A stretch of 64,000 nt of DNA from assembly GCA_018895235.1 (NCBI GenBank), contig JAHIOM010000010.1, forward strand, positions 2,406 to 66,405. The letters run 5' to 3'. The DNA is from Patescibacteria group bacterium. GTDB lineage: Bacteria > Patescibacteriota > Minisyncoccia > Minisyncoccales > Staskawiczbacteraceae. The notes beneath the pieces are model-generated. The model saw nothing but the letters and a program-made list of their open reading frames with translations, was not told the DNA's origin and did no database searches. Shown one piece after another: positions 1 to 64,000 of the stretch. A program made the position numbers and the translations under genes. Positions within the stretch are counted from its first letter, which is position 1. Each line of letters starts with the position of its first letter.

Positions 1-1
1 T

Positions 2-1432
2 TTCTGCCAGAAAAAAAGGATAAGACCTGACAAATTTTTAGAGAAGATCTTAATAAAAAGGGCAATCCGCTCGCTTTCTGGGGTAGCCATAGTTTCTGTT
101 TTAACTAAACCGTACCCTTGTCCCGGTAAATGCCTTTATTGCCCAACAGAAAAAGGAATGCCTAAATCCTATCTTTCGAATGAACCGGCTGTAATGAGGG
201 CTATTTTGAATAAATTTGATCCTAAAAAACAAATAGAAAACCGGCTGAAATCTTTGAAACTACAGGGCCACCCAACAGATAAAATAGAATTAATTGTTAT
301 CGGAGGAACTTGGTCGTATTTACCTAAAAATTATCAAGGAAATTTTATCAAAAATTGTTTTGACGCGACAAACGGAAGTTTATCAAGAAATTTGGAATCT
401 GCCCAAAAATTAAATGAAAAAGCCAAACATAGGATAATAGGAATAACTGTTGAAACCAGACCTGATTTTATAGACAAAAAAGAGGTTTTGCGTTTACGCC
501 AATTAGGTGTTACCAGGGTAGAGATGGGGATTCAGAGTATTTATGACGATATTTTGAGGTTTAATTTAAGGGGTCATCTTGTGAAAAACAGTATTGAAGC
601 AACAAAACTTTTAAAAAATGCGGGTTTTAAGGTTTGCTATCATATAATGCCCAATCTTCCGAAATCAGATTTAAAAAAAGATGAAAAAACGTTCAAAGAA
701 CTATTTTCCAATCCTGATTTCCAGCCGGATTTATTAAAAATATATCCTTGCGCCATTTTAAAAGAGGCACCGCTTTATAAGTTATGGGGGGAAGGGAAAT
801 ATAAACCTTATACCGAAAAACAACTGACAAACCTTTTATTAAGAATAAAAAAACAAATACCTTATTATTGCCGAATTCAAAGATTAACTCGGGATATTCC
901 TTCGCCGAGTATTATTGTTGGCCCTGCTAAAATTTCTAATATGCGCCAGGTCTTGGCTAAAATATCGAAAAAACAAGGTTGGCAATGCAAATGTATAAGA
1001 TGCCGCGAGGTAAGAGAGAATTATTTTCCAAAAGAGAAATTATATTTATTTCGCCAGGATTATTCGGCTTCTGGCGGCAAGGAGATATTTTTGAGCTATG
1101 AAAATAAAAATAGAAACCGGCTTTATAGTTTGCTGAGATTAAGAATTTCTTTTGAAAATCAGTTTATTCCTATATTAAAAAACGCTGCCATAATTCGAGA
1201 ACTCCACACTTATGGCCAGCTGCATCCTTTAGTTTACGGAGGTCGAACCCCTATAAAATCTCCGCAACATAAAGGATTGGGCAAAAAATTAATAAAAAAA
1301 GCAGAGGAGATAACAAAAAAAGAATTTGGACTAAAAAAAATCGCCGTGATATCCGGCGTTGGAGTAAGAATATATTATAGAAAACTCAAATATAAATTAG
1401 AGAATACCTATATGATTAAAAAACTCTACTGA
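2..1432 (+). CDS. elp3: Elp3-type radical SAM + GNAT acetyltransferase (tRNA U34 modification family); 5' end runs off the window
   Basis: The frame is open from nt 2. Upstream of the track ATG (158) it reads VSVLTKPYPCPGKCLYCPTEKG, where CPGKCLYC is the CX3CX2C radical-SAM motif. C-terminal QHKGLGKKLIKKAE resembles a GNAT acetyl-CoA loop. Confidence 0.8.
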   Translation, partial: FCQKKRIRPDKFLEKILIKRAIRSLSGVAIVSVLTKPYPCPGKCLYCPTEKGMPKSYLSNEPAVMRAILNKFDPKKQIENRLKSLKLQGHPTDKIELIVIGGTWSYLPKNYQGNFIKNCFDATNGSLSRNLESAQKLNEKAKHRIIGITVETRPDFIDKKEVLRLRQLGVTRVEMGIQSIYDDILRFNLRGHLVKNSIEATKLLKNAGFKVCYHIMPNLPKSDLKKDEKTFKELFSNPDFQPDLLKIYPCAILKEAPLYKLWGEGKYKPYTEKQLTNLLLRIKKQIPYYCRIQRLTRDIPSPSIIVGPAKISNMRQVLAKISKKQGWQCKCIRCREVRENYFPKEKLYLFRQDYSASGGKEIFLSYENKNRNRLYSLLRLRISFENQFIPILKNAAIIRELHTYGQLHPLVYGGRTPIKSPQHKGLGKKLIKKAEEITKKEFGLKKIAVISGVGVRIYYRKLKYKLENTYMIKKLY

Positions 1433-1449
1433 CCAGCGGAGTTTTTTAA

Positions 1450-2394
1450 TCAATTTCTTTTAACTCTTATCAATCCTGAACAGGGAATAATTTCAATTCC
1501 TTGTTTTTCTAACTCGTCTAAAAATAAATTGATACCCAAAGAATCAGAGGACATATGCCCGGCAATAACAATATTAACATTGGCCGCTTCGGCTTCTTTT
1601 TTATTTTCTTCTGAAATATGCATACCAACTACCGTACCTATCCCCGCTTGAGCCATTTTCTCATAAATCTTAGGGGAACCCTCTGTACCGCCGGTAATTT
1701 CGGTAACGGCTATTTTACCGCAGCGATTTTCTGGATTTCCTACAAAAATTTTAGGACCTGCTCCAATTTTCATTGCTTCTTTATATTCCGGGATTTCTTT
1801 CAATAAACTTACCAAATCACTTAAAGTATTCGGTTCTTTCCCCTCCACTTTCTCTTTTAGGAATTTGGCGGCCAGATTGTCGCAGGTTGTATGTAAACAC
1901 ATTAAGCTAAATCCTAGCAACTTGGCTGTATCTACCGTTCTTTGATGGTTGGCCTTATTAACCCCCCGAGCCACCTCGCCAACTTTCTCGCGCATTAATC
2001 CTTCAGCCACATTAATCGGCACACCATACAAATTTAGAACATCGCATTGTAGAGCCATAACGTCAGCTAGATGTGCTAATCCTTTTCCCAACGGATGATG
2101 AGAAATAATTAAATCAATACCACCTAATTCTTTTGCTAATAAAATCTCGGCGGGATCAATATCAATACCAAACAAAACTTTCTTTATTTCTTTGTCATCA
2201 GCAATATTTAAAATTCTTGAATCGGAATAGGGGTTTTCTAAAGATTCTAAATCAAACTCTGCCTTTTCTTTTTCGGATAGTTTGTCATATTTTTCTTTTT
2301 TTTGCTGCAATAATTTCTGAACAAAATTAGCTCCCCTTAAATCGGACTCAATGCCAATTTTTATTGCTAAATTATAGATTTCTTTAACTTTCAT
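1450..2394 (-). CDS. NIF3/YbgI-family dinuclear metal protein (GTP cyclohydrolase 1 type 2 homolog)
   Basis: GIDLIISHHPL motif and C-terminal NIVIAGHMSSDSLG are typical of the NIF3 family. 314 aa. Confidence 0.7.
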   Translation of the reverse strand: MKVKEIYNLAIKIGIESDLRGANFVQKLLQQKKEKYDKLSEKEKAEFDLESLENPYSDSRILNIADDKEIKKVLFGIDIDPAEILLAKELGGIDLIISHHPLGKGLAHLADVMALQCDVLNLYGVPINVAEGLMREKVGEVARGVNKANHQRTVDTAKLLGFSLMCLHTTCDNLAAKFLKEKVEGKEPNTLSDLVSLLKEIPEYKEAMKIGAGPKIFVGNPENRCGKIAVTEITGGTEGSPKIYEKMAQAGIGTVVGMHISEENKKEAEAANVNIVIAGHMSSDSLGINLFLDELEKQGIEIIPCSGLIRVKRN

Positions 2395-2545
2395 TTTTTG
2401 ATTTAATGTCTGTTTTTATAAACCTTGAAATAAGTTTAATAATTGATTCATCTTGTTTTTTAGGATCAAAAATCTCCCGGCGAATCCGAGCTTTTTCTCT
2501 GCGAATAAATTTCCTGACAGATTTTGCCATTCTTTTTCTCTCCAT
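2384..2545 (-). CDS. small basic protein, unknown (53 aa, below the ORF-track cutoff)
   Basis: ATG at 2545 reads MERKRMAKSVRKFIRREKARIRREIFDPKKQ. Its stop overlaps the NIF3 start. It lies directly downstream of the TTGATT-N16-TATAGT box of repeat copy A. Confidence 0.3.
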   Translation of the reverse strand: MERKRMAKSVRKFIRREKARIRREIFDPKKQDESIIKLISRFIKTDIKSKNES

Positions 2546-2625
2546 AATATAAAAAAATTACTCCTGAATTTAAAAAATAGCAGTTGAGAAGTAAAAAAGA
2601 CATAACTTATGTCTTTTAATTCAAG

Positions 2626-2687
2626 ACTATATGATTATACATTAGCGAATCAAGGTTCTGAAAAAGCTTTGCTTTTTCAGGTTCTTA
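2626..2687 (-). repeat. hairpin cassette family, copy A (AAGAACC - 9-bp hairpin - GAACCTTGATTCGCTAATGT plus -10-like TATAGT)
   Basis: The minus strand reads AAGAACC TGAAAAAGC AA GCTTTTTCA GAACCTTGATTCGCTAATGTATAATCATATAGT. The same flanks occur at 15145, 25553, 29144 and 50610. Confidence 0.8.
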
Positions 2688-2811
2688 TATTTTATAACAA
2701 ATCACGAAAAAAAGCAACCTTATCCGCCTTTTATTGCAACTAAGGGTATTAATTTTGCCGCATTTTTAAAACAAATGAAAAGGCTCAGTTTAAAACCGAG
2801 CCTATGTTTTG

Positions 2812-2991
2812 GCGTCTCGTCTGGCGAGACGAGAAGTGTAAAATAACCCAGGACTGGGCAGGAAAGGAACCCAGTCCCGGGGAGCTAACCTGCGCCCGCT
2901 CACCCATGTTCACAGGCGGAGGAAGACCTGTAACACAGAGGCGCAGTTTATAGAAGGAAGCCGGAGGGTGCTTCCTTCCAGCTCTTTTTTA
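2812..2991 (+). ncRNA. candidate structured small RNA, class unknown
   Basis: A visibly GC-rich island in AT-rich intergenic DNA. Hairpins at 2814-2834, 2852-2859/2871-2878 (perfect 8 bp), 2891-2897/2941-2947 enclosing 2913-2917/2928-2932, and a 9-bp stem 2954-2962/2971-2979 followed by CAGCUCUUUUUU. There is no plus-strand CDS downstream. Confidence 0.35.
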
Positions 2992-3009
2992 GTATAAAAA
3001 GCGGCAAAA

Positions 3010-3198
3010 TTAGGCGGCTTTTCGTTTTGATGCAAACTGCTGTTGAAGGTGTGTTTTAAGTTTCCAAATAGCAGATATTATTTTCCGGACATGGTCGTGT
3101 TCTTTGTGCGCAGCGTAACGAAGATATAATAGCGCTCCGATTGATACACCTAAAGACGCCAAAGAGAATATAAATGACAACACAATCAATGTTTTCAC
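3010..3198 (-). CDS. small membrane protein, unknown
   Basis: 62-aa ORF with one hydrophobic N-terminal segment (LIVLSFIFSLASLGVSIGALLYL). No recognisable family. Confidence 0.4.
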   Translation of the reverse strand: MKTLIVLSFIFSLASLGVSIGALLYLRYAAHKEHDHVRKIISAIWKLKTHLQQQFASKRKAA

Positions 3199-3279
3199 TG
3201 CTGTCTCCTTCCCGACTTTTTTAGATTTAAAGGTTCGTTTATTTTTAATTTAGCTATTTATTATAATTTGTCAACTGTT

Positions 3280-4575
3280 TTAGATACCAATGCCTAATTT
3301 TTTAAGCTCTTCTTTTGTAATCTGGCGGTCATCCCAGGGAATCTTTTTACCAGAAACCATCATTAACTGCTCGGTTCCTTTTCCTAAAACTAAAACAATA
3401 TCATTTTCTCCCGCCAGTTTTAATCCTTTTTTAATTGCTTTTCTCCTATCTAAAATTTCGTACAGGTTGGGTAGCTCAAATCCAGTTTTTAAAATACCTG
3501 ATTTTATCTCAGACAAAATCTGCTCTGGATTTTCGTCATATGGGTCTTCATTGGTTAAAATAATTGTATTGGAATTTTGAGCGGCGATTTTGCCTAATAA
3601 GGGCCTTTTCCATTTGTCCCGACCACCGCCAGCCGAACCAAAAACAGAAATAATTTTGTTGTGGGGTAGAAATTTAACGGATTTAAATACCTCTTCATAA
3701 GAATCCGGGGTATGCGCCAAATCAACAATCACTTTAAATGGCTTTTCTATTACTAACTCCATTCTACCTGGTATTGTTTCAATCTTTTCTAAGGCCTTTT
3801 TGCAATTTTCTAAACTTTCCCCCTGCGAGATGCTAATACAAATTGCGGCTAAAGCATTATAAACATTGAATTTTCCTAAAAGTTTTAAATTAAAATCTAT
3901 ATTGTTAATAGAAAATTTTGCTCCTTCTTTTGATTCTTGAATATTTTCTGCAAAAACCATATTTGCCTGCTTATTTTTTGCGCCAAATATTAATTTTCTT
4001 TCTGCTGGAAATTTCATGAAATATTCTACATTTTCATCATCAAAATTAAGAATGTGGTTTTTTTTAGTAGATTTAAACAATCGTCCCTTGCAGAATCTAT
4101 AATTCTCAAAACTGCCATGCGCTTCAATGTGCTCGGGTTTTAAATTAGTAAAAACAGCAGTATTAAAATCAATAAACTTATGGCGATGTTGTTTTATTCC
4201 TTCAGATGTCACCTCCAAAATAGCGAATTTGCAACCAGTCCTAACCGCGTCTTTTAAAAACTGCTGGACAGCAAAACGGCCGGGCATTGTCATATGATAT
4301 GGATTAAGTTGTTCTTTCTCTCCAATTTTAATAGTGGCTGATGTAAGCCAGGCAACTTTGGCGCCATTTTCCTCTAAAATTTTCCCAGCTAACATAACTG
4401 TAGTAGACTTGCCTTTCGTACCGGTTACCCCGATAACAATTAACTTTTTAGAAGGAAAACCATACCAAAAAGCGCTTATGAGCGCTAATTGATAGTGATA
4501 AAGACCCAATAACGATTTTGGGATAATTTTTTCTATTATTTTTTTGAAAGACATAGCGAGTTTAACCCTGCCCAA
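3280..4575 (-). CDS. murE: Mur ligase family protein, MurE-like
   Basis: P-loop VIGVTGTKGKSTT, then EVTSEG..QHRH, and C-terminal LTNEDPYDENPEQI at the position of the MurE DNPR motif. Confidence 0.65.
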   Translation of the reverse strand: MGRVKLAMSFKKIIEKIIPKSLLGLYHYQLALISAFWYGFPSKKLIVIGVTGTKGKSTTVMLAGKILEENGAKVAWLTSATIKIGEKEQLNPYHMTMPGRFAVQQFLKDAVRTGCKFAILEVTSEGIKQHRHKFIDFNTAVFTNLKPEHIEAHGSFENYRFCKGRLFKSTKKNHILNFDDENVEYFMKFPAERKLIFGAKNKQANMVFAENIQESKEGAKFSINNIDFNLKLLGKFNVYNALAAICISISQGESLENCKKALEKIETIPGRMELVIEKPFKVIVDLAHTPDSYEEVFKSVKFLPHNKIISVFGSAGGGRDKWKRPLLGKIAAQNSNTIILTNEDPYDENPEQILSEIKSGILKTGFELPNLYEILDRRKAIKKGLKLAGENDIVLVLGKGTEQLMMVSGKKIPWDDRQITKEELKKLGIGI

Positions 4576-5140
4576 GCATTTGAAGGGCTATTTTAACTCT
4601 TTCTTGAGCATCTTTTATATCCTTGGGGATTTTTGATATTACCTCTTTTGTTTTTTGTTTAGAAAAACCCAATCTGATTAAAGTATCCTCTACCTCGTCT
4701 GCGCCTGACGTTCTTTTCTTTAAAAAAGTATTTATTCTGCCGGTAAGCTCCAAAATTATAGACATCGCTCTTTTTTGGCCTATACCTGGGATCGATTGGA
4801 AAATCGTTTCATCCTGCCTTAAAATTTTATCTTTCAGTTTTTCTAAAGGACCTAAAGAGGCTATCTCAATTGCTACCTTAGGACCAATTCCTCTGATGTC
4901 GTTTAATATCTCAAAGAATTCTAGTTCTTGATAATCAAAAAAGCCATATAAATCCAGGGCTGTTTCTTTAACGTCTTGAAAACAAAAAAGTTTGATAGTT
5001 CGACCCTGCTCACTACCGATTTCTGGTAAGTTGAAGGTGGATTTTTTAGATAAAAAAACTTTGTAACCAACGCTGTTTACACTTATAATCACGAATTTCT
5101 CTCTTTTTAAAATAAGTTTACCTTCTAAATGGGAAATCAT
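4562..5140 (-). CDS. ruvA: Holliday junction DNA helicase subunit RuvA
   Basis: N-terminal MISHLEGKL...VNSVGYKVF, and helix-hairpin-helix motifs GIGPKVAIEI and IPGIGQKRA. Confidence 0.9.
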   Translation of the reverse strand: MISHLEGKLILKREKFVIISVNSVGYKVFLSKKSTFNLPEIGSEQGRTIKLFCFQDVKETALDLYGFFDYQELEFFEILNDIRGIGPKVAIEIASLGPLEKLKDKILRQDETIFQSIPGIGQKRAMSIILELTGRINTFLKKRTSGADEVEDTLIRLGFSKQKTKEVISKIPKDIKDAQERVKIALQMLGQG

Positions 5141-5177
5141 ACTTCTATTGTATATGGATTTTAAACTAATTTCAAAG

Positions 5178-5212
5178 CCAGAGCACTAAAATTAGAGATT
5201 TTAGTGCTCTGG
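5178..5212. repeat. perfect 15-bp inverted repeat with a 5-nt loop
   Basis: CCAGAGCACTAAAAT tagag ATTTTAGTGCTCTGG, in the ruvA / HEAT-gene divergent intergenic region. Confidence 0.9.
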
Positions 5213-5407
5213 TTAAACCAAATAAAAACTCCGGAAAGACTAGAGATTTTAAAGAATTTTAAGCTGGACAAAGTTGATAAAATAACAATATCGATGAAAA
5301 AAGCCGCCAATAATCTTGATTTTGAGAGGGCGGCAGAAGTAAGGGATTTAATCCTTCGACTCAATATTGGATTAACTGTAAAAATAAAAAACCAAGGCAA
5401 AAATTAG
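5204..5407 (+). CDS. UVR-domain mini-protein or UvrB C-terminal remnant
   Basis: MKKAANNLDFERAAEVRDLILRL matches the UVR motif of the UvrB/UvrC interaction domain. The track start is a GTG inside the hairpin. An in-frame ATG at 5294 would give 37 aa. Confidence 0.3.
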   Translation: MLWLNQIKTPERLEILKNFKLDKVDKITISMKKAANNLDFERAAEVRDLILRLNIGLTVKIKNQGKN

Positions 5408-5414
5408 AAAAAGG

Positions 5415-5443
5415 TTGACAAGAATTAAGTGGTATGCTATAAT
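5415..5443 (+). promoter_or_regulatory. sigma70-type promoter (TTGACA-N17-TATAAT)
   Basis: TTGACA at 5415-5420, 17-nt spacer, TATAAT at 5438-5443. AAGGAG lies upstream of the ATG at 5505. Confidence 0.7.
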
Positions 5444-5504
5444 ATAATCAGTACTTACTATAAGCGGCGTCTCGGTTTCAAAAACCCTTTTAAGGAGAAT
5501 AATT

Positions 5505-6170
5505 ATGCCAACGGAAAATGAAAATGCGATCAAGTCACGGAAAAAGAAGTTAGTGGTAACAATGGTTGTAATCTCAGTCATTGTGCTGGCTGGAAGCGTT
5601 ATCACGGCTTGGCAAATCTCTGCCAACGTTGCAACGCGGAGGGAACGAGAAAAGGAGAAAAAACTCCTATCCGTCCTCAAGGAGAGAATGGCGGATAACG
5701 AGTCCGATCTCAGATTGGGGGCGGTGCGGTACATCGGCGAAATCAAAAAGCCGATTGCTTATCCGCTTCTTATCGAAGCTCTTCACGACCCCGACAGCGA
5801 AGTAGTTATGTTGGCTAAAGAGACTTTAACCAAAGAGGGAATCGGTGAACAAGCCGTGGCCCTGCTGATCAAAACCCTGTCTTTGGACGAACCCCCTGAT
5901 ATTAGCCAGGCAGCTGAGAATTGTCTGGTAAAAATTGGGGAACCCGGCATCCAGGCATTAATAAACGCCTTGGATACTAGAAATAAAATCGTCCGAAACC
6001 GGCTAGGGTCCTGTCTGGTTAAAATAAAGCCAAGAATGGTCGTCAAAGAACGGCTAAACGAAGCTTTTAAAGACGATTCCAAGCCGGCTGTTTCGCTGGC
6101 GGCCAAAGAGATCCTCTATAAAATGGAGAAAGAAAGACCGCCCGCAGCCACTCCGCCTCTATCCCCGTAA
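5505..6170 (+). CDS. membrane-anchored HEAT-repeat (PBS-lyase-like) protein
   Basis: N-terminal TM segment (LVVTMVVISVIVLAGSVITAW). Repeats of the type LRLGAVRYIGEI..AYPLLIEALHDPDSEV. The gene is visibly more GC-rich than its neighbours. Confidence 0.6.
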   Translation: MPTENENAIKSRKKKLVVTMVVISVIVLAGSVITAWQISANVATRREREKEKKLLSVLKERMADNESDLRLGAVRYIGEIKKPIAYPLLIEALHDPDSEVVMLAKETLTKEGIGEQAVALLIKTLSLDEPPDISQAAENCLVKIGEPGIQALINALDTRNKIVRNRLGSCLVKIKPRMVVKERLNEAFKDDSKPAVSLAAKEILYKMEKERPPAATPPLSP

Positions 6171-6191
6171 AAATACAGGGGCGGAAACGCA

Positions 6192-6227
6192 AGAAGCGCC
6201 TGAATAAATTCAAGCGCTTCTTTTTTT
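6192..6227. terminator. bidirectional intrinsic terminator
   Basis: AGAAGCGC (14-nt loop) GCGCTTCT followed by a T-run. It lies between convergent genes 5505..6170 (+) and 6230..8341 (-). Confidence 0.7.
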
Positions 6228-6229
6228 GT

Positions 6230-8341
6230 TTATTTATTTTTATTTTCTGAATTTTGTTTGCCGGCTTCTAAAATCCTTTTGTCCAGTTTGTTTTGCAGGC
6301 CGTGGTTGAATTTATTGAACTCTTCTAAAGAGGGGAATGTTTTTCCGCCAAATTTTATTTTTGTCTTATTAAATAAAGAGGGCCTCATTTTCTTGATTTG
6401 AGACATTTTATATCCAGCATTAAATAGGGCAGCAATTTCTCCTTGGTCTAAATTAAAGTACTGGTTAAATAGTAATTCCCCTTTTTCAAATTTCTCCTTT
6501 TCTTTTTTAGAAAGACTAGTAGCAATAATCTTTTTGTATTCTTGCTCTTGAAGTTGTTTTAATTGCTCCCCATCGGTCTTTATCCCTTTTTGTTCGGTTG
6601 CTGACTCGCCAACTTTTGTTTCTTCTTTTTCTTCTGCCCCTTCGGGTTCTATTATTGTTTCTTTAATCCCAGCAACTCTTCTAATTGTTTCTCCCATTAT
6701 TCTATTTTTTCTCCTAACTAACCTATTTCTGCCTTCAATAAATCTACGGTCCATTTCATTTTTTGCTTCATCTTTAACAAAACTATCAAACCTATTTTGT
6801 ATCGTTTTCGTCCAAATTTTGAATTCGTATATTTTTGTCTTACTATAGGGAGGATATCCACCTGTTGGAAATATTATTTTTTTACCGGACCACCAACCCC
6901 CCTTAACCTCAATGTCTTGAGGTTTATAACCCGACCCCATAAGTTCATAATAAACATCTTTTGAAAGAGTTACGCCTTTTTCCTCTAATTGTTTTGTTAC
7001 ATTTTCTCTCTCCTTTTCTTTTTTTTCAAAAAGTTCTTCAATATTGTGCCCGTATTCTTCTCTGTCCATTACACTCATGCTTTCTCTAACACATGCCTCC
7101 CGTCTTTCTTTCTGCATTCTTTTTTCCATCTTATCTATGTTTCCTGGATTATAATATTCTTTTTTCGTAACAACCCTACCCCCTTCTCGCGCTATCTCGT
7201 TTTTGGCTTCATTTCTCACTTTTTCTCCTAAATCTTCACCTGTTAAAGATTTGGTTATTTCTTTGGCTTTTTCATATAATTCCTTGGCTATTTTTTCCTT
7301 TGTTTTTTTCTCTTCTCCTTCACCAGGCGCCTCTAAAATTCCTTCGATCTCATTGTGAACCCTTCCTAATTCTGTTTTTAAATTAGCGGTTCTTTCTTCT
7401 TCTCTATTCTCTATTTCTTTTTTCGCTTCTTTGTTAGCAACTCCTTTTTTAACTTCTTTTAATAGTTCTTGTCGCGCTTTATTATTACATTCAATATTAT
7501 CCACTTTTTTCCCTTTTTTTCTCGAACTTTCTGCTTTCTCGTAAGCCAGCCTATTCAGTTCCTCGTCTTGATTACCTTTTTTTTCGGAAGATAAAACATC
7601 TAATCTCTGCCATCTTTGATTGAGCATTTCTAATTTAGTTTTATTGAGAGATTTTGAATCATCTATTGCGGTAAAAAAATCGTTTTCTCGGGTACCTGCT
7701 TCTCCTTTTTCCATCCTTTCTTTTGAACGAAAATAAGCTTCTTTCTGTATCTGTTTATGAAGTGTCGTCCCCTCTTTTACACCCTCACTTAGTTGTTTAA
7801 GAGTGTCTTCTGCGTCTGTAATTTTGTCAGATAAAAATTTCCTTGCAGATTCTGCGGTTTTTGCCCAGGGATATTTTTTATTTTTTGCTTCTTCTAAACC
7901 AGGCAATTCAAACCTTTTGTCTGTTGATTCAATTTGAAAAAGTTGTTTTTTTTCTAATTTGTCACTTCCTTTTTCTTTTTTTTCTCTGCGACTTAAAGCA
8001 GCGCGAATATTGAGGTTTTCTTTATAAGCAGCAACTTTCTCCGGATATTCTTCAATAAATCTATCCCATTCTCGTTCCTCGATCTTTTTATGAACTTTTT
8101 GGCGTACTTCACCATATTCCTTTAATATTCCTTGCCGCGATTCATCATTTAATCCTTCTGTAAATTTATTTGTTATTTCTCTAACTTGCTCATCATTATC
8201 AGTTTGATTTTCAACTTGAGAAAGCGTTCGCTGAATAACAGGATCTAAAATATCATTCTCATAGGTTTTGGTTTTTTCTTCTGTTGTCTCTTCTGATTTT
8301 GGTTCTTCTGGTCTTAATGTTTCAGGATTTTGAGATGTCAT
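6230..8341 (-). CDS. large Glu/Lys-rich, probably coiled-coil protein, unknown function
   Basis: 703-aa uninterrupted ORF with a strongly charged low-complexity composition. No motif recognised. Confidence 0.5.
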   Translation of the reverse strand: MTSQNPETLRPEEPKSEETTEEKTKTYENDILDPVIQRTLSQVENQTDNDEQVREITNKFTEGLNDESRQGILKEYGEVRQKVHKKIEEREWDRFIEEYPEKVAAYKENLNIRAALSRREKKEKGSDKLEKKQLFQIESTDKRFELPGLEEAKNKKYPWAKTAESARKFLSDKITDAEDTLKQLSEGVKEGTTLHKQIQKEAYFRSKERMEKGEAGTRENDFFTAIDDSKSLNKTKLEMLNQRWQRLDVLSSEKKGNQDEELNRLAYEKAESSRKKGKKVDNIECNNKARQELLKEVKKGVANKEAKKEIENREEERTANLKTELGRVHNEIEGILEAPGEGEEKKTKEKIAKELYEKAKEITKSLTGEDLGEKVRNEAKNEIAREGGRVVTKKEYYNPGNIDKMEKRMQKERREACVRESMSVMDREEYGHNIEELFEKKEKERENVTKQLEEKGVTLSKDVYYELMGSGYKPQDIEVKGGWWSGKKIIFPTGGYPPYSKTKIYEFKIWTKTIQNRFDSFVKDEAKNEMDRRFIEGRNRLVRRKNRIMGETIRRVAGIKETIIEPEGAEEKEETKVGESATEQKGIKTDGEQLKQLQEQEYKKIIATSLSKKEKEKFEKGELLFNQYFNLDQGEIAALFNAGYKMSQIKKMRPSLFNKTKIKFGGKTFPSLEEFNKFNHGLQNKLDKRILEAGKQNSENKNK

Positions 8342-8477
8342 ATTTTTGAATTAATCATAATAATTAATAGTATTATTCTAATTTTACTTTAGCATTTTTT
8401 GTTTTCCAGCGCAATTAGGAAATAGGGGGCCTTGTTTTTTTGTCGCCTTTGTGATAAATAATATTTATACAAAAAAT

Positions 8478-8747
8478 ATGGCAATTACTAAATCGGCAAA
8501 AAAAGCCCTGCGCCAAAGCATTGGACGCAGAGCAAGAAATATTATTTATAAAGACAAAATAAAAAACCTCGTAAAAAAGGCGAGGATTTTAGTTTCTGAA
8601 AAGAAAATTGAAGAGGTAAAAAAGATTTTACCCGAGGTTTACCAAATTCTAGACAAAGCAGCGAAGGTTGGGTTGATTAAAAAAAACACAGCAGCAAGAA
8701 AAAAAAGCCGATTAACTAAATTGATCGATAGAAACACAACCGAGTAA
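8478..8747 (+). CDS. rpsT: 30S ribosomal protein S20
   Basis: MAITKSAKKALRQSIGRRARN is a typical S20 N-terminus. The start is moved to the in-frame ATG at 8478. Confidence 0.9.
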   Translation: MAITKSAKKALRQSIGRRARNIIYKDKIKNLVKKARILVSEKKIEEVKKILPEVYQILDKAAKVGLIKKNTAARKKSRLTKLIDRNTTE

Positions 8748-8748
8748 A

Positions 8749-9690
8749 CTACATCCCGGCGACCAACAGATCTAAAGCCATTTCTTGTTCTATTTTGCCG
8801 GTTTTTACATCGAAATCTACCTGAAATATCTTTTGGTAGATTTTTTTTAATTCCGAAAAAGTGAATTGCCCGGCTTGATAATAGCTTTTTTTAACCACAA
8901 AAGGATGAAGGCCGCTTTTTTGGATAATAAGACCATAGGGTTTATTTTTCTCCATTAACTCCTTAATTGTTAAAAGATTGCGGAATTGATAACCTATCAT
9001 TGATAGCAGATATAAAGGAGAATCGCCGTTTTCTAAGTGTTGATATAATAAATTAAGCGCTTGTTTTTTGTTCTTTTGGGCGATAGCATCAATGGTCTTA
9101 AAAATATCTGTTTCAATTTTGTTTTTTACAAGCAGTTTAATATCCGCAGCAGTAATTATTTTATTTCTTTTAAAATTAACCAGTTTTTGTATTTCATTTG
9201 CCATCCGCCATAAATCGTCACCGATATAATTAATAAGAAGACCTAAAGCATTTGGGTCAATTGCACCATTTTGTTTCTCAACTTCTTTTTTAACCCAATT
9301 CCTAAGATTTTGGCCTTCTAAAAGTTTAAACTCTTGCGATTTAGCGTTTTTATTTAAAACCTTGAGTAATTTATCCCCCTTTTTAATATTCTCTTTTTCG
9401 TAAATCACTATTATGTCTTCTGAATCTAAGAATGTTTTTATTTCTTTTTGAAACTCCTCTTTAAGGCTGGCCTTTGTAAAAAGATTGGCGATTATTGTTA
9501 ATTTTTTTTCTTTAAATATTGAAGTTTGTTGGATTTTATCTTTTAAATCGTTAATAACAACATTTTTCTCTTCACAATCAAAAAACCTTAAATTCAACCC
9601 ACTTTTATGGGTTTTATTATAATGAGCCAGCACTTCTTCTAATTTTTGACGCGACCTGTAGGAATCCGGGCCGTAAAGAAAAATAATCAT
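8749..9690 (-). CDS. holA: DNA polymerase III delta subunit
   Basis: N-terminal MIIFLYGPDSYRSRQKLEEV, plus size and helical C-terminal half typical of HolA. Confidence 0.65.
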   Translation of the reverse strand: MIIFLYGPDSYRSRQKLEEVLAHYNKTHKSGLNLRFFDCEEKNVVINDLKDKIQQTSIFKEKKLTIIANLFTKASLKEEFQKEIKTFLDSEDIIVIYEKENIKKGDKLLKVLNKNAKSQEFKLLEGQNLRNWVKKEVEKQNGAIDPNALGLLINYIGDDLWRMANEIQKLVNFKRNKIITAADIKLLVKNKIETDIFKTIDAIAQKNKKQALNLLYQHLENGDSPLYLLSMIGYQFRNLLTIKELMEKNKPYGLIIQKSGLHPFVVKKSYYQAGQFTFSELKKIYQKIFQVDFDVKTGKIEQEMALDLLVAGM

Positions 9691-9751
9691 GTAAATAATT
9701 TCTTATTGCTGCAACTTTTGTACTTCGACAAGCTCAGCACTAACCCTGAGT

Positions 9752-10630
9752 TTATCGAATGGGTTGACAACTTGAACAATAATGGGCACTTCTTCCGCCT
9801 ATTTTTAATCTTTTTATAATACCGCCGCAGTGGCTGCATTTTTCGCCTTCTCGCTGATAAACCTTTCTTTCAATATCAAAGCTGCCCTTTTTACCCTGCA
9901 AATCTCTAAAATCTGATATACTTTCGCCTCTTAATTTAATACCTTTTTTCAGTACTATTTTTATTGATTTATAAAGTTTTTTTAACTCCTGATTATTTAA
10001 TTGAGACGCGGTTTTTAAAGGGTGAATTTTCGCCCGCCACAATGCTTCGTCAGAATAAATATTGCCAATACCCGCGATAACTTTCTGATCCATTAAAACC
10101 TGTTTTATTTTACCTTTTTTGTTTTTTATTATTTTCTTGAATTTTCTAAGGTTGAAAGAAAAATTCAAGGGCTCTGGCCCAAGCTCTTTAAACCCTTTGG
10201 AATTTTTTAACTCTGATGTATCCCACAGCTCTACTTTAGCAAATTTTCGCAAATCAGAAAGGGCAAGCATTAAATCGCCGGTCAGCCAAAACATAAGATG
10301 AATATAAAGATTGACTCTTTCTTCCAAGGGACCTATTTGAAGCGGCTGCCATTTTTGCATTAATAATTCCCAATTTCCCGCTAGAAGATGACCAGTTAGT
10401 TTTTGATGGATCAAAAGCGAATAACCATCTGATAATTCTAAAATAATATTTTTGGCACGGCGCCAAACTTTTTTGATTTTTTTACCCTTTAATTTTCTTT
10501 GGAAATCTTCAAAACTCCCGGGTTTTTTTATTATCTTGGGAGTATCAGTCCAAACATCAATAAAGGTCCTGTTGAGGACCTTTATTCGTAAATCTCTAAC
10601 AATTGTTTCTACTTCTGGCAATTCAGGCAT
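9752..10630 (-). CDS. mutM: formamidopyrimidine-DNA glycosylase
   Basis: MPELPEVETI N-terminus (start moved to the 4th codon of the track ORF). C-terminal zinc finger CSHCGG...HYCSSCQ. Confidence 0.9.
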   Translation of the reverse strand: MPELPEVETIVRDLRIKVLNRTFIDVWTDTPKIIKKPGSFEDFQRKLKGKKIKKVWRRAKNIILELSDGYSLLIHQKLTGHLLAGNWELLMQKWQPLQIGPLEERVNLYIHLMFWLTGDLMLALSDLRKFAKVELWDTSELKNSKGFKELGPEPLNFSFNLRKFKKIIKNKKGKIKQVLMDQKVIAGIGNIYSDEALWRAKIHPLKTASQLNNQELKKLYKSIKIVLKKGIKLRGESISDFRDLQGKKGSFDIERKVYQREGEKCSHCGGIIKRLKIGGRSAHYCSSCQPIR

Positions 10631-10647
10631 CTTACACAACCTTATTT

Positions 10648-11232
10648 TTATATGGAGGATTTTTTACCGGTGTTTTTTCTATTTTGTTTTCCTGCCAGGT
10701 CTTTTATTTCTTTTTTGAGTTTTATTATTTCTACTTCGCGGTTCTTCACTAGTTCTTGCAGTTGTTCTGATTCTTCAATTATTTTTTGCAGCTCTAGGGC
10801 TCTGCCCTTAACCTTTTGCTCCAAATTATTGATTTCTTCCTCCAATTCTTGAGTCCTTGCTCTTACCCTTACGTCAGCCACATCCTCGGCTTTTTCAGCT
10901 GTTTGGTGGCTTTGTTCTAATTCTCCCGCTATTTTATTAAAAGCCTTGGCTAATTCCCCAAATTCATCTTTGGTTCCTAAATAAATTCTGGAGTTTAATT
11001 CCCCGCGGCTTAACTTCTCGGCCTTATCTAATAACTGCCTTACGGGAGAGCTGAATTTTTGTCCTATGGAAAAACCAAAAAGAAAAACGAAAACAGCAAT
11101 CAAGGCGAAAATTGCATAAACCTCAATGTTTAAATTCTCATAATTCAAAGCAGTAAAAACAACCATAACAAAAATACCGATGATTATTATCGGGAAAGAG
11201 ACCTTGAACAGAATTTTTTTCGATGTTTTCAT
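10648..11232 (-). CDS. membrane protein with HAMP domain and coiled-coil tail
   Basis: Two N-terminal TM segments, then SSPVRQLLDKAEKLSRGELNSRI...DEFGELAKAFNKIAGEL, a HAMP-type motif. Confidence 0.6.
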   Translation of the reverse strand: MKTSKKILFKVSFPIIIIGIFVMVVFTALNYENLNIEVYAIFALIAVFVFLFGFSIGQKFSSPVRQLLDKAEKLSRGELNSRIYLGTKDEFGELAKAFNKIAGELEQSHQTAEKAEDVADVRVRARTQELEEEINNLEQKVKGRALELQKIIEESEQLQELVKNREVEIIKLKKEIKDLAGKQNRKNTGKKSSI

Positions 11233-11273
11233 TTTTTTGGTTGTAGTTGCAAAATTAATTATTTTTGTGGTTT

Positions 11274-12167
11274 TTAATCTTGGAAAGACGCAAGCCGGCT
11301 AATAAGACTATGGAATTCAAATTCGGAAAGCAGTTTTTCAACCTCGCTCCGGTTAAAATCTCCAAACCGGCATTCTTCTATAATAAAATCAATATTAACA
11401 TCTCTTTTAGTTTCTACAAGCGTTCTGGCGAAAAAAGCCTGCTTTTTATTCTTTAATAAGGTATCTTTTATCCTCGGTTTAATATCGACTTCGTTGTTTT
11501 CTATTTTTTGGTAAAGATTATCTATGGTACCGAATTCTTTCAAAAGATCTGCAGCTGTTTTTTTGCCCACACCCAGAACCCCAGGGATATTATCTGAAGG
11601 ATCGCCGGTAAGGGATTTAAAATCAACCATTTGTTCGGGGCTAACTCCGAAACGGGATAAAACCCTTTCTCTATCATAAATAATCGTATCTTTTATCCCC
11701 CTTCCCAATGTATAAACTTTTGTATTTTCATCAACAAGCTGTAAAGTATCAAGGTCTCCGCTAAGGATATAGGTTTCTAACCATTTATTTTCTTTCTCGG
11801 CTTTTGTCGAAATTGTCGCAATCAGGTCGTCGGCCTCAAAACCTTCTTTCTCAAAAATAGGGATTTCAAAGACCTTCAAAATTTCTTTTATTTTTGGCAG
11901 TTGAATTTTGATTTCTTCTGGTGTTTTTGGCCTTTTAGCTTTATACTCTGCGAATTTTTGGTGGCGAAATGTCGGAACAGCCACATCAAAGCAAGCAACA
12001 ATATAATCTGGACTTAAATCTTTTATCGCCTTAAACAAAGTCAGAAGAAAACCATAGACAGCGCCTGTCGGCTCCCCCTTTTTTGTTGTTAGGGGAGGCA
12101 ATGCGTGGAAGGCTCGGTGTAAAAGAGCATTGGAATCAAGAATAATCAGTCTTTTTTTGTCTATCAT
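11274..12167 (-). CDS. 5'-3' exonuclease (Pol I N-terminal/FEN-like)
   Basis: LIILDSNALLHRAFHALPPL..GEPTGAVYGF and DNIPGVLGVGKKTA (H3TH motif). Confidence 0.85.
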   Translation of the reverse strand: MIDKKRLIILDSNALLHRAFHALPPLTTKKGEPTGAVYGFLLTLFKAIKDLSPDYIVACFDVAVPTFRHQKFAEYKAKRPKTPEEIKIQLPKIKEILKVFEIPIFEKEGFEADDLIATISTKAEKENKWLETYILSGDLDTLQLVDENTKVYTLGRGIKDTIIYDRERVLSRFGVSPEQMVDFKSLTGDPSDNIPGVLGVGKKTAADLLKEFGTIDNLYQKIENNEVDIKPRIKDTLLKNKKQAFFARTLVETKRDVNIDFIIEECRFGDFNRSEVEKLLSEFEFHSLISRLASFQD

Positions 12168-12660
12168 TTTTTAATGGTACCATTTTTGCCGCATTATGAC
12201 AAAACGATATTTCTCTTTTATTTTTACCGACAAATTTAAAACCGACAAGAATAGAGCTGAGGGGCATACTTTTTTTGATTTTATCCACCCATTCAATAGC
12301 AATGATATTTCTAGGATTTTTAATAATTTCTTTTATATTTAATTGCAGCAAATCTTTGAATTTTTTAATCCTGTAGCAATCAATGTGATAAAAATCATCT
12401 CTCTGTTTTGTTTTTTTATTGTTTAACGGGAATCTCTTCATTATTAGAAAAGTCGGACTCAGAATTTTTTCTTTTATGCCAAAACCCCTGGCAAGGCCTT
12501 GTAAAAAGGTGGTTTTCCCACTGCCTAAATCGCCGCTTAAACCGACTACTACGGCCTTTTTGGACAAAGGCATTTGCATAATTTTTTTAGCGAAATTCTC
12601 GCCCAATTTTTGGGTTTGCCTGGCATTATTGGTCAGATATTTAGATTTATTTTTTCGCAT
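12136..12660 (-). CDS. tsaE: tRNA t6A biosynthesis ATPase TsaE
   Basis: VVGLSGDLGSGKTTFLQGLARGFGI followed by SPTF is the TsaE/YjeE signature. Confidence 0.85.
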   Translation of the reverse strand: MRKNKSKYLTNNARQTQKLGENFAKKIMQMPLSKKAVVVGLSGDLGSGKTTFLQGLARGFGIKEKILSPTFLIMKRFPLNNKKTKQRDDFYHIDCYRIKKFKDLLQLNIKEIIKNPRNIIAIEWVDKIKKSMPLSSILVGFKFVGKNKREISFCHNAAKMVPLKNDRQKKTDYS

Positions 12661-12734
12661 TAATTATCAGCAAATAACTAAATTGACTTATTAGGGGAAA
12701 TAATGTAATTTGAACTAAGTTAAAAAACTTATTT

Positions 12735-13829
12735 ATGGATTTATACGAAGACGCTAAAAACCTTATTAAGCAGTCCAAGAATATTTATATTCTACCATCG
12801 CAAGAAAAAGAAGAAAGCATAATAAGCGCTTTGGCTCTTTTTTATACTTTAAAAGAATTAAATAAAAATGTAAACTTGATTGTCGATGAAATTCCCGAAA
12901 GATTAAAATTCCTGATTCCTTCTTTAGATTATATCTCTTACCCAAGAAATTTTGTCATTGCACTCCCTAATAATTTGGCGGAAATTTCTCAAATTCGTTA
13001 TGAAAAAGACGAAAAAGATTTAAAAATTTACTTAACAACAAATAAGGGAAATATCAAAAAAAGCGATATTTCTTTTTCTTTTACAGCGCCAAAAGCTGAC
13101 CTTTTAATAACAATTGGCGTTAAAGAGTTAAACCAAAATAATCAATCCGGTTTTACGGGAAAAGATTTCTTATCAAATACCGCAATTCTAAATATTGATA
13201 ATAAAAAAGAAGGCGAAAGCTTTGGTAAAATTAACCTGGTGAAAGAAAACGGATCTTTGACTGAGATTGTTTTTAGTGTCATTAAATTAATCGATGAAAA
13301 TTTGATCAAAAAAGATATTGCTATCAGCTTATTAGCGGGGCTTATTGTTTTTTCTAATAACTTCCAAAGCAAAAACATATCTTCAGAAATATTAGAAATT
13401 GCTGCCTTTTTAACCAAAAAAGGAGAATCTATTAATCTAATTGCAAACAAACTCTACCAGCAAGAATCTTTGCCTCAAATCAAGTTTTTGGGACAAGTTT
13501 TAAATAATTTAAATGTCGCAGAAAATAATAAGGCGTCTTGGGCGGTTTTGGATAATTTAGATTGCCAAAATCTTGTAGAAAAGGATATTACAACGGTTGT
13601 TGAACGATTAAAAAATAACTTTGATTTTAGAAATTTATTTGTACTTTGGAAAAGCCATTCTTCAGAACCTGTGAGCAAAGGATTTTTTTATTCGGAAAAT
13701 TATGATTTAATTAAAAAAGCGGAGAACGAATATCAAGGAACGGTAAAGAATAATAATATTTTTTTCTTATCGGAAAAACGCGGTCTCGATTCAATAAAAA
13801 ACGGACTATTAAAAATAATAACTTCTTAA
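12735..13829 (+). CDS. DHH/DHHA1-like (NrnA-like) protein with a degenerate catalytic motif
   Basis: N-terminal layout NIYILPSQEKEESIISALALFYTLKELNKNV parallels NrnA, but the H..D.D residues are replaced. Confidence 0.35.
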   Translation: MDLYEDAKNLIKQSKNIYILPSQEKEESIISALALFYTLKELNKNVNLIVDEIPERLKFLIPSLDYISYPRNFVIALPNNLAEISQIRYEKDEKDLKIYLTTNKGNIKKSDISFSFTAPKADLLITIGVKELNQNNQSGFTGKDFLSNTAILNIDNKKEGESFGKINLVKENGSLTEIVFSVIKLIDENLIKKDIAISLLAGLIVFSNNFQSKNISSEILEIAAFLTKKGESINLIANKLYQQESLPQIKFLGQVLNNLNVAENNKASWAVLDNLDCQNLVEKDITTVVERLKNNFDFRNLFVLWKSHSSEPVSKGFFYSENYDLIKKAENEYQGTVKNNNIFFLSEKRGLDSIKNGLLKIITS

Positions 13830-13832
13830 AAA

Positions 13833-15146
13833 ATGCAATACGAAACTTCTCAAAAATTATTAGGCCTAGTTACAATCTCTAAGGAAATTTTTGGGCAGAT
13901 GAAGGAAGAGGTGAAACATATTTCTGATTTTAAAAAGAAGGTGGAAGAATTTTCAAATCAAAAGGTTACCGACCTTGTTGATGTAATTTTATCAGGATCA
14001 ATTATTATTACTTGCTCCGATATACATATTGAACCTCAAGAAGACCAGGCCCGTTTAAGGGTCAGATTAGACGGAGTTTTGCAGGATGTGTTATTTTTTG
14101 ATTTAAAAATATATCGAACTCTGCTTTCGCGCTTGAAACTTTTATCTAAAATTAAATTAAACATTACCGGCAAACCTCAAGATGGAAGGTTCACGATTTT
14201 AATAGACGAAACTCCAATTGAAATTAGGGCATCCAGCCTGCCATCAGAGTATGGCGAATCAATTGTGATGAGAATATTAAACCCAAAAAATTTGATCGGT
14301 TTGGAAGCATTGGGTTTAAGAAAGGACCTACTTGAAATATTTGGAAAAGAAATCAAAAAACCAAACGGAATGATAATTGTGACCGGTCCCACCGGCTCTG
14401 GTAAAACAACCACTCTTTATGCTTTTTTAATGAAAATCCAAAACCCTGAAATCAAAATTATCACGATTGAAGACCCTATTGAATATCATTTAAAAGGTAT
14501 TTCCCAAACCCAAGTTGCGCCAGAAAAAGGATATGATTTCGGCCAAGGCCTTCGTTCTATTGTTCGGCAAGACCCCGATGTTATTTTAGTGGGTGAAATA
14601 AGGGATTTGGAAACAGCTAAAATCGCTTTGCAAGCGTCCTTAACCGGACATTTGGTTTTAAGTACTTTACATACAAATGACGCTGCCGGCACAATACCAA
14701 GACTTGTGGACCTGGGGACCGAACCATCTTCGATCGCCCCTGCTCTTAATATGGCAGTCGCCCAAAGATTAGTGAGAAGGGTTTGTTCAAAATGTGCTAC
14801 TCTTGTTAAGCCCACTCCCAAACAATTTGATGAAATTAAAAAAGGCCTTGAGAACTTACCCAAAACCGTAAAAATAGCTCCTCTAGATAAAAATCTCAAA
14901 ATCCCGAAAATAAAAGGTTGTGAATTTTGCAACAATACCGGTTATCGGGGCCGGAGAGGTTTGTTTGAAGCTTTTTTAATAGACGACGAAATGGAAAAAT
15001 TCATTTTAACCAATCCACCGGTTTCGTCTATTAGAGAGTTGGCTATTAAAAAAGGAATGGTAACTATGTACCAATCGGGGTTGATTGAGGTAGTTGAAGG
15101 GAAAACTACTATGGAAGAAATCCTAAGAATGGTTGAAGCTAATTAA
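13833..15146 (+). CDS. GspE/PilB-family secretion ATPase (type IV pilus/T2SS type), short form
   Basis: Walker A GPTGSGKTTT, then IITIEDPIEY, RQDPDVILVGEIRD, TGHLVLSTLHTNDA, and a tetra-Cys motif CSKC...CEFC. Confidence 0.85.
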   Translation: MQYETSQKLLGLVTISKEIFGQMKEEVKHISDFKKKVEEFSNQKVTDLVDVILSGSIIITCSDIHIEPQEDQARLRVRLDGVLQDVLFFDLKIYRTLLSRLKLLSKIKLNITGKPQDGRFTILIDETPIEIRASSLPSEYGESIVMRILNPKNLIGLEALGLRKDLLEIFGKEIKKPNGMIIVTGPTGSGKTTTLYAFLMKIQNPEIKIITIEDPIEYHLKGISQTQVAPEKGYDFGQGLRSIVRQDPDVILVGEIRDLETAKIALQASLTGHLVLSTLHTNDAAGTIPRLVDLGTEPSSIAPALNMAVAQRLVRRVCSKCATLVKPTPKQFDEIKKGLENLPKTVKIAPLDKNLKIPKIKGCEFCNNTGYRGRRGLFEAFLIDDEMEKFILTNPPVSSIRELAIKKGMVTMYQSGLIEVVEGKTTMEEILRMVEAN

Positions 15147-15239
15147 GAACCATGCCTGCGGGCAGAACCTTGAATGTTTGCCTTCGGCAAGCCATTATCT
15201 AAGAACCTCTCCTTCGGCGAGAACCTTAATTCGCTAAGG
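15145..15239 (+). repeat. hairpin cassette family, copy B (two units)
   Basis: AAGAACC ATGCCTGCGGGCA GAACCTTGAAT GTTTGCCTTCGGCAAGC CATTATCT AAGAACC TCTCCTTCGGCGAGA ACCTTAATTCGCTAAGG. It starts on the stop codon of the PilB-like gene. Confidence 0.8.
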
Positions 15240-15264
15240 AATAGATATGTAGTCTTAAAATAAA

Positions 15265-15399
15265 AACAGCTCTGTAGCTGGAGGCGTCCTTATATCTGTG
15301 ATATAAGCCGAATTTGGCTGAGGAATAATCGAGCCGAAGCCTGATTACCCAGAAACTAAGACAAATCCAATAACACACGCCTCCAGCTACAGAGCTGTT
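15265..15399. repeat. 135-bp element closed by a perfect 23-bp inverted repeat
   Basis: AACAGCTCTGTAGCTGGAGGCGT (15265-15287) and its exact reverse complement (15377-15399), separated by 89 nt that contain smaller hairpins. Confidence 0.9.
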
Positions 15400-15506
15400 G
15401 TCCTCTGTAATTGTTATATTGTATAATCTCTCGCTTATTTTGAATAAAAACCTTGTCTCGCATTCATTATCTTAACAGAGCCTTATTATAGCAAACTATT
15501 AAAATT

Positions 15507-16517
15507 ATGTCAATAGTCTTAGACAAAAAAAGCAAAGAGGACGAAATTTTTGATTCTACTTTAAGACCTCAAAAATGGGAAGAATATATCGGTCAAGAGA
15601 AGGTAAAAGAAAATATTAGAATAATTATTTCAGCTGCTAAAAAACGCAAGCAGCCGCCAGACCACCTTCTCCTTTATGGAAACTCTGGGTTAGGGAAAAC
15701 AACCTTAGCCCATCTTATAGCAAAAGAAATGGGATCGCCCGTTAGAGCAACTTCTGGGCCGGGTCTTGAGAATGCCGGAGATTTAGTAGCAATATTAACG
15801 AATCTTTCTGACGGCGAAGTTTTATTTATAGACGAATGCCACCGGCTTAATAAAACTGTAGAAGAATATTTATATCCGGCTATGGAAGATTATAAACTAA
15901 ATATAATTTTAGGCAGAGGGCCTATGGCAAGGACCATGGAGTTGAAAATCCCTCATTTTACCTTAATCGGAGCGACCACCAGGCCCGCTTTATTATCCCC
16001 TCCTTTGAGAAACCGATTTGGCGCAACGTTCCAGCTTAATTTTTATGAGCAAAAAGATATTGAAAAAATTATTGAAAGGTCCAGTGTCCTTCTTAATTTA
16101 AAAATAGACAAAGAAGCAATAAAAGTTATTGCCCAGCGGTCGCGTTTTACCCCAAGAGTCGCCAACCGCCTGTTAAAAAGAGTCAGAGATTTTGCCGAGG
16201 TAGAAGGTGATGGTTTTATTGACAAAGAAACAGCAGAACGTTCTTTGGATTTTTTAGAAGTTGATGAGAAGGGTTTAGAAATCGGCGACAGGAGGCTTTT
16301 GAAGGCAGCCATTGAAAAGTTTAATGGCGGACCGGTTGGCCTCCAAGCTCTCTCGGCCGCAGCCATGGAAGAAGAAGACAGTATTTTAGATATGTACGAA
16401 CCCTATCTAATGCAATTGGGATTTATTGAAAGAACACCGCGAGGAAGAATGATTACTGAAATAGCCTATCAGCATTTAGGGATAAAGAACCCTAAAAAGC
16501 AAAATAACTTGCTTTAA
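15507..16517 (+). CDS. ruvB: Holliday junction DNA helicase RuvB
   Basis: LRPQKWEEYIGQEKVKENI, Walker A GNSGLGKTTLA, Walker B LFIDECHRL. Confidence 0.95.
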   Translation: MSIVLDKKSKEDEIFDSTLRPQKWEEYIGQEKVKENIRIIISAAKKRKQPPDHLLLYGNSGLGKTTLAHLIAKEMGSPVRATSGPGLENAGDLVAILTNLSDGEVLFIDECHRLNKTVEEYLYPAMEDYKLNIILGRGPMARTMELKIPHFTLIGATTRPALLSPPLRNRFGATFQLNFYEQKDIEKIIERSSVLLNLKIDKEAIKVIAQRSRFTPRVANRLLKRVRDFAEVEGDGFIDKETAERSLDFLEVDEKGLEIGDRRLLKAAIEKFNGGPVGLQALSAAAMEEEDSILDMYEPYLMQLGFIERTPRGRMITEIAYQHLGIKNPKKQNNLL

Positions 16518-16519
16518 TA

Positions 16520-17722
16520 ATGATAAAACGCGGACTTCTTTTTTTTATCCTTTTTTCTTTATTTCTGCCTCAAATTACCAAAGGAATTAATAACTCTGGA
16601 GTGATTATTAATGAAATCGCTTGGATGGGTACGACAAATTCTGCGAACGACGAATGGATTGAACTGTACAATAATACTGATGAATCTGTATCGTTAGACG
16701 GATGGTCTTTTAAAACGGCCGATGAGAAATTAATAATAAATCTTAAAAACAATATCCCCGCAAGGGGATTTTATTTATTAGAGAGAACTGATGATACTAC
16801 TGTGCCCGACGTCGCGGCTGATCTAATTTATAAAGGCGCTTTAAATAATAATGGAGAATATTTGGGACTTTATAATGTTTTAAATAATTTGGTTGACGAA
16901 ATTGACTGTTCTTCGGGGTGGTTCACTGGAGATAATACCACAAAACAAACAATGGAAAAAACTCCTATTGGTTGGCAAATGAGTGAAAACCCGGGAGGCA
17001 CGCCAAGGGCAAAGAACGGCACAGGCGCAGATATAGAAACAAAACCAATAATAACAGCAGAAACCCCACAAAACCCACCAGAACCCATAAAAATGCTTGA
17101 GGAGATGCCCGCGGAGAACAGTTCTCCCCAAACCTATCCAGGAGGCATTGTTTTTAATGAAATATTGCCATCCCCCGATGGTCCGGACGAAACCGAAGAG
17201 TGGATTGAAATTTATAACCAGAACAACTTTGAAGTGGATTTTGCGGGCTGGCGGGTAAAGGACAGCGAAGGCAATATTAATATTTATGTCTTCCCCACCG
17301 CCACCACAATAAAGTCAAACGGTTATTTGGTTTTGACAAGACCTCTGACAAAAATTATTTTAAATAATACCGGCGACCGATTAATACTTTTAAAACCCGA
17401 CGGAAAAACTTCTGATATTGTATCATATACAAAGTCCCCAACAGGCCAATCATATAACAAGAGAGATAATGAATGGCATTGGAGTAACGTTTTAACCCCG
17501 GGGTTGACAAATATTATTAAAAACGAGACCATAGAAAAAACACAGAATAATAAGAAAGAAACAAAGGAAAATATTTTGAATGATAAACAAATTGCAGCGG
17601 TATTAAACCAAAATACAAAACAGCTAAAACCATTTCTATCTGTATTATTAACTGCCCTCTTAGCCGCTGTTATATCTACGACGGTATTCTTATTTTTGAA
17701 AAAGAGGTTAAAAAATAAATAA
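16520..17722 (+). CDS. secreted protein with two lamin-tail (LTD) domains and a C-terminal TM anchor
   Basis: Two copies of the LTD signature (VIINEIAWMG..DEWIELYN and IVFNEILPSP..EEWIEIYN). N-terminal signal and C-terminal hydrophobic segment. Confidence 0.65.
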   Translation: MIKRGLLFFILFSLFLPQITKGINNSGVIINEIAWMGTTNSANDEWIELYNNTDESVSLDGWSFKTADEKLIINLKNNIPARGFYLLERTDDTTVPDVAADLIYKGALNNNGEYLGLYNVLNNLVDEIDCSSGWFTGDNTTKQTMEKTPIGWQMSENPGGTPRAKNGTGADIETKPIITAETPQNPPEPIKMLEEMPAENSSPQTYPGGIVFNEILPSPDGPDETEEWIEIYNQNNFEVDFAGWRVKDSEGNINIYVFPTATTIKSNGYLVLTRPLTKIILNNTGDRLILLKPDGKTSDIVSYTKSPTGQSYNKRDNEWHWSNVLTPGLTNIIKNETIEKTQNNKKETKENILNDKQIAAVLNQNTKQLKPFLSVLLTALLAAVISTTVFLFLKKRLKNK

Positions 17723-17728
17723 AAAAAT

Positions 17729-18451
17729 ATGAGCGGTCATTCCCATTTTAAAACCATAAAAGCGCAAAAAGAGATAACCGACGCCAAAAAGGGAAAAATA
17801 TTCTCTAAAGTTGCAAAGCTCATCAGCATCGCCGCGAAGGGAGGAGGAGATCCCCTTACCAATTCCAAACTGAGGATAGCTGTTGAACAAGCTAAGGTTG
17901 TTAATATGCCCAAGGACAATGTGGAAAGGGCTATAGAAAGAGGAACGGGCGAATTAGCCGGAGAAAAATTAGAAGAGGTAGTTTTTGAAGGATTCGGACC
18001 GGCCGGCGTTGCTATTATTATTGAAGCGATAACTGATAATAAAAATCGCACCCTTAACGAAATTAAACAGATTCTCAACCAAAACAATGGAAAACTTGCC
18101 GGAGAGGGAGCTGTCCAGTGGATGTTTGAACGAAAAGGGACAATTATTATAAATAAAGGAGAAGAAACTATGTCTGAAGATCAATTGGAACTCACGGCGA
18201 TTGAAAGCGGGGCAGAAGATATTTATTTTCATGAAGACATTCTAGAGGTTTACACAAAGCCGGAAGATTTGGAGAAAGTAAAAAACAGTTTAATAGAGAA
18301 AGGAATAAAAATTGAATCGTCTGGGATAAATTTGGTTCCTAAAAATACCGTTGCTGTCGATGAAAAAACAAAACAAAACTGCCAAAAATTATTTGAAGCA
18401 TTAGACGAGAACGACGCCGTTCAAGAAATTTATTACAACATTAAAAATTAA
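17729..18451 (+). CDS. yebC: YebC/PmpR-family transcriptional regulator
   Basis: MSGHSHFKTIKAQKE...KGKIFSK is the conserved family N-terminus. Confidence 0.9.
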   Translation: MSGHSHFKTIKAQKEITDAKKGKIFSKVAKLISIAAKGGGDPLTNSKLRIAVEQAKVVNMPKDNVERAIERGTGELAGEKLEEVVFEGFGPAGVAIIIEAITDNKNRTLNEIKQILNQNNGKLAGEGAVQWMFERKGTIIINKGEETMSEDQLELTAIESGAEDIYFHEDILEVYTKPEDLEKVKNSLIEKGIKIESSGINLVPKNTVAVDEKTKQNCQKLFEALDENDAVQEIYYNIKN

Positions 18452-18464
18452 ATAAAACTTTTTC

Positions 18465-18959
18465 GTGATTATTCTTGGTATAGATCCGGGCACAGCCATC
18501 ACGGGATATGGAATCGTTAAAAAAAGTAAAGACAGAAAATTTACTGTTCTTGATTATGGCTGCATTTTTACACAGCCAAACCAATCAAGCGGTAATAGGT
18601 TAAAGAAAATTTACAACGAGATTGAAAAATTAATAAAAAAATATAAACCAGATTTAATTTCTGTTGAAAGTATATATTTCTTTAAAAATTTAAAAACCGC
18701 GATGCCTGTCAGCCAAGCGAAGGGAGTAATTATATTGGCTGCGGCGAAAAAAAACATTCCAATTTGTGAAGTAACACCTCTCCAAGTTAAAATGGCGGTG
18801 GTAGGATACGGTCGTGCCGAGAAAAAACAAGTGCAAAAAATGATTAAAAACCTGCTTAATTTGGAGGAAAAACCAAAAGATAAAGGCAAGAGAAAAGACG
18901 ACGCGGCTGATGCTTTGGGCGTTGCTATTTGCGGTGGGTTAAAATATTATTCAATTTAA
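18465..18959 (+). CDS. ruvC: crossover junction endodeoxyribonuclease RuvC
   Basis: IILGIDPGTAITGYGIV, and DAADALGVAIC near the C-terminus. GTG start. Confidence 0.9.
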   Translation: MIILGIDPGTAITGYGIVKKSKDRKFTVLDYGCIFTQPNQSSGNRLKKIYNEIEKLIKKYKPDLISVESIYFFKNLKTAMPVSQAKGVIILAAAKKNIPICEVTPLQVKMAVVGYGRAEKKQVQKMIKNLLNLEEKPKDKGKRKDDAADALGVAICGGLKYYSI

Positions 18960-18973
18960 AAAGTTTTCCACTA

Positions 18974-19001
18974 TTGACAAGAGTTCCCAAAAAAATACAA
19001 T
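18974..19001 (+). promoter_or_regulatory. sigma70-type promoter (TTGACA-N16-TACAAT)
   Basis: TTGACA at 18974-18979 and TACAAT at 18996-19001. The ATG of the first mini-ORF starts 5 nt after the -10 box. Confidence 0.55.
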
Positions 19002-19005
19002 AATT

Positions 19006-19183
19006 ATGAATGAGGAAGGAAAAGGAAAGCTTGCTTTCATATTCCGACCGAATGAAATAATTATATAGACCAATGGTCTCTATAATTTAATACCATGAAT
19101 GAGGAAGGAAAAGGAAAGCTTGCTTTCATATTCCGACCGAATGAAATCATTATATAGACCGAGGGTCTCTATGATAATAATAA
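19006..19183 (+). repeat. two tandem 89-nt units, each with an identical 20-codon ORF plus a hairpin
   Basis: 19006-19068 and 19095-19157 both encode MNEEGKGKLAFIFRPNEIII. The only difference inside the ORF is ATA/ATC, which is synonymous. Each ORF ends in a hairpin TATAGACC nnn GGTCTCTATA overlapping the stop. Confidence 0.8.
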
Positions 19184-19221
19184 AAGAAGGTTAATTCAAA
19201 AATTACTCAAAAGGTCGAGTA

Positions 19222-19491
19222 GGGGCCTAGGATTTGAACCAGAACCAGATTTAGAAGCCAAAAAATGAGATGATTCCAAGGCGCGACGACCGAAATGTAG
19301 TTTTACACTACATTGAGCAGGAGCAACGCAGAAATCATCCATTTTCTAGCTTTCCTTCGGGCGGAACGAATTCAGACAATCTTCTTCGTTGCTCGTCGCT
19401 CACGATATATTTATATCGCATCGCTCCTCGCGTCTTGAATCTTGCTTGAATTCGTCCCGCTAAATTGGTTTTAGTTCGAATCCTAGGCCCC
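19222..19491. other. 270-nt imperfect palindrome / rod-like structured element (ncRNA or MITE-like), class unknown
   Basis: Outer arms 19222-19254 and 19460-19491 pair over about 32 bp. Several further internal complementarities. Composition is more GC-rich than the surroundings. Confidence 0.6.
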
Positions 19492-19565
19492 AGTCTTAAA
19501 AATTAAAAAACGAGCCCAGGTTCATCGTCCAACAAAACCTGGAGCCGTTAGAAAAAGTGGAGAAT

Positions 19566-19724
19566 ATGCCAGAGGAATACTTAACTCGCTTTATTAACTT
19601 TGATGATGATGATGATCTCGAAGACACAAGCTGGGGGAAAGAAGAAACCGAAGAAGAAGAATCAAAAGAAGAAGGAGACGGAGATGTGGCAGAAGTAAAA
19701 GAGGAAGAAGACGAAGAAGAATAA
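19566..19724 (+). CDS. small hyper-acidic protein (52 aa), unknown
   Basis: GGAG lies 7 nt upstream of the ATG. Sequence MPEEYLTRFINFDDDDDLEDTSWGKEETEEEESKEEGDGDVAEVKEEEDEEE. Followed by a clean terminator. Not in the track (<60 aa). Confidence 0.5.
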   Translation: MPEEYLTRFINFDDDDDLEDTSWGKEETEEEESKEEGDGDVAEVKEEEDEEE

Positions 19725-19733
19725 AACTATTTA

Positions 19734-19763
19734 AAAACCCCACTAATTAAAAGTGGGGTTTTT
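19734..19763 (+). terminator. intrinsic terminator
   Basis: AAAACCCCACT aattaaa AGTGGGGTTTTT. Confidence 0.8.
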
Positions 19764-19834
19764 AAATCTCCTAACACTTTATTTTTAGATAGATTTGGTA
19801 TTTAATAAAGTAAGGGGTCTAGGACCCCTAATTA

Positions 19835-22012
19835 ATGACAATAATAGATCAACTTAAAAAGCAATATTCAGGCAGGAAAAGAAAAAGATTTTATCGTAAA
19901 AAAAAGACCCTTTCCCGTTTTTTGAAATACGCGGCCCTGCTTTTTATATCAGTGCTGGCTTTTATTTTATTCTTATTTATATATTATGGCCGAGATTTAC
20001 CCCGTCCGGAAAAATTCACTGAGAGACCCTTTATCCAATCGACAAAAATATATGACAGAACCGGGAAGATAGTTCTTTATGATATATATGGAGAAGAAAA
20101 AAGGGAAATTATTTCCTTAGACCAAATGTCAGATAATATAAAAAAAGCTGTAATAGCTGTTGAAGACAGCAGATTTTACCAGCACAACGGCGTTGATATA
20201 AGGGGGATTATAAGAGCTATAATGGTTGATTTAAAACTCGGAAGCCCGAGCCAAGGGGCGTCAACTATCACCCAACAGCTTATCCGGTCTTCTTTTTTGA
20301 CCAGAACAAAAACTGTGGAAAGGAAAATTAAAGAAATTATTTTGGCAATTGAATTAGAAAAAAAATATTCAAAAGACCAAATATTAGAGTGGTATTTAAA
20401 CCAAATACCTTTCAGCGAAAATTGTTATGGAGTAGAGGCAGCCAGCCGAACATATTTCAGAAAGCCTGCCTCGGATTTGTCTTTACCCGAATCAGCGGTT
20501 CTAGCCGCTATAATAGCCGCTCCGAGTTATTATTCCCCTTATGGCTCAAACAAAGATGCGCTTTTAGAAAGGAAAGATTTTGTTTTGGGCCGGATGGAAA
20601 AATTAGGGTTTATAAGCAAGGAAGAGTACGAAGCAGTTTTATCAGAAGAAATAGAATTTTCGCCTATAACAAGGTATATTAAAGCGCCCCATTTTGTTTT
20701 TTATGTTAAAAATTACCTGGAAAACGAATACGGTGAAGATTATTTAAAGGAAAAAGGATTAAAAGTTTATACTAGTTTAGATTGGGAAATACAAAAACAT
20801 ACGGAAGAGGTTATTGAAGAGGCAACAAAGAAAAGCGCAGGATATAACGCTAATAATGCTGCGGCAGTTGTTTTAAATCCTAAAACAGGTGAAATCCTGG
20901 CGCTTGTCGGCTCAAAAGATTATTTTGGCACCTCTTATCCAGAGGGTTGCAATTCCCGCAAGGGCGAATGCTTGTTTGACCCTTATTTTGATGTAGCTAT
21001 CTTGGGCGAAAGACAGCCCGGCTCTGCTTTTAAACCCTTTGTTTATGCGACTGCTTTTGATAAGGGATATACTCCGTCAACTATTTTATGGGACGTCCAG
21101 ACCGAGTTTAACCCCAACTGTGACCCTAACGCCACTCAAAATAAAGACCAATACGGATTAAATTGTTATCATCCCCGCAATTATGATGAATCTTTTCGAG
21201 GTATAGTTAGTCTGCGGCAAGCAATAGCTCAATCTTTAAATCTGCCGTCTGTAAAAGTTTTATATCTCGCCGGGGTTGAAGATAGTCTTAAAACGGCTGT
21301 GAATTTAGGAATCACAACTCTTACTGACCCTGACCGCTATGGCTTATCTTTGGTTTTGGGAGGTGGAGAAGTTAATTTGTTGGAAATAACCTCGGCTTAC
21401 GGGGTATTTGCCACCGAAGGTTTGAGGGTCCCGCCAGTTAGTATTTTAAAAATAGAGGATGCTGACGGAAATATTATTAAAGAAAATAAAAAAGCACCAA
21501 AAAGGGTTTTAAACATCCAAGTGGCAAGAACGATAAATGATGTCCTATCTGATAATGATGCCCGCGTCCCGGCCTTTTCAAGAAATAATCCTCTCTATTT
21601 CGAAAATTACCAAGTAGCAGCAAAAACAGGTACCACTTCTAATTATGTCGATGTTTGGACAATTGGATATACTCCTTTTGCGGTGGTAGGCGTTTGGGCG
21701 GGCAATAATAACAGCGCCCCTATTGATAAAAAGAGCGGTATAGGATTAGCTGCGCCTATTTGGCGAAAGATTATGGAAAAATTATTAGATACCAACCCTG
21801 AAGAAAACTTTGTTAAACCAGACCTTACCCAAATCAATAAACCCATTTTAAACGGCCAAACTATCCCGGGAGAAAACCATGAAATTTTATACTATATTGA
21901 TAAAAATAATCCCCTAGGCGATTCGCCTCAAAATCCCGCTGATGACCCCCAATATATTATGTGGGAAAAGGGGGTTGAAAATTGGCTGAACCAACATATA
22001 TCATCAGAGTAA
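19835..22012 (+). CDS. class A penicillin-binding protein (glycosyltransferase + transpeptidase)
   Basis: GT51 motifs AVIAVEDSRFYQHNGVD and GASTITQQL. Transpeptidase motifs SAFKPF (SxxK) and KTGTT. Confidence 0.9.
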   Translation: MTIIDQLKKQYSGRKRKRFYRKKKTLSRFLKYAALLFISVLAFILFLFIYYGRDLPRPEKFTERPFIQSTKIYDRTGKIVLYDIYGEEKREIISLDQMSDNIKKAVIAVEDSRFYQHNGVDIRGIIRAIMVDLKLGSPSQGASTITQQLIRSSFLTRTKTVERKIKEIILAIELEKKYSKDQILEWYLNQIPFSENCYGVEAASRTYFRKPASDLSLPESAVLAAIIAAPSYYSPYGSNKDALLERKDFVLGRMEKLGFISKEEYEAVLSEEIEFSPITRYIKAPHFVFYVKNYLENEYGEDYLKEKGLKVYTSLDWEIQKHTEEVIEEATKKSAGYNANNAAAVVLNPKTGEILALVGSKDYFGTSYPEGCNSRKGECLFDPYFDVAILGERQPGSAFKPFVYATAFDKGYTPSTILWDVQTEFNPNCDPNATQNKDQYGLNCYHPRNYDESFRGIVSLRQAIAQSLNLPSVKVLYLAGVEDSLKTAVNLGITTLTDPDRYGLSLVLGGGEVNLLEITSAYGVFATEGLRVPPVSILKIEDADGNIIKENKKAPKRVLNIQVARTINDVLSDNDARVPAFSRNNPLYFENYQVAAKTGTTSNYVDVWTIGYTPFAVVGVWAGNNNSAPIDKKSGIGLAAPIWRKIMEKLLDTNPEENFVKPDLTQINKPILNGQTIPGENHEILYYIDKNNPLGDSPQNPADDPQYIMWEKGVENWLNQHISSE

Positions 22013-22020
22013 TTTTTAAA

Positions 22021-22046
22021 AAGCCGCCCCGTAAGGGCGGCTTTTA
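22021..22046. terminator. bidirectional intrinsic terminator
   Basis: AAAGCCGCCC cgtaa GGGCGGCTTTT, between the convergent PBP gene and dnaN. Confidence 0.85.
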
Positions 22047-22068
22047 GTTACAAGTTTTTCGCCTATAT

Positions 22069-23193
22069 TCAAGTTGATTTTATCGGCATCACAACATAAA
22101 TATAGCTTGAATCGCCGATTGGTTTCAAAATACACGGCCCATCTTCCCCATTTAGATCAAGCGCTAATTCAGAACTTTTAATGTTTAAAATACCATCTAT
22201 CAGAAATTTATGGTTGAAAGATATCTCTATTGGTTCGCCCTCTATTTTGGTGGGCAAACTAGATTTGCTTTCTCCAATATCGGGATTATGGGCAGATATT
22301 TCAATATTTTTTTTAACGGGATCAACATTAAATTTTATCTCGTTGATTTTACCACTAAACAAAGAGGCGGCTTTAATGTGATTCAAAAATTCTTCTTTTT
22401 TGGCAACAATGTGGGTTTTAAATTTTTTAGGTATAATTTCTTGATAATTAGGATATTCCCCCTCAATCAGGCGGGAAAAAATCTGCACTTGGGGGTGGTT
22501 CATTTCTTTTATTGGAAATTCAAAAAGGGTTTGATTACCAGAAAAACAAATTTTCAAATCGCCGTCCTTTTCTCCTAGTGTGTTTATTATTTCTCTAACT
22601 GATTTTTGGGGTAGGATTATCGCATAATTTTTCTTGTTTTTATTTTCGACTGAAATGGTTTTTTCCGCCAACCTAAAACTATCTGTCGCAGCTATTTTTA
22701 ATGTGTTTTGGGAAAATAATAAATAAATACCAGAAATTTCCGGCCGCGCCTGAGATGTGGAAGCAACATCTACTATTTGTGCCAAACCATTACAAAAACT
22801 TTTGTTATCAATCATTAAAAATTCATAATCTTTTACTTCTGGGATAATGGGAAAATCCTCGGGATTAAATCCTTGTATTTGGGTTTTATAATTTTTACAC
22901 TCTAATAATAAATTTTGTTTTTTTTCTTCCAAAGAGATTTTTTCTTCTAGTAATAAAGAAACAAAATTAGCGAGAAATCTAACAGGAACAACTATTTTTC
23001 CTTTTTTTGTATTTTTTGCTAAAACCCAATATTTTATAGCCGTTTCTAAATCAGTGGCGGTTAATAAAAGAAAATTATCTTCAGTGTTTATTAAAACATT
23101 ATCTAAAATTGGTAAAGATATATTTTTCCCAACCACTTTTTCTACAATATTTAATCCGATTTTAATATTATTTTTTAAAACTTCTGCTTTCAT
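22069..23193 (-). CDS. dnaN: DNA polymerase III beta sliding clamp
   Basis: 374 aa immediately downstream of dnaA. Typical start MKAEVLKNNIKIGLNIVEKVV...LPIL.NVLI. Confidence 0.9.
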   Translation of the reverse strand: MKAEVLKNNIKIGLNIVEKVVGKNISLPILDNVLINTEDNFLLLTATDLETAIKYWVLAKNTKKGKIVVPVRFLANFVSLLLEEKISLEEKKQNLLLECKNYKTQIQGFNPEDFPIIPEVKDYEFLMIDNKSFCNGLAQIVDVASTSQARPEISGIYLLFSQNTLKIAATDSFRLAEKTISVENKNKKNYAIILPQKSVREIINTLGEKDGDLKICFSGNQTLFEFPIKEMNHPQVQIFSRLIEGEYPNYQEIIPKKFKTHIVAKKEEFLNHIKAASLFSGKINEIKFNVDPVKKNIEISAHNPDIGESKSSLPTKIEGEPIEISFNHKFLIDGILNIKSSELALDLNGEDGPCILKPIGDSSYIYVVMPIKST

Positions 23194-23277
23194 AATTATA
23201 TCTTTATATTTAATAAATTATTATTGTTATTTAAAAGTTTTTTTATATTGATAAATTATTTTTCTATCTTATTTTTC

Positions 23278-23367
23278 TGTGAATTAATTGTGGATTTTTA
23301 AAGCGATATTAATAATAAAAAAAATTGGATAATTTTTAATAATATTTTTCCACCAAGATTATCCACT
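23278..23367. promoter_or_regulatory. DnaA-box-like cluster in the dnaA-dnaN spacer
   Basis: TGTGAATTA (23278), TGTGGATTT (23289), TTGGATAA (23325) and TTATCCACT (23359, overlapping the dnaA stop). Each is within 1-2 mismatches of TTATCCACA/TGTGGATAA. Confidence 0.5.
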
Positions 23368-24717
23368 ATATATCCTCTGTTTTATCAGGTTTATTTCCTC
23401 AGTTAATTTATCATTTTCTTCAAATTTTTGTGAGACCTTCCGACAAGCATAAATAGCGGTTGTGTGATCTTTCCCTCCAAATTTTCTTGCGATTGCAGGA
23501 AAGGAATATTTAAGTTCTTTTCTTAATAAAAACATCGCTACTTGGCGGGGTCCCACAATCTCTTTTCTTCTAGTGGCCTCAAAAAGGTCTTTTTCCTCTA
23601 AATTATAAAATTTAGCGACAACCTCTATTATTTTTTTATAGTTAGCGATATCAAAAGGAGAAAATATATAACTCTTCAGAAGTTTTTTCGCGACTTCGAG
23701 GGTTGGTGGCGTATTGTTTATTTTATAATAAATTAATAAACGGTTTAATGCTCCCTCTAATTCTCTAATGTTTTTTTTGACGTTGTTGGTGATATAATCT
23801 AAAATTTCCTCGGGCAATTCTGAATGTTTTTCTTGGAGTTTTGTTTTTAAAATAACCAATCTTGTTTCATAGTCCGGGAGACTAATATCGGCGATCATCC
23901 CCCCCTCGAAACGCGACCTTAGTCTTTCTTCTAGTTCCGGGATGGCATTTGGAGGGCGGTCGGACGACAAGATAATTTGCTTGTTTTTTTCATATAAAGC
24001 GTTAAAAGCATGGAAAAATTCTTCTTGGGTTTTATTTTTCCCGGCTAAAAATTGGACGTCATCAATAATAAGGACATCAATCAAAGATAGGCTTGTTTTA
24101 AAGGCGTCAATGCTGTGGTTTCTGATAGCCGTGACAATACCGGTAACAAATTTTTCAGAAGAGATATATTTAACTTTTTTCTTTTTTAGGCTTTCAATAA
24201 TTTTGTTTCCAACTGCCTGCAAAAGGTGGGTCTTCCCGAGCCCCACTCCGCCATAAATAAAAAGCGGGTTGTAGGTGAACCCCGGGTTTTCAGATACCGC
24301 CAGGGCGGCGGCGTGAGCCAGTTCGTTAAAAGATCCGACAACAAAATTATCAAAAGTATAACGGGGGTTGAGATTGGTTTCTTTATCAACTTTGAACTCT
24401 TCGAAATTGAGCTGTTCAATGTTGATTTTTTCAGTAGTGAGGGACGGCTTTAAATTAGGAGATTTTGAAGATTGGGGCCTGATTATATATTCAACCTCTT
24501 TAATTTTGTCGTCAATCCCGTGCAGACCTTTCAAAATTAATTTATTGTATTTATTGCTTAACCACTCTTTGGAAAAAGCGTTGGGAACCGAAACTACCAC
24601 TATTCCATCTTTTTTTGAAATAACCTCCGTGTTTTGAAACCAGGTAGCAAAGTTTGCTTTAGAAATATGAAATTGTATTTGGGCTAAAACAGATTGCCAA
24701 ATATCTTTGTTTTCCAT
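23359..24717 (-). CDS. dnaA: chromosomal replication initiator DnaA
   Basis: Walker A GGVGLGKTHLL, Walker B VLIIDDVQFL, and C-terminal DNA-binding motif FGGKDHTTAIYA. Confidence 0.95.
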   Translation of the reverse strand: MENKDIWQSVLAQIQFHISKANFATWFQNTEVISKKDGIVVVSVPNAFSKEWLSNKYNKLILKGLHGIDDKIKEVEYIIRPQSSKSPNLKPSLTTEKINIEQLNFEEFKVDKETNLNPRYTFDNFVVGSFNELAHAAALAVSENPGFTYNPLFIYGGVGLGKTHLLQAVGNKIIESLKKKKVKYISSEKFVTGIVTAIRNHSIDAFKTSLSLIDVLIIDDVQFLAGKNKTQEEFFHAFNALYEKNKQIILSSDRPPNAIPELEERLRSRFEGGMIADISLPDYETRLVILKTKLQEKHSELPEEILDYITNNVKKNIRELEGALNRLLIYYKINNTPPTLEVAKKLLKSYIFSPFDIANYKKIIEVVAKFYNLEEKDLFEATRRKEIVGPRQVAMFLLRKELKYSFPAIARKFGGKDHTTAIYACRKVSQKFEENDKLTEEINLIKQRIYSG

Positions 24718-25016
24718 GTGCGATTATTTATGTTTTCTCCCTACTAAGGAGAATTTAATATAACTTACACTACAATATTAATATTTTCGGGTCAATAATT
24801 TCAAATAAATAATGTCGTTTCCTATTATACTAAATATTAAGCCAATCAAGAAATGAACACAAAACCCCTTCCCCTGTTATTAAGCTGTGGATAATTTGTG
24901 TAAGCTTGTGAATTATGTTTTTAGTTTTGTCAATTGACCGTCAAACAATATTATATTATACTAATTACATAAATAATAATTTATTTCCATATTAAAAATG
25001 GATATTTTTTAATAAA
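24718..25016. other. candidate oriC segment (dnaA / rpmH divergent spacer)
   Basis: Very AT-rich 300-bp spacer with a perfect DnaA box TGTGGATAA at 24886-24894 and TGTGAATTA at 24907-24915. Confidence 0.5.
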
Positions 25017-25151
25017 ATGAGTTTTACTTATAAACCGAAAAAGAAAAAAAGGAAAAGAACCCACGGATTTTTACGAAGAATGAAGACAAATCAAGGGAAA
25101 ACAGTGGTCCAGCGCAGGCGAAGGAAAAATAGAAGAAAATTGACAGTATAA
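25017..25151 (+). CDS. rpmH: 50S ribosomal protein L34
   Basis: MSFTYKPKKKKRKRTHGFLRRMKTNQGKTVVQRRRRKNRRKLTV. 44 aa, below the track cutoff. Confidence 0.9.
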   Translation: MSFTYKPKKKKRKRTHGFLRRMKTNQGKTVVQRRRRKNRRKLTV

Positions 25152-25209
25152 ATAGTTATATTGTTTTTTGCGGTAGCTGAAAATTCCGCTACTCCGGTTT
25201 GTAAAATAT

Positions 25210-25554
25210 ATGTTATCCAAAGAACATAAAATTACCCAAAAAAAAGATTTTGAAAATATTTTCCGAAAGGGAGTTAGTTTTAAAGAAGGTTTTTTAATAC
25301 TAAAAACCAGTCGTAATTCTTCTCAGACGAGCCGATTTGCCTTTATCGCAAGCCAGAAAGTGTCAAAAAAAGCGACAATCAGGAATAAAATTAGAAGGCA
25401 GTTAAAAGAATTAATAAGGTCGCGAGTAAGCGAGATTAAAAAAGGGACCGATAATGTGTTTATTGCCTTATCGGGTTTGGAAAACAAAAATTCCGATGAG
25501 ATAAAAAACACCCTAGTCGATCTTTTGAAAAAAGCCAAGTTAATTAAAAATTAA
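25210..25554 (+). CDS. rnpA: ribonuclease P protein component
   Basis: Position after rpmH. Basic RNR-type motif ATIRNKIRRQLKE. Confidence 0.85.
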   Translation: MLSKEHKITQKKDFENIFRKGVSFKEGFLILKTSRNSSQTSRFAFIASQKVSKKATIRNKIRRQLKELIRSRVSEIKKGTDNVFIALSGLENKNSDEIKNTLVDLLKKAKLIKN

Positions 25555-25605
25555 GAACCATGCCTGCGGGCAAAACCTTGATTCGCTAATGTATAATTAT
25601 ATAAT
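25553..25605 (+). repeat. hairpin cassette family, copy C, with TTGATT-N16-TATAAT
   Basis: AAGAACC ATGCCTGCGGGCA AAACCTTGATTCGCTAATGTATAATTATATAAT. It starts on the rnpA stop codon and ends 30 nt upstream of yidC. Confidence 0.8.
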
Positions 25606-25635
25606 CTTAGATTAAGACAATTAAAACAATTAAAA

Positions 25636-26367
25636 ATGTTTGAATCTTTAATAAGAATTTTCGACTTAACCTTATACCAACCATTATTTAATTTTTTAGT
25701 CCTTTTGTATAATTATTTACCAGGTCGTGATTTCGGTGTGGCGGTTATTGTTTTGACTTTAATTATCAGATTGGTTTTATATCCCTCTTCTGCAAAATCA
25801 ATCAAAACCCAAAAGATTTTAAATGAAATACAGCCCAAAATCAAAGAAATCCAAAAAAAATATAAAGACGACAAAGAAAAACAAGTTAAAGAAACAATGG
25901 GGTTGTACAAACAGGCAAAAATTAACCCGTTTAGCGGTTTTTTGTCCACTTTTATTCAACTTCCCCTTTTAATTGCGCTTTACCGTGTTTTTTGGAGGGG
26001 TTTTCAAACAGAAGAACTGGTAAACCTATATAGTTTTGTGCCCAACCCCGGATTTATCAACGCAACTTTTTTGGGGATGATAGATCTTTCTAAGCCGAAC
26101 ATAATTCTAGCAGTATTGGCAGGAGCGTTACAATTTGTGCAAACTAAAACTATGTTGGCTAAAAACAAAGGGGCAACTGACAAAACATCTGGTTTTGCCA
26201 AAACAATGCAAAAGCAAATGGTATTTTTCTTCCCATTTTTAACAATTATAATTCTTTTAAGATTGCCCTCTGCCCTTGGTTTATATTGGGTAATAGGTTC
26301 TTTATTTTTAATAACAGAGCAATATATTATAAACAAAAAAAGAATCGCTAAAGAAACCAAAATATGA
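25636..26367 (+). CDS. yidC: membrane protein insertase YidC/Oxa1 (short form)
   Basis: GVAVIVLTLIIRLVLYPSSAKSIKTQ...IQPKIKEIQKKYKDD. Multi-TM. Conserved rnpA-yidC-jag order. Confidence 0.9.
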   Translation: MFESLIRIFDLTLYQPLFNFLVLLYNYLPGRDFGVAVIVLTLIIRLVLYPSSAKSIKTQKILNEIQPKIKEIQKKYKDDKEKQVKETMGLYKQAKINPFSGFLSTFIQLPLLIALYRVFWRGFQTEELVNLYSFVPNPGFINATFLGMIDLSKPNIILAVLAGALQFVQTKTMLAKNKGATDKTSGFAKTMQKQMVFFFPFLTIIILLRLPSALGLYWVIGSLFLITEQYIINKKRIAKETKI

Positions 26368-26876
26368 TTGATACAGACGATTTAAAGAAAATCAAGGAGA
26401 AGGTTGAGGAATTTTTTCAGAGAATGACAATTGATGCCCAAATTGATATTAAAACCAACATATCGGAAGCTGGCGATGTTTTGCAAGAGGGAGATGGTAT
26501 TGTTAAACAAGAAAGTCGTGATGCCGTGGATATAAATATAAATACCAGCGAACCCCAAATTCTAATCGGGGAGAAAGGGCAAACCTTAAATGAAATCCAA
26601 AGGGTTTTAAGGGCAGTGCTCATTAAAAAAACAGGGGAAATCTTTTATCTTAACCTTGACATCAACGACTATAAAAAGAAAAAAACAGAGTATCTCAAAA
26701 GTTTAGCTCGCGATCTGGCTAATGAGGTGGTTTTAAATAAGGAGCCAAAAATCCTTGACCCCATGTCTTCTTATGAAAGAAGGATTATCCATACAGAACT
26801 ATCGGCTAGGCCCGATATAAAAACAGAAAGCGAGGGAGAAGAGCCATATAGGAGGGTTGTTATCAAACCTCGTTAA
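26364..26876 (+). CDS. jag: Jag/SpoIIIJ-associated KH + R3H RNA-binding protein
   Basis: R3H motif MSSYERRIIHTELS. ATGA overlap with yidC. Confidence 0.85.
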   Translation: MIDTDDLKKIKEKVEEFFQRMTIDAQIDIKTNISEAGDVLQEGDGIVKQESRDAVDININTSEPQILIGEKGQTLNEIQRVLRAVLIKKTGEIFYLNLDINDYKKKKTEYLKSLARDLANEVVLNKEPKILDPMSSYERRIIHTELSARPDIKTESEGEEPYRRVVIKPR

Positions 26877-26915
26877 GAGAATATTAAACTATTAATATTC
26901 AAAAGTTATTTCGAA

Positions 26916-26945
26916 CAAAGCCGGGCGTAAGCCCGGCTTTGTTTT
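26916..26945 (+). terminator. intrinsic terminator (AAAGCCGGGC-type)
   Basis: CAAAGCCGGGC gtaa GCCCGGCTTTG TTTT. Confidence 0.8.
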
Positions 26946-27011
26946 GACTAATCGTTTGGTTTTTCTGACATATTATCTGCCGTTAGACCCGGCGCCTCGT
27001 TTGCGTTCCCG

Positions 27012-27215
27012 TCATATGGTCATTCTGCTTTTTCTTAATTGTTTTGCGATGTTTTCCTTTTTTACCTTGGTTTTTAACTGGGCTGCTAACCCATTTCTTT
27101 TTTCTATTGTAAAATATTTGTAGAGCATGTCCATTATCGGATTAATGGTTAATGGCTTTCCATTGTCTATTTTAACCGATAATGACTGCCCTATTTTGTT
27201 ATTACGATGTTGCAC
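27012..27215 (-). CDS. hypothetical small protein (GTG start), doubtful
   Basis: 67-aa ORF from the track. No SD and no recognisable motif. Confidence 0.2.
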   Translation of the reverse strand: MQHRNNKIGQSLSVKIDNGKPLTINPIMDMLYKYFTIEKRNGLAAQLKTKVKKENIAKQLRKSRMTI

Positions 27216-27240
27216 TTCAGAATAGAATGTAGCAGACCGC

Positions 27241-27270
27241 TTGACAAGTCTTTTTGCCTGTTGTTAAAAT
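27241..27270 (+). promoter_or_regulatory. sigma70-type promoter (TTGACA-N18-TAAAAT)
   Basis: TTGACA at 27241-27246 and TAAAAT at 27265-27270. GGAG lies upstream of the ATG at 27312. Confidence 0.55.
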
Positions 27271-27311
27271 AAAGATAGGACCTTGACCTTTTAATATAGA
27301 GGAGAAAAGAA

Positions 27312-27827
27312 ATGTCCCAGAAAAAGAAAATAAGTATTGCAAGTATTGCGATTGTTTTGTCTATTTCAACGCTACTTTTTCTCGGTTATTTACTTGGCCG
27401 CTCTAATGGTGGAAGCAATATTAATGAGACGGTGGCGAATGTCAGTAATTTTAATCAAGACCGAAGTCGAGAAGAACACGAGATACCCGCTGATCCGACC
27501 ACGTCTGACAGTCCGTCTTTGGTAATAAAGCATTTTTATGCGGCTCTTAAGAGTTATGATTTTGAAAAAAGAGATTGTCCCCAAGCTAGAAAGTATTTAA
27601 GTTCAGACGTGCCGAGTATGAGCATATGGGAAAATTTAGCCCGATTAATAAGAAATGGGGAAATAGAGAAAATAAAGATTACAAAAGAGGAAATACAAGG
27701 CAAGAGAGCTCGGGTTTATTACACTTTGTATTTCAAAGATGGCGGCATAGTACAAACTAACGACCTTTTGAGGTTAGAAAATAATTATTGGAAATTACGT
27801 GGGATGAGTGTTTACTTTATGTTATGA
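27312..27827 (+). CDS. TM-anchored protein with an NTF2-like/DUF4878-like ectodomain
   Basis: N-terminal TM (IASIAIVLSISTLLFLGYLLG). C-terminal pattern VIKHFYAALKSYDF...ARVYYTLYFKDGG...LENNYWKL is typical of small NTF2-fold lipoprotein-like domains. Confidence 0.5.
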   Translation: MSQKKKISIASIAIVLSISTLLFLGYLLGRSNGGSNINETVANVSNFNQDRSREEHEIPADPTTSDSPSLVIKHFYAALKSYDFEKRDCPQARKYLSSDVPSMSIWENLARLIRNGEIEKIKITKEEIQGKRARVYYTLYFKDGGIVQTNDLLRLENNYWKLRGMSVYFML

Positions 27828-27944
27828 CAATATACAGTCACATCTTGCTTGGCGCAGTCAGTTTGGCTAACTGGGTAACCAGTAAAACGAGCGACTTAGC
27901 AAAAAAACCCAAACAGCCTGTTCGTATTCAAAAATTATTTCAAA

Positions 27945-27972
27945 CAAAGCCGGGCTTGCGCCTGGCTTTTTT
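27945..27972. terminator. intrinsic terminator (AAAGCCGGGC-type), usable in both directions
   Basis: CAAAGCCGGGC ttgc GCCTGGCTTTTTT. It lies between 27312..27827 (+) and the end of the minus-strand pilin-fusion operon. Confidence 0.75.
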
Positions 27973-28008
27973 AGTATTTATTTTTACTTTTCAATTGGGG
28001 ACGAAATT

Positions 28009-29259
28009 TTATTTTTGTTTTACAGGAATAATAACCGCCAAATTATAGAAATATTTTTCGTTCCTGATATACTCCCATTTTATTTGCCTTGGTCCTTCTT
28101 CATTTATATCATCTGGTGTGGGGAAAATTTGGCAGGAATTCCAAATATACTCACTCCTAGTAGTGCCGTCATAATAAATCAATATTACAATATAATCGCC
28201 ATCAATTTTTATTGAAGTAATATTCTCTCCCATCAAATTCGGACACTTTCTATTTTCTTTTTTGCATGTTTTACCGTCTATTTCCCATTTTATGCAATCT
28301 TGTTCATTTTCTGGCACATTACACTGGTTTTCATTGTCAGTATTGCCAGTAAATTTTAAATCTTCAAGCTTTAATATTAAAATACCATTTATATTCTCGA
28401 TTTTGCGCCAACCGCCTCCGGTATTATGAGATGATTTCCGATAAAAAGTTATTCCCCCACCAGAAGGATTAAAATTATAACGATAAATAGAGGCCGAGGC
28501 AGCTTCTGTTGGTATTATTCTAGGTGGTTGGCAAGAACCATAAGAAAAATATTCACACCTGCCTTGAAAATTAATAATATCATGAAGAATAGCAATATAC
28601 CACACGTTAGAAGCGGAGTTGTGAACAATTTTTATTGATTTTACCCTGTTTTTTAAATCTTCAAGATCAGCGATATTCATTGTTTGCGCCATAGGTTGAG
28701 GATCTGGGCAGCCGTTCTCTCCATAAAAATAGACACCAGCTATCGCTAGTTGTGGGGGTAGCACTGGTGGTTGATTATCAAGTTGGGTAGTAATCCTGAA
28801 AATCCTAAGGTTCGGGTTAATGGTTGTTATTATTAAATAAATTAACAATAACAGGATAAAACCCGTAATTGCCCCATAAACTCGGTCTTTAGCAGTCGCC
28901 TTTAAACTTGGGATGGCATTTGAAAGAATATAAAGAATGCCAGCAATGGCTAAAGAGAGGATGGCAATAATAAAACCAAACCAAAAACCAAAATTATACA
29001 AATATAATAAATAATTGGGCAATTTTATTCCATCCCCATTCAGAGTTTCGCCGCCTGGGAGGGTTGGATAGTCTACTTCTAGCGCTTGGGCATAACAATA
29101 ATTAGCTAAAATAAAAAAACAGCCTATCAAAAAAAATAAAAATAAGAACCTCGCCCTAGGCGAGAATCTTGAATGTTTGCCTTCGGGCAAGCCATTGTTT
29201 AAGAACCTCGCCCTAGGCGAGAATCTTGAATATTCCCCTCGTTTAGTTCGGAAAGCCAT
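28009..29259 (-). CDS. VirB2/TrbC-like pilin module fused to a ~270-aa ectodomain (paralog 1); start uncertain
   Basis: LEVDYPTLPGG..., TM, ILYILSNAIPSLKATAKDRVYGAITGFILLLLIYLIITTINPNL, then a C-terminal domain paralogous to 29315..30622. The first ~40 codons are encoded by repeat copy D. Confidence 0.7.
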   Translation of the reverse strand: MAFRTKRGEYSRFSPRARFLNNGLPEGKHSRFSPRARFLFLFFLIGCFFILANYCYAQALEVDYPTLPGGETLNGDGIKLPNYLLYLYNFGFWFGFIIAILSLAIAGILYILSNAIPSLKATAKDRVYGAITGFILLLLIYLIITTINPNLRIFRITTQLDNQPPVLPPQLAIAGVYFYGENGCPDPQPMAQTMNIADLEDLKNRVKSIKIVHNSASNVWYIAILHDIINFQGRCEYFSYGSCQPPRIIPTEAASASIYRYNFNPSGGGITFYRKSSHNTGGGWRKIENINGILILKLEDLKFTGNTDNENQCNVPENEQDCIKWEIDGKTCKKENRKCPNLMGENITSIKIDGDYIVILIYYDGTTRSEYIWNSCQIFPTPDDINEEGPRQIKWEYIRNEKYFYNLAVIIPVKQK

Positions 29260-29264
29260 TGTTT
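29144..29264 (+). repeat. hairpin cassette family, copy D (two tandem units, 57 and 64 nt)
   Basis: Occurs twice: AAGAACC TCGCC cta GGCGA GAATCTTGAAT ... CCATTGTTT. The first unit carries TTGCC ttcg GGCAA. Translated on the minus strand it gives the duplicated SRFSPRARFL. Confidence 0.85.
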
Positions 29265-29314
29265 AAGTTGTTTTTTTGTTGTGTGGTTATCTTATAAAAT
29301 TTAACTATTTTGTC

Positions 29315-30622
29315 CTATTTTAAAGCCGTAATCCATATTTTACTTAATTTTCTGTTCTGTTCAGGGTTTAAAACCCAGGAAATACTAAGGTTAGGTACAT
29401 CTTGGAAAAAAGTCTCACAGGAACCGTCATCAGTATACAAAACTACCAGATATTTTCCCTTTATTCTGATGGAATAGGGACAATCAAAAAATGTTTTACA
29501 CAATGCTTTTTCTTCAGCCGGCAAACTAATGTCTTCGTAAGAAAAAACTAATTTTTTAGGGTCGAATTCATTCATGGTTAGTATATCTGTTGGTTTGATA
29601 TTTTTATAACCAGCTTTTTTACCGACCTGCCAGCCAAAAGGTTGGCTATAAAACGTTACTCCGTCGCCAGAAGTTTCCCAGACAAAATTTAAAATAAAAA
29701 CAGTGATAGAAGAAACATCCTTAATATCTATTCGGTGGCAGATTTCTTGTTGTTTTATTTCCTTGCTAAGAGGGGAGCATTTTCCTCGGAAGTCCATATC
29801 GGAATGGAAAATAGCACTATAGGAGGTCTTATCGTCCCCCACTAATCCTCGAACAGGGATAAATTTGAACGCCTTGGCTTTTTTAATATAAGCTTCATCA
29901 ATTTGTTTCTGGCTTAATGTAATTGGCAAAGAAGGCATTTTATTGCAACCGGTATCAGTATAGAGAAAAGTTCCGGATTCCTCAAAATTAACTATAAAAG
30001 AAGCGGCATCTCTGAATTCTTTTCTGTCGTTGCACCCCAATACTTCGAAAGTGCCGTCTATCCAGTTGCCGAAATTTTTTTCGTTAAACTTTCTCACCCA
30101 CAAGGGCCTCCATGTGCCCCCCCCTATGGGTGTCTCGGGGTCCACTTCGCATTTATAAAATATTTCATTAAATTCTTCGGAAATATCCGCAGTGTCATTG
30201 ACTTGAACGGGGCAACTTGTCAATATTTCTTTACCTTCACTCTGGCCGGCAAGAAATACACCTTGTCCTTTTAAATCTGTTATTGTTACTGATATCAGGC
30301 GAGGATTTATTGTTTGAATTATCACCCAAGAAGATAACAAAAGCACTAAACCAAAAATGGAACCGAAAATTCTGCTTTTGGCGTCTCCCATTGCCTCAGG
30401 ATTACCAGCAGAAGTCAAGTACCGGATAGCGCCTATAATTAAAGATAAAACAGCAAGGGCACCGCCAAGACCTATTAAAAAGCCGAATAAATAATTTCTA
30501 TAATCAGTAAGACTTGGCTTACCTGGCAAGCCGGGTAGGGATACTTCTAAAGCCAAGCACTGGTTGGCATTTAAAATAAACCAAAGAAAGACAATTAAAA
30601 AATATGGATATTTTTTTTGCAT
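29315..30622 (-). CDS. VirB2/TrbC-like pilin module fused to a ~300-aa ectodomain (paralog 2)
   Basis: Start set at Met40 of the track ORF (MQKKYPYFLIVFLWFILNANQCLA signal). LEVSLPGLPGKPSL, TM, IRYLTSAGNPEAMGDAKSRIFGSIFGLVLLLSSWVIIQTINPRL. Confidence 0.75.
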   Translation of the reverse strand: MQKKYPYFLIVFLWFILNANQCLALEVSLPGLPGKPSLTDYRNYLFGFLIGLGGALAVLSLIIGAIRYLTSAGNPEAMGDAKSRIFGSIFGLVLLLSSWVIIQTINPRLISVTITDLKGQGVFLAGQSEGKEILTSCPVQVNDTADISEEFNEIFYKCEVDPETPIGGGTWRPLWVRKFNEKNFGNWIDGTFEVLGCNDRKEFRDAASFIVNFEESGTFLYTDTGCNKMPSLPITLSQKQIDEAYIKKAKAFKFIPVRGLVGDDKTSYSAIFHSDMDFRGKCSPLSKEIKQQEICHRIDIKDVSSITVFILNFVWETSGDGVTFYSQPFGWQVGKKAGYKNIKPTDILTMNEFDPKKLVFSYEDISLPAEEKALCKTFFDCPYSIRIKGKYLVVLYTDDGSCETFFQDVPNLSISWVLNPEQNRKLSKIWITALK

Positions 30623-30708
30623 GTTTCTATAATTAAAAACGAAAGAAAAAGAAAAGTTTATTTTTATTTTCTGTCTAAATACTGCAATTATCCAGACAGT
30701 CAGTATTG

Positions 30709-33516
30709 TTATTTTATCCTTTTTTCGCAGCATTGCCAATTATCCATCAGTTCTGTCCCAAGAATTTTCCCTACTAAGTTTCCATAACAGTAAGATTTGA
30801 ATACTTTTCCCGCCAATATGGTTTCCCAAGTTGATATCGGGTCTATATTATAATCTTTCATCATAGTACAACTAATTAACATTGTTTCTTTTTGGAAAAC
30901 AGTTGATATAGTACTGCATTCGTTCGCTTTTTTTCTGGAATAGATTAATCGTTTTAAAATTTCTGGCCTGTTTTGCTCCAGAGATTTTTTTAATTTTTCA
31001 AGCGCTTTTTGGATTTCTTCATAATACCATTTAACACCCTTATATTCCGTTCCTTCCGGGCATTTTTCATCTGCTTTTTTTCCGCGCAACAAATTAATCA
31101 TTTTTAAACAAGGATTGCCGCTACAGGGCTGCGGATTACAGCCGCAAACCAACTTTGTTCCAGTTTGATTGCCATCTTCATCATACACTGGGACTTCCTC
31201 TTGCCAAAAAATACAATCTCCATCACAGGGGTTTTCAGAGTCGCTGCATTTGCTATCACATTTGCAATAATTTTTTTCTTCGCCAATCCCTTTAATATAT
31301 TGTATTATATTCTCTGTTTTTTCAGTAAAATCTTTGATGTTTTTCATTAATTCTTCAGCCCACGCTTCTGCTTCGTCAACGGTCTGGCCGACAGGAATCT
31401 CTCTTTCTTTCGGGCAAACTTTGGTTTCTGCTAAAATTGTAGTTTTTATTTCTTTTTCTTGTAATAAAATTTCTTCCAGTTTGCGTCCGTAAGCCTCTTC
31501 CCACCAATCGGTCGAACAGTAAAAAGTTAATGGATCATCGTTATAAGAAAAATCCATACACTCTGCACCGCAAAAAAGACATTTTTCTTCAAGTTTTGTG
31601 CATTCAGCGTTTTTACAAGGACACTGAGGGCACTTTGAGAAGAAAGGACATTTTGCGCTTTCGGGATATAAAGGAGGTAGTATGTCTTTTTTAAATATAG
31701 TGGCGAAAAAAGCGCTTAGATAATCTTTATGACGAGTTGGGTTTTGGTATAGGTATAAAGAAGAATACGGTTCTGATTTTTGTACAGGTTTTTTTAAACA
31801 ATCAGGGTAGCCGGCATATTGGTCTGTGCAATAAATGCACATAGAAGATTCCACGCATCTTTTAAAATCTTCAAAAACACTATAGGTTTTTGCACAACTT
31901 CCAAGAACCTGAAAATTGACATAACAACTTTCCTGTTCAAAAAGGAATTTAGAGTCCTCAAGACAAAGATTTTCGCATTCTTCAAGAAAATCTGGACAGT
32001 TTTGATATTTTTTTTGGCACAACTCCTTACATTGATTGCCCAATGTTATTAAACAATCTTGGAAGGATTTAAATCCAAAATCATTATTTCCACATTTATA
32101 ATAATTAGTTTTGATGCAATCAATATTGTCGCCGCAACCCTTTAATCCTTGGAAAGACGTTAGGTTTATACCGGGTGAACATATTTTTTGGCAGGTGTTA
32201 AAACGAGATGTGTCGCTCCAACCAAATCCTTTACAGTATTCAGAAATATCAACACTTTTTTCCGTGGAGGGGTCTTTGAAGGGTTTTTGTATCTCTATTT
32301 TTATATTGTTTTTATCTGATTTCTCCTTTATTTTAAGGAAATCGAAATAAGACTTTGATAAGTAGCATTTTGTCAATTTAGTTTCAGCGTTTTTTAAATT
32401 ATTTAAATCAAGCTTAAATTCTTCTTTCAATTTAGACAATTTTTCTTTCAAATACATTAATTGCTCGATAAGTTTTGCTTTTTCCCATTCCTCTTTTTTT
32501 ATAACCTTTACTTTTTTGTCGTTAAGGTCGATTTCCTCCTCCATGGTGGGTAAAATTGTCGTCTTATCGGTCCTATATTCATCCAGCCCCTTATAATTCT
32601 TGCCCGGACCGTCTTCGCAATCTTTTATAGGTATGGGACCATGTTCTATTTTTTCTTTCACCTCGGGCAGACAGCATTCTTTTTCTCCTTTGCAAGAAGC
32701 CCTTACACAATCACCCTTACAAGGGATATTTGTTCCTATTAAGCCATTTAGGTTTGGACCGCAAGATTGTTTGGCTTGGCAAGTAGAACAATTTAAATCG
32801 CAATTTTCTATATTTCGGCAACTGCAATTCTCCATCAATTTTGCTATTTCTTCTGACAAATCGCTGAATATTTTTGATTTTTTTTCAAAGGCTTCAGATA
32901 ATTTTAAAATGCAATCCACCCTATCATGGCCCATTAAAGTTGGCTCCCAACCTGCTGTTGTTGCGTTACCATCAATAGGATCCCCCCTAAAATCAAAGTC
33001 ATAACAATCCATAGTTCTTGTTAAAAGGGTTTCAGTTAAGGTGCCGATTGGAATTTCATAATAAACTGCAATTGGTACTATTTTCTCCGGAGTTACTGTA
33101 GGGATGTTAATTGTCGGGATGGGGAAACCCAAAGGAGTCATTTTTAATTTGATCAAATCAGGATTGATAGTATACATTATCAACCAAGAAGACAATAAAA
33201 TAAGCAGGCCCAAAATTCCTGCCTTTATCCATTCTTTTCCTTCGCTGGTTATTTTCCCCATCCCAAAAGAAACCAGATAATGGATACCCCCGAACATTAT
33301 CACCATAACTGCCAAAGTGCCGGCCATTTGCATTACAAAATTGAAAATATAACTTACATATTGGGGCAGAGATGGATTTTGTCCCAATCCAGGGAGCTCA
33401 ACCTCAATGGCTAAAACTAAATTAGGCCCCAGTATTATGTTTAGTAGAAAGGATAAAAACAAAACAATAAGGAGCGAGAAAACAAAAAACAAATAATTCT
33501 TTTTATTGCTTTGCAT
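30709..33516 (-). CDS. VirB2/TrbC-like pilin module fused to an ~800-aa extremely Cys-rich ectodomain (paralog 3)
   Basis: Signal peptide, IEVELPGLGQNPSL, TM, IHYLVSFGMGKITSEGKEWIKAGILGLLILLSSWLIMYTINPDL. Then dense Cys clusters such as CSCRNIENCDLNCSTCQAKQSC, CPQCPCKNAEC and CKCDSKCSDSENPCDGDC. Confidence 0.75.
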   Translation of the reverse strand: MQSNKKNYLFFVFSLLIVLFLSFLLNIILGPNLVLAIEVELPGLGQNPSLPQYVSYIFNFVMQMAGTLAVMVIMFGGIHYLVSFGMGKITSEGKEWIKAGILGLLILLSSWLIMYTINPDLIKLKMTPLGFPIPTINIPTVTPEKIVPIAVYYEIPIGTLTETLLTRTMDCYDFDFRGDPIDGNATTAGWEPTLMGHDRVDCILKLSEAFEKKSKIFSDLSEEIAKLMENCSCRNIENCDLNCSTCQAKQSCGPNLNGLIGTNIPCKGDCVRASCKGEKECCLPEVKEKIEHGPIPIKDCEDGPGKNYKGLDEYRTDKTTILPTMEEEIDLNDKKVKVIKKEEWEKAKLIEQLMYLKEKLSKLKEEFKLDLNNLKNAETKLTKCYLSKSYFDFLKIKEKSDKNNIKIEIQKPFKDPSTEKSVDISEYCKGFGWSDTSRFNTCQKICSPGINLTSFQGLKGCGDNIDCIKTNYYKCGNNDFGFKSFQDCLITLGNQCKELCQKKYQNCPDFLEECENLCLEDSKFLFEQESCYVNFQVLGSCAKTYSVFEDFKRCVESSMCIYCTDQYAGYPDCLKKPVQKSEPYSSLYLYQNPTRHKDYLSAFFATIFKKDILPPLYPESAKCPFFSKCPQCPCKNAECTKLEEKCLFCGAECMDFSYNDDPLTFYCSTDWWEEAYGRKLEEILLQEKEIKTTILAETKVCPKEREIPVGQTVDEAEAWAEELMKNIKDFTEKTENIIQYIKGIGEEKNYCKCDSKCSDSENPCDGDCIFWQEEVPVYDEDGNQTGTKLVCGCNPQPCSGNPCLKMINLLRGKKADEKCPEGTEYKGVKWYYEEIQKALEKLKKSLEQNRPEILKRLIYSRKKANECSTISTVFQKETMLISCTMMKDYNIDPISTWETILAGKVFKSYCYGNLVGKILGTELMDNWQCCEKRIK

Positions 33517-33569
33517 TTATTAATTAAGATTAATTAATAAGATTATACGAAGTTCTGCGTCAATAAAAA

Positions 33570-33866
33570 TTATGACTCGGCCATTGATTTCATACTGTTT
33601 CTTATAAGCAACCAACCGCCGATAAGAGCACTTCCTATAAAATCCAATAATCCAATATCATCAAGCCCGAAAATAAGAAGCAAAAAACCCATTAAATCAA
33701 TTAAAAAAGCCATGGGTAACATTATAACGCTTTCTGGCGCAGTAAGATTGCCCTCGCTTTTTAATTGGGTAAAAACACTGATAGACCAGGCTGGTATTAA
33801 ACCACCTATCCAGGGGATTAACTCTATTATTACTGTTATTAAAAATTTCTTTATTATTTTTTTCAT
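33570..33866 (-). CDS. small polytopic membrane protein, unknown (within the T4SS-like operon)
   Basis: 98 aa with three hydrophobic segments, between VirB4 and the pilin-fusion genes. Confidence 0.5.
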   Translation of the reverse strand: MKKIIKKFLITVIIELIPWIGGLIPAWSISVFTQLKSEGNLTAPESVIMLPMAFLIDLMGFLLLIFGLDDIGLLDFIGSALIGGWLLIRNSMKSMAES

Positions 33867-33935
33867 AATATATATACTTTTGTTCGATGTTCGATCAGTC
33901 GCCTATTTGGTTTTTAGAAAAAAATAAACTATGAT

Positions 33936-36900
33936 TTATTGTCCTTCCATTCTCTTTTTCGCCGCCCTAATATTTAAAATTTCTTCTGGCGCGGTGGTGA
34001 TTATCCGATCTTCTGTAGAACTGGCGACAATTTGTATTGCCACGTGTTTTCTACCGGCAAAGAAAATTCCTTCACCGACCGCCGCTTCCAACAATATATA
34101 TTTCTCTTGTTCAGTAATATTAAAAACTTTTTGGACAACATCAATAGTGGCTGGCGATTGTTTAAGCAATAATGTCATTGAAGAATTGGTAATAATTGGC
34201 TGACCATAATCAGATTTCATAAAATCAGCCACATCTTGAGTAATAGTGGTTACCCCTAGCCAGTACTTGCGGGCGCGTTTAGCTAAGCCGAATAAGAATG
34301 AGGCTCCTTCTGTAGTTTGCATCAGCCACCAGGCCTCATCCACAACCAAAATTCTCTTCTTTAATTTTGACCTGACCACATTCCAGATATATCGCATAAC
34401 TATATAAAGGGCCATTGGCCTTAAACTTTCTTCCATATCTCTTATTCCAAATACAATCATGTTTTTATCCATTGTTATATTAGAACGTTGATTGAAAAAA
34501 TCAGCATAAGTGCCTTTAGTGAACTTTTTAATCCTTCTTACTAAAGATTCTGCTCCGGACATGCTTTCTAAAACTTCTTCAAAATCAGACATTAAAGGAA
34601 TGTTTTCCTGCCAGGTTTCAGGCTCTGACTCCGGAGTAATATCGCGGATAGCATAAGTTTCAGTTAAGGCCTGATCTATAATACTATCTTCTTCCGGGCT
34701 TAAACCGCCCAGCATAATTCTTAATAATCCGACTAAATTAATAATATTAGACCTTAAGACGTCTTCCTTGTTCTCGCCTTCAGCCGGAACCGGAAGGTCA
34801 AATGGGTTAAGTTGATGAGGGGAAGTCAGAGAAATTTTAAAGAATGATCCTCCTACTGCGTCAGCTAAAGCCTCATACTCATTTTCAGGATCAATTACGA
34901 TTACGTCTATCCCCTGCATTAAATAGCGTAAAATTTCCAGTTTAATGGCATAGGAATTATGAACAAACATTCCTGCTTGGCCAGCGAGAAAAACCTCATT
35001 GTCCACAGTAAGGTCATAAACATATTTTTCCTTTTTATTTTCAATTTTTTTAATTTCTGTAATTGGATCCCAAAATAGTTCAGAATTAGCTAAAATTTTC
35101 AACTGCTTTAATTTTTCTTCAACCTTCGGGATGTTATTTGTTAAAATACTTTGATAATTTTCCCAAATAAACTGAGCTGATTTTTGAATCATTCCATAAC
35201 AAGTATTGCTTGCAGGCCTCTCAATCAAAGCAGTTTGTAAAGAACAATTATAGTATTTTATCGGAAGTTCCATTTCTCGGAACCCTAAATGGATCGCCGA
35301 TTTTATATTTTCTAAATAAAAAGAATTTCCATTAATAACCTCAATTGCTTTTAGAACATTGTTTGATCTGGGTTCTACTTCTTGATTTTTCATTATCCGC
35401 CAACTTTGGCCTAATGTTTGCCAAAGAGCCCGATTCAATTCTTTATTATTTTTTCCCAGAGAAATTACCGTACTTAAATTTGGAAGTTCTTCCAAGGTTT
35501 TAAAGGTTGAATGTGAATTTTTGAAATGTTGAATTTTTTCTTCAATTTTAGTTATTATTTTTTGGAGATTTTGGGGAGAGGGATGACGGACTTCTCTTTT
35601 CCATTCGGAGATTTCAGGGATTCCGTGTAACTGAAATCCAAATAGCCGATATATTTCTTGAAAGATTAATTCTAACCCAGGGATAAGATCAACATTAGTA
35701 TTTCCTTCTTTTTGAATAATTTCTGAAAGTTGCTTTCTTTTTCTCTCCGAAATAAAATTGATATTTTCGGCAAATTTTCTTAAATTGTCTTGGCCGGAAA
35801 TCGAAATTTTCCAATAAATTCTTTTACGTTTCCAATTAGAATTAGTAGTTTTCTTTTTTGTTTTTGATATTCTTCCTATAACTCCAAAGTAAAATAAAAG
35901 ATAAGCAATTTCTGAAATTAGTTTTTTAGATTTAGATACAGCGCAAATTCCTCCTTTTTCAACTCCTCCGTCACCCTCAAAATAGCCTGAAATATAACTG
36001 GCGATTTTTTCTTTTTCTAAATTAAAAATAAACGGCAAAACTTTTTTTTGGCCCGACTTGTTTTTTCCGCCTAGTGCTTTTATAATTTCTATAAATATCC
36101 TTGAACTAATAATTATTCCCTTGTTTCCGTAAAAAAACGGAACCTCGCATTTTTTAAGAGAAGCATCAAGAGCCCCTAAAACTTCCATGTCTATATTGGT
36201 TATTATCACAGCCCTTTCTGTTATTGTTCCTTCAGCGCATATTAACCCCAATAGTTTCAAAAAATCAGTTGTTACTGGGAAATCAACGGGATAAGTGCAT
36301 CTTTTTTCTCCGGTTTTCGAAACAATTTTAATATCTTTTAGAATTAGGCACGTGGCTTCGATTTTTAAAAAGTCTAAAATTTTCCAGAAATAATCTATTG
36401 GAATTACCCGGTTTTCTTTATACTTATAAAGATACTTGTCTAGTTTTTTATTTAAAATAGATTTTTTTAAAATTTGATAATTCTCTTTAATCAAATTTTC
36501 TCCGCCCGTAACATAAACATTTTTTGACTTCTTAAGAATTTCTAAAAGATTAAGGAATTTTATAGGAGAACCGCTTGCAGAAACATTTCGCGGTAGGGGA
36601 ACGTATTCACCTTTTATTACTTCAGAGCTTTTTGAAACAGTTATCGTCCCATTTTTAAGAATTAGCATATTGTGGTCTCCTGTTGTTGTGATTTCTCTAC
36701 CGCTTCTTGTTTTAAATTTGTAAAAAACATCCGTTGCTTTTTTTCTAGCGGCAACGCTCACTTTTGACCACTCTCCTTTTAGCTCTTTATTAAAGGCGTA
36801 AACTTCAATATCAGGATTAATTACTCCCTCTAATTCTTCGTCGATTTTAGTTAATCCTTGTTTTTTGATTAGTTTTTCTATAACAGGGCCGATTTTTAAT

Positions 36901-37733
36901 AATTGAATTTTACCTTTATTTTTGATTAAAACTGGTTCAGAACCTAAAATGCTTTTTCCACTACCCGCCTTGGCGAAAACGACTGAATTCGCATTCTCTA
37001 AACTGAATCTATCAAACAAAATAAGAGAATTATTGTGACGATTAACTCCGTAAAGAATCCCTTCATTAGAACTTAAATCAAAAGAAATAAAAGGAAAAGC
37101 AGTTGAGAGGGGCGCTGTATCCATTGGCACGTGAATATCAATAAGGTCTAAACCGTAAGGGTTGCAAGAAATAAATCCCTCCCTTTGTTTATAAAGGGCA
37201 GGTTTAATATAAATTAAACGAGATTCAAAAATAGACCTTAAAGTAAGTTCGGTATCTTTTAAGGTTTTTTCTGTGTTTTCATAGATGGTAATATACAGGC
37301 CGAAACGGAACATTCTTTCTTGGGCTGTTTGCAAAGAATCTCGCAGCGCTTCAATATTTTGGTAAGCCATTTGCAGAGCTGGATCGCGGATTAGTCCTTT
37401 TTCTTCTCTTTCCATAATTTCAGAAGAAACCTCAGTAACCTTTTTCCTTAACTTTTTTAAAATCAATTCAGTGCTAATGGGGTGGATATGAAAAGAAATA
37501 TCCATCGGCGTGTTTAAATTAATAACCGGGGATAGCCAGCCGGTATTTAGATATCTTGGGTAAGAAAATATAAAAAAAGACCGAGATAATCGTTCCCCCA
37601 GCTTTAGATGGTTCTGTTCAACCCCCACATAAGGAGGGGCAATTATATCTCTCACATCAAAAGCTTCCTCTTCAAAGATTTTCTCTATGCTTTCTTCCTC
37701 TTTCTTTTTTAAAAAAGGTAACTCAAATTTCAT
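33936..37733 (-). CDS. virB4: VirB4/TraC-type T4SS ATPase interrupted by an intein (260-aa N-extein + 666-aa intein + 339-aa C-extein)
   Basis: N-extein ends FAKAGSGK and the C-extein starts SYAIKLEILRY, so splicing restores Walker A GSGKS. Walker B RILVVDEAWW. N-terminal ...FIFSYPRYLNTGWLSPV... is typical of VirB4. Confidence 0.85.
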   Translation of the reverse strand: MKFELPFLKKKEEESIEKIFEEEAFDVRDIIAPPYVGVEQNHLKLGERLSRSFFIFSYPRYLNTGWLSPVINLNTPMDISFHIHPISTELILKKLRKKVTEVSSEIMEREEKGLIRDPALQMAYQNIEALRDSLQTAQERMFRFGLYITIYENTEKTLKDTELTLRSIFESRLIYIKPALYKQREGFISCNPYGLDLIDIHVPMDTAPLSTAFPFISFDLSSNEGILYGVNRHNNSLILFDRFSLENANSVVFAKAGSGKSILGSEPVLIKNKGKIQLLKIGPVIEKLIKKQGLTKIDEELEGVINPDIEVYAFNKELKGEWSKVSVAARKKATDVFYKFKTRSGREITTTGDHNMLILKNGTITVSKSSEVIKGEYVPLPRNVSASGSPIKFLNLLEILKKSKNVYVTGGENLIKENYQILKKSILNKKLDKYLYKYKENRVIPIDYFWKILDFLKIEATCLILKDIKIVSKTGEKRCTYPVDFPVTTDFLKLLGLICAEGTITERAVIITNIDMEVLGALDASLKKCEVPFFYGNKGIIISSRIFIEIIKALGGKNKSGQKKVLPFIFNLEKEKIASYISGYFEGDGGVEKGGICAVSKSKKLISEIAYLLFYFGVIGRISKTKKKTTNSNWKRKRIYWKISISGQDNLRKFAENINFISERKRKQLSEIIQKEGNTNVDLIPGLELIFQEIYRLFGFQLHGIPEISEWKREVRHPSPQNLQKIITKIEEKIQHFKNSHSTFKTLEELPNLSTVISLGKNNKELNRALWQTLGQSWRIMKNQEVEPRSNNVLKAIEVINGNSFYLENIKSAIHLGFREMELPIKYYNCSLQTALIERPASNTCYGMIQKSAQFIWENYQSILTNNIPKVEEKLKQLKILANSELFWDPITEIKKIENKKEKYVYDLTVDNEVFLAGQAGMFVHNSYAIKLEILRYLMQGIDVIVIDPENEYEALADAVGGSFFKISLTSPHQLNPFDLPVPAEGENKEDVLRSNIINLVGLLRIMLGGLSPEEDSIIDQALTETYAIRDITPESEPETWQENIPLMSDFEEVLESMSGAESLVRRIKKFTKGTYADFFNQRSNITMDKNMIVFGIRDMEESLRPMALYIVMRYIWNVVRSKLKKRILVVDEAWWLMQTTEGASFLFGLAKRARKYWLGVTTITQDVADFMKSDYGQPIITNSSMTLLLKQSPATIDVVQKVFNITEQEKYILLEAAVGEGIFFAGRKHVAIQIVASSTEDRIITTAPEEILNIRAAKKRMEGQ
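34956..36953 (-). mobile_element. intein with LAGLIDADG homing-endonuclease domain, inserted in the VirB4 P-loop
   Basis: Starts SILGSEPVLI (Ser1). Block B is ITTTGDHNML. LAGLIDADG motifs LLGLICAEGT and ISGYFEGDGG. Ends VYDLTVDNEVFLAGQAGMFVHN followed by +1 Ser. Confidence 0.85.
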
Positions 37734-37740
37734 AGGGTTG

Positions 37741-38409
37741 TTATTTAATTAACTCTGGAAGTATTTCGGGATAATAACCTATTTCAGCTTGTTCGGGGTG
37801 ATGAATAGCCCAGAAAAGTTCAATCAATTCAGCTGTAGTTAAAGGTATAGCTTCTAAGCCGCATCGCCTTAATCCCATAGCCAAAAATTCCATTCTTTGC
37901 CATAATTGGGTTTTGCATCTCTGGAAATCAGCATCGGTCATTGTATTTGCCGGTTGTTTGTCTTTTTTGCCGAATAATTTACTTAGGCCGAATTTTTTTG
38001 TCATACCCCTAACTCCCAGCGCCTCCATTAGAGTATATGGGACTACCGTATAAAAGTTTTTTGTCATAATAGTATCACCCTGAACCAATTGTTTTATAAA
38101 CTCGCGGTAAGAGGCGGTTTGTTCTTTTAACAATTCACTTGTTTGTCTTTCTTCTAAATCCTTTAGTTCATCTAAATAGGGCGTGATATTTATATTTCTT
38201 GATTGGATAATAATCTGGCAGGAAAAGTCCAAACTATTTAAAAAGTTTTGAAAAGCATAAATAATAGCTGTTTGTTCATCATCGGATTTTAGAGCAAAAT
38301 TTAAAGAAGAGACCATTAAAACCCCCCTTAAACCCTGGTTCTTTAAGATTAATATTCCTTCTCTGATATCTTGTACCTCTAAAAAATCTTGGGTAGATGC
38401 ATCTGGCAT
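37741..38409 (-). CDS. T4SS-associated protein resembling the extreme N-terminal domain of Gram-positive VirB4 proteins
   Basis: TQDFLEVQDIREGILILKNQGLRGVLMVSSLNFALKSDDEQTAIIYAFQNFL. It ends 7 nt upstream of the virB4 ATG. No TM and no P-loop. Confidence 0.45.
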   Translation of the reverse strand: MPDASTQDFLEVQDIREGILILKNQGLRGVLMVSSLNFALKSDDEQTAIIYAFQNFLNSLDFSCQIIIQSRNINITPYLDELKDLEERQTSELLKEQTASYREFIKQLVQGDTIMTKNFYTVVPYTLMEALGVRGMTKKFGLSKLFGKKDKQPANTMTDADFQRCKTQLWQRMEFLAMGLRRCGLEAIPLTTAELIELFWAIHHPEQAEIGYYPEILPELIK

Positions 38410-38436
38410 AGTTTTTATATAAACAGTTTGCTACTT

Positions 38437-38847
38437 CTACTTTATTTTTAATTCCACTTTCGTCCTTAGCTTTTTCAAGCCACTTTTTTGGCCAATTTTC
38501 AGTGTTTTGTCTTCCTCAATTTTTTTAATCTCTGGCCTGCGTATAGTTTTAAAAGGGTAAAGAGATTCTTTTTTCTTCCAAGTGTAGTTTTTAGCGCCGG
38601 TTATAAATCCAATTGAATTTAATAGAACCGTTAGCAATGGTATGCCGTTTATCTTAAAAAATCCCAATAAAACAGCGCTTCCGCCTACAATTATAGCGGC
38701 CACTATAAATAAAAAGAAGGGAAGAATAGCATAAAGAATAAAAAGAATTGCCCCGGCTATAACAAGATAAACAAACTGTTTGACAGTAAGGAAAAAAGCC
38801 ATTCTTGCTTCTTCTTCAATAAACTGGGGGACTGGGTATTGTTCCAT
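38437..38847 (-). CDS. PrgI-family (VirB3-like) membrane protein
   Basis: MEQYPVPQFIEEEARMAFFLTVKQFVYLV followed by two TM segments, which is the PrgI-family signature layout. Confidence 0.7.
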   Translation of the reverse strand: MEQYPVPQFIEEEARMAFFLTVKQFVYLVIAGAILFILYAILPFFLFIVAAIIVGGSAVLLGFFKINGIPLLTVLLNSIGFITGAKNYTWKKKESLYPFKTIRRPEIKKIEEDKTLKIGQKSGLKKLRTKVELKIK

Positions 38848-38915
38848 GTTTATATATTATAGCACAGCAAAAAAAACAATAGTAAAATTGAGTTGTGAAG
38901 AAGTTCCCAAAATAT

Positions 38916-38944
38916 TTGACAAAAATATAGATAGATGATATAAT
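38916..38944 (+). promoter_or_regulatory. sigma70-type promoter (TTGACA-N17-TATAAT)
   Basis: AAATATTTGACAAAA context is shared with the promoter at 39811. AAGGAG lies upstream of the ATG at 39015. Confidence 0.7.
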
Positions 38945-39014
38945 CCAGCATTACCAAGAAATGGTTTCTTGGTAATATCGCACACTGACAACTTAATATA
39001 GAAGGAGAATTAAA

Positions 39015-39227
39015 ATGATTATCTCAATATATCTAGCTTTGGCTTGTCTAATTATTTTGCTTTTGGTTTTTTCTTTTACAAGACTTTTAAAACCACGATG
39101 CCCTGTTTGCCATAGCAGGCAATATTCGTTGGTGGATCAGTTCACCGGTTGGGACCGCACCAGTGAGGTTTATAATTATTGTTGCAATTCATGCGGTGCC
39201 AAGTTTCAGGTACACAAAAACTATTAA
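39015..39227 (+). CDS. TM-anchored zinc-ribbon mini-protein (paralog 1)
   Basis: N-terminal TM, then CPVC...(29 aa)...CNSC. 70 aa. Confidence 0.6.
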   Translation: MIISIYLALACLIILLLVFSFTRLLKPRCPVCHSRQYSLVDQFTGWDRTSEVYNYCCNSCGAKFQVHKNY

Positions 39228-39316
39228 ATTTAAAAATTGGTGATGTTATTGCAATGAGGTTTTTGATGTTTGATGTATTTCTACATGGCGTTAAACCACC
39301 CAGAAAGGAGAACAAT

Positions 39317-39550
39317 ATGAACACCTACATAGTTATTCCGGTTGTTGTTGCTGCTACTGTTTTTTTATTGGTTTTACTCTTGGTTTGTCGGGGAAAGCGA
39401 TGTCCCCACTGCAAGAGCGGCCCAGAGTTTCATCGGCAAATTAAACAGCACGTCGATTATAATGGGCCTCACTCCTTTTACAGATATAGTTGCAATATAT
39501 GTGGTACCGAATTTGATGTAAAACATAGGAGTAAGGGTTTGATGACATAA
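39317..39550 (+). CDS. TM-anchored zinc-ribbon mini-protein (paralog 2)
   Basis: Start moved to the ATG at 39317, preceded by AAGGAG. MNTYIVIPVVVAATVFLLVLLLV, then CPHC...CNIC. Same architecture as 39015..39227. Confidence 0.6.
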   Translation: MNTYIVIPVVVAATVFLLVLLLVCRGKRCPHCKSGPEFHRQIKQHVDYNGPHSFYRYSCNICGTEFDVKHRSKGLMT

Positions 39551-39703
39551 GAGACAACCCCCATTGTTTTATTGTCAATATAACCCGTTTTGTATTCTTA
39601 AATGTCTAGAGAGGAGGCGTTTGGAATTGTATAGCAAAAGATTCGTCCAAACAATGAAGTATGCTTTCTTCTAAACCAACTGTAAGTCGGTCAGCAATCT
39701 TAA

Positions 39704-39740
39704 GGCGCTCCGTTTTAAAACGAAGCGCTCTTTTTATTTT
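39704..39740 (+). terminator. intrinsic terminator
   Basis: GGCGCTCCGTTTT/AAAACGAAGCGCT stem with one mismatch, followed by CTTTTTATTTT. Confidence 0.6.
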
Positions 39741-39810
39741 GATCTTTAATATATAAAACAAAAACAAATTAATATTAAAGTTAAGGATAATATAAACACA
39801 GGCAAAATAT

Positions 39811-39839
39811 TTGACAAAACCTAATCTAGGTGATATAGT
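39811..39839 (+). promoter_or_regulatory. sigma70-type promoter (TTGACA-N17-TATAGT)
   Basis: AAATATTTGACAAAA, then TATAGT at 39834-39839. AAGGAG lies upstream of the ATG at 39906. Confidence 0.7.
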
Positions 39840-39905
39840 TTATATATTAAGAAGTGATTTCTTAACGGGATTGTAATTTAACAACTTTTATAAGGAGAAA
39901 AAGTA

Positions 39906-41168
39906 ATGTTGAGAAAGAATCCAGCAGTGTGGTCTTTATTGGGAATTGTGGTAGCGGTAATTTGTCTTTATTTTCTACCCAGTTGGTGGTTGTTTTGGTG
40001 TTTAACACTTTTGATTTGCACGAGTTTCCTTTTTCTAAGATTTACTATCGTAGAAGAGGGAACAGCCAAAGCAGTGATGATTTTAGGGAAATTTTCAAAA
40101 ATTATCTTCCAATGGGAAGACCATTGGATAGATACCGATTGGAGTATTTGGAAAAAACAAAAAGAGGGGGAAGAAAGGGAAAAAGGAAGCGAGAATAAGA
40201 TAGAAAAACGAGTTTGGGGTCGAATTTTAGGTGGATCATGGATTTATTTTTGGCCTTTCCAAAAAATCCATCAATATAAACATCGATGGACAGATATAAG
40301 GTTAAAAGATAGCAGGATGGAGGTTGAGTTTCATGAAGAAGATGGTTTTGGGCATGTGTTATTAAAACCAGCAGTTTATGCTTTTAAACTTACTGCCGTT
40401 GAAACTAAACCACCAGAAAGAATACCGGTGGACGTGTTATTTCTCGTAACCTTACGAATAACAAACCCTTACTCATTTTGCTTTATTGCACCCCCAACTC
40501 CGATAGAGGACATTTTAGCAAGAGTTTCAGCAGAAGCAAGAGCGCTTGTGACTGCTTGTCTAATAGATGACCTTTTACAATTAAAAGGAGCATCTCTTTG
40601 GAAATTACTAACAGAAGCAAAAGTAATCGAGGATACTTTGCAAAAGTGGGGCGTGCAGCTCGCGGAAAAAGGAATTGAGATTAAAGAAATTAATCTCCCA
40701 CCGGATTATCAGAAAGCTGCAGCTTCTGGGCAAGAGCAAAGGTTGCGGGCGAAAGGCACAGCCACCCAGACAATAGGAGCAATGGTGGCAATGATTGCTG
40801 AGGCCACTGGCCAAGATGTCGAAGTTATACAGGGAGAATTCCAAAATCCCGAGGCAGCTTTTAAAAAGTATGAAAAGTTAATCCAAGTCAATCTGGATTT
40901 CATTCAACGGCATATGGCCATTGACGGCGATGCTTTTATAGACATTAGAACCCAGAATCCTTTTTTAGATCTGTTGGCTCTCTGGAAAAAAATACCTGAT
41001 GGCAAAGGAATGCCAGGTAGTAATAAATCTTCTGCCGGAAGTGAGAGTGACAAAATTAAAGGCAAAAAAGAGAATGCGAACAGCCCAGAGAATGACCCGA
41101 AAGGTCCTCTACCCGAACATTTAAAAAAAGAATTGGCGAAATGGGAAGATAAACACAAAAAACCCTAA
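39906..41168 (+). CDS. SPFH/band-7 (stomatin/prohibitin-like) membrane protein with an inserted segment
   Basis: Two N-terminal TM segments, then IVEEGTAKAVMILGKFSKI (SPFH start). Later EINLPPDYQKAAASGQEQRLRAKG, an SPFH C-terminal helix region. Confidence 0.55.
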   Translation: MLRKNPAVWSLLGIVVAVICLYFLPSWWLFWCLTLLICTSFLFLRFTIVEEGTAKAVMILGKFSKIIFQWEDHWIDTDWSIWKKQKEGEEREKGSENKIEKRVWGRILGGSWIYFWPFQKIHQYKHRWTDIRLKDSRMEVEFHEEDGFGHVLLKPAVYAFKLTAVETKPPERIPVDVLFLVTLRITNPYSFCFIAPPTPIEDILARVSAEARALVTACLIDDLLQLKGASLWKLLTEAKVIEDTLQKWGVQLAEKGIEIKEINLPPDYQKAAASGQEQRLRAKGTATQTIGAMVAMIAEATGQDVEVIQGEFQNPEAAFKKYEKLIQVNLDFIQRHMAIDGDAFIDIRTQNPFLDLLALWKKIPDGKGMPGSNKSSAGSESDKIKGKKENANSPENDPKGPLPEHLKKELAKWEDKHKKP

Positions 41169-41176
41169 AAAGGGGA

Positions 41177-41209
41177 AAGGGTTAAACCTCTCGGTTTAAC
41201 CCTTTTTTT
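41177..41209. terminator. bidirectional intrinsic terminator
   Basis: AAGGGTTAAACC tctc GGTTTAACCCTT TTTTT, a perfect 12-bp stem between convergent genes. Confidence 0.85.
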
Positions 41210-41231
41210 ATTGGTCATTAATACTTATTCC

Positions 41232-41801
41232 TTATTCAATCGGTTCTCTATAAATATCTGATGATTTTTGGGATGGTTTTGATTTTTCAGAAGTTTCTAT
41301 CGTTTTTCTAATTTTTTCAACGCTTTTTGATTTTCCTTGTTTTTTTCCAATGATATTCTCTTCTGCAATTTTACCTTCATTATTATTTGTAGGAAGCGGT
41401 TTTATTATTAGTAAATCTTCTTCCATCGGGAAACTTTTTTTTTGTAAGATGGTTTTCGAGGGAAAAGCAACCTCTGGTCTGATTGTAATTTTTTTAGCAA
41501 AAGAAACAATTTTTTCCTTAATTTCTTTTATTAATTTCTCCGCGGTTTCTTTGGGTATATCTAATTGTTTTTGGAGAGAAGAAACCAGATCTTTTTCTGA
41601 AAGTTTATTTTCGGCAATATTTTTTGCGGCGTCCCTTATAATAATTAGCTTAGAAGGTTTCCCTTTGGTTCTTTTCTCGCAGCTTTCTTCTGGTGTTTCT
41701 TCTAGACCGTTATTTTTTAGAATACTAAAAATAACATCAACTATAGTTATATCTTCTGGTAGTGAAAAAACAATTTTTTGATTATTGTTGGGTCCCGGCA
41801 T
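41232..41801 (-). CDS. hypothetical Lys/Glu-rich protein downstream of the VirB6-like gene
   Basis: 189-aa ORF with no recognisable motif. Confidence 0.45.
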   Translation of the reverse strand: MPGPNNNQKIVFSLPEDITIVDVIFSILKNNGLEETPEESCEKRTKGKPSKLIIIRDAAKNIAENKLSEKDLVSSLQKQLDIPKETAEKLIKEIKEKIVSFAKKITIRPEVAFPSKTILQKKSFPMEEDLLIIKPLPTNNNEGKIAEENIIGKKQGKSKSVEKIRKTIETSEKSKPSQKSSDIYREPIE

Positions 41802-41832
41802 ATTTTTGAATTAAGATTATTAAAAATATATA

Positions 41833-43593
41833 TTATAGCGAATCAATGGCATTAATTTTATCAGTTAATTCTCTGCCCGTTGGCGTAGTGGATCCAGCAG
41901 CATAACGCATAGCTCTAATATCACCCAGATAACTTTTAAGCTTGTCTATTTTAGCCTGTGACATTTCTTCTCCCGATTTGCTAATTTTTTTAGCGCTTAC
42001 ATTTCTTATAAGGTTTATATTTACGGCGATATCGGATAGGTTTCTTATTTCGCCGACACTAAGTTTTGCGTAGGAATCCGAAACTGCTCGATCTTCGGCT
42101 TGGGTTCTATTAAGGCCGGGAGTTGTTTGCATTAATTCATTCACTTTTCTATCATTCAGTCGTCTTAATTCAGGATTTTTCTTTTCCGCTTCTTTTACAT
42201 CAAAGCCACTAGCTACGGCTGCCCTGTAGTTTGCTACCGCACGAGGATTATATTGTGCATTACTTGGATCAAATATAAGTTTTCCTTCTTGAGCTGCTTT
42301 TACGGCGCTGGCTTCTATATCTTCTCTTTTCAGTCCCGGCCTTAATCCTCTGGCTCCAGCACGACTAACCACTTTATCTGGGTTTTGTGCGTAATCTGCA
42401 TCCGCTCTCGCAGAGGCTTCTTTGCCTCTTTTTTCTTGTTTTTGGGTTAATGTTCCTGGAGAAATCCAACCCATTCGTTCCTGTGCCCCTGTTTTCCAAT
42501 CGCCTAACTTTTGGCCGATTTTTGAGTCCTTGCCAAGTGCTTTACTCCCTACTGCTTTACCAGCTTTCAAGGAACCCCTGCCGACTGCTTTTGCAACACT
42601 TATTCCAATTGCTGCTCCGATTGCAGATGATTGCAAAGTGAATAAAAAACCGATTATCATTATACAGCCCGGCAGTAGGAACTCAAAAAAATCTTGGAAT
42701 AAAGATACGCCACCTATATCTACTGATGAAGAAGGTGCCGCCATTATCTTTATTGAATTTGATGCTAAATAAAGCGTGAATCCAGCCGGTATCCCGATAA
42801 TGCACCATTGTAAAAAATTATTCCACCACATTTTAAAATATTGTTTTGTAAAAGGGAAAATATAACAAACAAAAGCAATGGGCGAGAAAATAACCAATAT
42901 CATAAGCATAATATGTCTTGCTGTGAATAAAAAAAAGAAAAGGAACAAAACAAAACCCGCCATAATATTAAAAAAAGTATAACTCATGGATATCATAAGA
43001 TTTGTGACGGGGCCTTTATCCCATTTTAACGCACCCCATTGCGTTTCCCAAGCAGGAATTGTATAAAACCTTCCCGTTCCAAGAAAGTGTTTTGTCGCTA
43101 TATTTGAAGCATCAATTATTACCCCGCAAATTACAGGAGAAAAATTAATCAAAATAGCTACTATAATTAAAGGCGCTAAAAGTTTTTGGGCCTGATATTC
43201 TTTCATTCTTAATATAGTTGCTATAGCAACGGCCACAAAGCCCAGCACAATAATCATATTCGCAATATCCCTGACTATTGTCCACCCAGCCTTGACCATT
43301 TCGTTATTGTCAGGCATGTAACCGCTGCTGATTTTGATTACCGCGCTAAAAAGTATATCACCAAGAGTAGCAAACAGCCAAGAGATCCCCATATATAAAA
43401 TACTGAAGCCAAAAATAAGTGCGTTAAATAGGTTATCTGTTACTGATTTGGGTATATCAGGGATAATGTGTCGCCAGGTGAAAAATAGTAAATCCCACCA
43501 ACTCCATTCTTTATCGGTAAAAATTTTAGCATTAACAAATTGAGGTAGAACAACAAGGGCAATTAAAAATAAAAATAAAATTTTTTTATTCAT
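41833..43593 (-). CDS. polytopic membrane protein, VirB6/TrbL-like candidate, with a ~230-aa soluble C-terminal tail
   Basis: Signal-like N-terminus and at least 6 hydrophobic segments across aa 50-340, with a Trp-rich loop. Size and context fit VirB6/PrgH-type T4SS channel proteins. No sequence motif verified. Confidence 0.45.
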   Translation of the reverse strand: MNKKILFLFLIALVVLPQFVNAKIFTDKEWSWWDLLFFTWRHIIPDIPKSVTDNLFNALIFGFSILYMGISWLFATLGDILFSAVIKISSGYMPDNNEMVKAGWTIVRDIANMIIVLGFVAVAIATILRMKEYQAQKLLAPLIIVAILINFSPVICGVIIDASNIATKHFLGTGRFYTIPAWETQWGALKWDKGPVTNLMISMSYTFFNIMAGFVLFLFFFLFTARHIMLMILVIFSPIAFVCYIFPFTKQYFKMWWNNFLQWCIIGIPAGFTLYLASNSIKIMAAPSSSVDIGGVSLFQDFFEFLLPGCIMIIGFLFTLQSSAIGAAIGISVAKAVGRGSLKAGKAVGSKALGKDSKIGQKLGDWKTGAQERMGWISPGTLTQKQEKRGKEASARADADYAQNPDKVVSRAGARGLRPGLKREDIEASAVKAAQEGKLIFDPSNAQYNPRAVANYRAAVASGFDVKEAEKKNPELRRLNDRKVNELMQTTPGLNRTQAEDRAVSDSYAKLSVGEIRNLSDIAVNINLIRNVSAKKISKSGEEMSQAKIDKLKSYLGDIRAMRYAAGSTTPTGRELTDKINAIDSL

Positions 43594-43770
43594 TTTTTAA
43601 AAAGAAAAAAGAAAGTTTTTTAATTTTTTCGTATACACATAAGTACGTTACAAGAGTTAAATTATTTCTTTATTATATCATACGTTAAAAACAACAGACA
43701 ATGTCAACTCCGTAGTAATAGAATTTCGTAAATAAAAAACAAACATTCATCTTTATTGTATATTATATAT

Positions 43771-43800
43771 AAAAAAAATGGCAGAGGGTTATCCCCTGCC
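43771..43800 (-). terminator. intrinsic terminator of the TolB-like gene
   Basis: The minus strand reads GGCAGGGG ataa CCCTCTGCC followed by a U-run (plus-strand A8 at 43771-43778). Confidence 0.7.
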
Positions 43801-43814
43801 AAAACTTTTGTAGG

Positions 43815-45125
43815 TTAATTCGGTTGTTTTATGGTCACTTCGGTTTGTTTTTTTTGGTTTGATACCATTAAGTCAGACGTTTTAACGTCAAGCTGAATAT
43901 GAGAAGAACCATCAGCGTTCATAATCCAGATTTCCCTTTTCCCGTTATCATACTTATACCCTCGCACATAAACAATCTGTTTCCCGTCGGGCGACCATGA
44001 CGGGGAGAATTCCTCATAATAAGGTTCATCTTTTTTCTCTCTTTCTTCTTCTGGTGTTCTTTTCGGCTTGACAGCGGTTAGGGGACTGACATTTTTTCCA
44101 TCAATATCAATTTTCCAAATACGCCTGCCCAAGAAAACCTCACCGTAATTATCCTCAAAGACAAAAGCTATTGTTTTACCGTCAGGCGAGAAAGAAGGTT
44201 CGCTGTACTCATAGCGATCGCTTGGCCCCCCTTCATAATGACTAGTCGGTCGGTATCCCTGTTTTATTTTTCTCTTTAACTCTTCTCTTTTTTCTTCTGT
44301 TTTGGTTAGATTAATTTTGTTTGTCCCGGAGACGTCGAATATATAAACATCTCTGTTAGCATAAATAATCTTCTTGCCGTCTTCAGAAAAACACACATCT
44401 CCCCAAAATAATAGCCCCGGGATTTTTATTGCGCCAATAGGTTTTCCCGTTGGTTCAATTTGGTAAAAGATACCCGGGTTTCTGGTCCGATATATGATTT
44501 TTCCGCTCTTTAGCCACTGGATAAAAGAGGGAATCTGTTTCCCGTTGGTCTTCAATATGAAAGAGAAATTAATTTTAGCAACGTTCGCTTTCCAAAGATA
44601 AATTTCGTCTTGTTCGGAAAAACCATTCGGGGAGTCCATAAAAACAATTTCGTTGCTGCTTGGCGACCAATCGTAGTTCCCAAGGAAGCAGTCGGAAATC
44701 AGAAGGGGTAATATGGGTTTTTGTGGTAGCTCGGGGGGTTTGTATCCGCCAGGATAACCCTTTGCTTCAAGGGGTTTTTCCCTTGCGCTCATTCCCGGCG
44801 CCAGAGCCATTGGACGGTCCGTGAACCAGTAAAACGGCAATATCGCCTCTAGATTAGAACCACTTGGCTCAACCGTTAAAATATTAAAAGCCTTTAATGG
44901 TATTTCTTTGGCGTTGCCCGCAGAATCCTCTTTAATTTCGCGCTTTTCGCATGTCGCGACAAACGCGATTTTTTTGCCGTCAGGCGACCAGCGCGGATTG
45001 CCAAAAGAGAGAATGCGAATTTCTTTTGCCAGAGCATCTTTGTCTCCAGCAAAGACCGCATTCCCGAAAACAAGCATCCCGACAATTAAAACAACAATTA
45101 AAAGATTGGCTCGTGTTTTATTCAT
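43815..45125 (-). CDS. secreted TolB-like beta-propeller protein (PD40/WD40-like repeats)
   Basis: Repeated RWSPDGKKIAFV, FSPDGKTIAFV, WSPDGKQIVYV and FSEDGKKIIY motifs. N-terminal signal/TM. Confidence 0.7.
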   Translation of the reverse strand: MNKTRANLLIVVLIVGMLVFGNAVFAGDKDALAKEIRILSFGNPRWSPDGKKIAFVATCEKREIKEDSAGNAKEIPLKAFNILTVEPSGSNLEAILPFYWFTDRPMALAPGMSAREKPLEAKGYPGGYKPPELPQKPILPLLISDCFLGNYDWSPSSNEIVFMDSPNGFSEQDEIYLWKANVAKINFSFILKTNGKQIPSFIQWLKSGKIIYRTRNPGIFYQIEPTGKPIGAIKIPGLLFWGDVCFSEDGKKIIYANRDVYIFDVSGTNKINLTKTEEKREELKRKIKQGYRPTSHYEGGPSDRYEYSEPSFSPDGKTIAFVFEDNYGEVFLGRRIWKIDIDGKNVSPLTAVKPKRTPEEEREKKDEPYYEEFSPSWSPDGKQIVYVRGYKYDNGKREIWIMNADGSSHIQLDVKTSDLMVSNQKKQTEVTIKQPN

Positions 45126-45209
45126 TTCCTTTCTCCTTACAGAGTATTAAGTTGGCAAAGAACCAAAATTAATGGTCTAATTTTATAGTAAAACTATCAA
45201 GCGGGGCTG

Positions 45210-46031
45210 TCAATGCGCCTTAAAAGTTTTAGTAAGAGCTACCCAATTTTTAATAAAAAAATTTTCAGCCCTTTGTTTTGGATTTATTCTGTTTTTCAAA
45301 AACCAAGAGAGAATTTTTTCCTTATTTAATTCTAATCCTTTCGTTAAATTATTGGTAAGTTGTTTTCTTGGTTGGGAAAAGCCGGCTCTTGCAATTTTAA
45401 AAAACAAGTCCGCGCTTATCCGCGGTTTTTTTATGTCGGATATTTTTAATATTGCGCTGTCAACTTTTGGCTGGGGCCAGAAAGATTGCTTTGAAATATA
45501 ATCAATTATTTCCGGCTTCCCATAAAATTGGACAGATACTGCCAGCAAATTCATTTTTGGCGGTTTTGCGCAGATTCTTTGAGCAACCTCTTTTTGAACC
45601 ATTAAAACCATTAATTTCGGGGGGACTCCATGCTCCAGAAATTTTCTGATAACCGGAGAAGTAATATAATATGGCAAATTTGCCACCACCTTATACTCTT
45701 TAGTTAATTTCAAGTTTTTGATTCTTAATATGTCAGCGCTAATAACTTCTAAATTTTTAAAACCACTGAAACCCTTTTTCAAAACTTTTGCCATTTTTTG
45801 GTCTTTTTCTATTGCGATTACTTTTTTCACTCTTTTTATTAATTCCTGCGTTAAAATCCCGGTGCCAGGCCCAATTTCCAAGACAATATCAGATGGTTTA
45901 AGATCAGCAGTCCGTACAATCTTTTTTAATGCGGTTTTATCTATCAAAAAATTCTGGCCCAAACCCCTAGAGGGTTTAATTTTCTGTCGAGTTAGCGTAT
46001 TTTTAGTGTTTCTTATAATATTTTTGGTCAT
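45210..46031 (-). CDS. rsmA: 16S rRNA (adenine1518/1519-N6) dimethyltransferase RsmA/KsgA
   Basis: GLGQNFLIDK, SAM motif VLEIGPGTGILT, NLPYYITSPV. Confidence 0.9.
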   Translation of the reverse strand: MTKNIIRNTKNTLTRQKIKPSRGLGQNFLIDKTALKKIVRTADLKPSDIVLEIGPGTGILTQELIKRVKKVIAIEKDQKMAKVLKKGFSGFKNLEVISADILRIKNLKLTKEYKVVANLPYYITSPVIRKFLEHGVPPKLMVLMVQKEVAQRICAKPPKMNLLAVSVQFYGKPEIIDYISKQSFWPQPKVDSAILKISDIKKPRISADLFFKIARAGFSQPRKQLTNNLTKGLELNKEKILSWFLKNRINPKQRAENFFIKNWVALTKTFKAH

Positions 46032-46174
46032 ATTTAATTTATAATACCTCTTTTTGGTGTGTGGATAAAATCAATTGACAAACATCTTCGTGGGATATAT
46101 TCTAAAAATAGAGAAGGCGCTGTGTTTTCTCATTATGTCCTTCAATCTTTAACAATTGAATAAGGAGAAGAAAG

Positions 46175-46432
46175 ATGAAAAAGATGCATATAATTTTATT
46201 GGTTGTGACGGTGTTTATTGTTTTGGCAGGTTTTTCTGTAGCAGGAGCAGCGATAGACCCCCCCTACGTACCTAATTTAACCTTTGGGCCGAATCCACGA
46301 GGTTTTGGTTTAAATTGGGGTGTGGCGTTACTAGTAATAGGAATTGGGATGATTGTGCTTGTAATAGTATATTATTTAGAAAAAATAGCTAAACAGCAAA
46401 AGAAACTACTTGAAAACCAAAAAAAAAGATAG
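46175..46432 (+). CDS. small two-TM membrane protein (paralog A)
   Basis: AAGGAGAAG RBS. MKKMHIILLVVTV... then a variable ectoloop, a second TM, and EKIAKQQKKLLENQKKR. Confidence 0.6.
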   Translation: MKKMHIILLVVTVFIVLAGFSVAGAAIDPPYVPNLTFGPNPRGFGLNWGVALLVIGIGMIVLVIVYYLEKIAKQQKKLLENQKKR

Positions 46433-46504
46433 TAAAGCCCCCTTAGTGAAGCCCCTTTAAAGAAACACAAACAACCCATTAACGTCTAGAAACTATTCCA
46501 AATA

Positions 46505-46535
46505 AAGCCGGGCTTGCGCCTGGCTTCTTTTTTTT
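46505..46535 (+). terminator. intrinsic terminator (AAAGCCGGGC-type)
   Basis: AAGCCGGGC ttgc GCCTGGCTT followed by a T-run. Confidence 0.8.
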
Positions 46536-46563
46536 AAACTTATACAAGCGAGTAAGAGTGTGC

Positions 46564-46710
46564 CCCGTAGTAGAAATTTGATAACCATTTTACTGAGGAA
46601 AATGTTGTGGAAAAATCAAATTTCACTACGGGACTAGCCCAGTAGAGAATTTTGACTTTTATCACAACAGCCTATTTATCTGGGTTGGTTGTCAAAATTC
46701 TTCTACTGGG
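46564..46710. repeat. two adjacent ~70-nt long-stem hairpins, related to each other in inverted orientation
   Basis: 46564-46632 has stem CCCGTAGTAGAAATTTGAT / ATCAAATTTCACTACGGG. 46638-46710 has stem CCCAGTAGAGAATTTTGAC / GTCAAAATTCTTCTACTGGG. The loop of one resembles the reverse complement of the other's loop. Confidence 0.8.
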
Positions 46711-46821
46711 GATAAAATCAATTGACAAACATCTTCGTGGGATATATTCTAAAAATAGAGAAGGTGCTGTGTTTTCTCACCGCACCCTTCAATCTTTAAC
46801 AATTGAATAAGGAGAAGAAAG

Positions 46822-47127
46822 ATGAAAAAGATGCATATAATTTTATTGGTTGTGACGGTGATTGTTGTTTTGGCAGTAATTAGCTTGCTTACAACAGAAG
46901 TATTAGCTCTTGATCTACTTGACACTAGTCGAGTCGTTGACAATATGAAAGGTCTTTCTGGCCTTCCTGACGTAGAGAACAGGATACAAAGAGCAATAGT
47001 AATAGGAGTGGTGGTAGGAGCGGTGACATTGTTTGTTATATTTTTAGTTGAAATAGCTAAACAACAAAAGAAACCACTTGAAAACCAAAAAAAAGATAGT
47101 AAAGCCCCCTTAGTGAAGCCCCTTTAA
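46822..47127 (+). CDS. small two-TM membrane protein (paralog B)
   Basis: Same first 13 codons and same C-terminal EIAKQQKKPLENQKK as paralog A. A8 instead of A9 extends the frame by DSKAPLVKPL. Confidence 0.6.
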   Translation: MKKMHIILLVVTVIVVLAVISLLTTEVLALDLLDTSRVVDNMKGLSGLPDVENRIQRAIVIGVVVGAVTLFVIFLVEIAKQQKKPLENQKKDSKAPLVKPL

Positions 47128-47171
47128 AGAAACACAAACAACCCATTAACGCCTAGAAACTATTTCCAATA

Positions 47172-47202
47172 AAGCCGGGTTTGCGCCTGGCTTCTTTTTT
47201 TT
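47172..47202 (+). terminator. intrinsic terminator (AAAGCCGGGC-type)
   Basis: AAGCCGGGT ttgc GCCTGGCTT followed by a T-run. Confidence 0.75.
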
Positions 47203-47432
47203 AAACTTATACAAGCGATAAAATCAACAATAGCCGGCCTTCCATTGGTTGTGTTCTACTGATTAATGAGAGTGTGGATAAAATATTGACTATAAGGTTG
47301 AAAAGTGATATTTTTGAGATAGCCTAACTTCTTTGTTTAGTTAGTTAAAGATAGGGAAATTTGTGCTAAATAAATAACCAATAATAAAGAAGGAGGGTTT
47401 TAAAATATATTCCTAAGCTATCTTTTCAAAAT

Positions 47433-48578
47433 TTGAAGAGTAAGATCTTAGTCCTCTGCCATTACATATGGAAAAAAGTCAGTGTTGTGGCAGAATTCAG
47501 GGGTTTATTCAAAACTCCTTGTTTTTATTATAGCTTGATTATAATTGTTATATTGGGTTTGGTCTATTTTAGCGTTAACCGTTTCCCTAAAACTGTTATT
47601 TGGCAGAGCCTAAGCTATTTTAACAGCGCTAATACTTCTTTTTCTGATAATGTTCTGAAAAACTCCGATTCTCAAACAGGAGTTTTATTTTTTGGTCAAA
47701 ACCAGAATTTGTTTTTAGAGCTGCCCGAACTGAAGATTATTCAAGGAGACAGTTTAGCCGCTCTTACTCCGCCAAGGGCGCTTTCTTTGAAGGTTTTGGG
47801 CGCGTTATTCGGCCAAGGAGAACAACCGAGAAAAGAAATTATTGAGTATACTGTCCTTTCGGGCAATACCTTAAAATCTATTGCTCAAAATTTTGATATT
47901 TCTCTTGATACTTTACTTTGGGCAAATGAACTTACTGCATCATCAAAAATCAAGATTGGCGACAAATTTATTATTTTACCGGTCTCGGGTGCCATTCATT
48001 TTGTAAAAACAGGCGATACTATTAGTACGATTGCTAAAACTTATAAAGCTCAAGTTGAGGATATTATTGAAATAAACGAAATCGCAAATGAGTCTGATAT
48101 ATATATAGGCGATATCTTGGTTATTCCTAACGGAGTTCCTCCTAAGAAAACATTTGAACCAACTCAGACATATCTAGCTGATAATTACTTTATTTTCCCG
48201 GTGGAAGGAAAGATAAGCCAAAGACTTCACTGGTATAATGCTGTAGATATTGCCAACAAATGCGGGACTCCTGTTTTTGCTGCGGCTCCCGGGGTTGTCC
48301 AAAAAGCCAAGTATGGCTGGAATTCAGGCGGCGGGAACGTTGTCACAATTTTACATAAAGATAGTATAGTCACTTGGTACGGTCACCTTTTGAGTATTTT
48401 TGTAAAGCCCGGGGATATAGTGGATGTTGGCCAGAAAATTGGTTTGGTTGGCGGCCAGCCTGGTACAAGTGGAGCAGGTATTTCAACTGGTTGTCACTTG
48501 CATTTCACGGTTATCGGAGCAAAGAATCCCCTTGCTAAATATCCTTTTGGGTATCAAATAAAATATGTACAAAATTAA
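47433..48578 (+). CDS. LysM-domain M23 peptidoglycan endopeptidase; non-ATG start, position uncertain
   Basis: Two LysM motifs (YTVLSGNTLKSIAQNFDISLDTLLWAN and HFVKTGDTISTIAKTYKAQVEDIIEIN). M23 motifs GTPVFAAAPGVV and CHLHFTV. No in-frame ATG before the TM segment. Confidence 0.8.
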   Translation: MKSKILVLCHYIWKKVSVVAEFRGLFKTPCFYYSLIIIVILGLVYFSVNRFPKTVIWQSLSYFNSANTSFSDNVLKNSDSQTGVLFFGQNQNLFLELPELKIIQGDSLAALTPPRALSLKVLGALFGQGEQPRKEIIEYTVLSGNTLKSIAQNFDISLDTLLWANELTASSKIKIGDKFIILPVSGAIHFVKTGDTISTIAKTYKAQVEDIIEINEIANESDIYIGDILVIPNGVPPKKTFEPTQTYLADNYFIFPVEGKISQRLHWYNAVDIANKCGTPVFAAAPGVVQKAKYGWNSGGGNVVTILHKDSIVTWYGHLLSIFVKPGDIVDVGQKIGLVGGQPGTSGAGISTGCHLHFTVIGAKNPLAKYPFGYQIKYVQN

Positions 48579-48648
48579 ATAGTACGAACTAAAAAAACAG
48601 GAGAACATCCTGTTTTTTGTTGCGTAAAATCTTAACTTTGTTTTGGTA

Positions 48649-50193
48649 TTAATTTTCTTTTAACCTATACATTAAAGCTTCGGCAGTATGATTATATCGG
48701 ATGATTTCTGACAGGTCCAAATCAGCAATAGTTCTGGCGACTTTTAAAACCCGGTGGTAACCGCGGGCAGATAGTTTACCTGAGTCAACATATTTTCTTA
48801 AAAGGTCGTGGGATTTTTCATCATGGTTACAGTGTTTTTTGATTTCAGGAACGTTTATTTCGGAATTTACCAAGATTTTATCATTGCGGAATCTTTCTTT
48901 TTGGATTTCCCGCGTTCTTTTAATTTTCTCCCTTATTTTTTCGCTTAACGACTCTTGGGGTTCTAGAATCAATTTTTCGTATTTTACGCTTGGTACTTCA
49001 ATAAAAAGGTCTAGTCTGTCCATAAGGGGGCCGGAGAGCTTTCGGCGATACATCGCGACCTGAGAGGGCGTACAGCTGCATTCTTTTTCCGGGTCGTTCA
49101 AATACCCGCAGGGGCAGGGGTTGCTGGCCGCTATTAACATAAAACGGCTTGGGAAAGTAAAGATATTTCTCGCTCTGGAGATTGTTATTTTACCTTCTTC
49201 AATCGGTTGGCGAAGAGATTCTAAAACATCCCGGCGGAACTCGGGGAACTCGTCTAAAAATAAAACTCCGCGGTGAGCAAAAGTAATTTCGCCCGGCCTT
49301 GGCGGGTTTCCCCCGCCCATTAAAGCTGCTTCAGAGCAGGTGTGGTGCGGTGAGCGGAAGGGCCGAGAGATAATAAATGGCTTATCTTCCGGCAATAGGC
49401 CAGCTATGCTGTAGATTTTAGTAACTTCTAATGATTCAGAAAAACTTAATTTTGGTAAAATAGACGGCACTGCTTTGGCCAATAAGGTTTTGCCTCCGCC
49501 CGGCGGGCCAAATAAAAAAATATTATGACCGCCGGCAGCCGTAATCTCAAGGGCTCTTTTTGCATATTCTTGTCCTTTTACCCAAGACAAATCAACAATA
49601 TGGTCAGGATTTTCAATTAAATCCCTCTCTTCAAAACTATCGGGTTCCACTGTTTTTTTCCCTTCCAGATATTGGATTACTTCAGTCAGAGAGTCCAAAC
49701 CGACTATTTTTAAATCTCCTGGATTTTTAAGAAGAGCAGTCACCAAGACCGCTTCTTTCGCATTTGCTTTTGGCAGAATCACTTCTTTTATGTTTTCCTT
49801 TCTTGCCAATAAAGCAAAGGGCAGGGCGCCTTTAACAGGTCTTAATTTTCCGTCTAAAGAAAGTTCGCCCAAAAATATTTTGTCTTGGGCGTTAAATTGA
49901 ATTTGGTTTGAAGCAGATAGAAAGGCCAGGGCTATTGGTAGATCATATAAAGAACCTTCTTTTTTCAAATCAGCCGGCGCCAAATTAACTAAAATCTTAA
50001 GGGGCTTAGAAGAGGGAGAGGAAAGCTTTGAGTTTTTAATAGCGCTTCTTATTCTTTCTTTTGATTCTTCTATTGCTTTGTCCGGCAAACCGACAATATT
50101 AAAAGAGCGGAGGCCGCGTGAGACGTCAACCTCCACTTCTACAATTTTTGCGTCTAAGCCCACTATAGCGCCAGAGAGAATTTTAGATGGCAT
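48649..50193 (-). CDS. comM: YifB/ComM-family Mg-chelatase-like ATPase
   Basis: Lon-like N-domain, Walker A LFGPPGGGKTLLA, Walker B GVLFLDEFPEF, zinc-ribbon-like NPCPCGY. Confidence 0.9.
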   Translation of the reverse strand: MPSKILSGAIVGLDAKIVEVEVDVSRGLRSFNIVGLPDKAIEESKERIRSAIKNSKLSSPSSKPLKILVNLAPADLKKEGSLYDLPIALAFLSASNQIQFNAQDKIFLGELSLDGKLRPVKGALPFALLARKENIKEVILPKANAKEAVLVTALLKNPGDLKIVGLDSLTEVIQYLEGKKTVEPDSFEERDLIENPDHIVDLSWVKGQEYAKRALEITAAGGHNIFLFGPPGGGKTLLAKAVPSILPKLSFSESLEVTKIYSIAGLLPEDKPFIISRPFRSPHHTCSEAALMGGGNPPRPGEITFAHRGVLFLDEFPEFRRDVLESLRQPIEEGKITISRARNIFTFPSRFMLIAASNPCPCGYLNDPEKECSCTPSQVAMYRRKLSGPLMDRLDLFIEVPSVKYEKLILEPQESLSEKIREKIKRTREIQKERFRNDKILVNSEINVPEIKKHCNHDEKSHDLLRKYVDSGKLSARGYHRVLKVARTIADLDLSEIIRYNHTAEALMYRLKEN

Positions 50194-50218
50194 AATTATA
50201 TAAATAGCTCCGCTGCTT

Positions 50219-50572
50219 CTATTTGCACTTTGTACAGAGTTTTGCCTCCGGGCATGCTTTTAATCTCGCAATATCAATAGATTTTCCGCATTTTCCGCAT
50301 TTGCCGTATTTGTTCTTCTTTATTTTTTCCAAAGCCAAGTTTATGTCCCGCAACTTTAATTCAAGGGCATGTTCTATGGAGAGTAGTTTTTCATATTCTT
50401 GGAACTCATCTGCTTCTTCCTCGAGATCTCCGCCGTTAAACTTCGGATAGCGGGTGTTCCAATCGCCTCTTGGTTTTACGTCTTCTTTGGCAAAACTCTT
50501 TAATTCTTTTTCAATAGATTCTTTTTGCTGTTGCAACTTTTTTTCTAATTTTTTAAGTATTTCAGAATTCAT
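50219..50572 (-). CDS. TraR/DksA-family C4 zinc-finger protein
   Basis: Coiled-coil N-terminal half and C-terminal CGKCGKSIDIARLKACPEAKLCTKC. Confidence 0.75.
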   Translation of the reverse strand: MNSEILKKLEKKLQQQKESIEKELKSFAKEDVKPRGDWNTRYPKFNGGDLEEEADEFQEYEKLLSIEHALELKLRDINLALEKIKKNKYGKCGKCGKSIDIARLKACPEAKLCTKCK

Positions 50573-50609
50573 ATATTCTGTTGGTCTTAATTTTTATTGT
50601 TATTTCAAG

Positions 50610-50669
50610 ATTATATGATACACATTAGCGAATCAAGGTTCTGCCGAGCGTTAGCGAGGCAGGTTCTTA
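50610..50669 (-). repeat. hairpin cassette family, copy E, with TTGATT-N15-TATAAT
   Basis: The minus strand reads AAGAACC TGCCTCGCTAACGCTCGGCA GAACCTTGATTCGCTAATGTGTATCATATAAT. It supplies the last codons and stop of 50651..51712 and precedes the TraR/DksA-like gene. Confidence 0.8.
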
Positions 50670-51712
50670 TCTTTGTTTTCTTCTGTTTTTTCCCATTTTT
50701 CAATGTTTTCTAAAAATCTTTTTCTTTCCTCCTCTTCTTTCTCAGAAGTTTCTTGTATCTTTTTTACCAGCTTTTCTTTTCTCCCGGCTTCCGGTATCCC
50801 TTTTAAAAATGGCTTTTCTTCAATATTTCCTCCTTTGGTCCACTCTTTGCGCCTAATTTCTTCCTTTCTTTTGCTCTCTATATTCGCCTTTTTTAGAGCC
50901 CCCTCATCTCTTTGTTCTTTTTGGGCTCTTCTTTTCTCTTCCTCTTTTGTCATTACGCCCTCATAAATTACTCTTAATGAATTGTTAGTTTCTGTAATTT
51001 TATCTCTTAATATTTTCTGTTCCTCTAAAACTTTTTGGTATTCGTCATTAGTACTTTTTATCGCGCTTTCTATGTTTTCTAACTCCCTTTCTATAGTCCA
51101 CCTCTTTTTTTCCGAAGTTTCCCTCTTTTTTTCCAGACTCCATCTTTTTTTCTCTAATTTTTGCTTATTTTTCGGGACATTGGTTGTTTTCTCGGTTTCG
51201 CTGATTAATTTTTGTTCATCTTCAATCTTTTTTTCTTCCTCTGAATAAATTTTGAGATTTTCCTCAATTGATTCTTTCTCCAACAAAAGTTTATTCTTTT
51301 GTAGAAGCAGGGCGGGTTCTTTTTCTTTTTGGAGGTTTTGGAGCTGTTTCTCTAAATCAACTTTCTCTGATTCTAAATAAAAAATCTGTTGTTTCTCTTC
51401 CTCATTAGCGAAGTTTTTTAACTGTACCATCGCTTTTTTTTCTTCTTCTGATTTTTTTCCAAAAATCTCTGTCCTTGCCTCGACTTGCTTTTCCAAACTT
51501 TCTTTTTCAATTTCCTCTTGTTTGACTTTTTCTAATTTTGCCCTTTCAATTCTTTCTTCCTCAGGAGTTTTAATGCCCACTATTCTATCCCTTTCTTTTA
51601 ATGCAACACCTTCTCTCAATTTTTGGATGTCTTTGCGCATTGTCCGTACCTCAGCTCTACTTAAAAACTCTTTGGCCTGTTCGTCTTCAATATCTGTTGG
51701 TACTTTTGCCAT
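50651..51712 (-). CDS. Glu/Lys-rich coiled-coil protein, unknown
   Basis: 353-aa charged low-complexity ORF with internal repeats (EKKRWSLEKKRETSEKKRWTIE). Confidence 0.5.
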   Translation of the reverse strand: MAKVPTDIEDEQAKEFLSRAEVRTMRKDIQKLREGVALKERDRIVGIKTPEEERIERAKLEKVKQEEIEKESLEKQVEARTEIFGKKSEEEKKAMVQLKNFANEEEKQQIFYLESEKVDLEKQLQNLQKEKEPALLLQKNKLLLEKESIEENLKIYSEEEKKIEDEQKLISETEKTTNVPKNKQKLEKKRWSLEKKRETSEKKRWTIERELENIESAIKSTNDEYQKVLEEQKILRDKITETNNSLRVIYEGVMTKEEEKRRAQKEQRDEGALKKANIESKRKEEIRRKEWTKGGNIEEKPFLKGIPEAGRKEKLVKKIQETSEKEEEERKRFLENIEKWEKTEENKDKNLPR

Positions 51713-51730
51713 AATCTTAAGATGTTTGAA

Positions 51731-53905
51731 TTATTTTTTTGTTTTAGGCTTGAAGCCGGCCTCGATTGCAGAAAGATTAATTCTGCCCATTTCATCAACG
51801 GATATTACTTTTACCGGTATAATGTCGCCTATTTTTACTATCTCGTTTACGCTTTTTATCCGATAGGGGACAAAGTTAGAAATATGCACGAGCCCATCTA
51901 CTCCCGGTAGGGTTTCAACGAAAGCGCCGAAATCTAAAATCCTTTTTACCTCTCCCTGAAAAATCTCTCCAACCTGCACCTCCCTGGTCATGTTTTTGAT
52001 TTGTTGGATTGTTTTTTCCACCGCTTCATCGTCTTGGCCGGTGATATAAACCAAGCCGCTATCTTCTATATCAATGCTGACCTTGTATTGTTCTATCAAC
52101 TTATTTATTACGCTTCCCCTTGGTCCAACAACTTCGCCGATTTTGCTCGGGTTTATTTGGACGGTTTTAATTTTCGGTGCCCAGGGCGAAAGTGTTTCTC
52201 TTGGTTTAGATATGGTCTTATTTATTATATCGAGAATCTTTGATCTTGCCTCTTTGGCCAATGATAGAGCTTCTTTCATTATTTCCTTTGTGATGCCGTC
52301 TGTTTTAGTGTCCATTTGAATGGCAGTTATTCCATTTTTAGTGCCGGCCACCTTAAAATCCATTCCGCCAAGATGATCTTCCGGACCCTGGATATCAACT
52401 ATTAGTTTTTGTTTTTCCGGGTCTTCATTTTCAGCCAAGCCAATTGATATTCCGGCTGCCACTTCTTTAATTGGGACGCCGGCATCCATTAAAGCCAGCG
52501 TTGTCGCGCAGACAGAAGCCATTGAGGTTGAGCCGTTACTGGATAATACTTCTGAGACAACTCTTATTGTATAGGGGAATTGTTCAAAATCAGGAATTAG
52601 AGGCAGTAGGGCCTTTTCAACCAAACAACCGTGTCCGATTTCTCTTCTTTTCGGTCCCCTTAAAAAACTGACTTCGCCCGAAGAATAGGGAGGAAAATTA
52701 TAATGGTGCATGAAACGCTTTTTACCAATGAACTCCATACCTTCTAACAACTGCTGGTCTTTTGGTCCGCCTAAAGTCAGGATAGACAAAACCCTTGTCA
52801 GGCCGCGCGAGAACAGGCCGGAGCCATGAGTTCTCGGCAAAACCCCAACCTCGCAGGATATTTTCCTAAGTTCGTCTCTTTTTCTGCCATCAGGCCGTTT
52901 GTTATCTTCAATAATATTTTTGTAGATTGCTTTTTTAAGTTCTTTTTCAAAATATTCAAGCCCGGTTTTTATTTTTGTTGGGTCAGAGTATTTTTCTTTA
53001 ATTAAATTAACTAATTCTTCCTTTAAGTCAGCTATAGTGCCGATGTCTTTTTCTTTCGGCGCTATAGTTTTTAATCCGTTCTCTAATTTATTTTTAGCGA
53101 ATTCTTTCACTTCTTTTTCTAACTGATGATCAACGACAGTAGGTAAGGTAATTTTTTCTTTACCTATTTCTTCGGTTATTTTCTTTTGGAAATCAATAAG
53201 TTTTTTTAATTCTGGTTCAGCTGCCTTAGTAGCTTCTATAACATCTTCTTCTGAAATTTCTTTTGCTCCCATTTCTATCATATTAATCAGGATTTTTTTG
53301 TTTGCTTCAATAGCAGTTAAAACCAAATCAATGTCGCTTTTCTCTCTTTCTTCATAGGTTGGGTTAAAAACCCATTTCTTATCAACCCTTCGACTACGCT
53401 CAGGGTTGATGGTGAGCGGAGTCGAACCATCAATTCTTCCCACCCTTATTACGCTGACTGGTCCCTGGAAGGGTATATCAGAAATAGACAATGCCGTTGA
53501 AGCCGCAATCATACCCAAAACATCAGAGTCATTTTCTCCGTCCCATGAAAGACAAGTAACAATTATTTGGGTTTCTCTTTTGAATTCTTTTGGGAAGCGA
53601 GGCCTTATTGCCCTATCAATCATTCGGCCGGTTAAAATTGCTTCATCTGTCGGCCGGCCTTCTCTTCTGATAAAACGAGAGCCGAAAATTTTACCGGCAG
53701 CATAATGTCTTTCTTCGTAGTCAACCGTAAGAGGAAAAAAATCAACGGTTTCTGATTCTGCCGCCGACATCACCGCCGTTGCCAAAACTTCAGTTTCACC
53801 CATTTGAACCAAACAAGAGCCAGACGCTTGTTCTGCCCAGTTTGTTATTTTTATTTGCAGGATACGGCCGTTAATTTCAATTTGTTTTTTAATATCTTTT
53901 TCCAT
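51731..53905 (-). CDS. pnp: polyribonucleotide nucleotidyltransferase (PNPase)
   Basis: Two RNase PH domains, KH (GPRGSVINKLIEQ) and S1 (GEIFQGEVKRILDFGAFVE) at the C-terminus. Confidence 0.95.
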   Translation of the reverse strand: MEKDIKKQIEINGRILQIKITNWAEQASGSCLVQMGETEVLATAVMSAAESETVDFFPLTVDYEERHYAAGKIFGSRFIRREGRPTDEAILTGRMIDRAIRPRFPKEFKRETQIIVTCLSWDGENDSDVLGMIAASTALSISDIPFQGPVSVIRVGRIDGSTPLTINPERSRRVDKKWVFNPTYEEREKSDIDLVLTAIEANKKILINMIEMGAKEISEEDVIEATKAAEPELKKLIDFQKKITEEIGKEKITLPTVVDHQLEKEVKEFAKNKLENGLKTIAPKEKDIGTIADLKEELVNLIKEKYSDPTKIKTGLEYFEKELKKAIYKNIIEDNKRPDGRKRDELRKISCEVGVLPRTHGSGLFSRGLTRVLSILTLGGPKDQQLLEGMEFIGKKRFMHHYNFPPYSSGEVSFLRGPKRREIGHGCLVEKALLPLIPDFEQFPYTIRVVSEVLSSNGSTSMASVCATTLALMDAGVPIKEVAAGISIGLAENEDPEKQKLIVDIQGPEDHLGGMDFKVAGTKNGITAIQMDTKTDGITKEIMKEALSLAKEARSKILDIINKTISKPRETLSPWAPKIKTVQINPSKIGEVVGPRGSVINKLIEQYKVSIDIEDSGLVYITGQDDEAVEKTIQQIKNMTREVQVGEIFQGEVKRILDFGAFVETLPGVDGLVHISNFVPYRIKSVNEIVKIGDIIPVKVISVDEMGRINLSAIEAGFKPKTKK

Positions 53906-53920
53906 TATGTCTATTTTTTT

Positions 53921-54424
53921 TTATGTGTTTTTTAAAAGAAATTTTTGAGGAGTTTGGTCTAAATCTATAAATTCATCAGCCACATCTTTCAAATGGCTAG
54001 AGGTGGTTTTGCCAAAAGCCATTACTTCCACTCTTTTGCCTTGGTTTTTTAAATACTCAACCAAAGAGATAAAATCGCCGTCTCCCGAAACCAAAACAAT
54101 CACATCTAATGCTTGGGCGGTTCTGATGGCGTCAATAACTATACCCACGTCCCAGTCAGCTTTTTTCTGCCCGTCATAAAATTCTTGGAGATCCCGTATT
54201 CTTGTTTCAATTCCAAGCTTTGTTAACGCTTCAAAAAACGGCTTTTCTTCGCCGGTTTTTGTTCTGACTACATAAGCAAACGCCCTAATAAATTTTCTTT
54301 CAGCAATTGCCTGTTTTAAAATTTCTTTGAAATTAACTTTAGAGTGATAGAGGTTTTTTGCCGAATGATAAAGATTTTGGACATCAATCAGCACTTCTAC
54401 TCTTTGTTCTTTTGGTTTCGCCAT
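53921..54424 (-). CDS. NYN/LabA-like (DUF88) domain protein
   Basis: VLIDVQNLYHSAK... and VIVLVSGDGDFISLVEYLKNQGKRVEVMAF are typical of the LabA/NYN family. Confidence 0.75.
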   Translation of the reverse strand: MAKPKEQRVEVLIDVQNLYHSAKNLYHSKVNFKEILKQAIAERKFIRAFAYVVRTKTGEEKPFFEALTKLGIETRIRDLQEFYDGQKKADWDVGIVIDAIRTAQALDVIVLVSGDGDFISLVEYLKNQGKRVEVMAFGKTTSSHLKDVADEFIDLDQTPQKFLLKNT

Positions 54425-54447
54425 AATTATGCAGATGTTTAATCTGC

Positions 54448-54702
54448 CTATATTTTCTTGATAATTGCATTATATCTCTTTTCCGACTCTTTTTTTAGGT
54501 AGGCCAGGAGTTTTTTTCTTTTAACTACCATTTTAATCAATCCTCTTTTCGAATGGAAATCTTGTGGGTGTTTTTTAAGATGCAAAACAAGCTTACCAAT
54601 TTCCTCGGTTAATAAGCCAATTTGGACCTCCGGAGAACCGGTATCAGTGTCATGAATCCCGTGTTCTTTAATAATTTTCGATTTCTTTTCTGGTTTTAAC
54701 AT
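54448..54702 (-). CDS. rpsO: 30S ribosomal protein S15
   Basis: DTGSPEVQIGLLTEEI..L..HLKKHPQDFHSKRGL..MV.KRKKLL.YL. Start set at the ATG at 54702, because the track start at 54726 is a TTG. Confidence 0.9.
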   Translation of the reverse strand: MLKPEKKSKIIKEHGIHDTDTGSPEVQIGLLTEEIGKLVLHLKKHPQDFHSKRGLIKMVVKRKKLLAYLKKESEKRYNAIIKKI

Positions 54703-54821
54703 ATGTTTTTTAATTAAATTATACAATCCTTTTTTAAAAATAAAAAGAAAGTCTAACTTTCTTAACCATAATTGATTCTACTTATATTTATTTTTTTGTA
54801 AAGAGAATTTTTAATTTCATA

Positions 54822-54893
54822 TGCCCCCAGCAGGACTCGAACCTGCAACTCACAGCTTAAGAGGCTGTTACTCTACCATTGAGTTATAGGGGC
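54822..54893 (-). tRNA. tRNA-Lys (anticodon CTT), no encoded CCA
   Basis: Manual cloverleaf: acceptor GCCCCTA/TGGGGGC, anticodon arm ACAGC-CTCTTAA-GCTGT, T arm GCAGG-TTCGAGT-CCTGC. 72 nt. Confidence 0.9.
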
Positions 54894-54901
54894 AGAATTT
54901 A

Positions 54902-55267
54902 CTAAACCCTGGGAGTGGTGGCGCCAAGAGTGTCAAGAATAAAGTTAATAATTGCCCTAGCCCCTAGTGATAATACCAATCCGATAATAGCAGCAATCAA
55001 AATTTTCTTCCCCGTGTTTTTAAGTTCAGGATTGCCGGCAGAGACCAACAATATTATTCCGCCAAGCGTTATAAAAAGCATAGCCAAAATTGCAACAATT
55101 GTTAACAACCAATCTATTATTACTCCAGGCAGGCCAATTAAATCATTTAAAGTGCACATCGATTGACCCTCACCACCGCACTTAACAATTCCTTCTCCCT
55201 GTGCTGTTATACTAAGGGGGATTAACAAAAAAAACAACAAGATGAATATAATAAATGTTTTTTTCAT
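54902..55267 (-). CDS. stand-alone VirB2/TrbC-like T4SS pilin
   Basis: Signal peptide, then TM1, ILLVSAGNPELKNTGKKILIAAIIGLVLSLG and TM2. Same core as the pilin modules at 28-33.5 kb. Confidence 0.65.
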   Translation of the reverse strand: MKKTFIIFILLFFLLIPLSITAQGEGIVKCGGEGQSMCTLNDLIGLPGVIIDWLLTIVAILAMLFITLGGIILLVSAGNPELKNTGKKILIAAIIGLVLSLGARAIINFILDTLGATTPRV

Positions 55268-55358
55268 AATTTTTAATTAATTTTATCATTTTATTATAAA
55301 AATGTAAACAAAAACCCTTTTACTAGGATTTTTAAAATCGACAATTAGAAATCTAGAA

Positions 55359-56501
55359 CTAACGCAAAATAGCCCTTAAATCTTGCGTTGTTTTTTTGCG
55401 GATTTGATCTTGAATTTTATTTATCTCTTCGTTCTTCAGCGTTCTTTCCGGCGAACGGTAAACTATGCGGAACGTATAACTCTTTTTGTCTTTCCCAAAT
55501 TTTGCATCGTTTTTGTAGCTGTCTAAAAGTTTTACTTCTTCTATTAAATTTTCTGCAAAGTCTCTTATAATTTCGTAATAATTATTTAAATTTATATTCT
55601 TGTCAATTATAAAAGAAATATCTCTTGAAATTGGCGGATATTTGCTGACTTCTTTAAATTTACTGTTTATGTCTTTAAACTGGCTGGTAATACGCGGATC
55701 TTCCGACCACAAAATTCTTATGTCAGGAATCCCCATTTTTATCATTGCCAATCTGTCTCCGAACCCAAAAGCCCAGCCATTGTAAACTTTAGGATCCAAC
55801 CCAAAATTTTTCAAAACTTGCGGGTGCACCAACCCAGCTCCATTCACTTCCATCCATTCTCCGTTAAATTTAATGTCCATTTCAAGACTTTCCACAGTAT
55901 AAGGGAACGAGTCGGGAATAAATTTCCACTCGACGCGTGAACCAAAAATACCCTTTGCCAAATCAACTTGGACATCTTTTAAATCTTCTTGAGTAATAAC
56001 TTTCTGGGATTTTTCACAAATATATAGGCCGTCAATTTGGTGAAAGGCAGGATAATGATTTCTGTCAATTTCGTCTTTGCGGAAAACAATTCCAACACAC
56101 AGTGCCTCAATATGGCCATCTTTTTTCAGTTTTTCTAAAACCTCTTGATCTTTTAAATAAAATGACCAAAAAGCTGTTGTGTGAGTACGCAAAATATGGA
56201 TGTTGTCTAGATAATAAGTGTCTGTTTCCTTTCTGCTTGGATGAGTTTGGGGCATATTTAAAAGGTCAAAACATTGTTCAACGGTTACAATTCGCGGAAA
56301 ATCAACCAAATCAAAATTCTTAAATCTTGGTAGTTTAATTATTTGGTCGAATAAAATTTTTACAGGAGAATTTTTCTTTTTTGTTAAATCGAACAGCTTT
56401 AACAATCTTTTGACTCTTTCTGCCTTAATATCGGTTCTTTTCTCTAATCCTTTGATTAAACCATTCTCCTTTTTATCTTTTATAACAATGTTTTTCCGCA
56501 T
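55359..56501 (-). CDS. pheS: single-chain phenylalanyl-tRNA synthetase of the mitochondrial (FARS2-like) type: catalytic alpha-like core + C-terminal FDX-ACB domain
   Basis: THPSRKETDTYYL..ILRTHTT, FRKDEIDRNHYPAFHQ, GWAFGFGDRLAMIKMGIPDIRILW. Then KYPPISRDISFIID....SYTFRIVYRSPERTLKNEEINKI, an FDX-ACB-type anticodon-binding domain. Confidence 0.8.
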   Translation of the reverse strand: MRKNIVIKDKKENGLIKGLEKRTDIKAERVKRLLKLFDLTKKKNSPVKILFDQIIKLPRFKNFDLVDFPRIVTVEQCFDLLNMPQTHPSRKETDTYYLDNIHILRTHTTAFWSFYLKDQEVLEKLKKDGHIEALCVGIVFRKDEIDRNHYPAFHQIDGLYICEKSQKVITQEDLKDVQVDLAKGIFGSRVEWKFIPDSFPYTVESLEMDIKFNGEWMEVNGAGLVHPQVLKNFGLDPKVYNGWAFGFGDRLAMIKMGIPDIRILWSEDPRITSQFKDINSKFKEVSKYPPISRDISFIIDKNINLNNYYEIIRDFAENLIEEVKLLDSYKNDAKFGKDKKSYTFRIVYRSPERTLKNEEINKIQDQIRKKTTQDLRAILR

Positions 56502-56680
56502 GTTTTTTATATTATATCAAAATAACCACTCCATTTGGAAGGTGGTTTTGAAGAATATGCCACTGGCAGGACTCGTCCGGTGATTAACACCGGGCGCCTC
56601 GTGTTCATCACAGGGCGAACTTCCAATTTTTTTGATTTCAAAGCAAAAAAATTATCTTCACCTGCCCAAATTTTACTTTA

Positions 56681-56752
56681 TGCCCCCAGAGAGATTCGAA
56701 CTCCCAACTTTTGCTTCGAAGGCAAACATGATATCCGTTTCACTATGGAGGC
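56681..56752 (-). tRNA. tRNA-Arg (anticodon TCG), no encoded CCA
   Basis: Manual cloverleaf: acceptor GCCTCCA/TGGGGGC, anticodon arm TTTGC-CTTCGAA-GCAAA, T arm GGGAG-TTCGAAT-CTCTC. 72 nt. Confidence 0.85.
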
Positions 56753-56884
56753 GAATTTTATCTGAATTTTACCACAAAATTGTTCATTCGGCAAGCTCAG
56801 GACAACCCTGAATTACGATTGAACGGATTGAAGAAAATCAAATTTTAAGATAGAATTAAAAATGAAATTATAGAAACAATAATT

Positions 56885-58342
56885 ATGGTTATACCAAAAG
56901 AAGTAAAATCTGTTGTTGAGAAGCTTAAAAAATCAGGTTTTGAAGCATATATTGTCGGCGGTTGCGTCCGTGATTTTTTAATTAGTGTTGAACCCAAAGA
57001 TTGGGATATTACAACCAATGCCAAACCAGGAGAGATTCAAAAAATATTCCCAAAGAGTTTTTACGAGAATAAATTCCTTACCGTTACTGTAAAAACCAAC
57101 AGTAAAAAAGAAAAATTGCAGGAGATTGAAATTACCACCTATCGCTTAGAAACAAAATATACGGATAAAAGGCATCCTGATGAGATAAGTTTTGCCAAAA
57201 CATTACAAGACGATTTGGCAAGGCGGGATTTTACTATAAACGCGATTGCGCTAGAACCCCAAAAAACCAAAAATAAAATTATAGATTTGTATTCCGGCCA
57301 GGAAGATTTAAAAAATAGAATTATCAGGACCGTAGGAAATCCAGAAGAAAGATTTTCCGAAGATGCTTTAAGGATGATGAGGGCAGTAAGATTTGCGACA
57401 ACCCTTGGCTTTAAAATAGAAGAAAAAACAGCAAATGCTATTAAGAAAAATGCCGCTCAATTGGAGGCGATTTCAAAAGAAAGAATCAGAGACGAGTTTT
57501 TGAAAATTGTTATGTCAGAAAGAGCGGATGAGGGTATAGAATTATTGCGGGAGTTGGGTCTATTAAAGTTTATTGTTCCTGAATTAGAGGAGGGCTATAA
57601 AATCAGCCAGAATAAACACCATATTTATGATTGCTGGCAACATTCTGTCTTTTCTTTAAAATACGCGGCTCAAAAACGGTTCAATCAAAATGTTAAATTA
57701 GCTGCTTTATTCCACGATATTGGGAAACCCAGAGTAAAAAGAGGAGAGGGTTTAGATGCCACTTTTTACAACCACGAAATAGTAGGCGCAAAGATAACTA
57801 AAGAAATATTAGAAAGATTAAAATTTTCCAAAAAAGACATTGAAAAGATAGTGAAATTGGTTCGTTACCATCTGTTTTACTATAATGCCGGAGAAGTTAA
57901 AGATTCTTCGGTAAGAAGATTAGTCAGAAATGTTGGGCCTGAAAGTATGGAGGAATTGTTGCAGGTAAGAATGGCAGATAGAATTGGTTCGGGGGTACCC
58001 AAAGCCGAACCATATAAGTTGCGCCATCTTAAATATGTGGTTGACAAAGTCAGCCAAGACCCGATTTCAGCTCAAATGTTAAAAACCAATGGAAATGAAA
58101 TAATGAAATTATTGGATATAAAGCCCGGTCCGAAAATTGGACAAATTTTAGATATCTTGTTAGGCGAAGTTTTAACAGATCCAAAGAAAAATAAAAAAGA
58201 GTTATTAAAAAAAGAAGTTGAAAAATTGGGCAAGTTATCTGATAATGAATTGGAAAAACTATCTGATAGTGCTAAAAAAGAAAGGGAAAAGATAGAAACC
58301 AAAAAAGACGAAATGACAAAACAGAAGTATTGGGTTACTTAA
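56885..58342 (+). CDS. cca: CCA-adding tRNA nucleotidyltransferase with HD domain
   Basis: EAYIVGGCVRDFLI, RRDFTINAIA, and HD motif ALFHDIGKP. Confidence 0.9.
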   Translation: MVIPKEVKSVVEKLKKSGFEAYIVGGCVRDFLISVEPKDWDITTNAKPGEIQKIFPKSFYENKFLTVTVKTNSKKEKLQEIEITTYRLETKYTDKRHPDEISFAKTLQDDLARRDFTINAIALEPQKTKNKIIDLYSGQEDLKNRIIRTVGNPEERFSEDALRMMRAVRFATTLGFKIEEKTANAIKKNAAQLEAISKERIRDEFLKIVMSERADEGIELLRELGLLKFIVPELEEGYKISQNKHHIYDCWQHSVFSLKYAAQKRFNQNVKLAALFHDIGKPRVKRGEGLDATFYNHEIVGAKITKEILERLKFSKKDIEKIVKLVRYHLFYYNAGEVKDSSVRRLVRNVGPESMEELLQVRMADRIGSGVPKAEPYKLRHLKYVVDKVSQDPISAQMLKTNGNEIMKLLDIKPGPKIGQILDILLGEVLTDPKKNKKELLKKEVEKLGKLSDNELEKLSDSAKKEREKIETKKDEMTKQKYWVT

Positions 58343-58347
58343 TTCTA

Positions 58348-58420
58348 CGGGGCGTGGTGTAACAGTAACATGCACGGTTCGGGTCCGTGAGATTTCTGGG
58401 TGCAAATCCCAGCGCCCCGA
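58348..58420 (+). tRNA. tRNA-Pro (anticodon CGG), no encoded CCA
   Basis: Acceptor CGGGGCG/CGCCCCG (C1:G72), anticodon arm CACGG-TTCGGGT-CCGTG, T arm CTGGG-TGCAAAT-CCCAG. The T-loop reads TGC rather than TTC. 73 nt. Confidence 0.8.
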
Positions 58421-58475
58421 TAAAAAAAAGATCTGGATCTTCCCTGGGTTTTTTTATTTTTAAAATCTGAAATTC

Positions 58476-59531
58476 TTATTTAGAAAATTCCGCAGCTAAT
58501 ATCCAATAAGGATCCTTTTTGGGGTATTTGAGCGTTCGCTCTGTGCCGTTTTTAGTTATTTTTAATCCTTTGCTTTCGGGTACAACCTCCCCGACAACTT
58601 GGCTTAATATTCCTTTTTTATTCAACGCCTTAACAACGCTGTCAGATTCTTTTTTATCAACCATAGCTATTAACGTGCCTTCGCTGATTGCGCAAAAGGG
58701 ATCAAACTTAAATAATTCCGCAGTCTTTTTAATGACCGGCTGGATTGGGATTAAATCTTCTTCAATTGCTAATCCATAATTTCCCACTCTTGCCATTTCG
58801 TATAAGCCGCCCCATATTCCGCATTCAGTTGCGTCATGCATTACATGCACCCCTTCAAAATTTCTTGCTATAGCGCAGTCGTCCATTACCGACATTTGGT
58901 AGAAAACGCCCTCCGCCTCCTTTTGGAAATCTTTTCCTCCAGCCTCAATGAACTTATGGGGGAATAAGACCGCTAACAACCCCGTGGTTTCTATCGCCGG
59001 ACCCTTAGTAATAATCACCTTATCACCCATTTTTACTTTATGCGGACCCCTTAGCTCCTTTAAAGTTCCTACCGCAATTGATGTGGCACCGCCGACCATT
59101 GGATAATTGCAGCCGGTGTATCTTGCGGTGTGTCCGGTTAAAACGCTTATGTTATATTTTTTAGATTCGGCGTGAACCGTTTCCCATATTTCTTTCAACT
59201 CGGATTCTTTCATTTCTGGCGGCAGGTTTAAATCTATTGTCAGGTATTTTGGAATGAGGCCGGAAACAGCCACATCGCAGAATATAATATGAAAGCCAAA
59301 CCAAGCGGCTTTTTTAAACCCGAAAGAAGGAATAATAAAAAACGGATCTGTTGACATAGCAAGACAATTATTTCCTATTTTAAGAACGCCATAGTCAACA
59401 CCATGCTGGGGCCCTATAATTATATTTTTATCCTTTACTCCAAGGCGGGGATAAATTACGCGGTCAAAAAACCCAGGATGAATTTTACCAAGTTCAGGCA
59501 GCTTTTCTCTTGGTCTTTTTGCCTTTGGCAT
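58476..59531 (-). CDS. AIR-synthase-related (PurM/ThiL/HypE superfamily) protein
   Basis: GVDYGVLKIGNNCLAMSTDPFF and GHTARY..., followed by a C-terminal PurM-like domain. Confidence 0.55.
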   Translation of the reverse strand: MPKAKRPREKLPELGKIHPGFFDRVIYPRLGVKDKNIIIGPQHGVDYGVLKIGNNCLAMSTDPFFIIPSFGFKKAAWFGFHIIFCDVAVSGLIPKYLTIDLNLPPEMKESELKEIWETVHAESKKYNISVLTGHTARYTGCNYPMVGGATSIAVGTLKELRGPHKVKMGDKVIITKGPAIETTGLLAVLFPHKFIEAGGKDFQKEAEGVFYQMSVMDDCAIARNFEGVHVMHDATECGIWGGLYEMARVGNYGLAIEEDLIPIQPVIKKTAELFKFDPFCAISEGTLIAMVDKKESDSVVKALNKKGILSQVVGEVVPESKGLKITKNGTERTLKYPKKDPYWILAAEFSK

Positions 59532-59557
59532 GTTTTTGATTTTTTTCTTTATTATTT

Positions 59558-61750
59558 TTATAATTTCATTCTTTTCAACCTCAAAGAATTAGAAACCACA
59601 GAAAAAGAGCTGAAAGCCATGGCAGCCGCGGCAATAAGGGGGCCCATCATAGTAGCCAACATCCCAAAAGCCGCCACTGGGATTACGACAACATTGTAAA
59701 TAAACGCCCAAAAAAGATTTTGGCGGATAACCCTGAAAGTTGCTCGGCTTAGTTTTATAGATTCTACCAATGCTCCTAAATCACCCCTAACAAGAGTAAT
59801 TTCTCCTGCTTCAATCGCAATATCAGTGCCTGTTCCAATTGCTAATCCGACATCAGCTTGGGTTAGGGCTGGCGCGTCATTTATCCCGTCACCCACCATT
59901 GCTACTTTTACTTTACCTTCTTCTTGCAGTTTTTTTATTACATTAACTTTTTCATCAGGCAGAACCTCAGCAATAACATCATCTATCCCCGCTGTTTTGG
60001 CAATGGCTTTTGCCGTTCTTTCGTTGTCGCCTGTCAGCATAACAGTTTTAAACCCCATTTTGTGAAGGTCCTCAATTGCTTTTTTTGTTTCGCTCTTTAA
60101 AGTATCGGCCACGGCTATTACGCCCAATAACCTATTTTCTTCGGCCACAAACATAACGGTTTTTCCTTCTTCCTGCAGTTTTTCAACGACTTCTTGGGCA
60201 AAAGAGATATTGATATTATTTTCTTCCAACAATTCTTTTCTTCCAACAAGAATCTTTTTCCCATTGATTTCGGCGATAATTCCTTTGCCGAACAAGGCCT
60301 TAAAGTTTTTTAAAGTCAAAATTTCAATTGATTTTTCTTTGGCTCTGGCAACAATTGCTTTGCCCAAAGAGTGTTCAGACCCTGTTTCTGCTGAGGCAGC
60401 TTTTTGCAAAATATCATTTTCGCTGATGCCTTCTTGAAAAACTTTAATATCTGTTACATCTGGAGCCCCTTTTGTCAGAGTACCTGTTTTGTCTAAGACA
60501 ATTATTTTTGTTTTGCCCATTAATTCAATCGCCTCTCCCCGCCTGATAAGAATTCCTTGTTTTGCTCCTCTGCCGATTCCGACAGTTAAAGCAGTAGGCG
60601 TTGCCAATCCTAAAGCGCAAGGACAGGCAATAATTAAAACCGTAATTGTCGCCACTATTGCCACAAACCAATTCCCCAGAATTAACCAACCAGTAATAGT
60701 TAGTAAAGCAATTATTAAAACCGCTGGCACAAAATAAGAGGTAACCTTGTCGGCAAATTCCTGAATTGGAATGCGGGATTTTTGGGCCTCTTCAACCAAT
60801 TTAACAACTTGGGCAAAAAAAGTATCTTTGCCGACTTTTGTTGCCTGAATTTTCAACAAACCCTCCTGATTAACTGTTGCCCCAATCACTTCGTCATCTT
60901 TTCTTTTTTCCACTGGCAAGGACTCGCCAGTTGCCATTGATTCGTCAACCGATGACTGGCCCTCTATTACTCTTCCATCAGTTGGAATTTTTTCTCCGGG
61001 TCTAACAACCATAATATCTTCCACTTTTAATTCTTCAATTGGAATTTCTTTTTCCTCTCCATCTACTAAAATTTTAGCTGTTTTTGCTCCTAACTTTAAA
61101 AGCTCCCTAAGGGCTTCAGAAGTTTTACCTCTTGCCCGTGTTTCCAAATACCTTCCTAATAATTGGAAAGCCATAATAAAAGCTGCAATTTCAAAAAAGA
61201 CCGGCACCTCAACAAAAAAACTAGCCACTCCGAATAAAAAAGCGGCAGAAGTGCCAATTGAAATCAAAACATCCATATTGGCGTAAAACCGGCGGATAGC
61301 TTTAATGGCAGAAAGGTGGGCTTGAAAACCGATTACATAAACAACGACAAAAGCGAGGGAGGCCTCTATTATTGATTGCAAAAAATGTGACTCAATTCCC
61401 GGAACTTTTAATCCAAAGAGAGGCCAATCAAGATACATCGCCGCCATTGTAAACATCAAAGGAACGCTCAAAACTAACGCCCAAAATGCCCGAAGTTTTG
61501 CCTGCCGAACATTTCTCTGTTCTTCAATTTCCTCTTCGCTCACCCCTCTTACAATTTTATAGCCAAGTTTTTCAACAATAGTTTTCAAATCGTTTTCCGA
61601 AACCGTTTCTTCTGCTTCAACAAACATCTGAGAGGTGCCGAAATTAACATTAACCGAATTAACGCCCGAGTGTTTTTTCACCTGCGCCTCAATATTTCTG
61701 GCGCACGAAGCGCAGTGCATTCCAGATATTTTTAAAATTATTTTTTCCAT
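59558..61750 (-). CDS. copA: copper-translocating P1B-type ATPase
   Basis: N-terminal HMA GMHCASC, CPC motif [27 protein letters not shown]. Confidence 0.95.
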
Positions 61751-61818
61751 AAATTTTACATTGCTAGTTTATTAGAAAAGTATAAAACTAGTATTTTTCT
61801 CCTAAAAATATAATTAAT

Positions 61819-63345
61819 TTATCTCGCGGAGCAACTGTTACTACCCCCGCCGCAGCCGCAACCGCTACCCCCGCCGCAGCTATCGCCACAACCCTGGGCC
61901 CCCGATGATATAGCGTCACTATCACTAGTATCTAAAGATCCTAAGGTGGCGGCAGAATTTTTCTTAAAACCATTAGTATCAACTACCTCAATAATCCCCG
62001 ATACCATTCCCATCCAGCAACTGAATTTGTATTTACCTGGTTTTTGAGGAGTGAACTCTTTGACGCTGGTTTTCCCCGGCGTCAATCTAATTTCTCCTTC
62101 GAATAAACTTCTTGAAATAATAGCATTAGTGCAACCACTGGTGCCGATATCGGTAATCTCCCACCTTACTGGCACAGTAGCTCTTACTTTAAAATAATTC
62201 GGTTTATAACCCGAGGAAGAAGCATTCATTTTTATAACCTGCTTGCCGTCAATAATCGGCGCCAAACCCTCTTCACTGATTGTGTTGGTTGTTTTTACAT
62301 CACTTAAGCTGGAATAACCAAGAATATTCAACTGAGAGTTAACATTAAAGAGAGCAAAAAACAAAATTAGGATACCAGCAACTTTAGAAAACTTATAAGC
62401 CAAGTGCGGTTTTTGAGATAACTTAACAGATGATAGTCCAATTCCTAAAAGAGCAGGCACCGTGCCCAAAGCAAAAAACCCCATTATCAAAGATCCTTGT
62501 AGGGGACTGCCGGAAATTATAGCTAACCCCTGGGATGTTATGGTAAAACCGCAAGGCAAGAAAAAAGTTAAGGCGCCCATTAAAAGAGGCATGTTCTTAC
62601 TCTTGAAGTTTGATTTGTTGGCAATATATCTGCTCGCTGACTTTGGCAGGCTGATTTGGAGTCTTCTTAAGGCTTTTACTCCCAACATTTGCAATGCCAC
62701 AAAAAACATCATGATTGAGATAGCAATAATTAAGAAAGAAGTAAACTCCAGAGATACCCGGAACCTATTACCCAGAAGTCCCAACACTGCGCCGAAAAAA
62801 AGATAAGATAAAACTCTTCCGACATTAAACATTATATGGGGCTGGAGCTTTCTTATAGTTGAGGTCCCTGCTGGGTACAACTGTAGCCACTGCTTTGACA
62901 TGGAAAGGATCAGCCCGCCGACCAGGGCAGCGCAAGTGGAGACTCCAGCTAATAGCCCAAAAACAAAAAAAGCAGGCAAGGAGGATTTTGAACCGACATT
63001 AACCCAACCCGTTAGCCCTAGTTTATTTAAAAGCAAAAATATGCCGATTATTCCCAGGGCGATAATCACGGTAGTTAAAATATGATTCTTTTCTTTTTGC
63101 TCACCTTCTTTCTTATTTGTTAGCTTGTCTAAAAAAGAATATCCCTCTTTTTTAAATATCTCATTGAGTGTCTCAAGAGATGGCTTTGTTCCCTCATATT
63201 CAATTAGGACTCGGCTCTTTGAAGCTGAAGCATCAACTGATTTAATCCCCTTAATAGACAAAAGCTTATTTTCTATTAATACCTCGCAAGAGGCGCAGTG
63301 CATCCCTTTTACAAAATAAACGTGTTCTTTTATATTCTCTCGCAT
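61819..63345 (-). CDS. HMA domain + polytopic (DsbD_2/TauE-like) membrane domain + cupredoxin-like domain + Gly/Cys tail
   Basis: GMHCASCEVLIE. About 6 TM segments. The C-terminal YFKVRATVPVRWEITDIGTSGCTNAII...GKYKFSCWMGMVSGIIEVVD is a cupredoxin_1-like pattern. Tail GCGDSCGGGSGCGCGGGSNSCS. Confidence 0.65.
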   Translation of the reverse strand: MRENIKEHVYFVKGMHCASCEVLIENKLLSIKGIKSVDASASKSRVLIEYEGTKPSLETLNEIFKKEGYSFLDKLTNKKEGEQKEKNHILTTVIIALGIIGIFLLLNKLGLTGWVNVGSKSSLPAFFVFGLLAGVSTCAALVGGLILSMSKQWLQLYPAGTSTIRKLQPHIMFNVGRVLSYLFFGAVLGLLGNRFRVSLEFTSFLIIAISIMMFFVALQMLGVKALRRLQISLPKSASRYIANKSNFKSKNMPLLMGALTFFLPCGFTITSQGLAIISGSPLQGSLIMGFFALGTVPALLGIGLSSVKLSQKPHLAYKFSKVAGILILFFALFNVNSQLNILGYSSLSDVKTTNTISEEGLAPIIDGKQVIKMNASSSGYKPNYFKVRATVPVRWEITDIGTSGCTNAIISRSLFEGEIRLTPGKTSVKEFTPQKPGKYKFSCWMGMVSGIIEVVDTNGFKKNSAATLGSLDTSDSDAISSGAQGCGDSCGGGSGCGCGGGSNSCSAR

Positions 63346-63363
63346 AAAATTGAATTGTGCTTG

Positions 63364-63636
63364 TTATTTATTAAATAGTTTCGTAACCCTTAAAATCTCT
63401 TCTGTCATCTGTTCCTTTTTTTTCTCGTTCCTGGTGGTCATTGCTTTTTTGAAGCAGGTATTTAAATGGTTTTCCATCAACATCTCGTGGGCAGATCTCA
63501 AAAGTCCGATGACAGCCAAGTTCTGCTGCATAACATCAATGCAGTATTGGCCATTCTGGACCATTCCGATAATCTTCGAGAGTAGGGTAGAGGCCTTTTT
63601 GAAATTAATGATAGTGTTTTGTTTTTGTTTAATCAT
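63364..63636 (-). CDS. csoR: CsoR/RcnR-family metal-sensing repressor
   Basis: About 90 aa, with YCIDVMQQ...A..G.L......L...HL..C, the C-H-C ligand pattern of the family. Confidence 0.85.
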   Translation of the reverse strand: MIKQKQNTIINFKKASTLLSKIIGMVQNGQYCIDVMQQNLAVIGLLRSAHEMLMENHLNTCFKKAMTTRNEKKKEQMTEEILRVTKLFNK

Positions 63637-63676
63637 GCGTCTGTTAATTAATAATTAGTTATCTTTTCTCCGTTAT

Positions 63677-63701
63677 ATACCCCGACCATAGGTATGGGTA
63701 T
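63677..63701. promoter_or_regulatory. candidate CsoR operator (ATACCC-N13-GGGTAT)
   Basis: ATACCCCGACCATAGGTATGGGTAT lies 41 nt upstream of the csoR start and overlaps a plus-strand TATAAT (63699-63704). Confidence 0.55.
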
Positions 63702-63798
63702 AATCAATAATAACAAAACAAAAAATTGTGTCAATACTCTACCCGTTTTTAGAGTATAATGGTAGAATTAAATATAAGTAAAAATAGATAAAAATAAT

Positions 63799-64000
63799 AT
63801 GAAGGCAAAATCAGATTTAAAAGAAATAAGAGAAACTGAAACTGCGCTTAACCGCAATCTTTATTTGATTTGCGGCTTTATTACCCTAGTTACGATGGGA
63901 ATGATTGTGATAGAATTTTTCAGCCGAGGGCAATTTTTCCCAAATCATATAAGTCTCTTTTATTTGGGCATTTTGATTATCTATGCCCTACATAAAGAGT
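63799..64000 (+). CDS. membrane protein, unknown; 3' end runs off the window
   Basis: ATG at 63799, MKAKSDLKEIRETETALNRNLYLICGFITLVTMGMIVIEFF..., open to the window end. Confidence 0.4.
   Translation, partial: MKAKSDLKEIRETETALNRNLYLICGFITLVTMGMIVIEFFSRGQFFPNHISLFYLGILIIYALHKE

Follow-up and report, generated by a model that had tools for sequence, protein, structure and literature searches.

REPINs are repeats of about 70-110 nt in which two short REPs form a single hairpin; they occur in tens to hundreds of copies, and REP and REPIN sequences are mobilised by RAYT transposases of the HUH Y1 type (Bertels & Rainey 2011; PMC3116915). The element described here occupies 270 nt of a 64,000-nt stretch of DNA from a Patescibacteria group bacterium (GCA_018895235.1 JAHIOM010000010.1:2406-66405; hereafter the window). 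Similar to REPINs, it is an ORF-less, extragenic and dispersed long imperfect palindrome in which hairpin pairing is kept by compensatory change, and it multiplies within genomes, presumably via a folded single strand and an enzyme encoded elsewhere. Its closest behavioural counterparts are REPINs and other elements that are recognised in a folded, single-stranded form (PMC3116915). Unlike a REPIN, the element is 270 nt long, three times larger, possesses a three-way junction and two extra hairpins, combines conserved internal loops with variable tips, and is present in about 1-3 copies per contig. REPINs bear a conserved tag of the GTAG/CGTC type, whereas the ends of the element carry neither tag. 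A tblastn search of 2.2 Mb of flanking DNA with approximate TnpA queries (IS200/IS608) gave no hit, and no RAYT for the element was found there.

Among bacterial MITEs, Correia/NEMIS of Neisseria and RUP of the pneumococcus are of the IS630 type and use TA target sites. They exhibit conserved repeat tips, a TA duplication and interiors without conserved structure. The element is likewise short and ORF-less, has terminal inverted repeats (TIRs) of 26-32 bp and inserts into intergenic regions or leaders; as in those MITEs, it would be co-transcribed with its neighbours and form a long RNA hairpin. It differs from them in its variable tips, in the lack of a duplication at the resolved site and in its conserved, structured interior. 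The ends of IS200/IS605 elements and of their non-autonomous derivatives (PATEs), as well as integron attC sites, comprise small subterminal hairpins of 20-140 nt together with a conserved target tetra- or pentanucleotide (in attC, the R/L boxes), and IS200/IS605 elements display a strong strand bias. These systems combine recognition of folded ssDNA, absence of a target duplication and conservation of structure over sequence, as is proposed for the element. Unlike IS200/IS605, the element shows only a weak TA preference on the left and no significant orientation bias, gene orientation being taken as a proxy for replication.

Patescibacteria also contain ORF-less group I introns of 200-300 nt, which lie in sense orientation in tRNA and rRNA genes (anticodon-loop position 35/36), match the Rfam group I model and splice (PMC13011429). 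The element resembles them in host phylum, similar size, lack of an ORF, structure and exact insertion without duplication. In contrast, it is intergenic, occurs in either orientation and matches no intron model. The Patescibacteria group I tRNA intron was accordingly rejected as its identity, since insertion site, orientation and the RF00028 model match all differ. The ROOL, GOLLD, raiA and OLE RNAs are, similar to the element, long, multi-helical and strongly covarying with no known function, and some classes of this type are associated with mobile DNA; they differ in not being insertion units bounded by a closing helix, and none of them in Rfam 15 matches the element. We found no description of such an element in the literature, in which the only related report concerns the tRNA-gene group I introns of Patescibacteria (PMC13011429), a different kind. 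In its anatomy the element resembles a large structured ncRNA, and in its behaviour a REPIN or MITE.

A covarying three-way junction

The element lies at 19222-19491 on the + strand, with the sequence quoted in a preliminary description of this DNA, which had read it as a rod-like, multi-helix element closed by a stem of about 32 bp. Direct reading bears out the closing stem and its tally: over 32 positions, the arm 19222-19254 is complementary to 19460-19491 except for one C.A mismatch and one bulged G, and two of the pairs are G.U. All of the internal complementarities listed in that description are also present in the sequence. A repeat search returned the outer 26 nt as an inverted repeat (88%), and a 19-mer of the arm occurs only twice in the 64-kb window, namely in the two arms, against a chance expectation of 0.01. 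RNA folding, which had been suggested as a check, yielded -108.1 kcal/mol for the + strand (z = -9.5) and -127.7 kcal/mol for the - strand (z = -12.1), both far more stable than 200 shuffles, none of which reached either value.

A comparison with Rfam by Infernal, also suggested earlier, matched no family. At the gathering thresholds, Rfam 15 models placed over the window gave no family at the element, and only noise matches were obtained at E <= 10 for the 901 nt around it and at E <= 5 for 18 other copies. The family is absent from Rfam 15 and had not been catalogued before. A 59-codon ORF at 19270-19449 was considered for coding potential and rejected: it has no Pfam match, and hairpin indels among the copies disrupt its frame.

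The fold was modelled with RNAalifold and manual refinement on an alignment of 58 distinct full-length copies. It comprises the closing helix P1, helix P2 with hairpin hp1 inside, a two-pair mini-hairpin, and helix P3 with hairpin hp2 inside. The features are as follows.

19222-19491, + strand: whole element, the inserted unit, delimited by filled versus empty sites (L292, L293, L294 and L022, see below) and by the covariance model
19222-19253, + strand: 5' arm of P1, pairing with 19461-19491; sequence variable, length fixed (32 nt in 51 of 58 copies)
19254-19277, + strand: 5' strand of P2, partner 19331-19353, from covariation
19278-19293, + strand: purine-rich conserved segment AAGGCGCGACGACCGA inside P2; mean column conservation 84%
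19294-19314, + strand: hairpin hp1, AATGTAGT...ACTACATT; 8 of 8 pairs changed on both sides
19315-19333, + strand: conserved segment GAGCAGGAGCAACGCAGAA (consensus GAGGAGGAGCAACGAAGAA); conservation 89%
19331-19353, + strand: 3' strand of P2, partner 19254-19277, from covariation
19354-19360, + strand: mini-hairpin CCUUCGG at the P2/P3 junction (pair 194:201), the CCUUCGGG apex of the preliminary description
19362-19384, + strand: 5' strand of P3, partner 19437-19459
19385-19402, + strand: pyrimidine-rich conserved segment TTCGTTGCTCGTCGCTCA inside P3; conservation 90%, partly through ascertainment, as GTCGCTC is in the scan pattern
19403-19418, + strand: hairpin hp2, CGATA...TATCG; 5 of 5 pairs changed on both sides
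19419-19436, + strand: conserved segment CATCGCTCCTCGCGTCTT inside P3; conservation 91%, partly through ascertainment by the scan pattern
19437-19459, + strand: 3' strand of P3, partner 19362-19384
19461-19491, + strand: 3' arm of P1, carrying GTTCGAATCC; 31 nt in 52 of 58 copies, from pairing statistics

Across the 58 sequences, standard pairs fill 94.5% of cells compared with 78.5% in shuffles, and 72 of the 84 pairs show double-sided changes. The covariation score is 0.471, against 0.179 +/- 0.005 for shuffled alignments (0 of 500 reach 0.471), and it drops to 0.05-0.10 when the partners are slid by 1-3 columns. Changes on both sides are found at 26 of the 29 pairs of P1, with 95.1% of cells paired, at 16 of the 20 pairs of P2, with 95-97% of cells paired, and at 16 of the 20 pairs of P3. 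Since covariation supports P1, P2, P3 and the hairpins, the conserved architecture is a three-way junction and not a rod.

P2, a strongly covarying helix, is absent from the list of pairings in the preliminary description. In contrast, several pairings on that list are substantiated by compensatory changes among the 58 copies: the pairing of 19361-19374 with 19447-19460, which is helix P3, the local hairpins ATGTAGT/ACTACAT and CGATATA/TATATCG, and the CCUUCGGG mini-hairpin, in which 48 copies have C-G and 9 have U-A at pair 194:201. The rod-type pairings of that description connect loops of the P2 arm with loops of the P3 arm. The complementarity of 19278-19289 with 19425-19436 does exist, but its covariation support is absent or weak, and two of its positions vary without compensation. 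Similarly, that of 19315-19333 with 19382-19401 is present but almost invariant, with one position mostly mismatched and with weak or no support. The long-range pairings denoted x/x', y/y', z/z' and w are all present, yet near-invariant or uncompensated. Segment 19278-19293 has possible partners at 19394-19398 and 19428-19436, where variation is too low for a covariation test, while 19315-19333 is complementary to both 19382-19394 and 19423-19429, with column 141 covarying weakly with each. The rod-like or pseudoknotted architecture thus gives way to the three-way junction, which covariation favours instead.

Insertion site and dispersal of the family

The window is a low-G+C (about 35%) chromosome region of Patescibacteria type near dnaA/dnaN. 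The genes preceding the element are ruvB, an LTD protein gene, yebC and ruvC, followed by a promoter-like site and two tandem 89-nt units. Downstream of the element lie a 52-codon acidic ORF and a class A penicillin-binding protein gene (the PBP1A operon). The closest relatives by YebC identity are the loci L292 (84%), L293 (80%) and L294 (79%). The site is defined by the following features.

18974-19001, + strand: promoter-like TTGACA-16-TACAAT, upstream of the leader with the element; 11 of 12 consensus positions
19205-19221, + strand: last 17 nt of the left flank, ATTACTCAAAAGGTCGAGTA; in L292, L293 and L294 the same sequence continues directly into AATCTTAAAAAT
19492-19503, + strand: right flank AGTCTTAAAAAT, equal to the empty-site AATCTTAAAAAT bar one substitution, with no duplicated base

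L292, L293, L294 and a further locus, L022, have the same promoter, leader and downstream acidic ORF without the element, and the promoter-like site 18974-19001 is kept in all four. The presence or absence polymorphism that had been proposed as a check is observed at this locus. The empty leaders run from ...ATTACTCAAAGGTCGAGTA directly into AATCTTAAAAAT..., whereas the window runs from ...ATTACTCAAAAGGTCGAGTA through the 270 nt into AGTCTTAAAAAT.... At the boundaries, the filled site reads GGTCGAGTA, the 270 nt, and AGTCTTAAAAAT; the empty sites of L292, L293 and L294 read GGTCGAGT(A/G) joined to AATCTT(T)AAAA(A)T, and that of L022 reads GGTCGAACTA joined to GTTTAAAAAT. What has been inserted is precisely GGGGCC...GGCCCC, which runs from the first P1 base pair to the last and has its boundaries at the foot of P1. 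No target duplication is seen in the comparison of the filled GAGTA/element/AGTCTT with the empty GAGTA/AATCTT or GAGTG/AATCTT, a reading of a single site because one filled site is resolved at the base level. The element in the window is an insertion into a leader, between a conserved promoter and the acidic ORF/PBP1A operon. The promoter-like site would drive transcription through the element.

The element is present in all of the genomes that are almost identical to the window. A candidate second empty site, downstream of jag, was compared between the L230 locus and the window; the two have differing downstream contexts, in which the boundaries are unreadable. By comparison with the relatives that have the empty site, the two 89-nt units located right after the -10 box represent a second, independent insertion.

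Among 80 RuvC-anchored genome-bin loci of the Nealsonbacteria and Staskawiczbacteria types, only two homologs were identified, both sited elsewhere. The copy in L034 lies upstream of the TyrRS gene, inverted relative to the window copy, and occupies a divergent TyrRS/PBP spacer that measures 24-165 nt in 12 other genomes; the copy in L004 lies between an LTD protein gene and a convergent glycosidase gene. The 85 syntenic RuvC/YebC loci, covering 616 kb, hold only 2 copies. The position of the L034 copy 8 nt upstream of TyrRS suggested a T-box or other aminoacyl-tRNA synthetase leader, a candidate that was rejected: the copies share no common downstream gene, and the L004 copy faces a convergent gene. 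Short covariance-model matches in L032, L015, L038, L040 and L062 were likewise discarded as ordinary terminator-like hairpins rather than remnants of the element.

Further copies were retrieved from metagenomes with an exact pattern taken from two blocks conserved in the window, L034 and L004. The scan yielded 96 metagenome loci, with about 90 full or partial homologs by nhmmer, from groundwater and sediment, and the family probably extends beyond this sample. Viral contigs were scanned by pattern twice; one scan gave 0 hits and the other 107, all due to chance and none confirmed by nhmmer. No match was obtained by blastn in either INPHARED (phages) or PLSDB (plasmids). Next to the copies, no protein family is encountered at more than 4 loci, and the neighbours are unrelated housekeeping genes (such as groEL, pnp, infB, pth, hisS and trmD). 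Orientation is 18:18 with respect to the upstream gene and 24:15 with respect to the local gene majority (p = 0.2). Many copies lie 1-10 nt from a gene end, two adjoin tRNA genes, and five are antisense to both neighbours. Several contigs contain 2-3 copies (up to three or more). Copies on the same contig are mutual nearest relatives, with 82-94% identity compared with a family median of 69%, and have therefore spread within genomes. The search for copies and covariation advised in the preliminary description thus reveals a dispersed, multi-copy family with strong covariation. Its behaviour is that of a non-autonomous mobile element, with exact-boundary insertion polymorphism, dispersal, indifference to orientation and intragenomic multiplication.

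TA is weakly preferred in the left flank, whereas either TA or AA is preferred in the right flank. About half of the copies are bordered by TA at each end, which could represent a decayed TA duplication. Directly after the 3' end, 31 of the 58 copies have a T, and the element ends read GGGG, GGAG, AGAG, GCCC and similar. The TA preference on both flanks and the long terminal inverted repeats would suit a classical MITE, that is, a deletion derivative of a DDE insertion sequence (IS630/Tc1-type) whose TIRs are bound as dsDNA and inserted at TA. The family is also short, ORF-less, multi-copy, dispersed, orientation-independent and insertion-polymorphic, and the best-conserved part of P1 is the subterminal CAGGATTCGAAC / GTTCGAATCCTG. 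However, no TA duplication exists at the site resolved against four empty sites, and the outermost 6 bp are the least conserved, while still complementary. Compensatory evolution in four internal helices is unexpected for an element recognised as dsDNA. The 2.2 Mb of retrieved DNA revealed neither a longer element nor an autonomous partner that shares these ends, the end motif occurring otherwise only in tRNA genes, and none of the 53 ORFs of the 64-kb window encodes a transposase, integrase or RT domain. The preliminary description had tied a MITE to near-identical copies with target-site duplications; the copies instead range from 54 to 99% in identity, conservation is lowest at their TIR tips, and no duplication appears at the one resolved site. 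We consider a classical MITE improbable.

The exact insertion without duplication, with boundaries at a helix foot, would also be expected of an RNA-mobilised, ORF-less intron-like or retro-element, the transcript of which is excised at the foot of P1, for instance by self-cleavage or by tRNA-processing enzymes that act on the tRNA-like 12-bp end, and re-inserted. The complex fold is ribozyme-like, the outer 12 bp are reminiscent of a minihelix of acceptor and T-stem, the window copy has an A after its 3' end, and Patescibacteria are rich in ORF-less group I introns (PMC13011429). Nevertheless, no group I or II intron model matches the window copy at E <= 10 or 18 copies at E <= 5. The element ends in C and not G, the upstream flank ends in A and not U, and the T found after the 3' end in 31 of the 58 copies does not resemble the discriminator base of a tRNA. 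In many cases the copy runs antisense to the genes on either side. Patescibacteria are reported to lack group II introns (PMC13011429), and no reverse transcriptase domain turned up among the ORFs of the window. Such RNA-based mobilisation appears highly improbable.

tRNA-like strings, conservation and strand

The preliminary description had pointed to T-loop-like strings at the arm ends as a hint of a tRNA-derived origin. The strings are real. Specifically, CAGGATTCGAAC in the 5' arm is the reverse complement of GTTCGAATCCTG in the 3' arm, both are identical to T-stem/T-loop DNA of real tRNA genes, and every other occurrence of CAGGATTCGAAC in the 2.2 Mb of retrieved DNA lies within a genuine tRNA gene. 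Within P1, however, the strings are base-paired with each other and covary (UUCGAAU/AUUCGAA, UUCUAAU/AUUAGAA, UUUGAGU/ACUCAAA), so that no functional T-loop is formed, and the heptamer drifts from the TTCRANY consensus in many copies (TTCTAAT, TTTGAGT, TTGGAAT). Because the strings pair mutually and drift together, the tRNA likeness looks historical rather than functional.

A tRNA-derived gene, whether a tRNA with a giant insertion, a tmRNA-like RNA or a split tRNA, would find its basis in the GGTTCGAATCC-like and acceptor-like strings of the arms and in the restriction of the same 12-mer, elsewhere, to real tRNA genes. Detection was negative: ARAGORN detected three ordinary tRNAs elsewhere in the window and no tRNA or tmRNA at 19222-19491, and the Rfam tRNA and tmRNA models (RF00005/RF00023) gave nothing at the element, either at the gathering threshold or at E <= 10. 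The element has neither a D arm nor an anticodon arm, its T-loop-like heptamer is fully paired and covaries off the tRNA consensus in many copies, and it is multi-copy and dispensable. The resemblance is confined to the T-stem/T-loop-like strings, and the tRNA-derived reading, effectively refuted by these negative results, retains a negligible probability.

Conservation is unevenly distributed along the element. The six outermost P1 pairs are the least conserved columns (59%), and within P1 the subterminal CAGGATTCGAAC / GTTCGAATCCTG is best preserved. The internal loops are the most conserved part (84-91%), a value that is partly built in because the metagenome retrieval demanded an exact pattern in two internal loops.

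The + strand is favoured by sequence conservation and by a few conserved G.U pairs, namely 207:310 in 44 of 58 copies and 103:129 in 28 of 58. The covariance model built from the 58 copies scores the window copy at 258.9 bits on the + strand and 148.5 bits on the - strand. Sporadic mismatches present a different picture, with A.C to G.U counts of 64 to 42 in P1, 27 to 21 in P2, and 25 to 36 in P3 after removal of the conserved site. A.C is thus about as frequent as G.U in the three helices, the ratio expected of fresh transitions. The stems of continuously selected RNA genes do not show such a balance. Since sporadic A.C is about as frequent as G.U, we infer that selection for pairing acts during the propagation of a copy, or on both strands, and not continuously on one transcript.

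This balance bears on the possibility that the copies are stand-alone structured ncRNA genes with a protein-binding, catalytic or other cellular function, spread by occasional duplication, in which P1 would be a processing or closing stem. Five covarying helices, highly conserved internal loops and G.U pairs conserved on one strand all speak for such genes, as do the G+C content of the element (46% versus about 35% for the genome), the tight conservation of total length (266-276 nt in 55 of 58 copies) and the location of the window copy downstream of a strong, conserved promoter-like site. The near-equality of sporadic G.U and A.C in P1, P2 and P3 is nevertheless unlike continuously selected RNA genes. 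Moreover, the element is missing at the same locus in the closest relatives and from 83 of the 85 syntenic loci, its orientation is random, no promoter-like or terminator-like site lies inside it, many copies are 1-10 nt from flanking genes or antisense to both, and the copies of one genome cluster together. Stand-alone ncRNA genes are accordingly an unlikely explanation, although one of some weight.

Proposed recognition by fold and its implications

We therefore favour, with moderate confidence, the interpretation that the copies constitute a new family of ORF-less, non-autonomous insertion elements of Patescibacteria (Parcubacteria-type), which are recognised by their fold and not by their end sequence. 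The emphasis on shape over sequence follows from the conservation of the P1 tips (59%) relative to the loops (84-91%) and from the fixed arm length. In the proposed mechanism, the folded single strand, either ssDNA or a transcript, would be bound at its conserved internal loops by an enzyme encoded in trans, whose site of action would be the base of P1. The P1 helix would function as a fixed-length spacer (31-32 bp), the sequence of which may drift freely as long as it remains paired, and the compensatory pattern would arise if propagation is limited to well-folded copies. Within a host leader or operon transcript, the fold may behave as a self-contained module that rejoins both flanks. By bringing the flanks together, it would render insertions tolerable and limit the damage.

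Several observations stand against fold-recognised insertion elements. No mobilising enzyme was found among the 53 window ORFs, the approximate TnpA queries (IS200/IS608) matched nothing in 2.2 Mb of flanking DNA, and no neighbouring gene is recurrent. In addition, G.U pairs 207:310 and 103:129 are conserved on the + strand, the lack of a target duplication is read from a single site while TA borders about half of the copies at each end, and the loop conservation is in part a product of ascertainment. Structure-recognised elements such as REP/REPIN, the IS200/IS605 ends and attC have one or two small hairpins, whereas a 270-nt three-way junction with conserved loops is an anatomy more typical of functional RNA. 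The preliminary description offered a novel large structured RNA, a MITE with long TIRs or a DNA cruciform site as identities. The structured and the mobile ideas each hold in part, because the family covaries very strongly and is absent from Rfam and is also a dispersed, multi-copy insertion: covariation supports the structure, and insertion and dispersal support the mobility.

Both properties could also be combined in a mobile, self-contained gene for a new class of large, structured and possibly catalytic RNA, the transcript of which would propagate itself or serve as the cofactor of a recombinase or nuclease encoded in trans. P1 would then act as a molecular ruler that sets the cut sites. 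We regard such a gene as quite unlikely. If it does exist, the most streamlined bacteria known would possess an ORF-less analogue of introns, retrozymes or guide-RNA transposons.

For fold-recognised insertion elements, the constraint exerted by a 270-nt fold rather than by the ends suggests shape-based recognition with a spacer helix of fixed length, a combination without close precedent at such a size. If the active form is RNA, the element would be a new class of large functional RNA. The covariance model identifies the family and can be used to annotate intergenic "orphans", to avoid spurious ORF calls and to hunt by co-occurrence for the mobilising enzyme. Patescibacteria have tiny, densely packed genomes with very few recognisable transposons. 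The spread of a gene-less element among them indicates that mobile DNA persists even in reduced genomes.

Tandem units and the acidic ORF in the leader

The leader that holds the element, a 270-nt folded insertion lacking an ORF (window 19222-19491, + strand), lies 3' of ruvC and contains the following features:

19002-19179: two tandem 89-nt units; the promoter-like site (TTGACA-16-TACAAT, 18974-19001) ends with its -10 box immediately 5' of them
19180-19565: leader of the acidic ORF, with the conserved motif ATTACTCAAAGGTCGAGTA/AATCTTAAAAAT
19566-19724: 52-codon, very acidic ORF (MPEEYLTRFINFDDDDD...), 5' of the class A PBP

The 89-nt units share 95% identity, and each contains a 20-codon ORF (MNEEGKGKLAFIFRPNEIII) and is closed at its end by a hairpin. 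The sole difference between the two 20-codon ORFs is synonymous. The units are missing from the four relatives compared (L292, L293, L294, and L022), which have the same promoter, leader, and downstream small ORF without the element, and no copies were found across the other fetched loci, near-identical genomes excepted. Their absence from these four relatives marks the units as a second insertion in this leader, independent of the element. The acidic ORF has its own conserved promoter and is kept in all four relatives examined, at a length of 52–60 codons; it matches no Pfam family.

Endonuclease-bearing insertions

Insertions carrying endonucleases were also observed, one in the window and one in L292, the closest relative without the element:

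33936-37733 (- strand): TraG/VirB4-like P-loop ATPase gene of a type IV secretion-like cluster, split by an intein that carries a LAGLIDADG endonuclease domain
L292 3066-3857: free-standing HNH/NUMOD3 endonuclease gene, inserted between yebC and ruvC

Unlike L292, the window and most of the other relatives have yebC and ruvC side by side.

Copies of the element at other loci

The copy most similar to that in the window (91% identical) belongs to another genome (L230), in which it is located 36 nt 3' of jag. Unlike in L230, no copy follows jag in the window, where the spacer after this gene is as follows:

26877-27311: 435-nt spacer without an ORF, 3' of jag (R3H), containing a GC-rich hairpin

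Two copies lie 3–5 nt from tRNA genes: one (L261 8226-8585) has a tRNA-Ser directly downstream, while the other (L235 418-850) is wedged between two opposite-strand tRNA genes. Rearranged forms include a cluster of at least four partial copies on both strands (L216 1347-2208) and split copies with additional internal sequence (L229 2527-2855 and L270 13677-13980). The L277 and L195 copies carry an additional hairpin of ~21 nt in the 5' strand of helix P2, between columns 45 and 71 of the full-length copy alignment, and the L272 copy has a 20-nt insert 3' of the GAGGAGGAG segment.

Assembly breaks in the leader

Independent Logan assemblies from three sequencing runs (L285-L287, L290, and L291) cover this region. 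The contigs of all three runs stop ~76 nt past ruvC, within the first 89-nt unit (window ~19035), and in two of the three (L290 and L291) the following contig begins at an identical base within the element (window ~19288). This pattern of breaks is that expected of sequence repeated in the sample, and offers a hint that the genome carries additional copies.

What the first reader, a model, noticed from the sequence alone, without database searches (positions are those of the whole stretch)
55359..56501. Mitochondrial-type single-chain PheRS instead of the bacterial alpha2-beta2 enzyme
The 380-aa protein carries the class II catalytic core of PheRS-alpha: HPSRKETDTYYL..LRTHTT; FRKDEIDRNHYPAFHQ; GWAFGFGDRLAMIKMGIPDIRILW. 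This is directly followed by KYPPISRDISFIID...SYTFRIVYRSPERTLKNEEINKI, the ferredoxin-fold anticodon-binding (FDX-ACB) domain. In bacteria that domain normally sits at the end of the beta subunit. From memory, the domain order and several motif strings parallel the monomeric mitochondrial enzyme (FARS2/MSF1), but this needs an alignment. No pheT is adjacent. If no beta subunit exists in the genome, the organism uses a minimal monomeric PheRS without the editing domain. That would be relevant both to genome reduction and to the evolutionary origin of the mitochondrial enzyme.
Basis: partly seen in the sequence, partly recalled or inferred. Interest (0 to 1): 0.6.

Follow-up and report, generated by a model that had tools for sequence, protein, structure and literature searches.

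The report
Single-chain PheRS replacing bacterial pheS–pheT
This ultra-small (Patescibacteria) bacterium encodes a one-piece phenylalanyl-tRNA synthetase built like the mitochondrial enzyme, and in its relatives this gene sits exactly where the usual two-subunit pheS–pheT genes sit, so it has most likely replaced them.

Summary
ORF 55359..56501 (-) encodes 380 aa with a class II PheRS core (PF01409, E 6e-55) fused to an FDX-ACB anticodon-binding domain (PF03147, E 3e-26).

- **Closest structures:** the only full-length matches, by sequence and by fold, are human mitochondrial PheRS.
- **Family:** more than 5,000 members, 65-85% identical, in Paceibacteria-type MAGs. NCBI mostly calls them "hypothetical protein".
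- **Key result, a two-state locus:** in 85 canonical relatives the order is gatA-hyp171-tRNA(Met,Met,Asp)-pheS-pheT-gyrB-secE-nusG-rplK. In 41 of 65 informative fused-gene loci the fused gene lies directly upstream of gyrB instead. No pheT lies within ±10 kb of the fused gene, and no fused gene near pheT.
- **Function:** active-site residues are PheRS-like.
- **Not SrmL:** NCBI's "mystery ligase" SrmL is a separate paralogue with altered pocket residues. It co-occurs with this gene on one contig.
- **Phylogeny:** domain trees put all fused forms (this family, SrmL, mitochondrial and huge-phage forms) in one clade apart from canonical PheS and PheT. This family is a sister lineage, not nested among eukaryotes.
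- **Not shown:** genome-wide absence of pheT in this genome (the window is a rearranged case), monomeric state, and activity.
- **Literature:** I found no published description.

The parts
55359..56501 (-). Complete gene for the 380-aa single-chain PheRS (stop codon at 55359-55361)
   Evidence: ORF. The exact protein is found on 5 public contigs and is named 'hypothetical protein KKE19_00805 [Patescibacteria group bacterium]'.
56385..56501 (-). N-terminal extension, residues 1-39. It is conserved within the family and predicted helical. It lacks the Phe_tRNA-synt_N coiled coil of canonical PheS.
   Evidence: No PF02912 hit, whereas canonical Parcubacteria PheS have it. Invariant positions in A1. 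Helices 12-21 and 25-34 in the AF2 model.
55677..56384 (-). Class II PheRS catalytic core, residues 40-275: HPSR, LRTHTT, motif 2 VFRKDEIDRNHYPAFHQ, FPYT pocket, EVNGAG, motif 3 GWAFGFGDR
   Evidence: PF01409 E 6.2e-55. Active-site alignment. Core superposes on bacterial PheS alpha at about 4 A over about 233 columns.
55647..55676 (-). Fusion junction and hinge, residues 276-285 (KDINSKFKEV). It lies between the exact PheS C-terminus equivalent (…DIRILWSEDPRITSQF) and the start of the PheT-type FDX-ACB domain (SKYPPISRDISF…).
   Evidence: Comparison with C-termini of 6 canonical PheS and FDX-ACB starts of 6 PheT. pLDDT below 50 for residues 270-286.
55362..55646 (-). FDX-ACB (B8-like) anticodon-binding domain, residues 286-380
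   Evidence: PF03147 E 3e-26, profile positions 1-94 of 94. Matches the C-terminus of TIGR00472 pheT_bact at positions 692-798 and residues 592-679 of Parcubacteria PheT.

Best explanation
The gene encodes the housekeeping phenylalanyl-tRNA synthetase of this Paceibacteria-type Patescibacterium. It is a single polypeptide that joins the catalytic module of PheS to the C-terminal anticodon-binding (FDX-ACB/B8) domain of PheT, the same chimera as mitochondrial PheRS.

Proposed mechanism:
- The class II core activates Phe with ATP and transfers it to tRNAPhe.
- The FDX-ACB domain reads the GAA anticodon.
- A flexible roughly 15-residue hinge lets the two modules re-orient on tRNA binding, as in human mtPheRS.
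- There is no B3/B4 editing domain, so Tyr and m-Tyr discrimination rests on the synthetic site alone.

In this lineage the gene has replaced the pheS-pheT operon.

Shown: architecture, junction, intact active-site residues, fold match, the alternative-state locus, and the distinction from SrmL.

Inferred: Phe specificity, monomeric state, hinge motion, lack of editing in trans, and genome-wide absence of pheS and pheT in this genome.

Origin: both domain trees favour one ancient fusion shared with mitochondrial, phage and SrmL forms. It is unresolved whether that fusion happened in situ in a Paceibacteria ancestor or whether an already fused gene displaced pheST.
For: - Architecture and scores.
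- Junction: the fused protein equals the PheS C-terminus, about 10 aa, then the PheT FDX-ACB start.
- Active site: PheRS residues are conserved, including the pocket alanine (GWAFG) and the FP[YF]T aromatic pair, while SrmL has changed them.
- Structure: AF2 model pLDDT 76.9 with a low-confidence hinge. The top 7 Foldseek PDB hits are full-length human mtPheRS, including the tRNA-bound 3TUP.
- Conservation: more than 5,000 homologues at E<=1e-10, the best 120 at 78-100% identity. 76 loci in GTDB species representatives at 55-83% identity. Mean column identity is 83% in A1.
- Locus replacement: the complete chromosome CP179891.1 and 84 further canonical loci read ...mreB-gatC-gatA-hyp171-pheS-pheT-gyrB-secE-nusG-rplK. 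pheT lies directly upstream of gyrB in 60 of 61 loci, with a median gap of 62 bp.
- In fused-gene genomes the same neighbourhood holds the fused gene in that slot (for example L014, L071, L007, L043, L010, L055). It lies directly upstream of gyrB in 41 of 65 loci.
- The tRNA-Met/Met/Asp trio is conserved in both states.
- There is no PheT-specific match in about 1.1 Mb around fused genes. There is no fused gene in 0.98 Mb around pheST.
- The states are phylogenetically clustered on a gyrB tree: about 5 changes, against about 33 when labels are shuffled.
- The closest relatives of the window protein (L005-L007, 80-82% identical) still have the fused-gyrB arrangement.
Against: - No complete genome carrying the fused gene could be scanned, so a pheS-pheT pair elsewhere is not formally excluded.
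- The window itself lacks gyrB and gatA. It belongs to the 24 of 65 loci where the fused gene has moved away from gyrB, so for this genome the slot argument is indirect.
- Canonical PheT is also abundant in close relatives: more than 120 hits at >=61% identity to the CP179891.1 PheT.
- The protein misses all three curated NCBIfam cutoffs.
- The crown clade has a one-residue deletion in the motif 3 loop (GFG-DRL), with unknown effect.
- No biochemical data exist.
- The trees are NJ only, with few non-Parcubacteria canonical sequences.
Confidence: 0.8

Rival explanations
1. The gene is an accessory paralogue. The genome still has a canonical pheS-pheT pair elsewhere, and this protein does something additional, such as stress-specific charging or a non-translational ligation.
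For: - Canonical pheST is common in closely related Paceibacteria.
- A group-C relative in an Oligoflexia MAG sits in a non-translational context and is probably an extra copy there.
- Fused-type paralogues do exist in these genomes, for example SrmL in L019.
- The whole genome could not be inspected.
Against: - The fused gene sits in the pheST slot and the two states never co-occur across about 160 loci and about 2 Mb of flanks.
- All PheT genes recovered from these close relatives are gyrB-adjacent (60 of 61). A second pheST in fused-gene genomes would therefore have to sit in an otherwise unseen location.
- The very high conservation and intact PheRS residues fit an essential enzyme.
Confidence: 0.1
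2. It is a member of the SrmL 'PheS-related mystery ligase' family, with a substrate other than Phe-tRNAPhe.
For: NF051887 SrmL is the top NCBIfam hit by E-value (8.8e-77, 258.5 bits), with the same two-domain architecture.
Against: - The score is below the curated cutoff of 300, while true SrmL proteins score 359-442 bits.
- SrmL forms its own clade with 100% bootstrap.
- SrmL has HPYT, A[ML]G and ECG substitutions in the pocket, whereas this family keeps the PheRS residues.
- A true SrmL and an orthologue of this gene lie 7 kb apart on one contig, L019, so they are distinct paralogues.
Confidence: 0.03
3. Alternative origin: the gene is a recent horizontal acquisition of a eukaryotic mitochondrial (FARS2-type) or phage gene. 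It is not an old bacterial lineage.
For: - The core scores higher against mito-type and phage-type proteins (105-170 bits) than against Parcubacteria's own PheS (86-109 bits).
- There is 0% bootstrap support for grouping with Parcubacteria PheS or PheT.
- Compact forms that pass the mitochondrial cutoff occur on huge-phage-like contigs, which are plausible vectors.
Against: - The family plus group C forms its own clade (89%) outside the mito-type clade (92%), not nested within it.
- It lacks the eukaryotic core insertion.
- It is deeply diversified (55-85% identity) across many Paceibacteria lineages.
- It occupies the ancestral pheST position.
Confidence: 0.07

Closest known systems
Mitochondrial monomeric PheRS (human FARS2, yeast MSF1; TIGR00469; 'PheRS-M' of AARS Online; PDB 3CMQ, 3TUP)
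   Same: - Same chimera of the PheS catalytic module and the PheT B8/FDX-ACB domain in one chain, with no beta-subunit or editing domains (PMC3275996).
- Same junction pattern (…RFLKQF-linker-SKYP…).
- Best PDB match by sequence (E 8e-57) and the only full-length fold match (31-32% identity).
- Both belong to one clade of fused proteins (100% and 92.5% NJ bootstrap).
   Different: - Bacterial and cytoplasmic, with no targeting peptide.
- Misses the TIGR00469 cutoff (243 vs 258.35).
- A separate sister clade.
- Lacks the 20-45 residue eukaryotic insertion in the core.
- Has a roughly 10-residue insertion after LRTHTT, which it shares with the group-C relatives (P0121, P0122). Its crown clade also has a one-residue deletion in motif 3.
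- Sits in a bacterial operon context.
Canonical bacterial (alpha-beta)2 PheRS, PheS + PheT (TIGR00468/TIGR00472), including the reduced roughly 650-700 aa PheT of Parcubacteria
   Same: Homologous catalytic core (E ~1e-38 to PDB PheS chains) and homologous FDX-ACB domain. Same genomic slot upstream of gyrB in related genomes.
   Different: - One gene instead of two.
- No Phe_tRNA-synt_N coiled coil, and no B1, B3/B4 (editing), B5 or B6/B7 domains.
- Below the TIGR00468 cutoff (182 vs 237).
- Separated from all sampled canonical PheS with 100% bootstrap.
SrmL, 'PheS-related mystery ligase' (NCBIfam NF051887)
   Same: Same two-domain architecture. Member of the same fused superclade. Found in the same kind of genomes (L019).
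   Different: - Score 258.5, below the cutoff of 300.
- Distinct long-branch clade.
- SrmL has altered amino-acid pocket residues.
- SrmL co-occurs with this gene as a separate paralogue next to a LysRS-like paralogue.

Membership tests
Single-chain (mitochondrial-type) PheRS architecture | Class II PheRS catalytic module (tRNA-synt_2d) | tested here: met
   PF01409 E 6.2e-55, residues 40-275
Single-chain (mitochondrial-type) PheRS architecture | FDX-ACB/B8 anticodon-binding domain fused C-terminally in the same chain, directly after the PheS C-terminus | tested here: met
   PF03147 E 3e-26, residues 286-380; junction alignment
Single-chain (mitochondrial-type) PheRS architecture | Absence of beta-subunit domains (B1-B7, including B3/B4 editing) and of the alpha N-terminal coiled coil | tested here: met
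   No PF03483, PF03484, PF17759 or PF02912 hit above threshold in the 380-aa protein
Single-chain (mitochondrial-type) PheRS architecture | Full-length structural correspondence to solved mtPheRS | tested here: met
   Foldseek top 7 hits are human mtPheRS, 389-406 aligned columns, E ~1e-27. TM is only about 0.5 because of domain orientation, and the model pLDDT is 76.9.
Single-chain (mitochondrial-type) PheRS architecture | Monomeric, active in Phe-tRNAPhe synthesis | not testable with these tools
   Needs biochemistry. Only active-site conservation is shown.
TIGR00469 pheS_mito equivalog (orthologues of MSF1/FARS2) | Score at or above the curated cutoff of 258.35 bits | tested here: not met
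   243 bits
TIGR00469 pheS_mito equivalog (orthologues of MSF1/FARS2) | Placement inside the mitochondrial clade | tested here: not met
   Sister clade: Paceibacteria + group C 89%, mito-type 92% NJ bootstrap
SrmL (NF051887) | Score at or above the curated cutoff of 300 bits | tested here: not met
   258.5 bits; true members score 359-442 bits
SrmL (NF051887) | SrmL-type pocket residues and clade membership | tested here: not met
   Keeps FP[YF]T, AFG and GAG, where SrmL has HPYT, A[ML]G and ECG. The SrmL clade has 100% support and excludes this protein. Both occur on contig L019.
Canonical bacterial PheS (TIGR00468) | Score at or above the cutoff of 237.45, N-terminal coiled coil, partner pheT adjacent | tested here: not met
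   182.4 bits; no PF02912; no pheT in the window or in 76 related loci
Sole PheRS of the genome (replacement of pheST) | No pheS or pheT anywhere in the same genome | tested here: inconclusive
   Strong indirect support from the mutually exclusive two-state locus. No complete fused-gene genome could be scanned, and the window is a rearranged case.

The most novel reading that the evidence does not exclude
The single-chain PheRS is an old bacterial invention. It may have been made by a deletion inside a pheS-pheT operon of a Paceibacteria-like ancestor, which would explain why it still sits in that slot. On this reading the mitochondrial enzyme (FARS2/MSF1), the compact huge-phage versions and SrmL all descend from that bacterial lineage. 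The universal mitochondrial PheRS would then have been acquired ready-made from a CPR-like bacterium or a phage. It would be neither a eukaryotic invention nor an alphaproteobacterial inheritance.
Probability: 0.3. Interest if true: 0.85.

Novelty: new variant of a known kind. Interest (0 to 1): 0.65.

Why it matters
[quoted passage not shown] This finding matters for four reasons.

1. **A bacterial exception.** A large bacterial lineage, with thousands of MAGs, appears to run translation on the minimal, editing-free form.
2. **A natural experiment.** Closely related genomes carry either pheS-pheT or the fused gene at the same locus. That allows direct comparison of proteome fidelity, tRNAPhe identity and the cost of losing editing.
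3. **Origin of FARS2.** The family supplies bacterial outgroups that make the origin of the mitochondrial enzyme testable.
4. **Practical effects.** pheS and pheT (TIGR00468/TIGR00472) are, to my knowledge, used as single-copy markers for completeness estimates and phylogenomics of CPR genomes (not checked here). Their lineage-specific replacement would bias those estimates. PGAP currently leaves the real PheRS of these genomes annotated as "hypothetical protein".

Tried and rejected
1. **Literature.** Ten full-text searches (SrmL; Patescibacteria, Parcubacteria or CPR with PheRS or pheT; monomeric or mitochondrial-like PheRS in bacteria; giant virus or phage) found no description of a bacterial single-chain PheRS. 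Mukai 2017 notes only that many CPR PheT lack the B2 domain. The supplements of the closed Ca. Nealsonbacteria genome paper contain no PheRS entry.
2. **Abundance argument (failed).** I expected few close PheT orthologues if fused-gene genomes lack pheT. More than 120 PheT at >=61% identity to CP179891.1 exist, so both states are common and this argument was dropped.
3. **Taxonomy by source names.** Most representatives are unnamed, and NCBI labels for near-identical proteins are inconsistent.
4. **Recent in-situ origin from the local Parcubacteria pheS-pheT.** Not supported by scores or trees, although the genomic position would fit it.
5. **SrmL membership.** Rejected.
6. **pheS/pheT remnants.** The gaps between hyp171 and the fused gene contain only unrelated ORFs (some resembling pyrimidine-biosynthesis and GIY-YIG genes by eye) and tRNAs.

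Full report
**Observation.** The window has an ATG-initiated ORF at 55359..56501 on the minus strand. Pfam places a class II PheRS core (tRNA-synt_2d) at residues 40-275 (E 6.2e-55) and a complete FDX-ACB domain at residues 286-380 (E 3e-26). The window is AT-rich (GC 0.34-0.39). It also carries dnaA, a class A penicillin-binding protein, T4SS pilin genes and an intein-bearing TraG-like ATPase. The exact protein is known from a "Patescibacteria group bacterium" MAG (KKE19_00805). No other ORF of the window is a pheT or a second pheS.

**What the protein resembles.**
- Against NCBIfam it falls between families. It scores 258.5 bits for NF051887 "PheS-related mystery ligase SrmL" (cutoff 300), 243 for TIGR00469 mitochondrial PheRS (cutoff 258.35) and 182 for bacterial PheS (cutoff 237). 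Its last ~100 residues match the C-terminus of bacterial PheT.
- Against the PDB by sequence, the best matches are the six human mitochondrial PheRS entries (E ~1e-56, both domains). Bacterial alpha subunits follow at E ~1e-38, covering the core only, and beta subunits at ~1e-7, covering FDX-ACB only.
- An AlphaFold2 model (29-sequence alignment, pLDDT 76.9, hinge residues 270-286 below 50) finds human mtPheRS as its top seven Foldseek hits over the full length. These include the tRNA-bound open form 3TUP. Bacterial PheS chains match only the core, at about 4 A over about 233 columns.

**The junction.** The fused protein runs through the exact C-terminus of PheS (DIRILWSEDPRITSQF, compare DIRLLHSADLRFLKQF-stop in Niyogibacteria PheS). 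After about ten residues it continues with SKYPPISRDISF, the start of PheT's FDX-ACB domain (SKYPALYRDIAL). [quoted passage not shown]

**Distribution.**
- More than 5,000 homologues reach E<=1e-10, and the best 120 are 78-100% identical. Most are unnamed, called "hypothetical protein" by NCBI, or called "PheRS alpha chain" by JGI.
- A scan of GTDB species representatives returned 76 loci with the fused gene at 55-83% identity. They come from MAGs labelled Nealson-, Staskawicz-, Taylor-, Moran- and Paceibacteria, plus several obviously mislabelled bins. They include an 876 kb chromosome and contigs of 702 and 549 kb.
- The same scan fortuitously returned a Niyogibacteria locus (L078) with a canonical pheS and a reduced 690-aa pheT. 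This supplied lineage-appropriate probes.

Canonical PheT is common in Parcubacteria and also in close relatives, so the lineage as a whole has not lost it. The decisive evidence is positional.
- The complete chromosome CP179891.1 reads holB-frr-M50-aaRS-mreB-gatC-gatA-hyp171-(LAGLIDADG)-pheS-pheT-gyrB-secE-nusG-rplK-.... Three further canonical loci read pheS-pheT-gyrB-..., and 80 metagenomic PheT loci show the same order.
- pheT is immediately upstream of gyrB in 60 of 61 loci with enough sequence, with a median gap of 62 bp.
- In genomes with the fused gene, the same neighbourhood carries the fused gene in that position. Examples are L014, L071, L007, L043, L010 and L055, where the neighbouring genes are 45-82% identical to those of CP179891.1. 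The fused gene lies directly upstream of gyrB in 41 of 65 loci.
- The tRNA-Met, tRNA-Met, tRNA-Asp trio between hyp171 and the slot is conserved in both states.
- No PheT-specific similarity occurs in about 1.1 Mb around fused genes. No fused gene occurs in 0.98 Mb around pheST. The intervening gaps hold unrelated genes, not remnants.
- On a gyrB tree (104 genomes) the two states are strongly clustered: 5 inferred changes (3-9 across bootstraps), against about 33 with shuffled labels.

I conclude that pheS-pheT and the fused gene are alternative occupants of one locus, so the fused gene is the functional replacement. The few state changes among close relatives could reflect allelic exchange through the conserved flanks; that is an inference.

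**Limits for this particular genome.** The window does not include gyrB or gatA. Here the gene lies between tRNA-Arg(TCG) and tRNA-Lys(CTT), next to a pilin gene, what I read by eye as rpsO and pnp, and cca. This is one of the 24 rearranged cases. Its closest relatives (L005-L007, 80-82% identity) and most members of its crown clade keep the fused-gyrB arrangement. pheST was therefore most likely already lost in their common ancestor. Genome-wide absence was not directly checked.

**Function.** Aligned with E. coli and Parcubacteria PheS, mito-type, phage-type and SrmL proteins, the window family keeps these elements:
- HPSR and LRTHTT;
- the motif 2 arginine (VFRKDE) and FHQ;
- the aromatic FP[YF]T pocket and EVNGAG;
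- motif 3 GWAFGFG-DR, including the alanine equivalent to E. coli A294. From my own knowledge of the Ibba/Kast/Hennecke and Tirrell work, this residue sets pocket size; PMC3275996 discusses the pocket.

True SrmL proteins replace several of these (HPYT, A[ML]G, ECG, and loss of the His of HPxR). The protein is therefore most likely Phe-specific. By analogy with mtPheRS, I infer that it acts as a monomer, that its FDX-ACB domain swings on a hinge to bind the anticodon, and that it lacks post-transfer editing (PMC3275996).

**Relation to SrmL.** Six representatives scoring 359-442 bits are true SrmL. They form a long-branch clade with 100% bootstrap. One Paceibacteria-type contig (L019) carries both an 82%-identical orthologue of the window gene and a true SrmL (400 bits) 7 kb away. 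That SrmL is convergent with a divergent LysRS-like paralogue. SrmL is thus a distinct paralogue, and the window protein is not SrmL.

**Evolution.** In NJ trees with 200 bootstraps, all fused proteins form one clade. It is separate from canonical PheS (100%, 200 columns) and from PheT FDX-ACB domains (92.5%, 87 columns).
- Within the fused clade, the Paceibacteria family plus a few other bacterial forms ("group C", including an Oligoflexia MAG protein) has 89% support. The mito-type group has 92%. Mito-type plus SrmL has 64%.
- The family is not nested among eukaryotes. It also does not group with Parcubacteria's own PheS or PheT (0%).
- Its core scores higher against mito-type proteins (105-170 bits) and E. 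coli PheS (133) than against Parcubacteria PheS (86-109).
- A single ancient fusion is therefore favoured. Whether it happened in situ in a Paceibacteria ancestor, followed by fast divergence, or whether a ready-made fused gene displaced pheST in situ, remains open.
- Caveats: distance method only, short FDX-ACB alignment, and E. coli as the only named non-Parcubacteria canonical sequence in either tree (four unnamed canonical PheS representatives were also included in the core tree).

**Side finding.** Compact 345-370 aa forms that pass the mitochondrial cutoff lie on huge-phage-like contigs of 160-494 kb. These carry terminase, T4 RNA ligase, PNKP, NUMOD nucleases, another aaRS and IF-1. The forms branch at the base of the eukaryotic sequences.

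**Novelty.** No paper in the searchable library links PheRS with CPR or Patescibacteria or describes a bacterial single-chain PheRS. AARS Online lists PheRS-M only as the FARS2 form. The kind of enzyme is known. Its use as the housekeeping PheRS of a major bacterial lineage, replacing pheST at its own locus, appears undescribed.

Noticed in passing
L019:17916-19031 (-) and L019:16360-17808 (+): A true SrmL 'mystery ligase' (400 bits, cutoff 300) lies convergent with a divergent LysRS-like class IIb paralogue that is below all curated cutoffs. It is 7 kb from an orthologue of the window gene. The pairing hints that SrmL and the LysRS-like protein work together on an unknown substrate.
   Followed up: partly
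L087 (JGI Ga0210003_1000004, 494 kb) 8001-9104; L088 (Logan SRR32456865_22369, 160 kb) 8001-9065: Compact single-chain PheRS genes that pass the curated mitochondrial PheRS cutoff sit on huge-phage-like contigs. Those contigs carry terminase, T4 RNA ligase 1, PNKP, NUMOD endonuclease, a GluRS/GlnRS-type synthetase and IF-1. In NJ trees these genes branch at the base of the eukaryotic mitochondrial sequences.
   Followed up: partly
window 33936-37733 (-): A 1265-aa TraG/VirD4-like P-loop ATPase is interrupted by an intein with a LAGLIDADG homing endonuclease. T4SS pilin-domain genes lie nearby (29315-30739) and right next to the PheRS gene (54902-55267).
   Followed up: no
L014:11208-15479; L083:14680-18060: The gyrB gene just downstream of the PheRS slot carries large inteins in some genomes (1423-aa and 1126-aa products). 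A free-standing LAGLIDADG ORF sits between the tRNA-Met pair and tRNA-Asp just upstream of pheS in CP179891.1; LAGLIDADG-like matches also occur in L100 and L149. Homing elements cluster around this locus.
   Followed up: no
window 55359-56501, residues 246-250; compare L070 and P0121: The crown clade of the family has a one-residue deletion in the motif 3 loop (GFG-DRL instead of GxGLERL). It is invariant in 29 sequences. Basal members (L070, P0121) lack it. The functional meaning is unknown.
   Followed up: no
L085 (Oligoflexia MAG JAIBBV010000034.1) 10001-11245; L089 8001-9371: Relatives of the family occur outside Paceibacteria (group C; 48-50% and 42% identical in the representative search). 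The Oligoflexia copy sits among unrelated metabolic genes, so there it is probably an extra, horizontally acquired copy. Another copy lies next to an ATP synthase operon.
   Followed up: partly
loci L003-L006, L022, L025, L028, L029, L031 (record titles): Near-identical orthologues (76-82%) come from MAGs labelled Saccharibacteria, Nanoarchaeota, Gammaproteobacteria or Bdellovibrionales. These are taxonomic mislabels or mis-binned contigs in public records.
   Followed up: no
L078:10653-12725; L079:10001-12028; P0291-P0528: The canonical PheT of Parcubacteria is consistently reduced to about 650-700 aa, against 795 aa in E. coli. Pfam hits are only B3_4, B5, tRNA_synthFbeta and FDX-ACB. This agrees with the reported loss of the B2 domain in CPR (PMC5370408) and could be an intermediate degree of PheRS reduction.
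   Followed up: no
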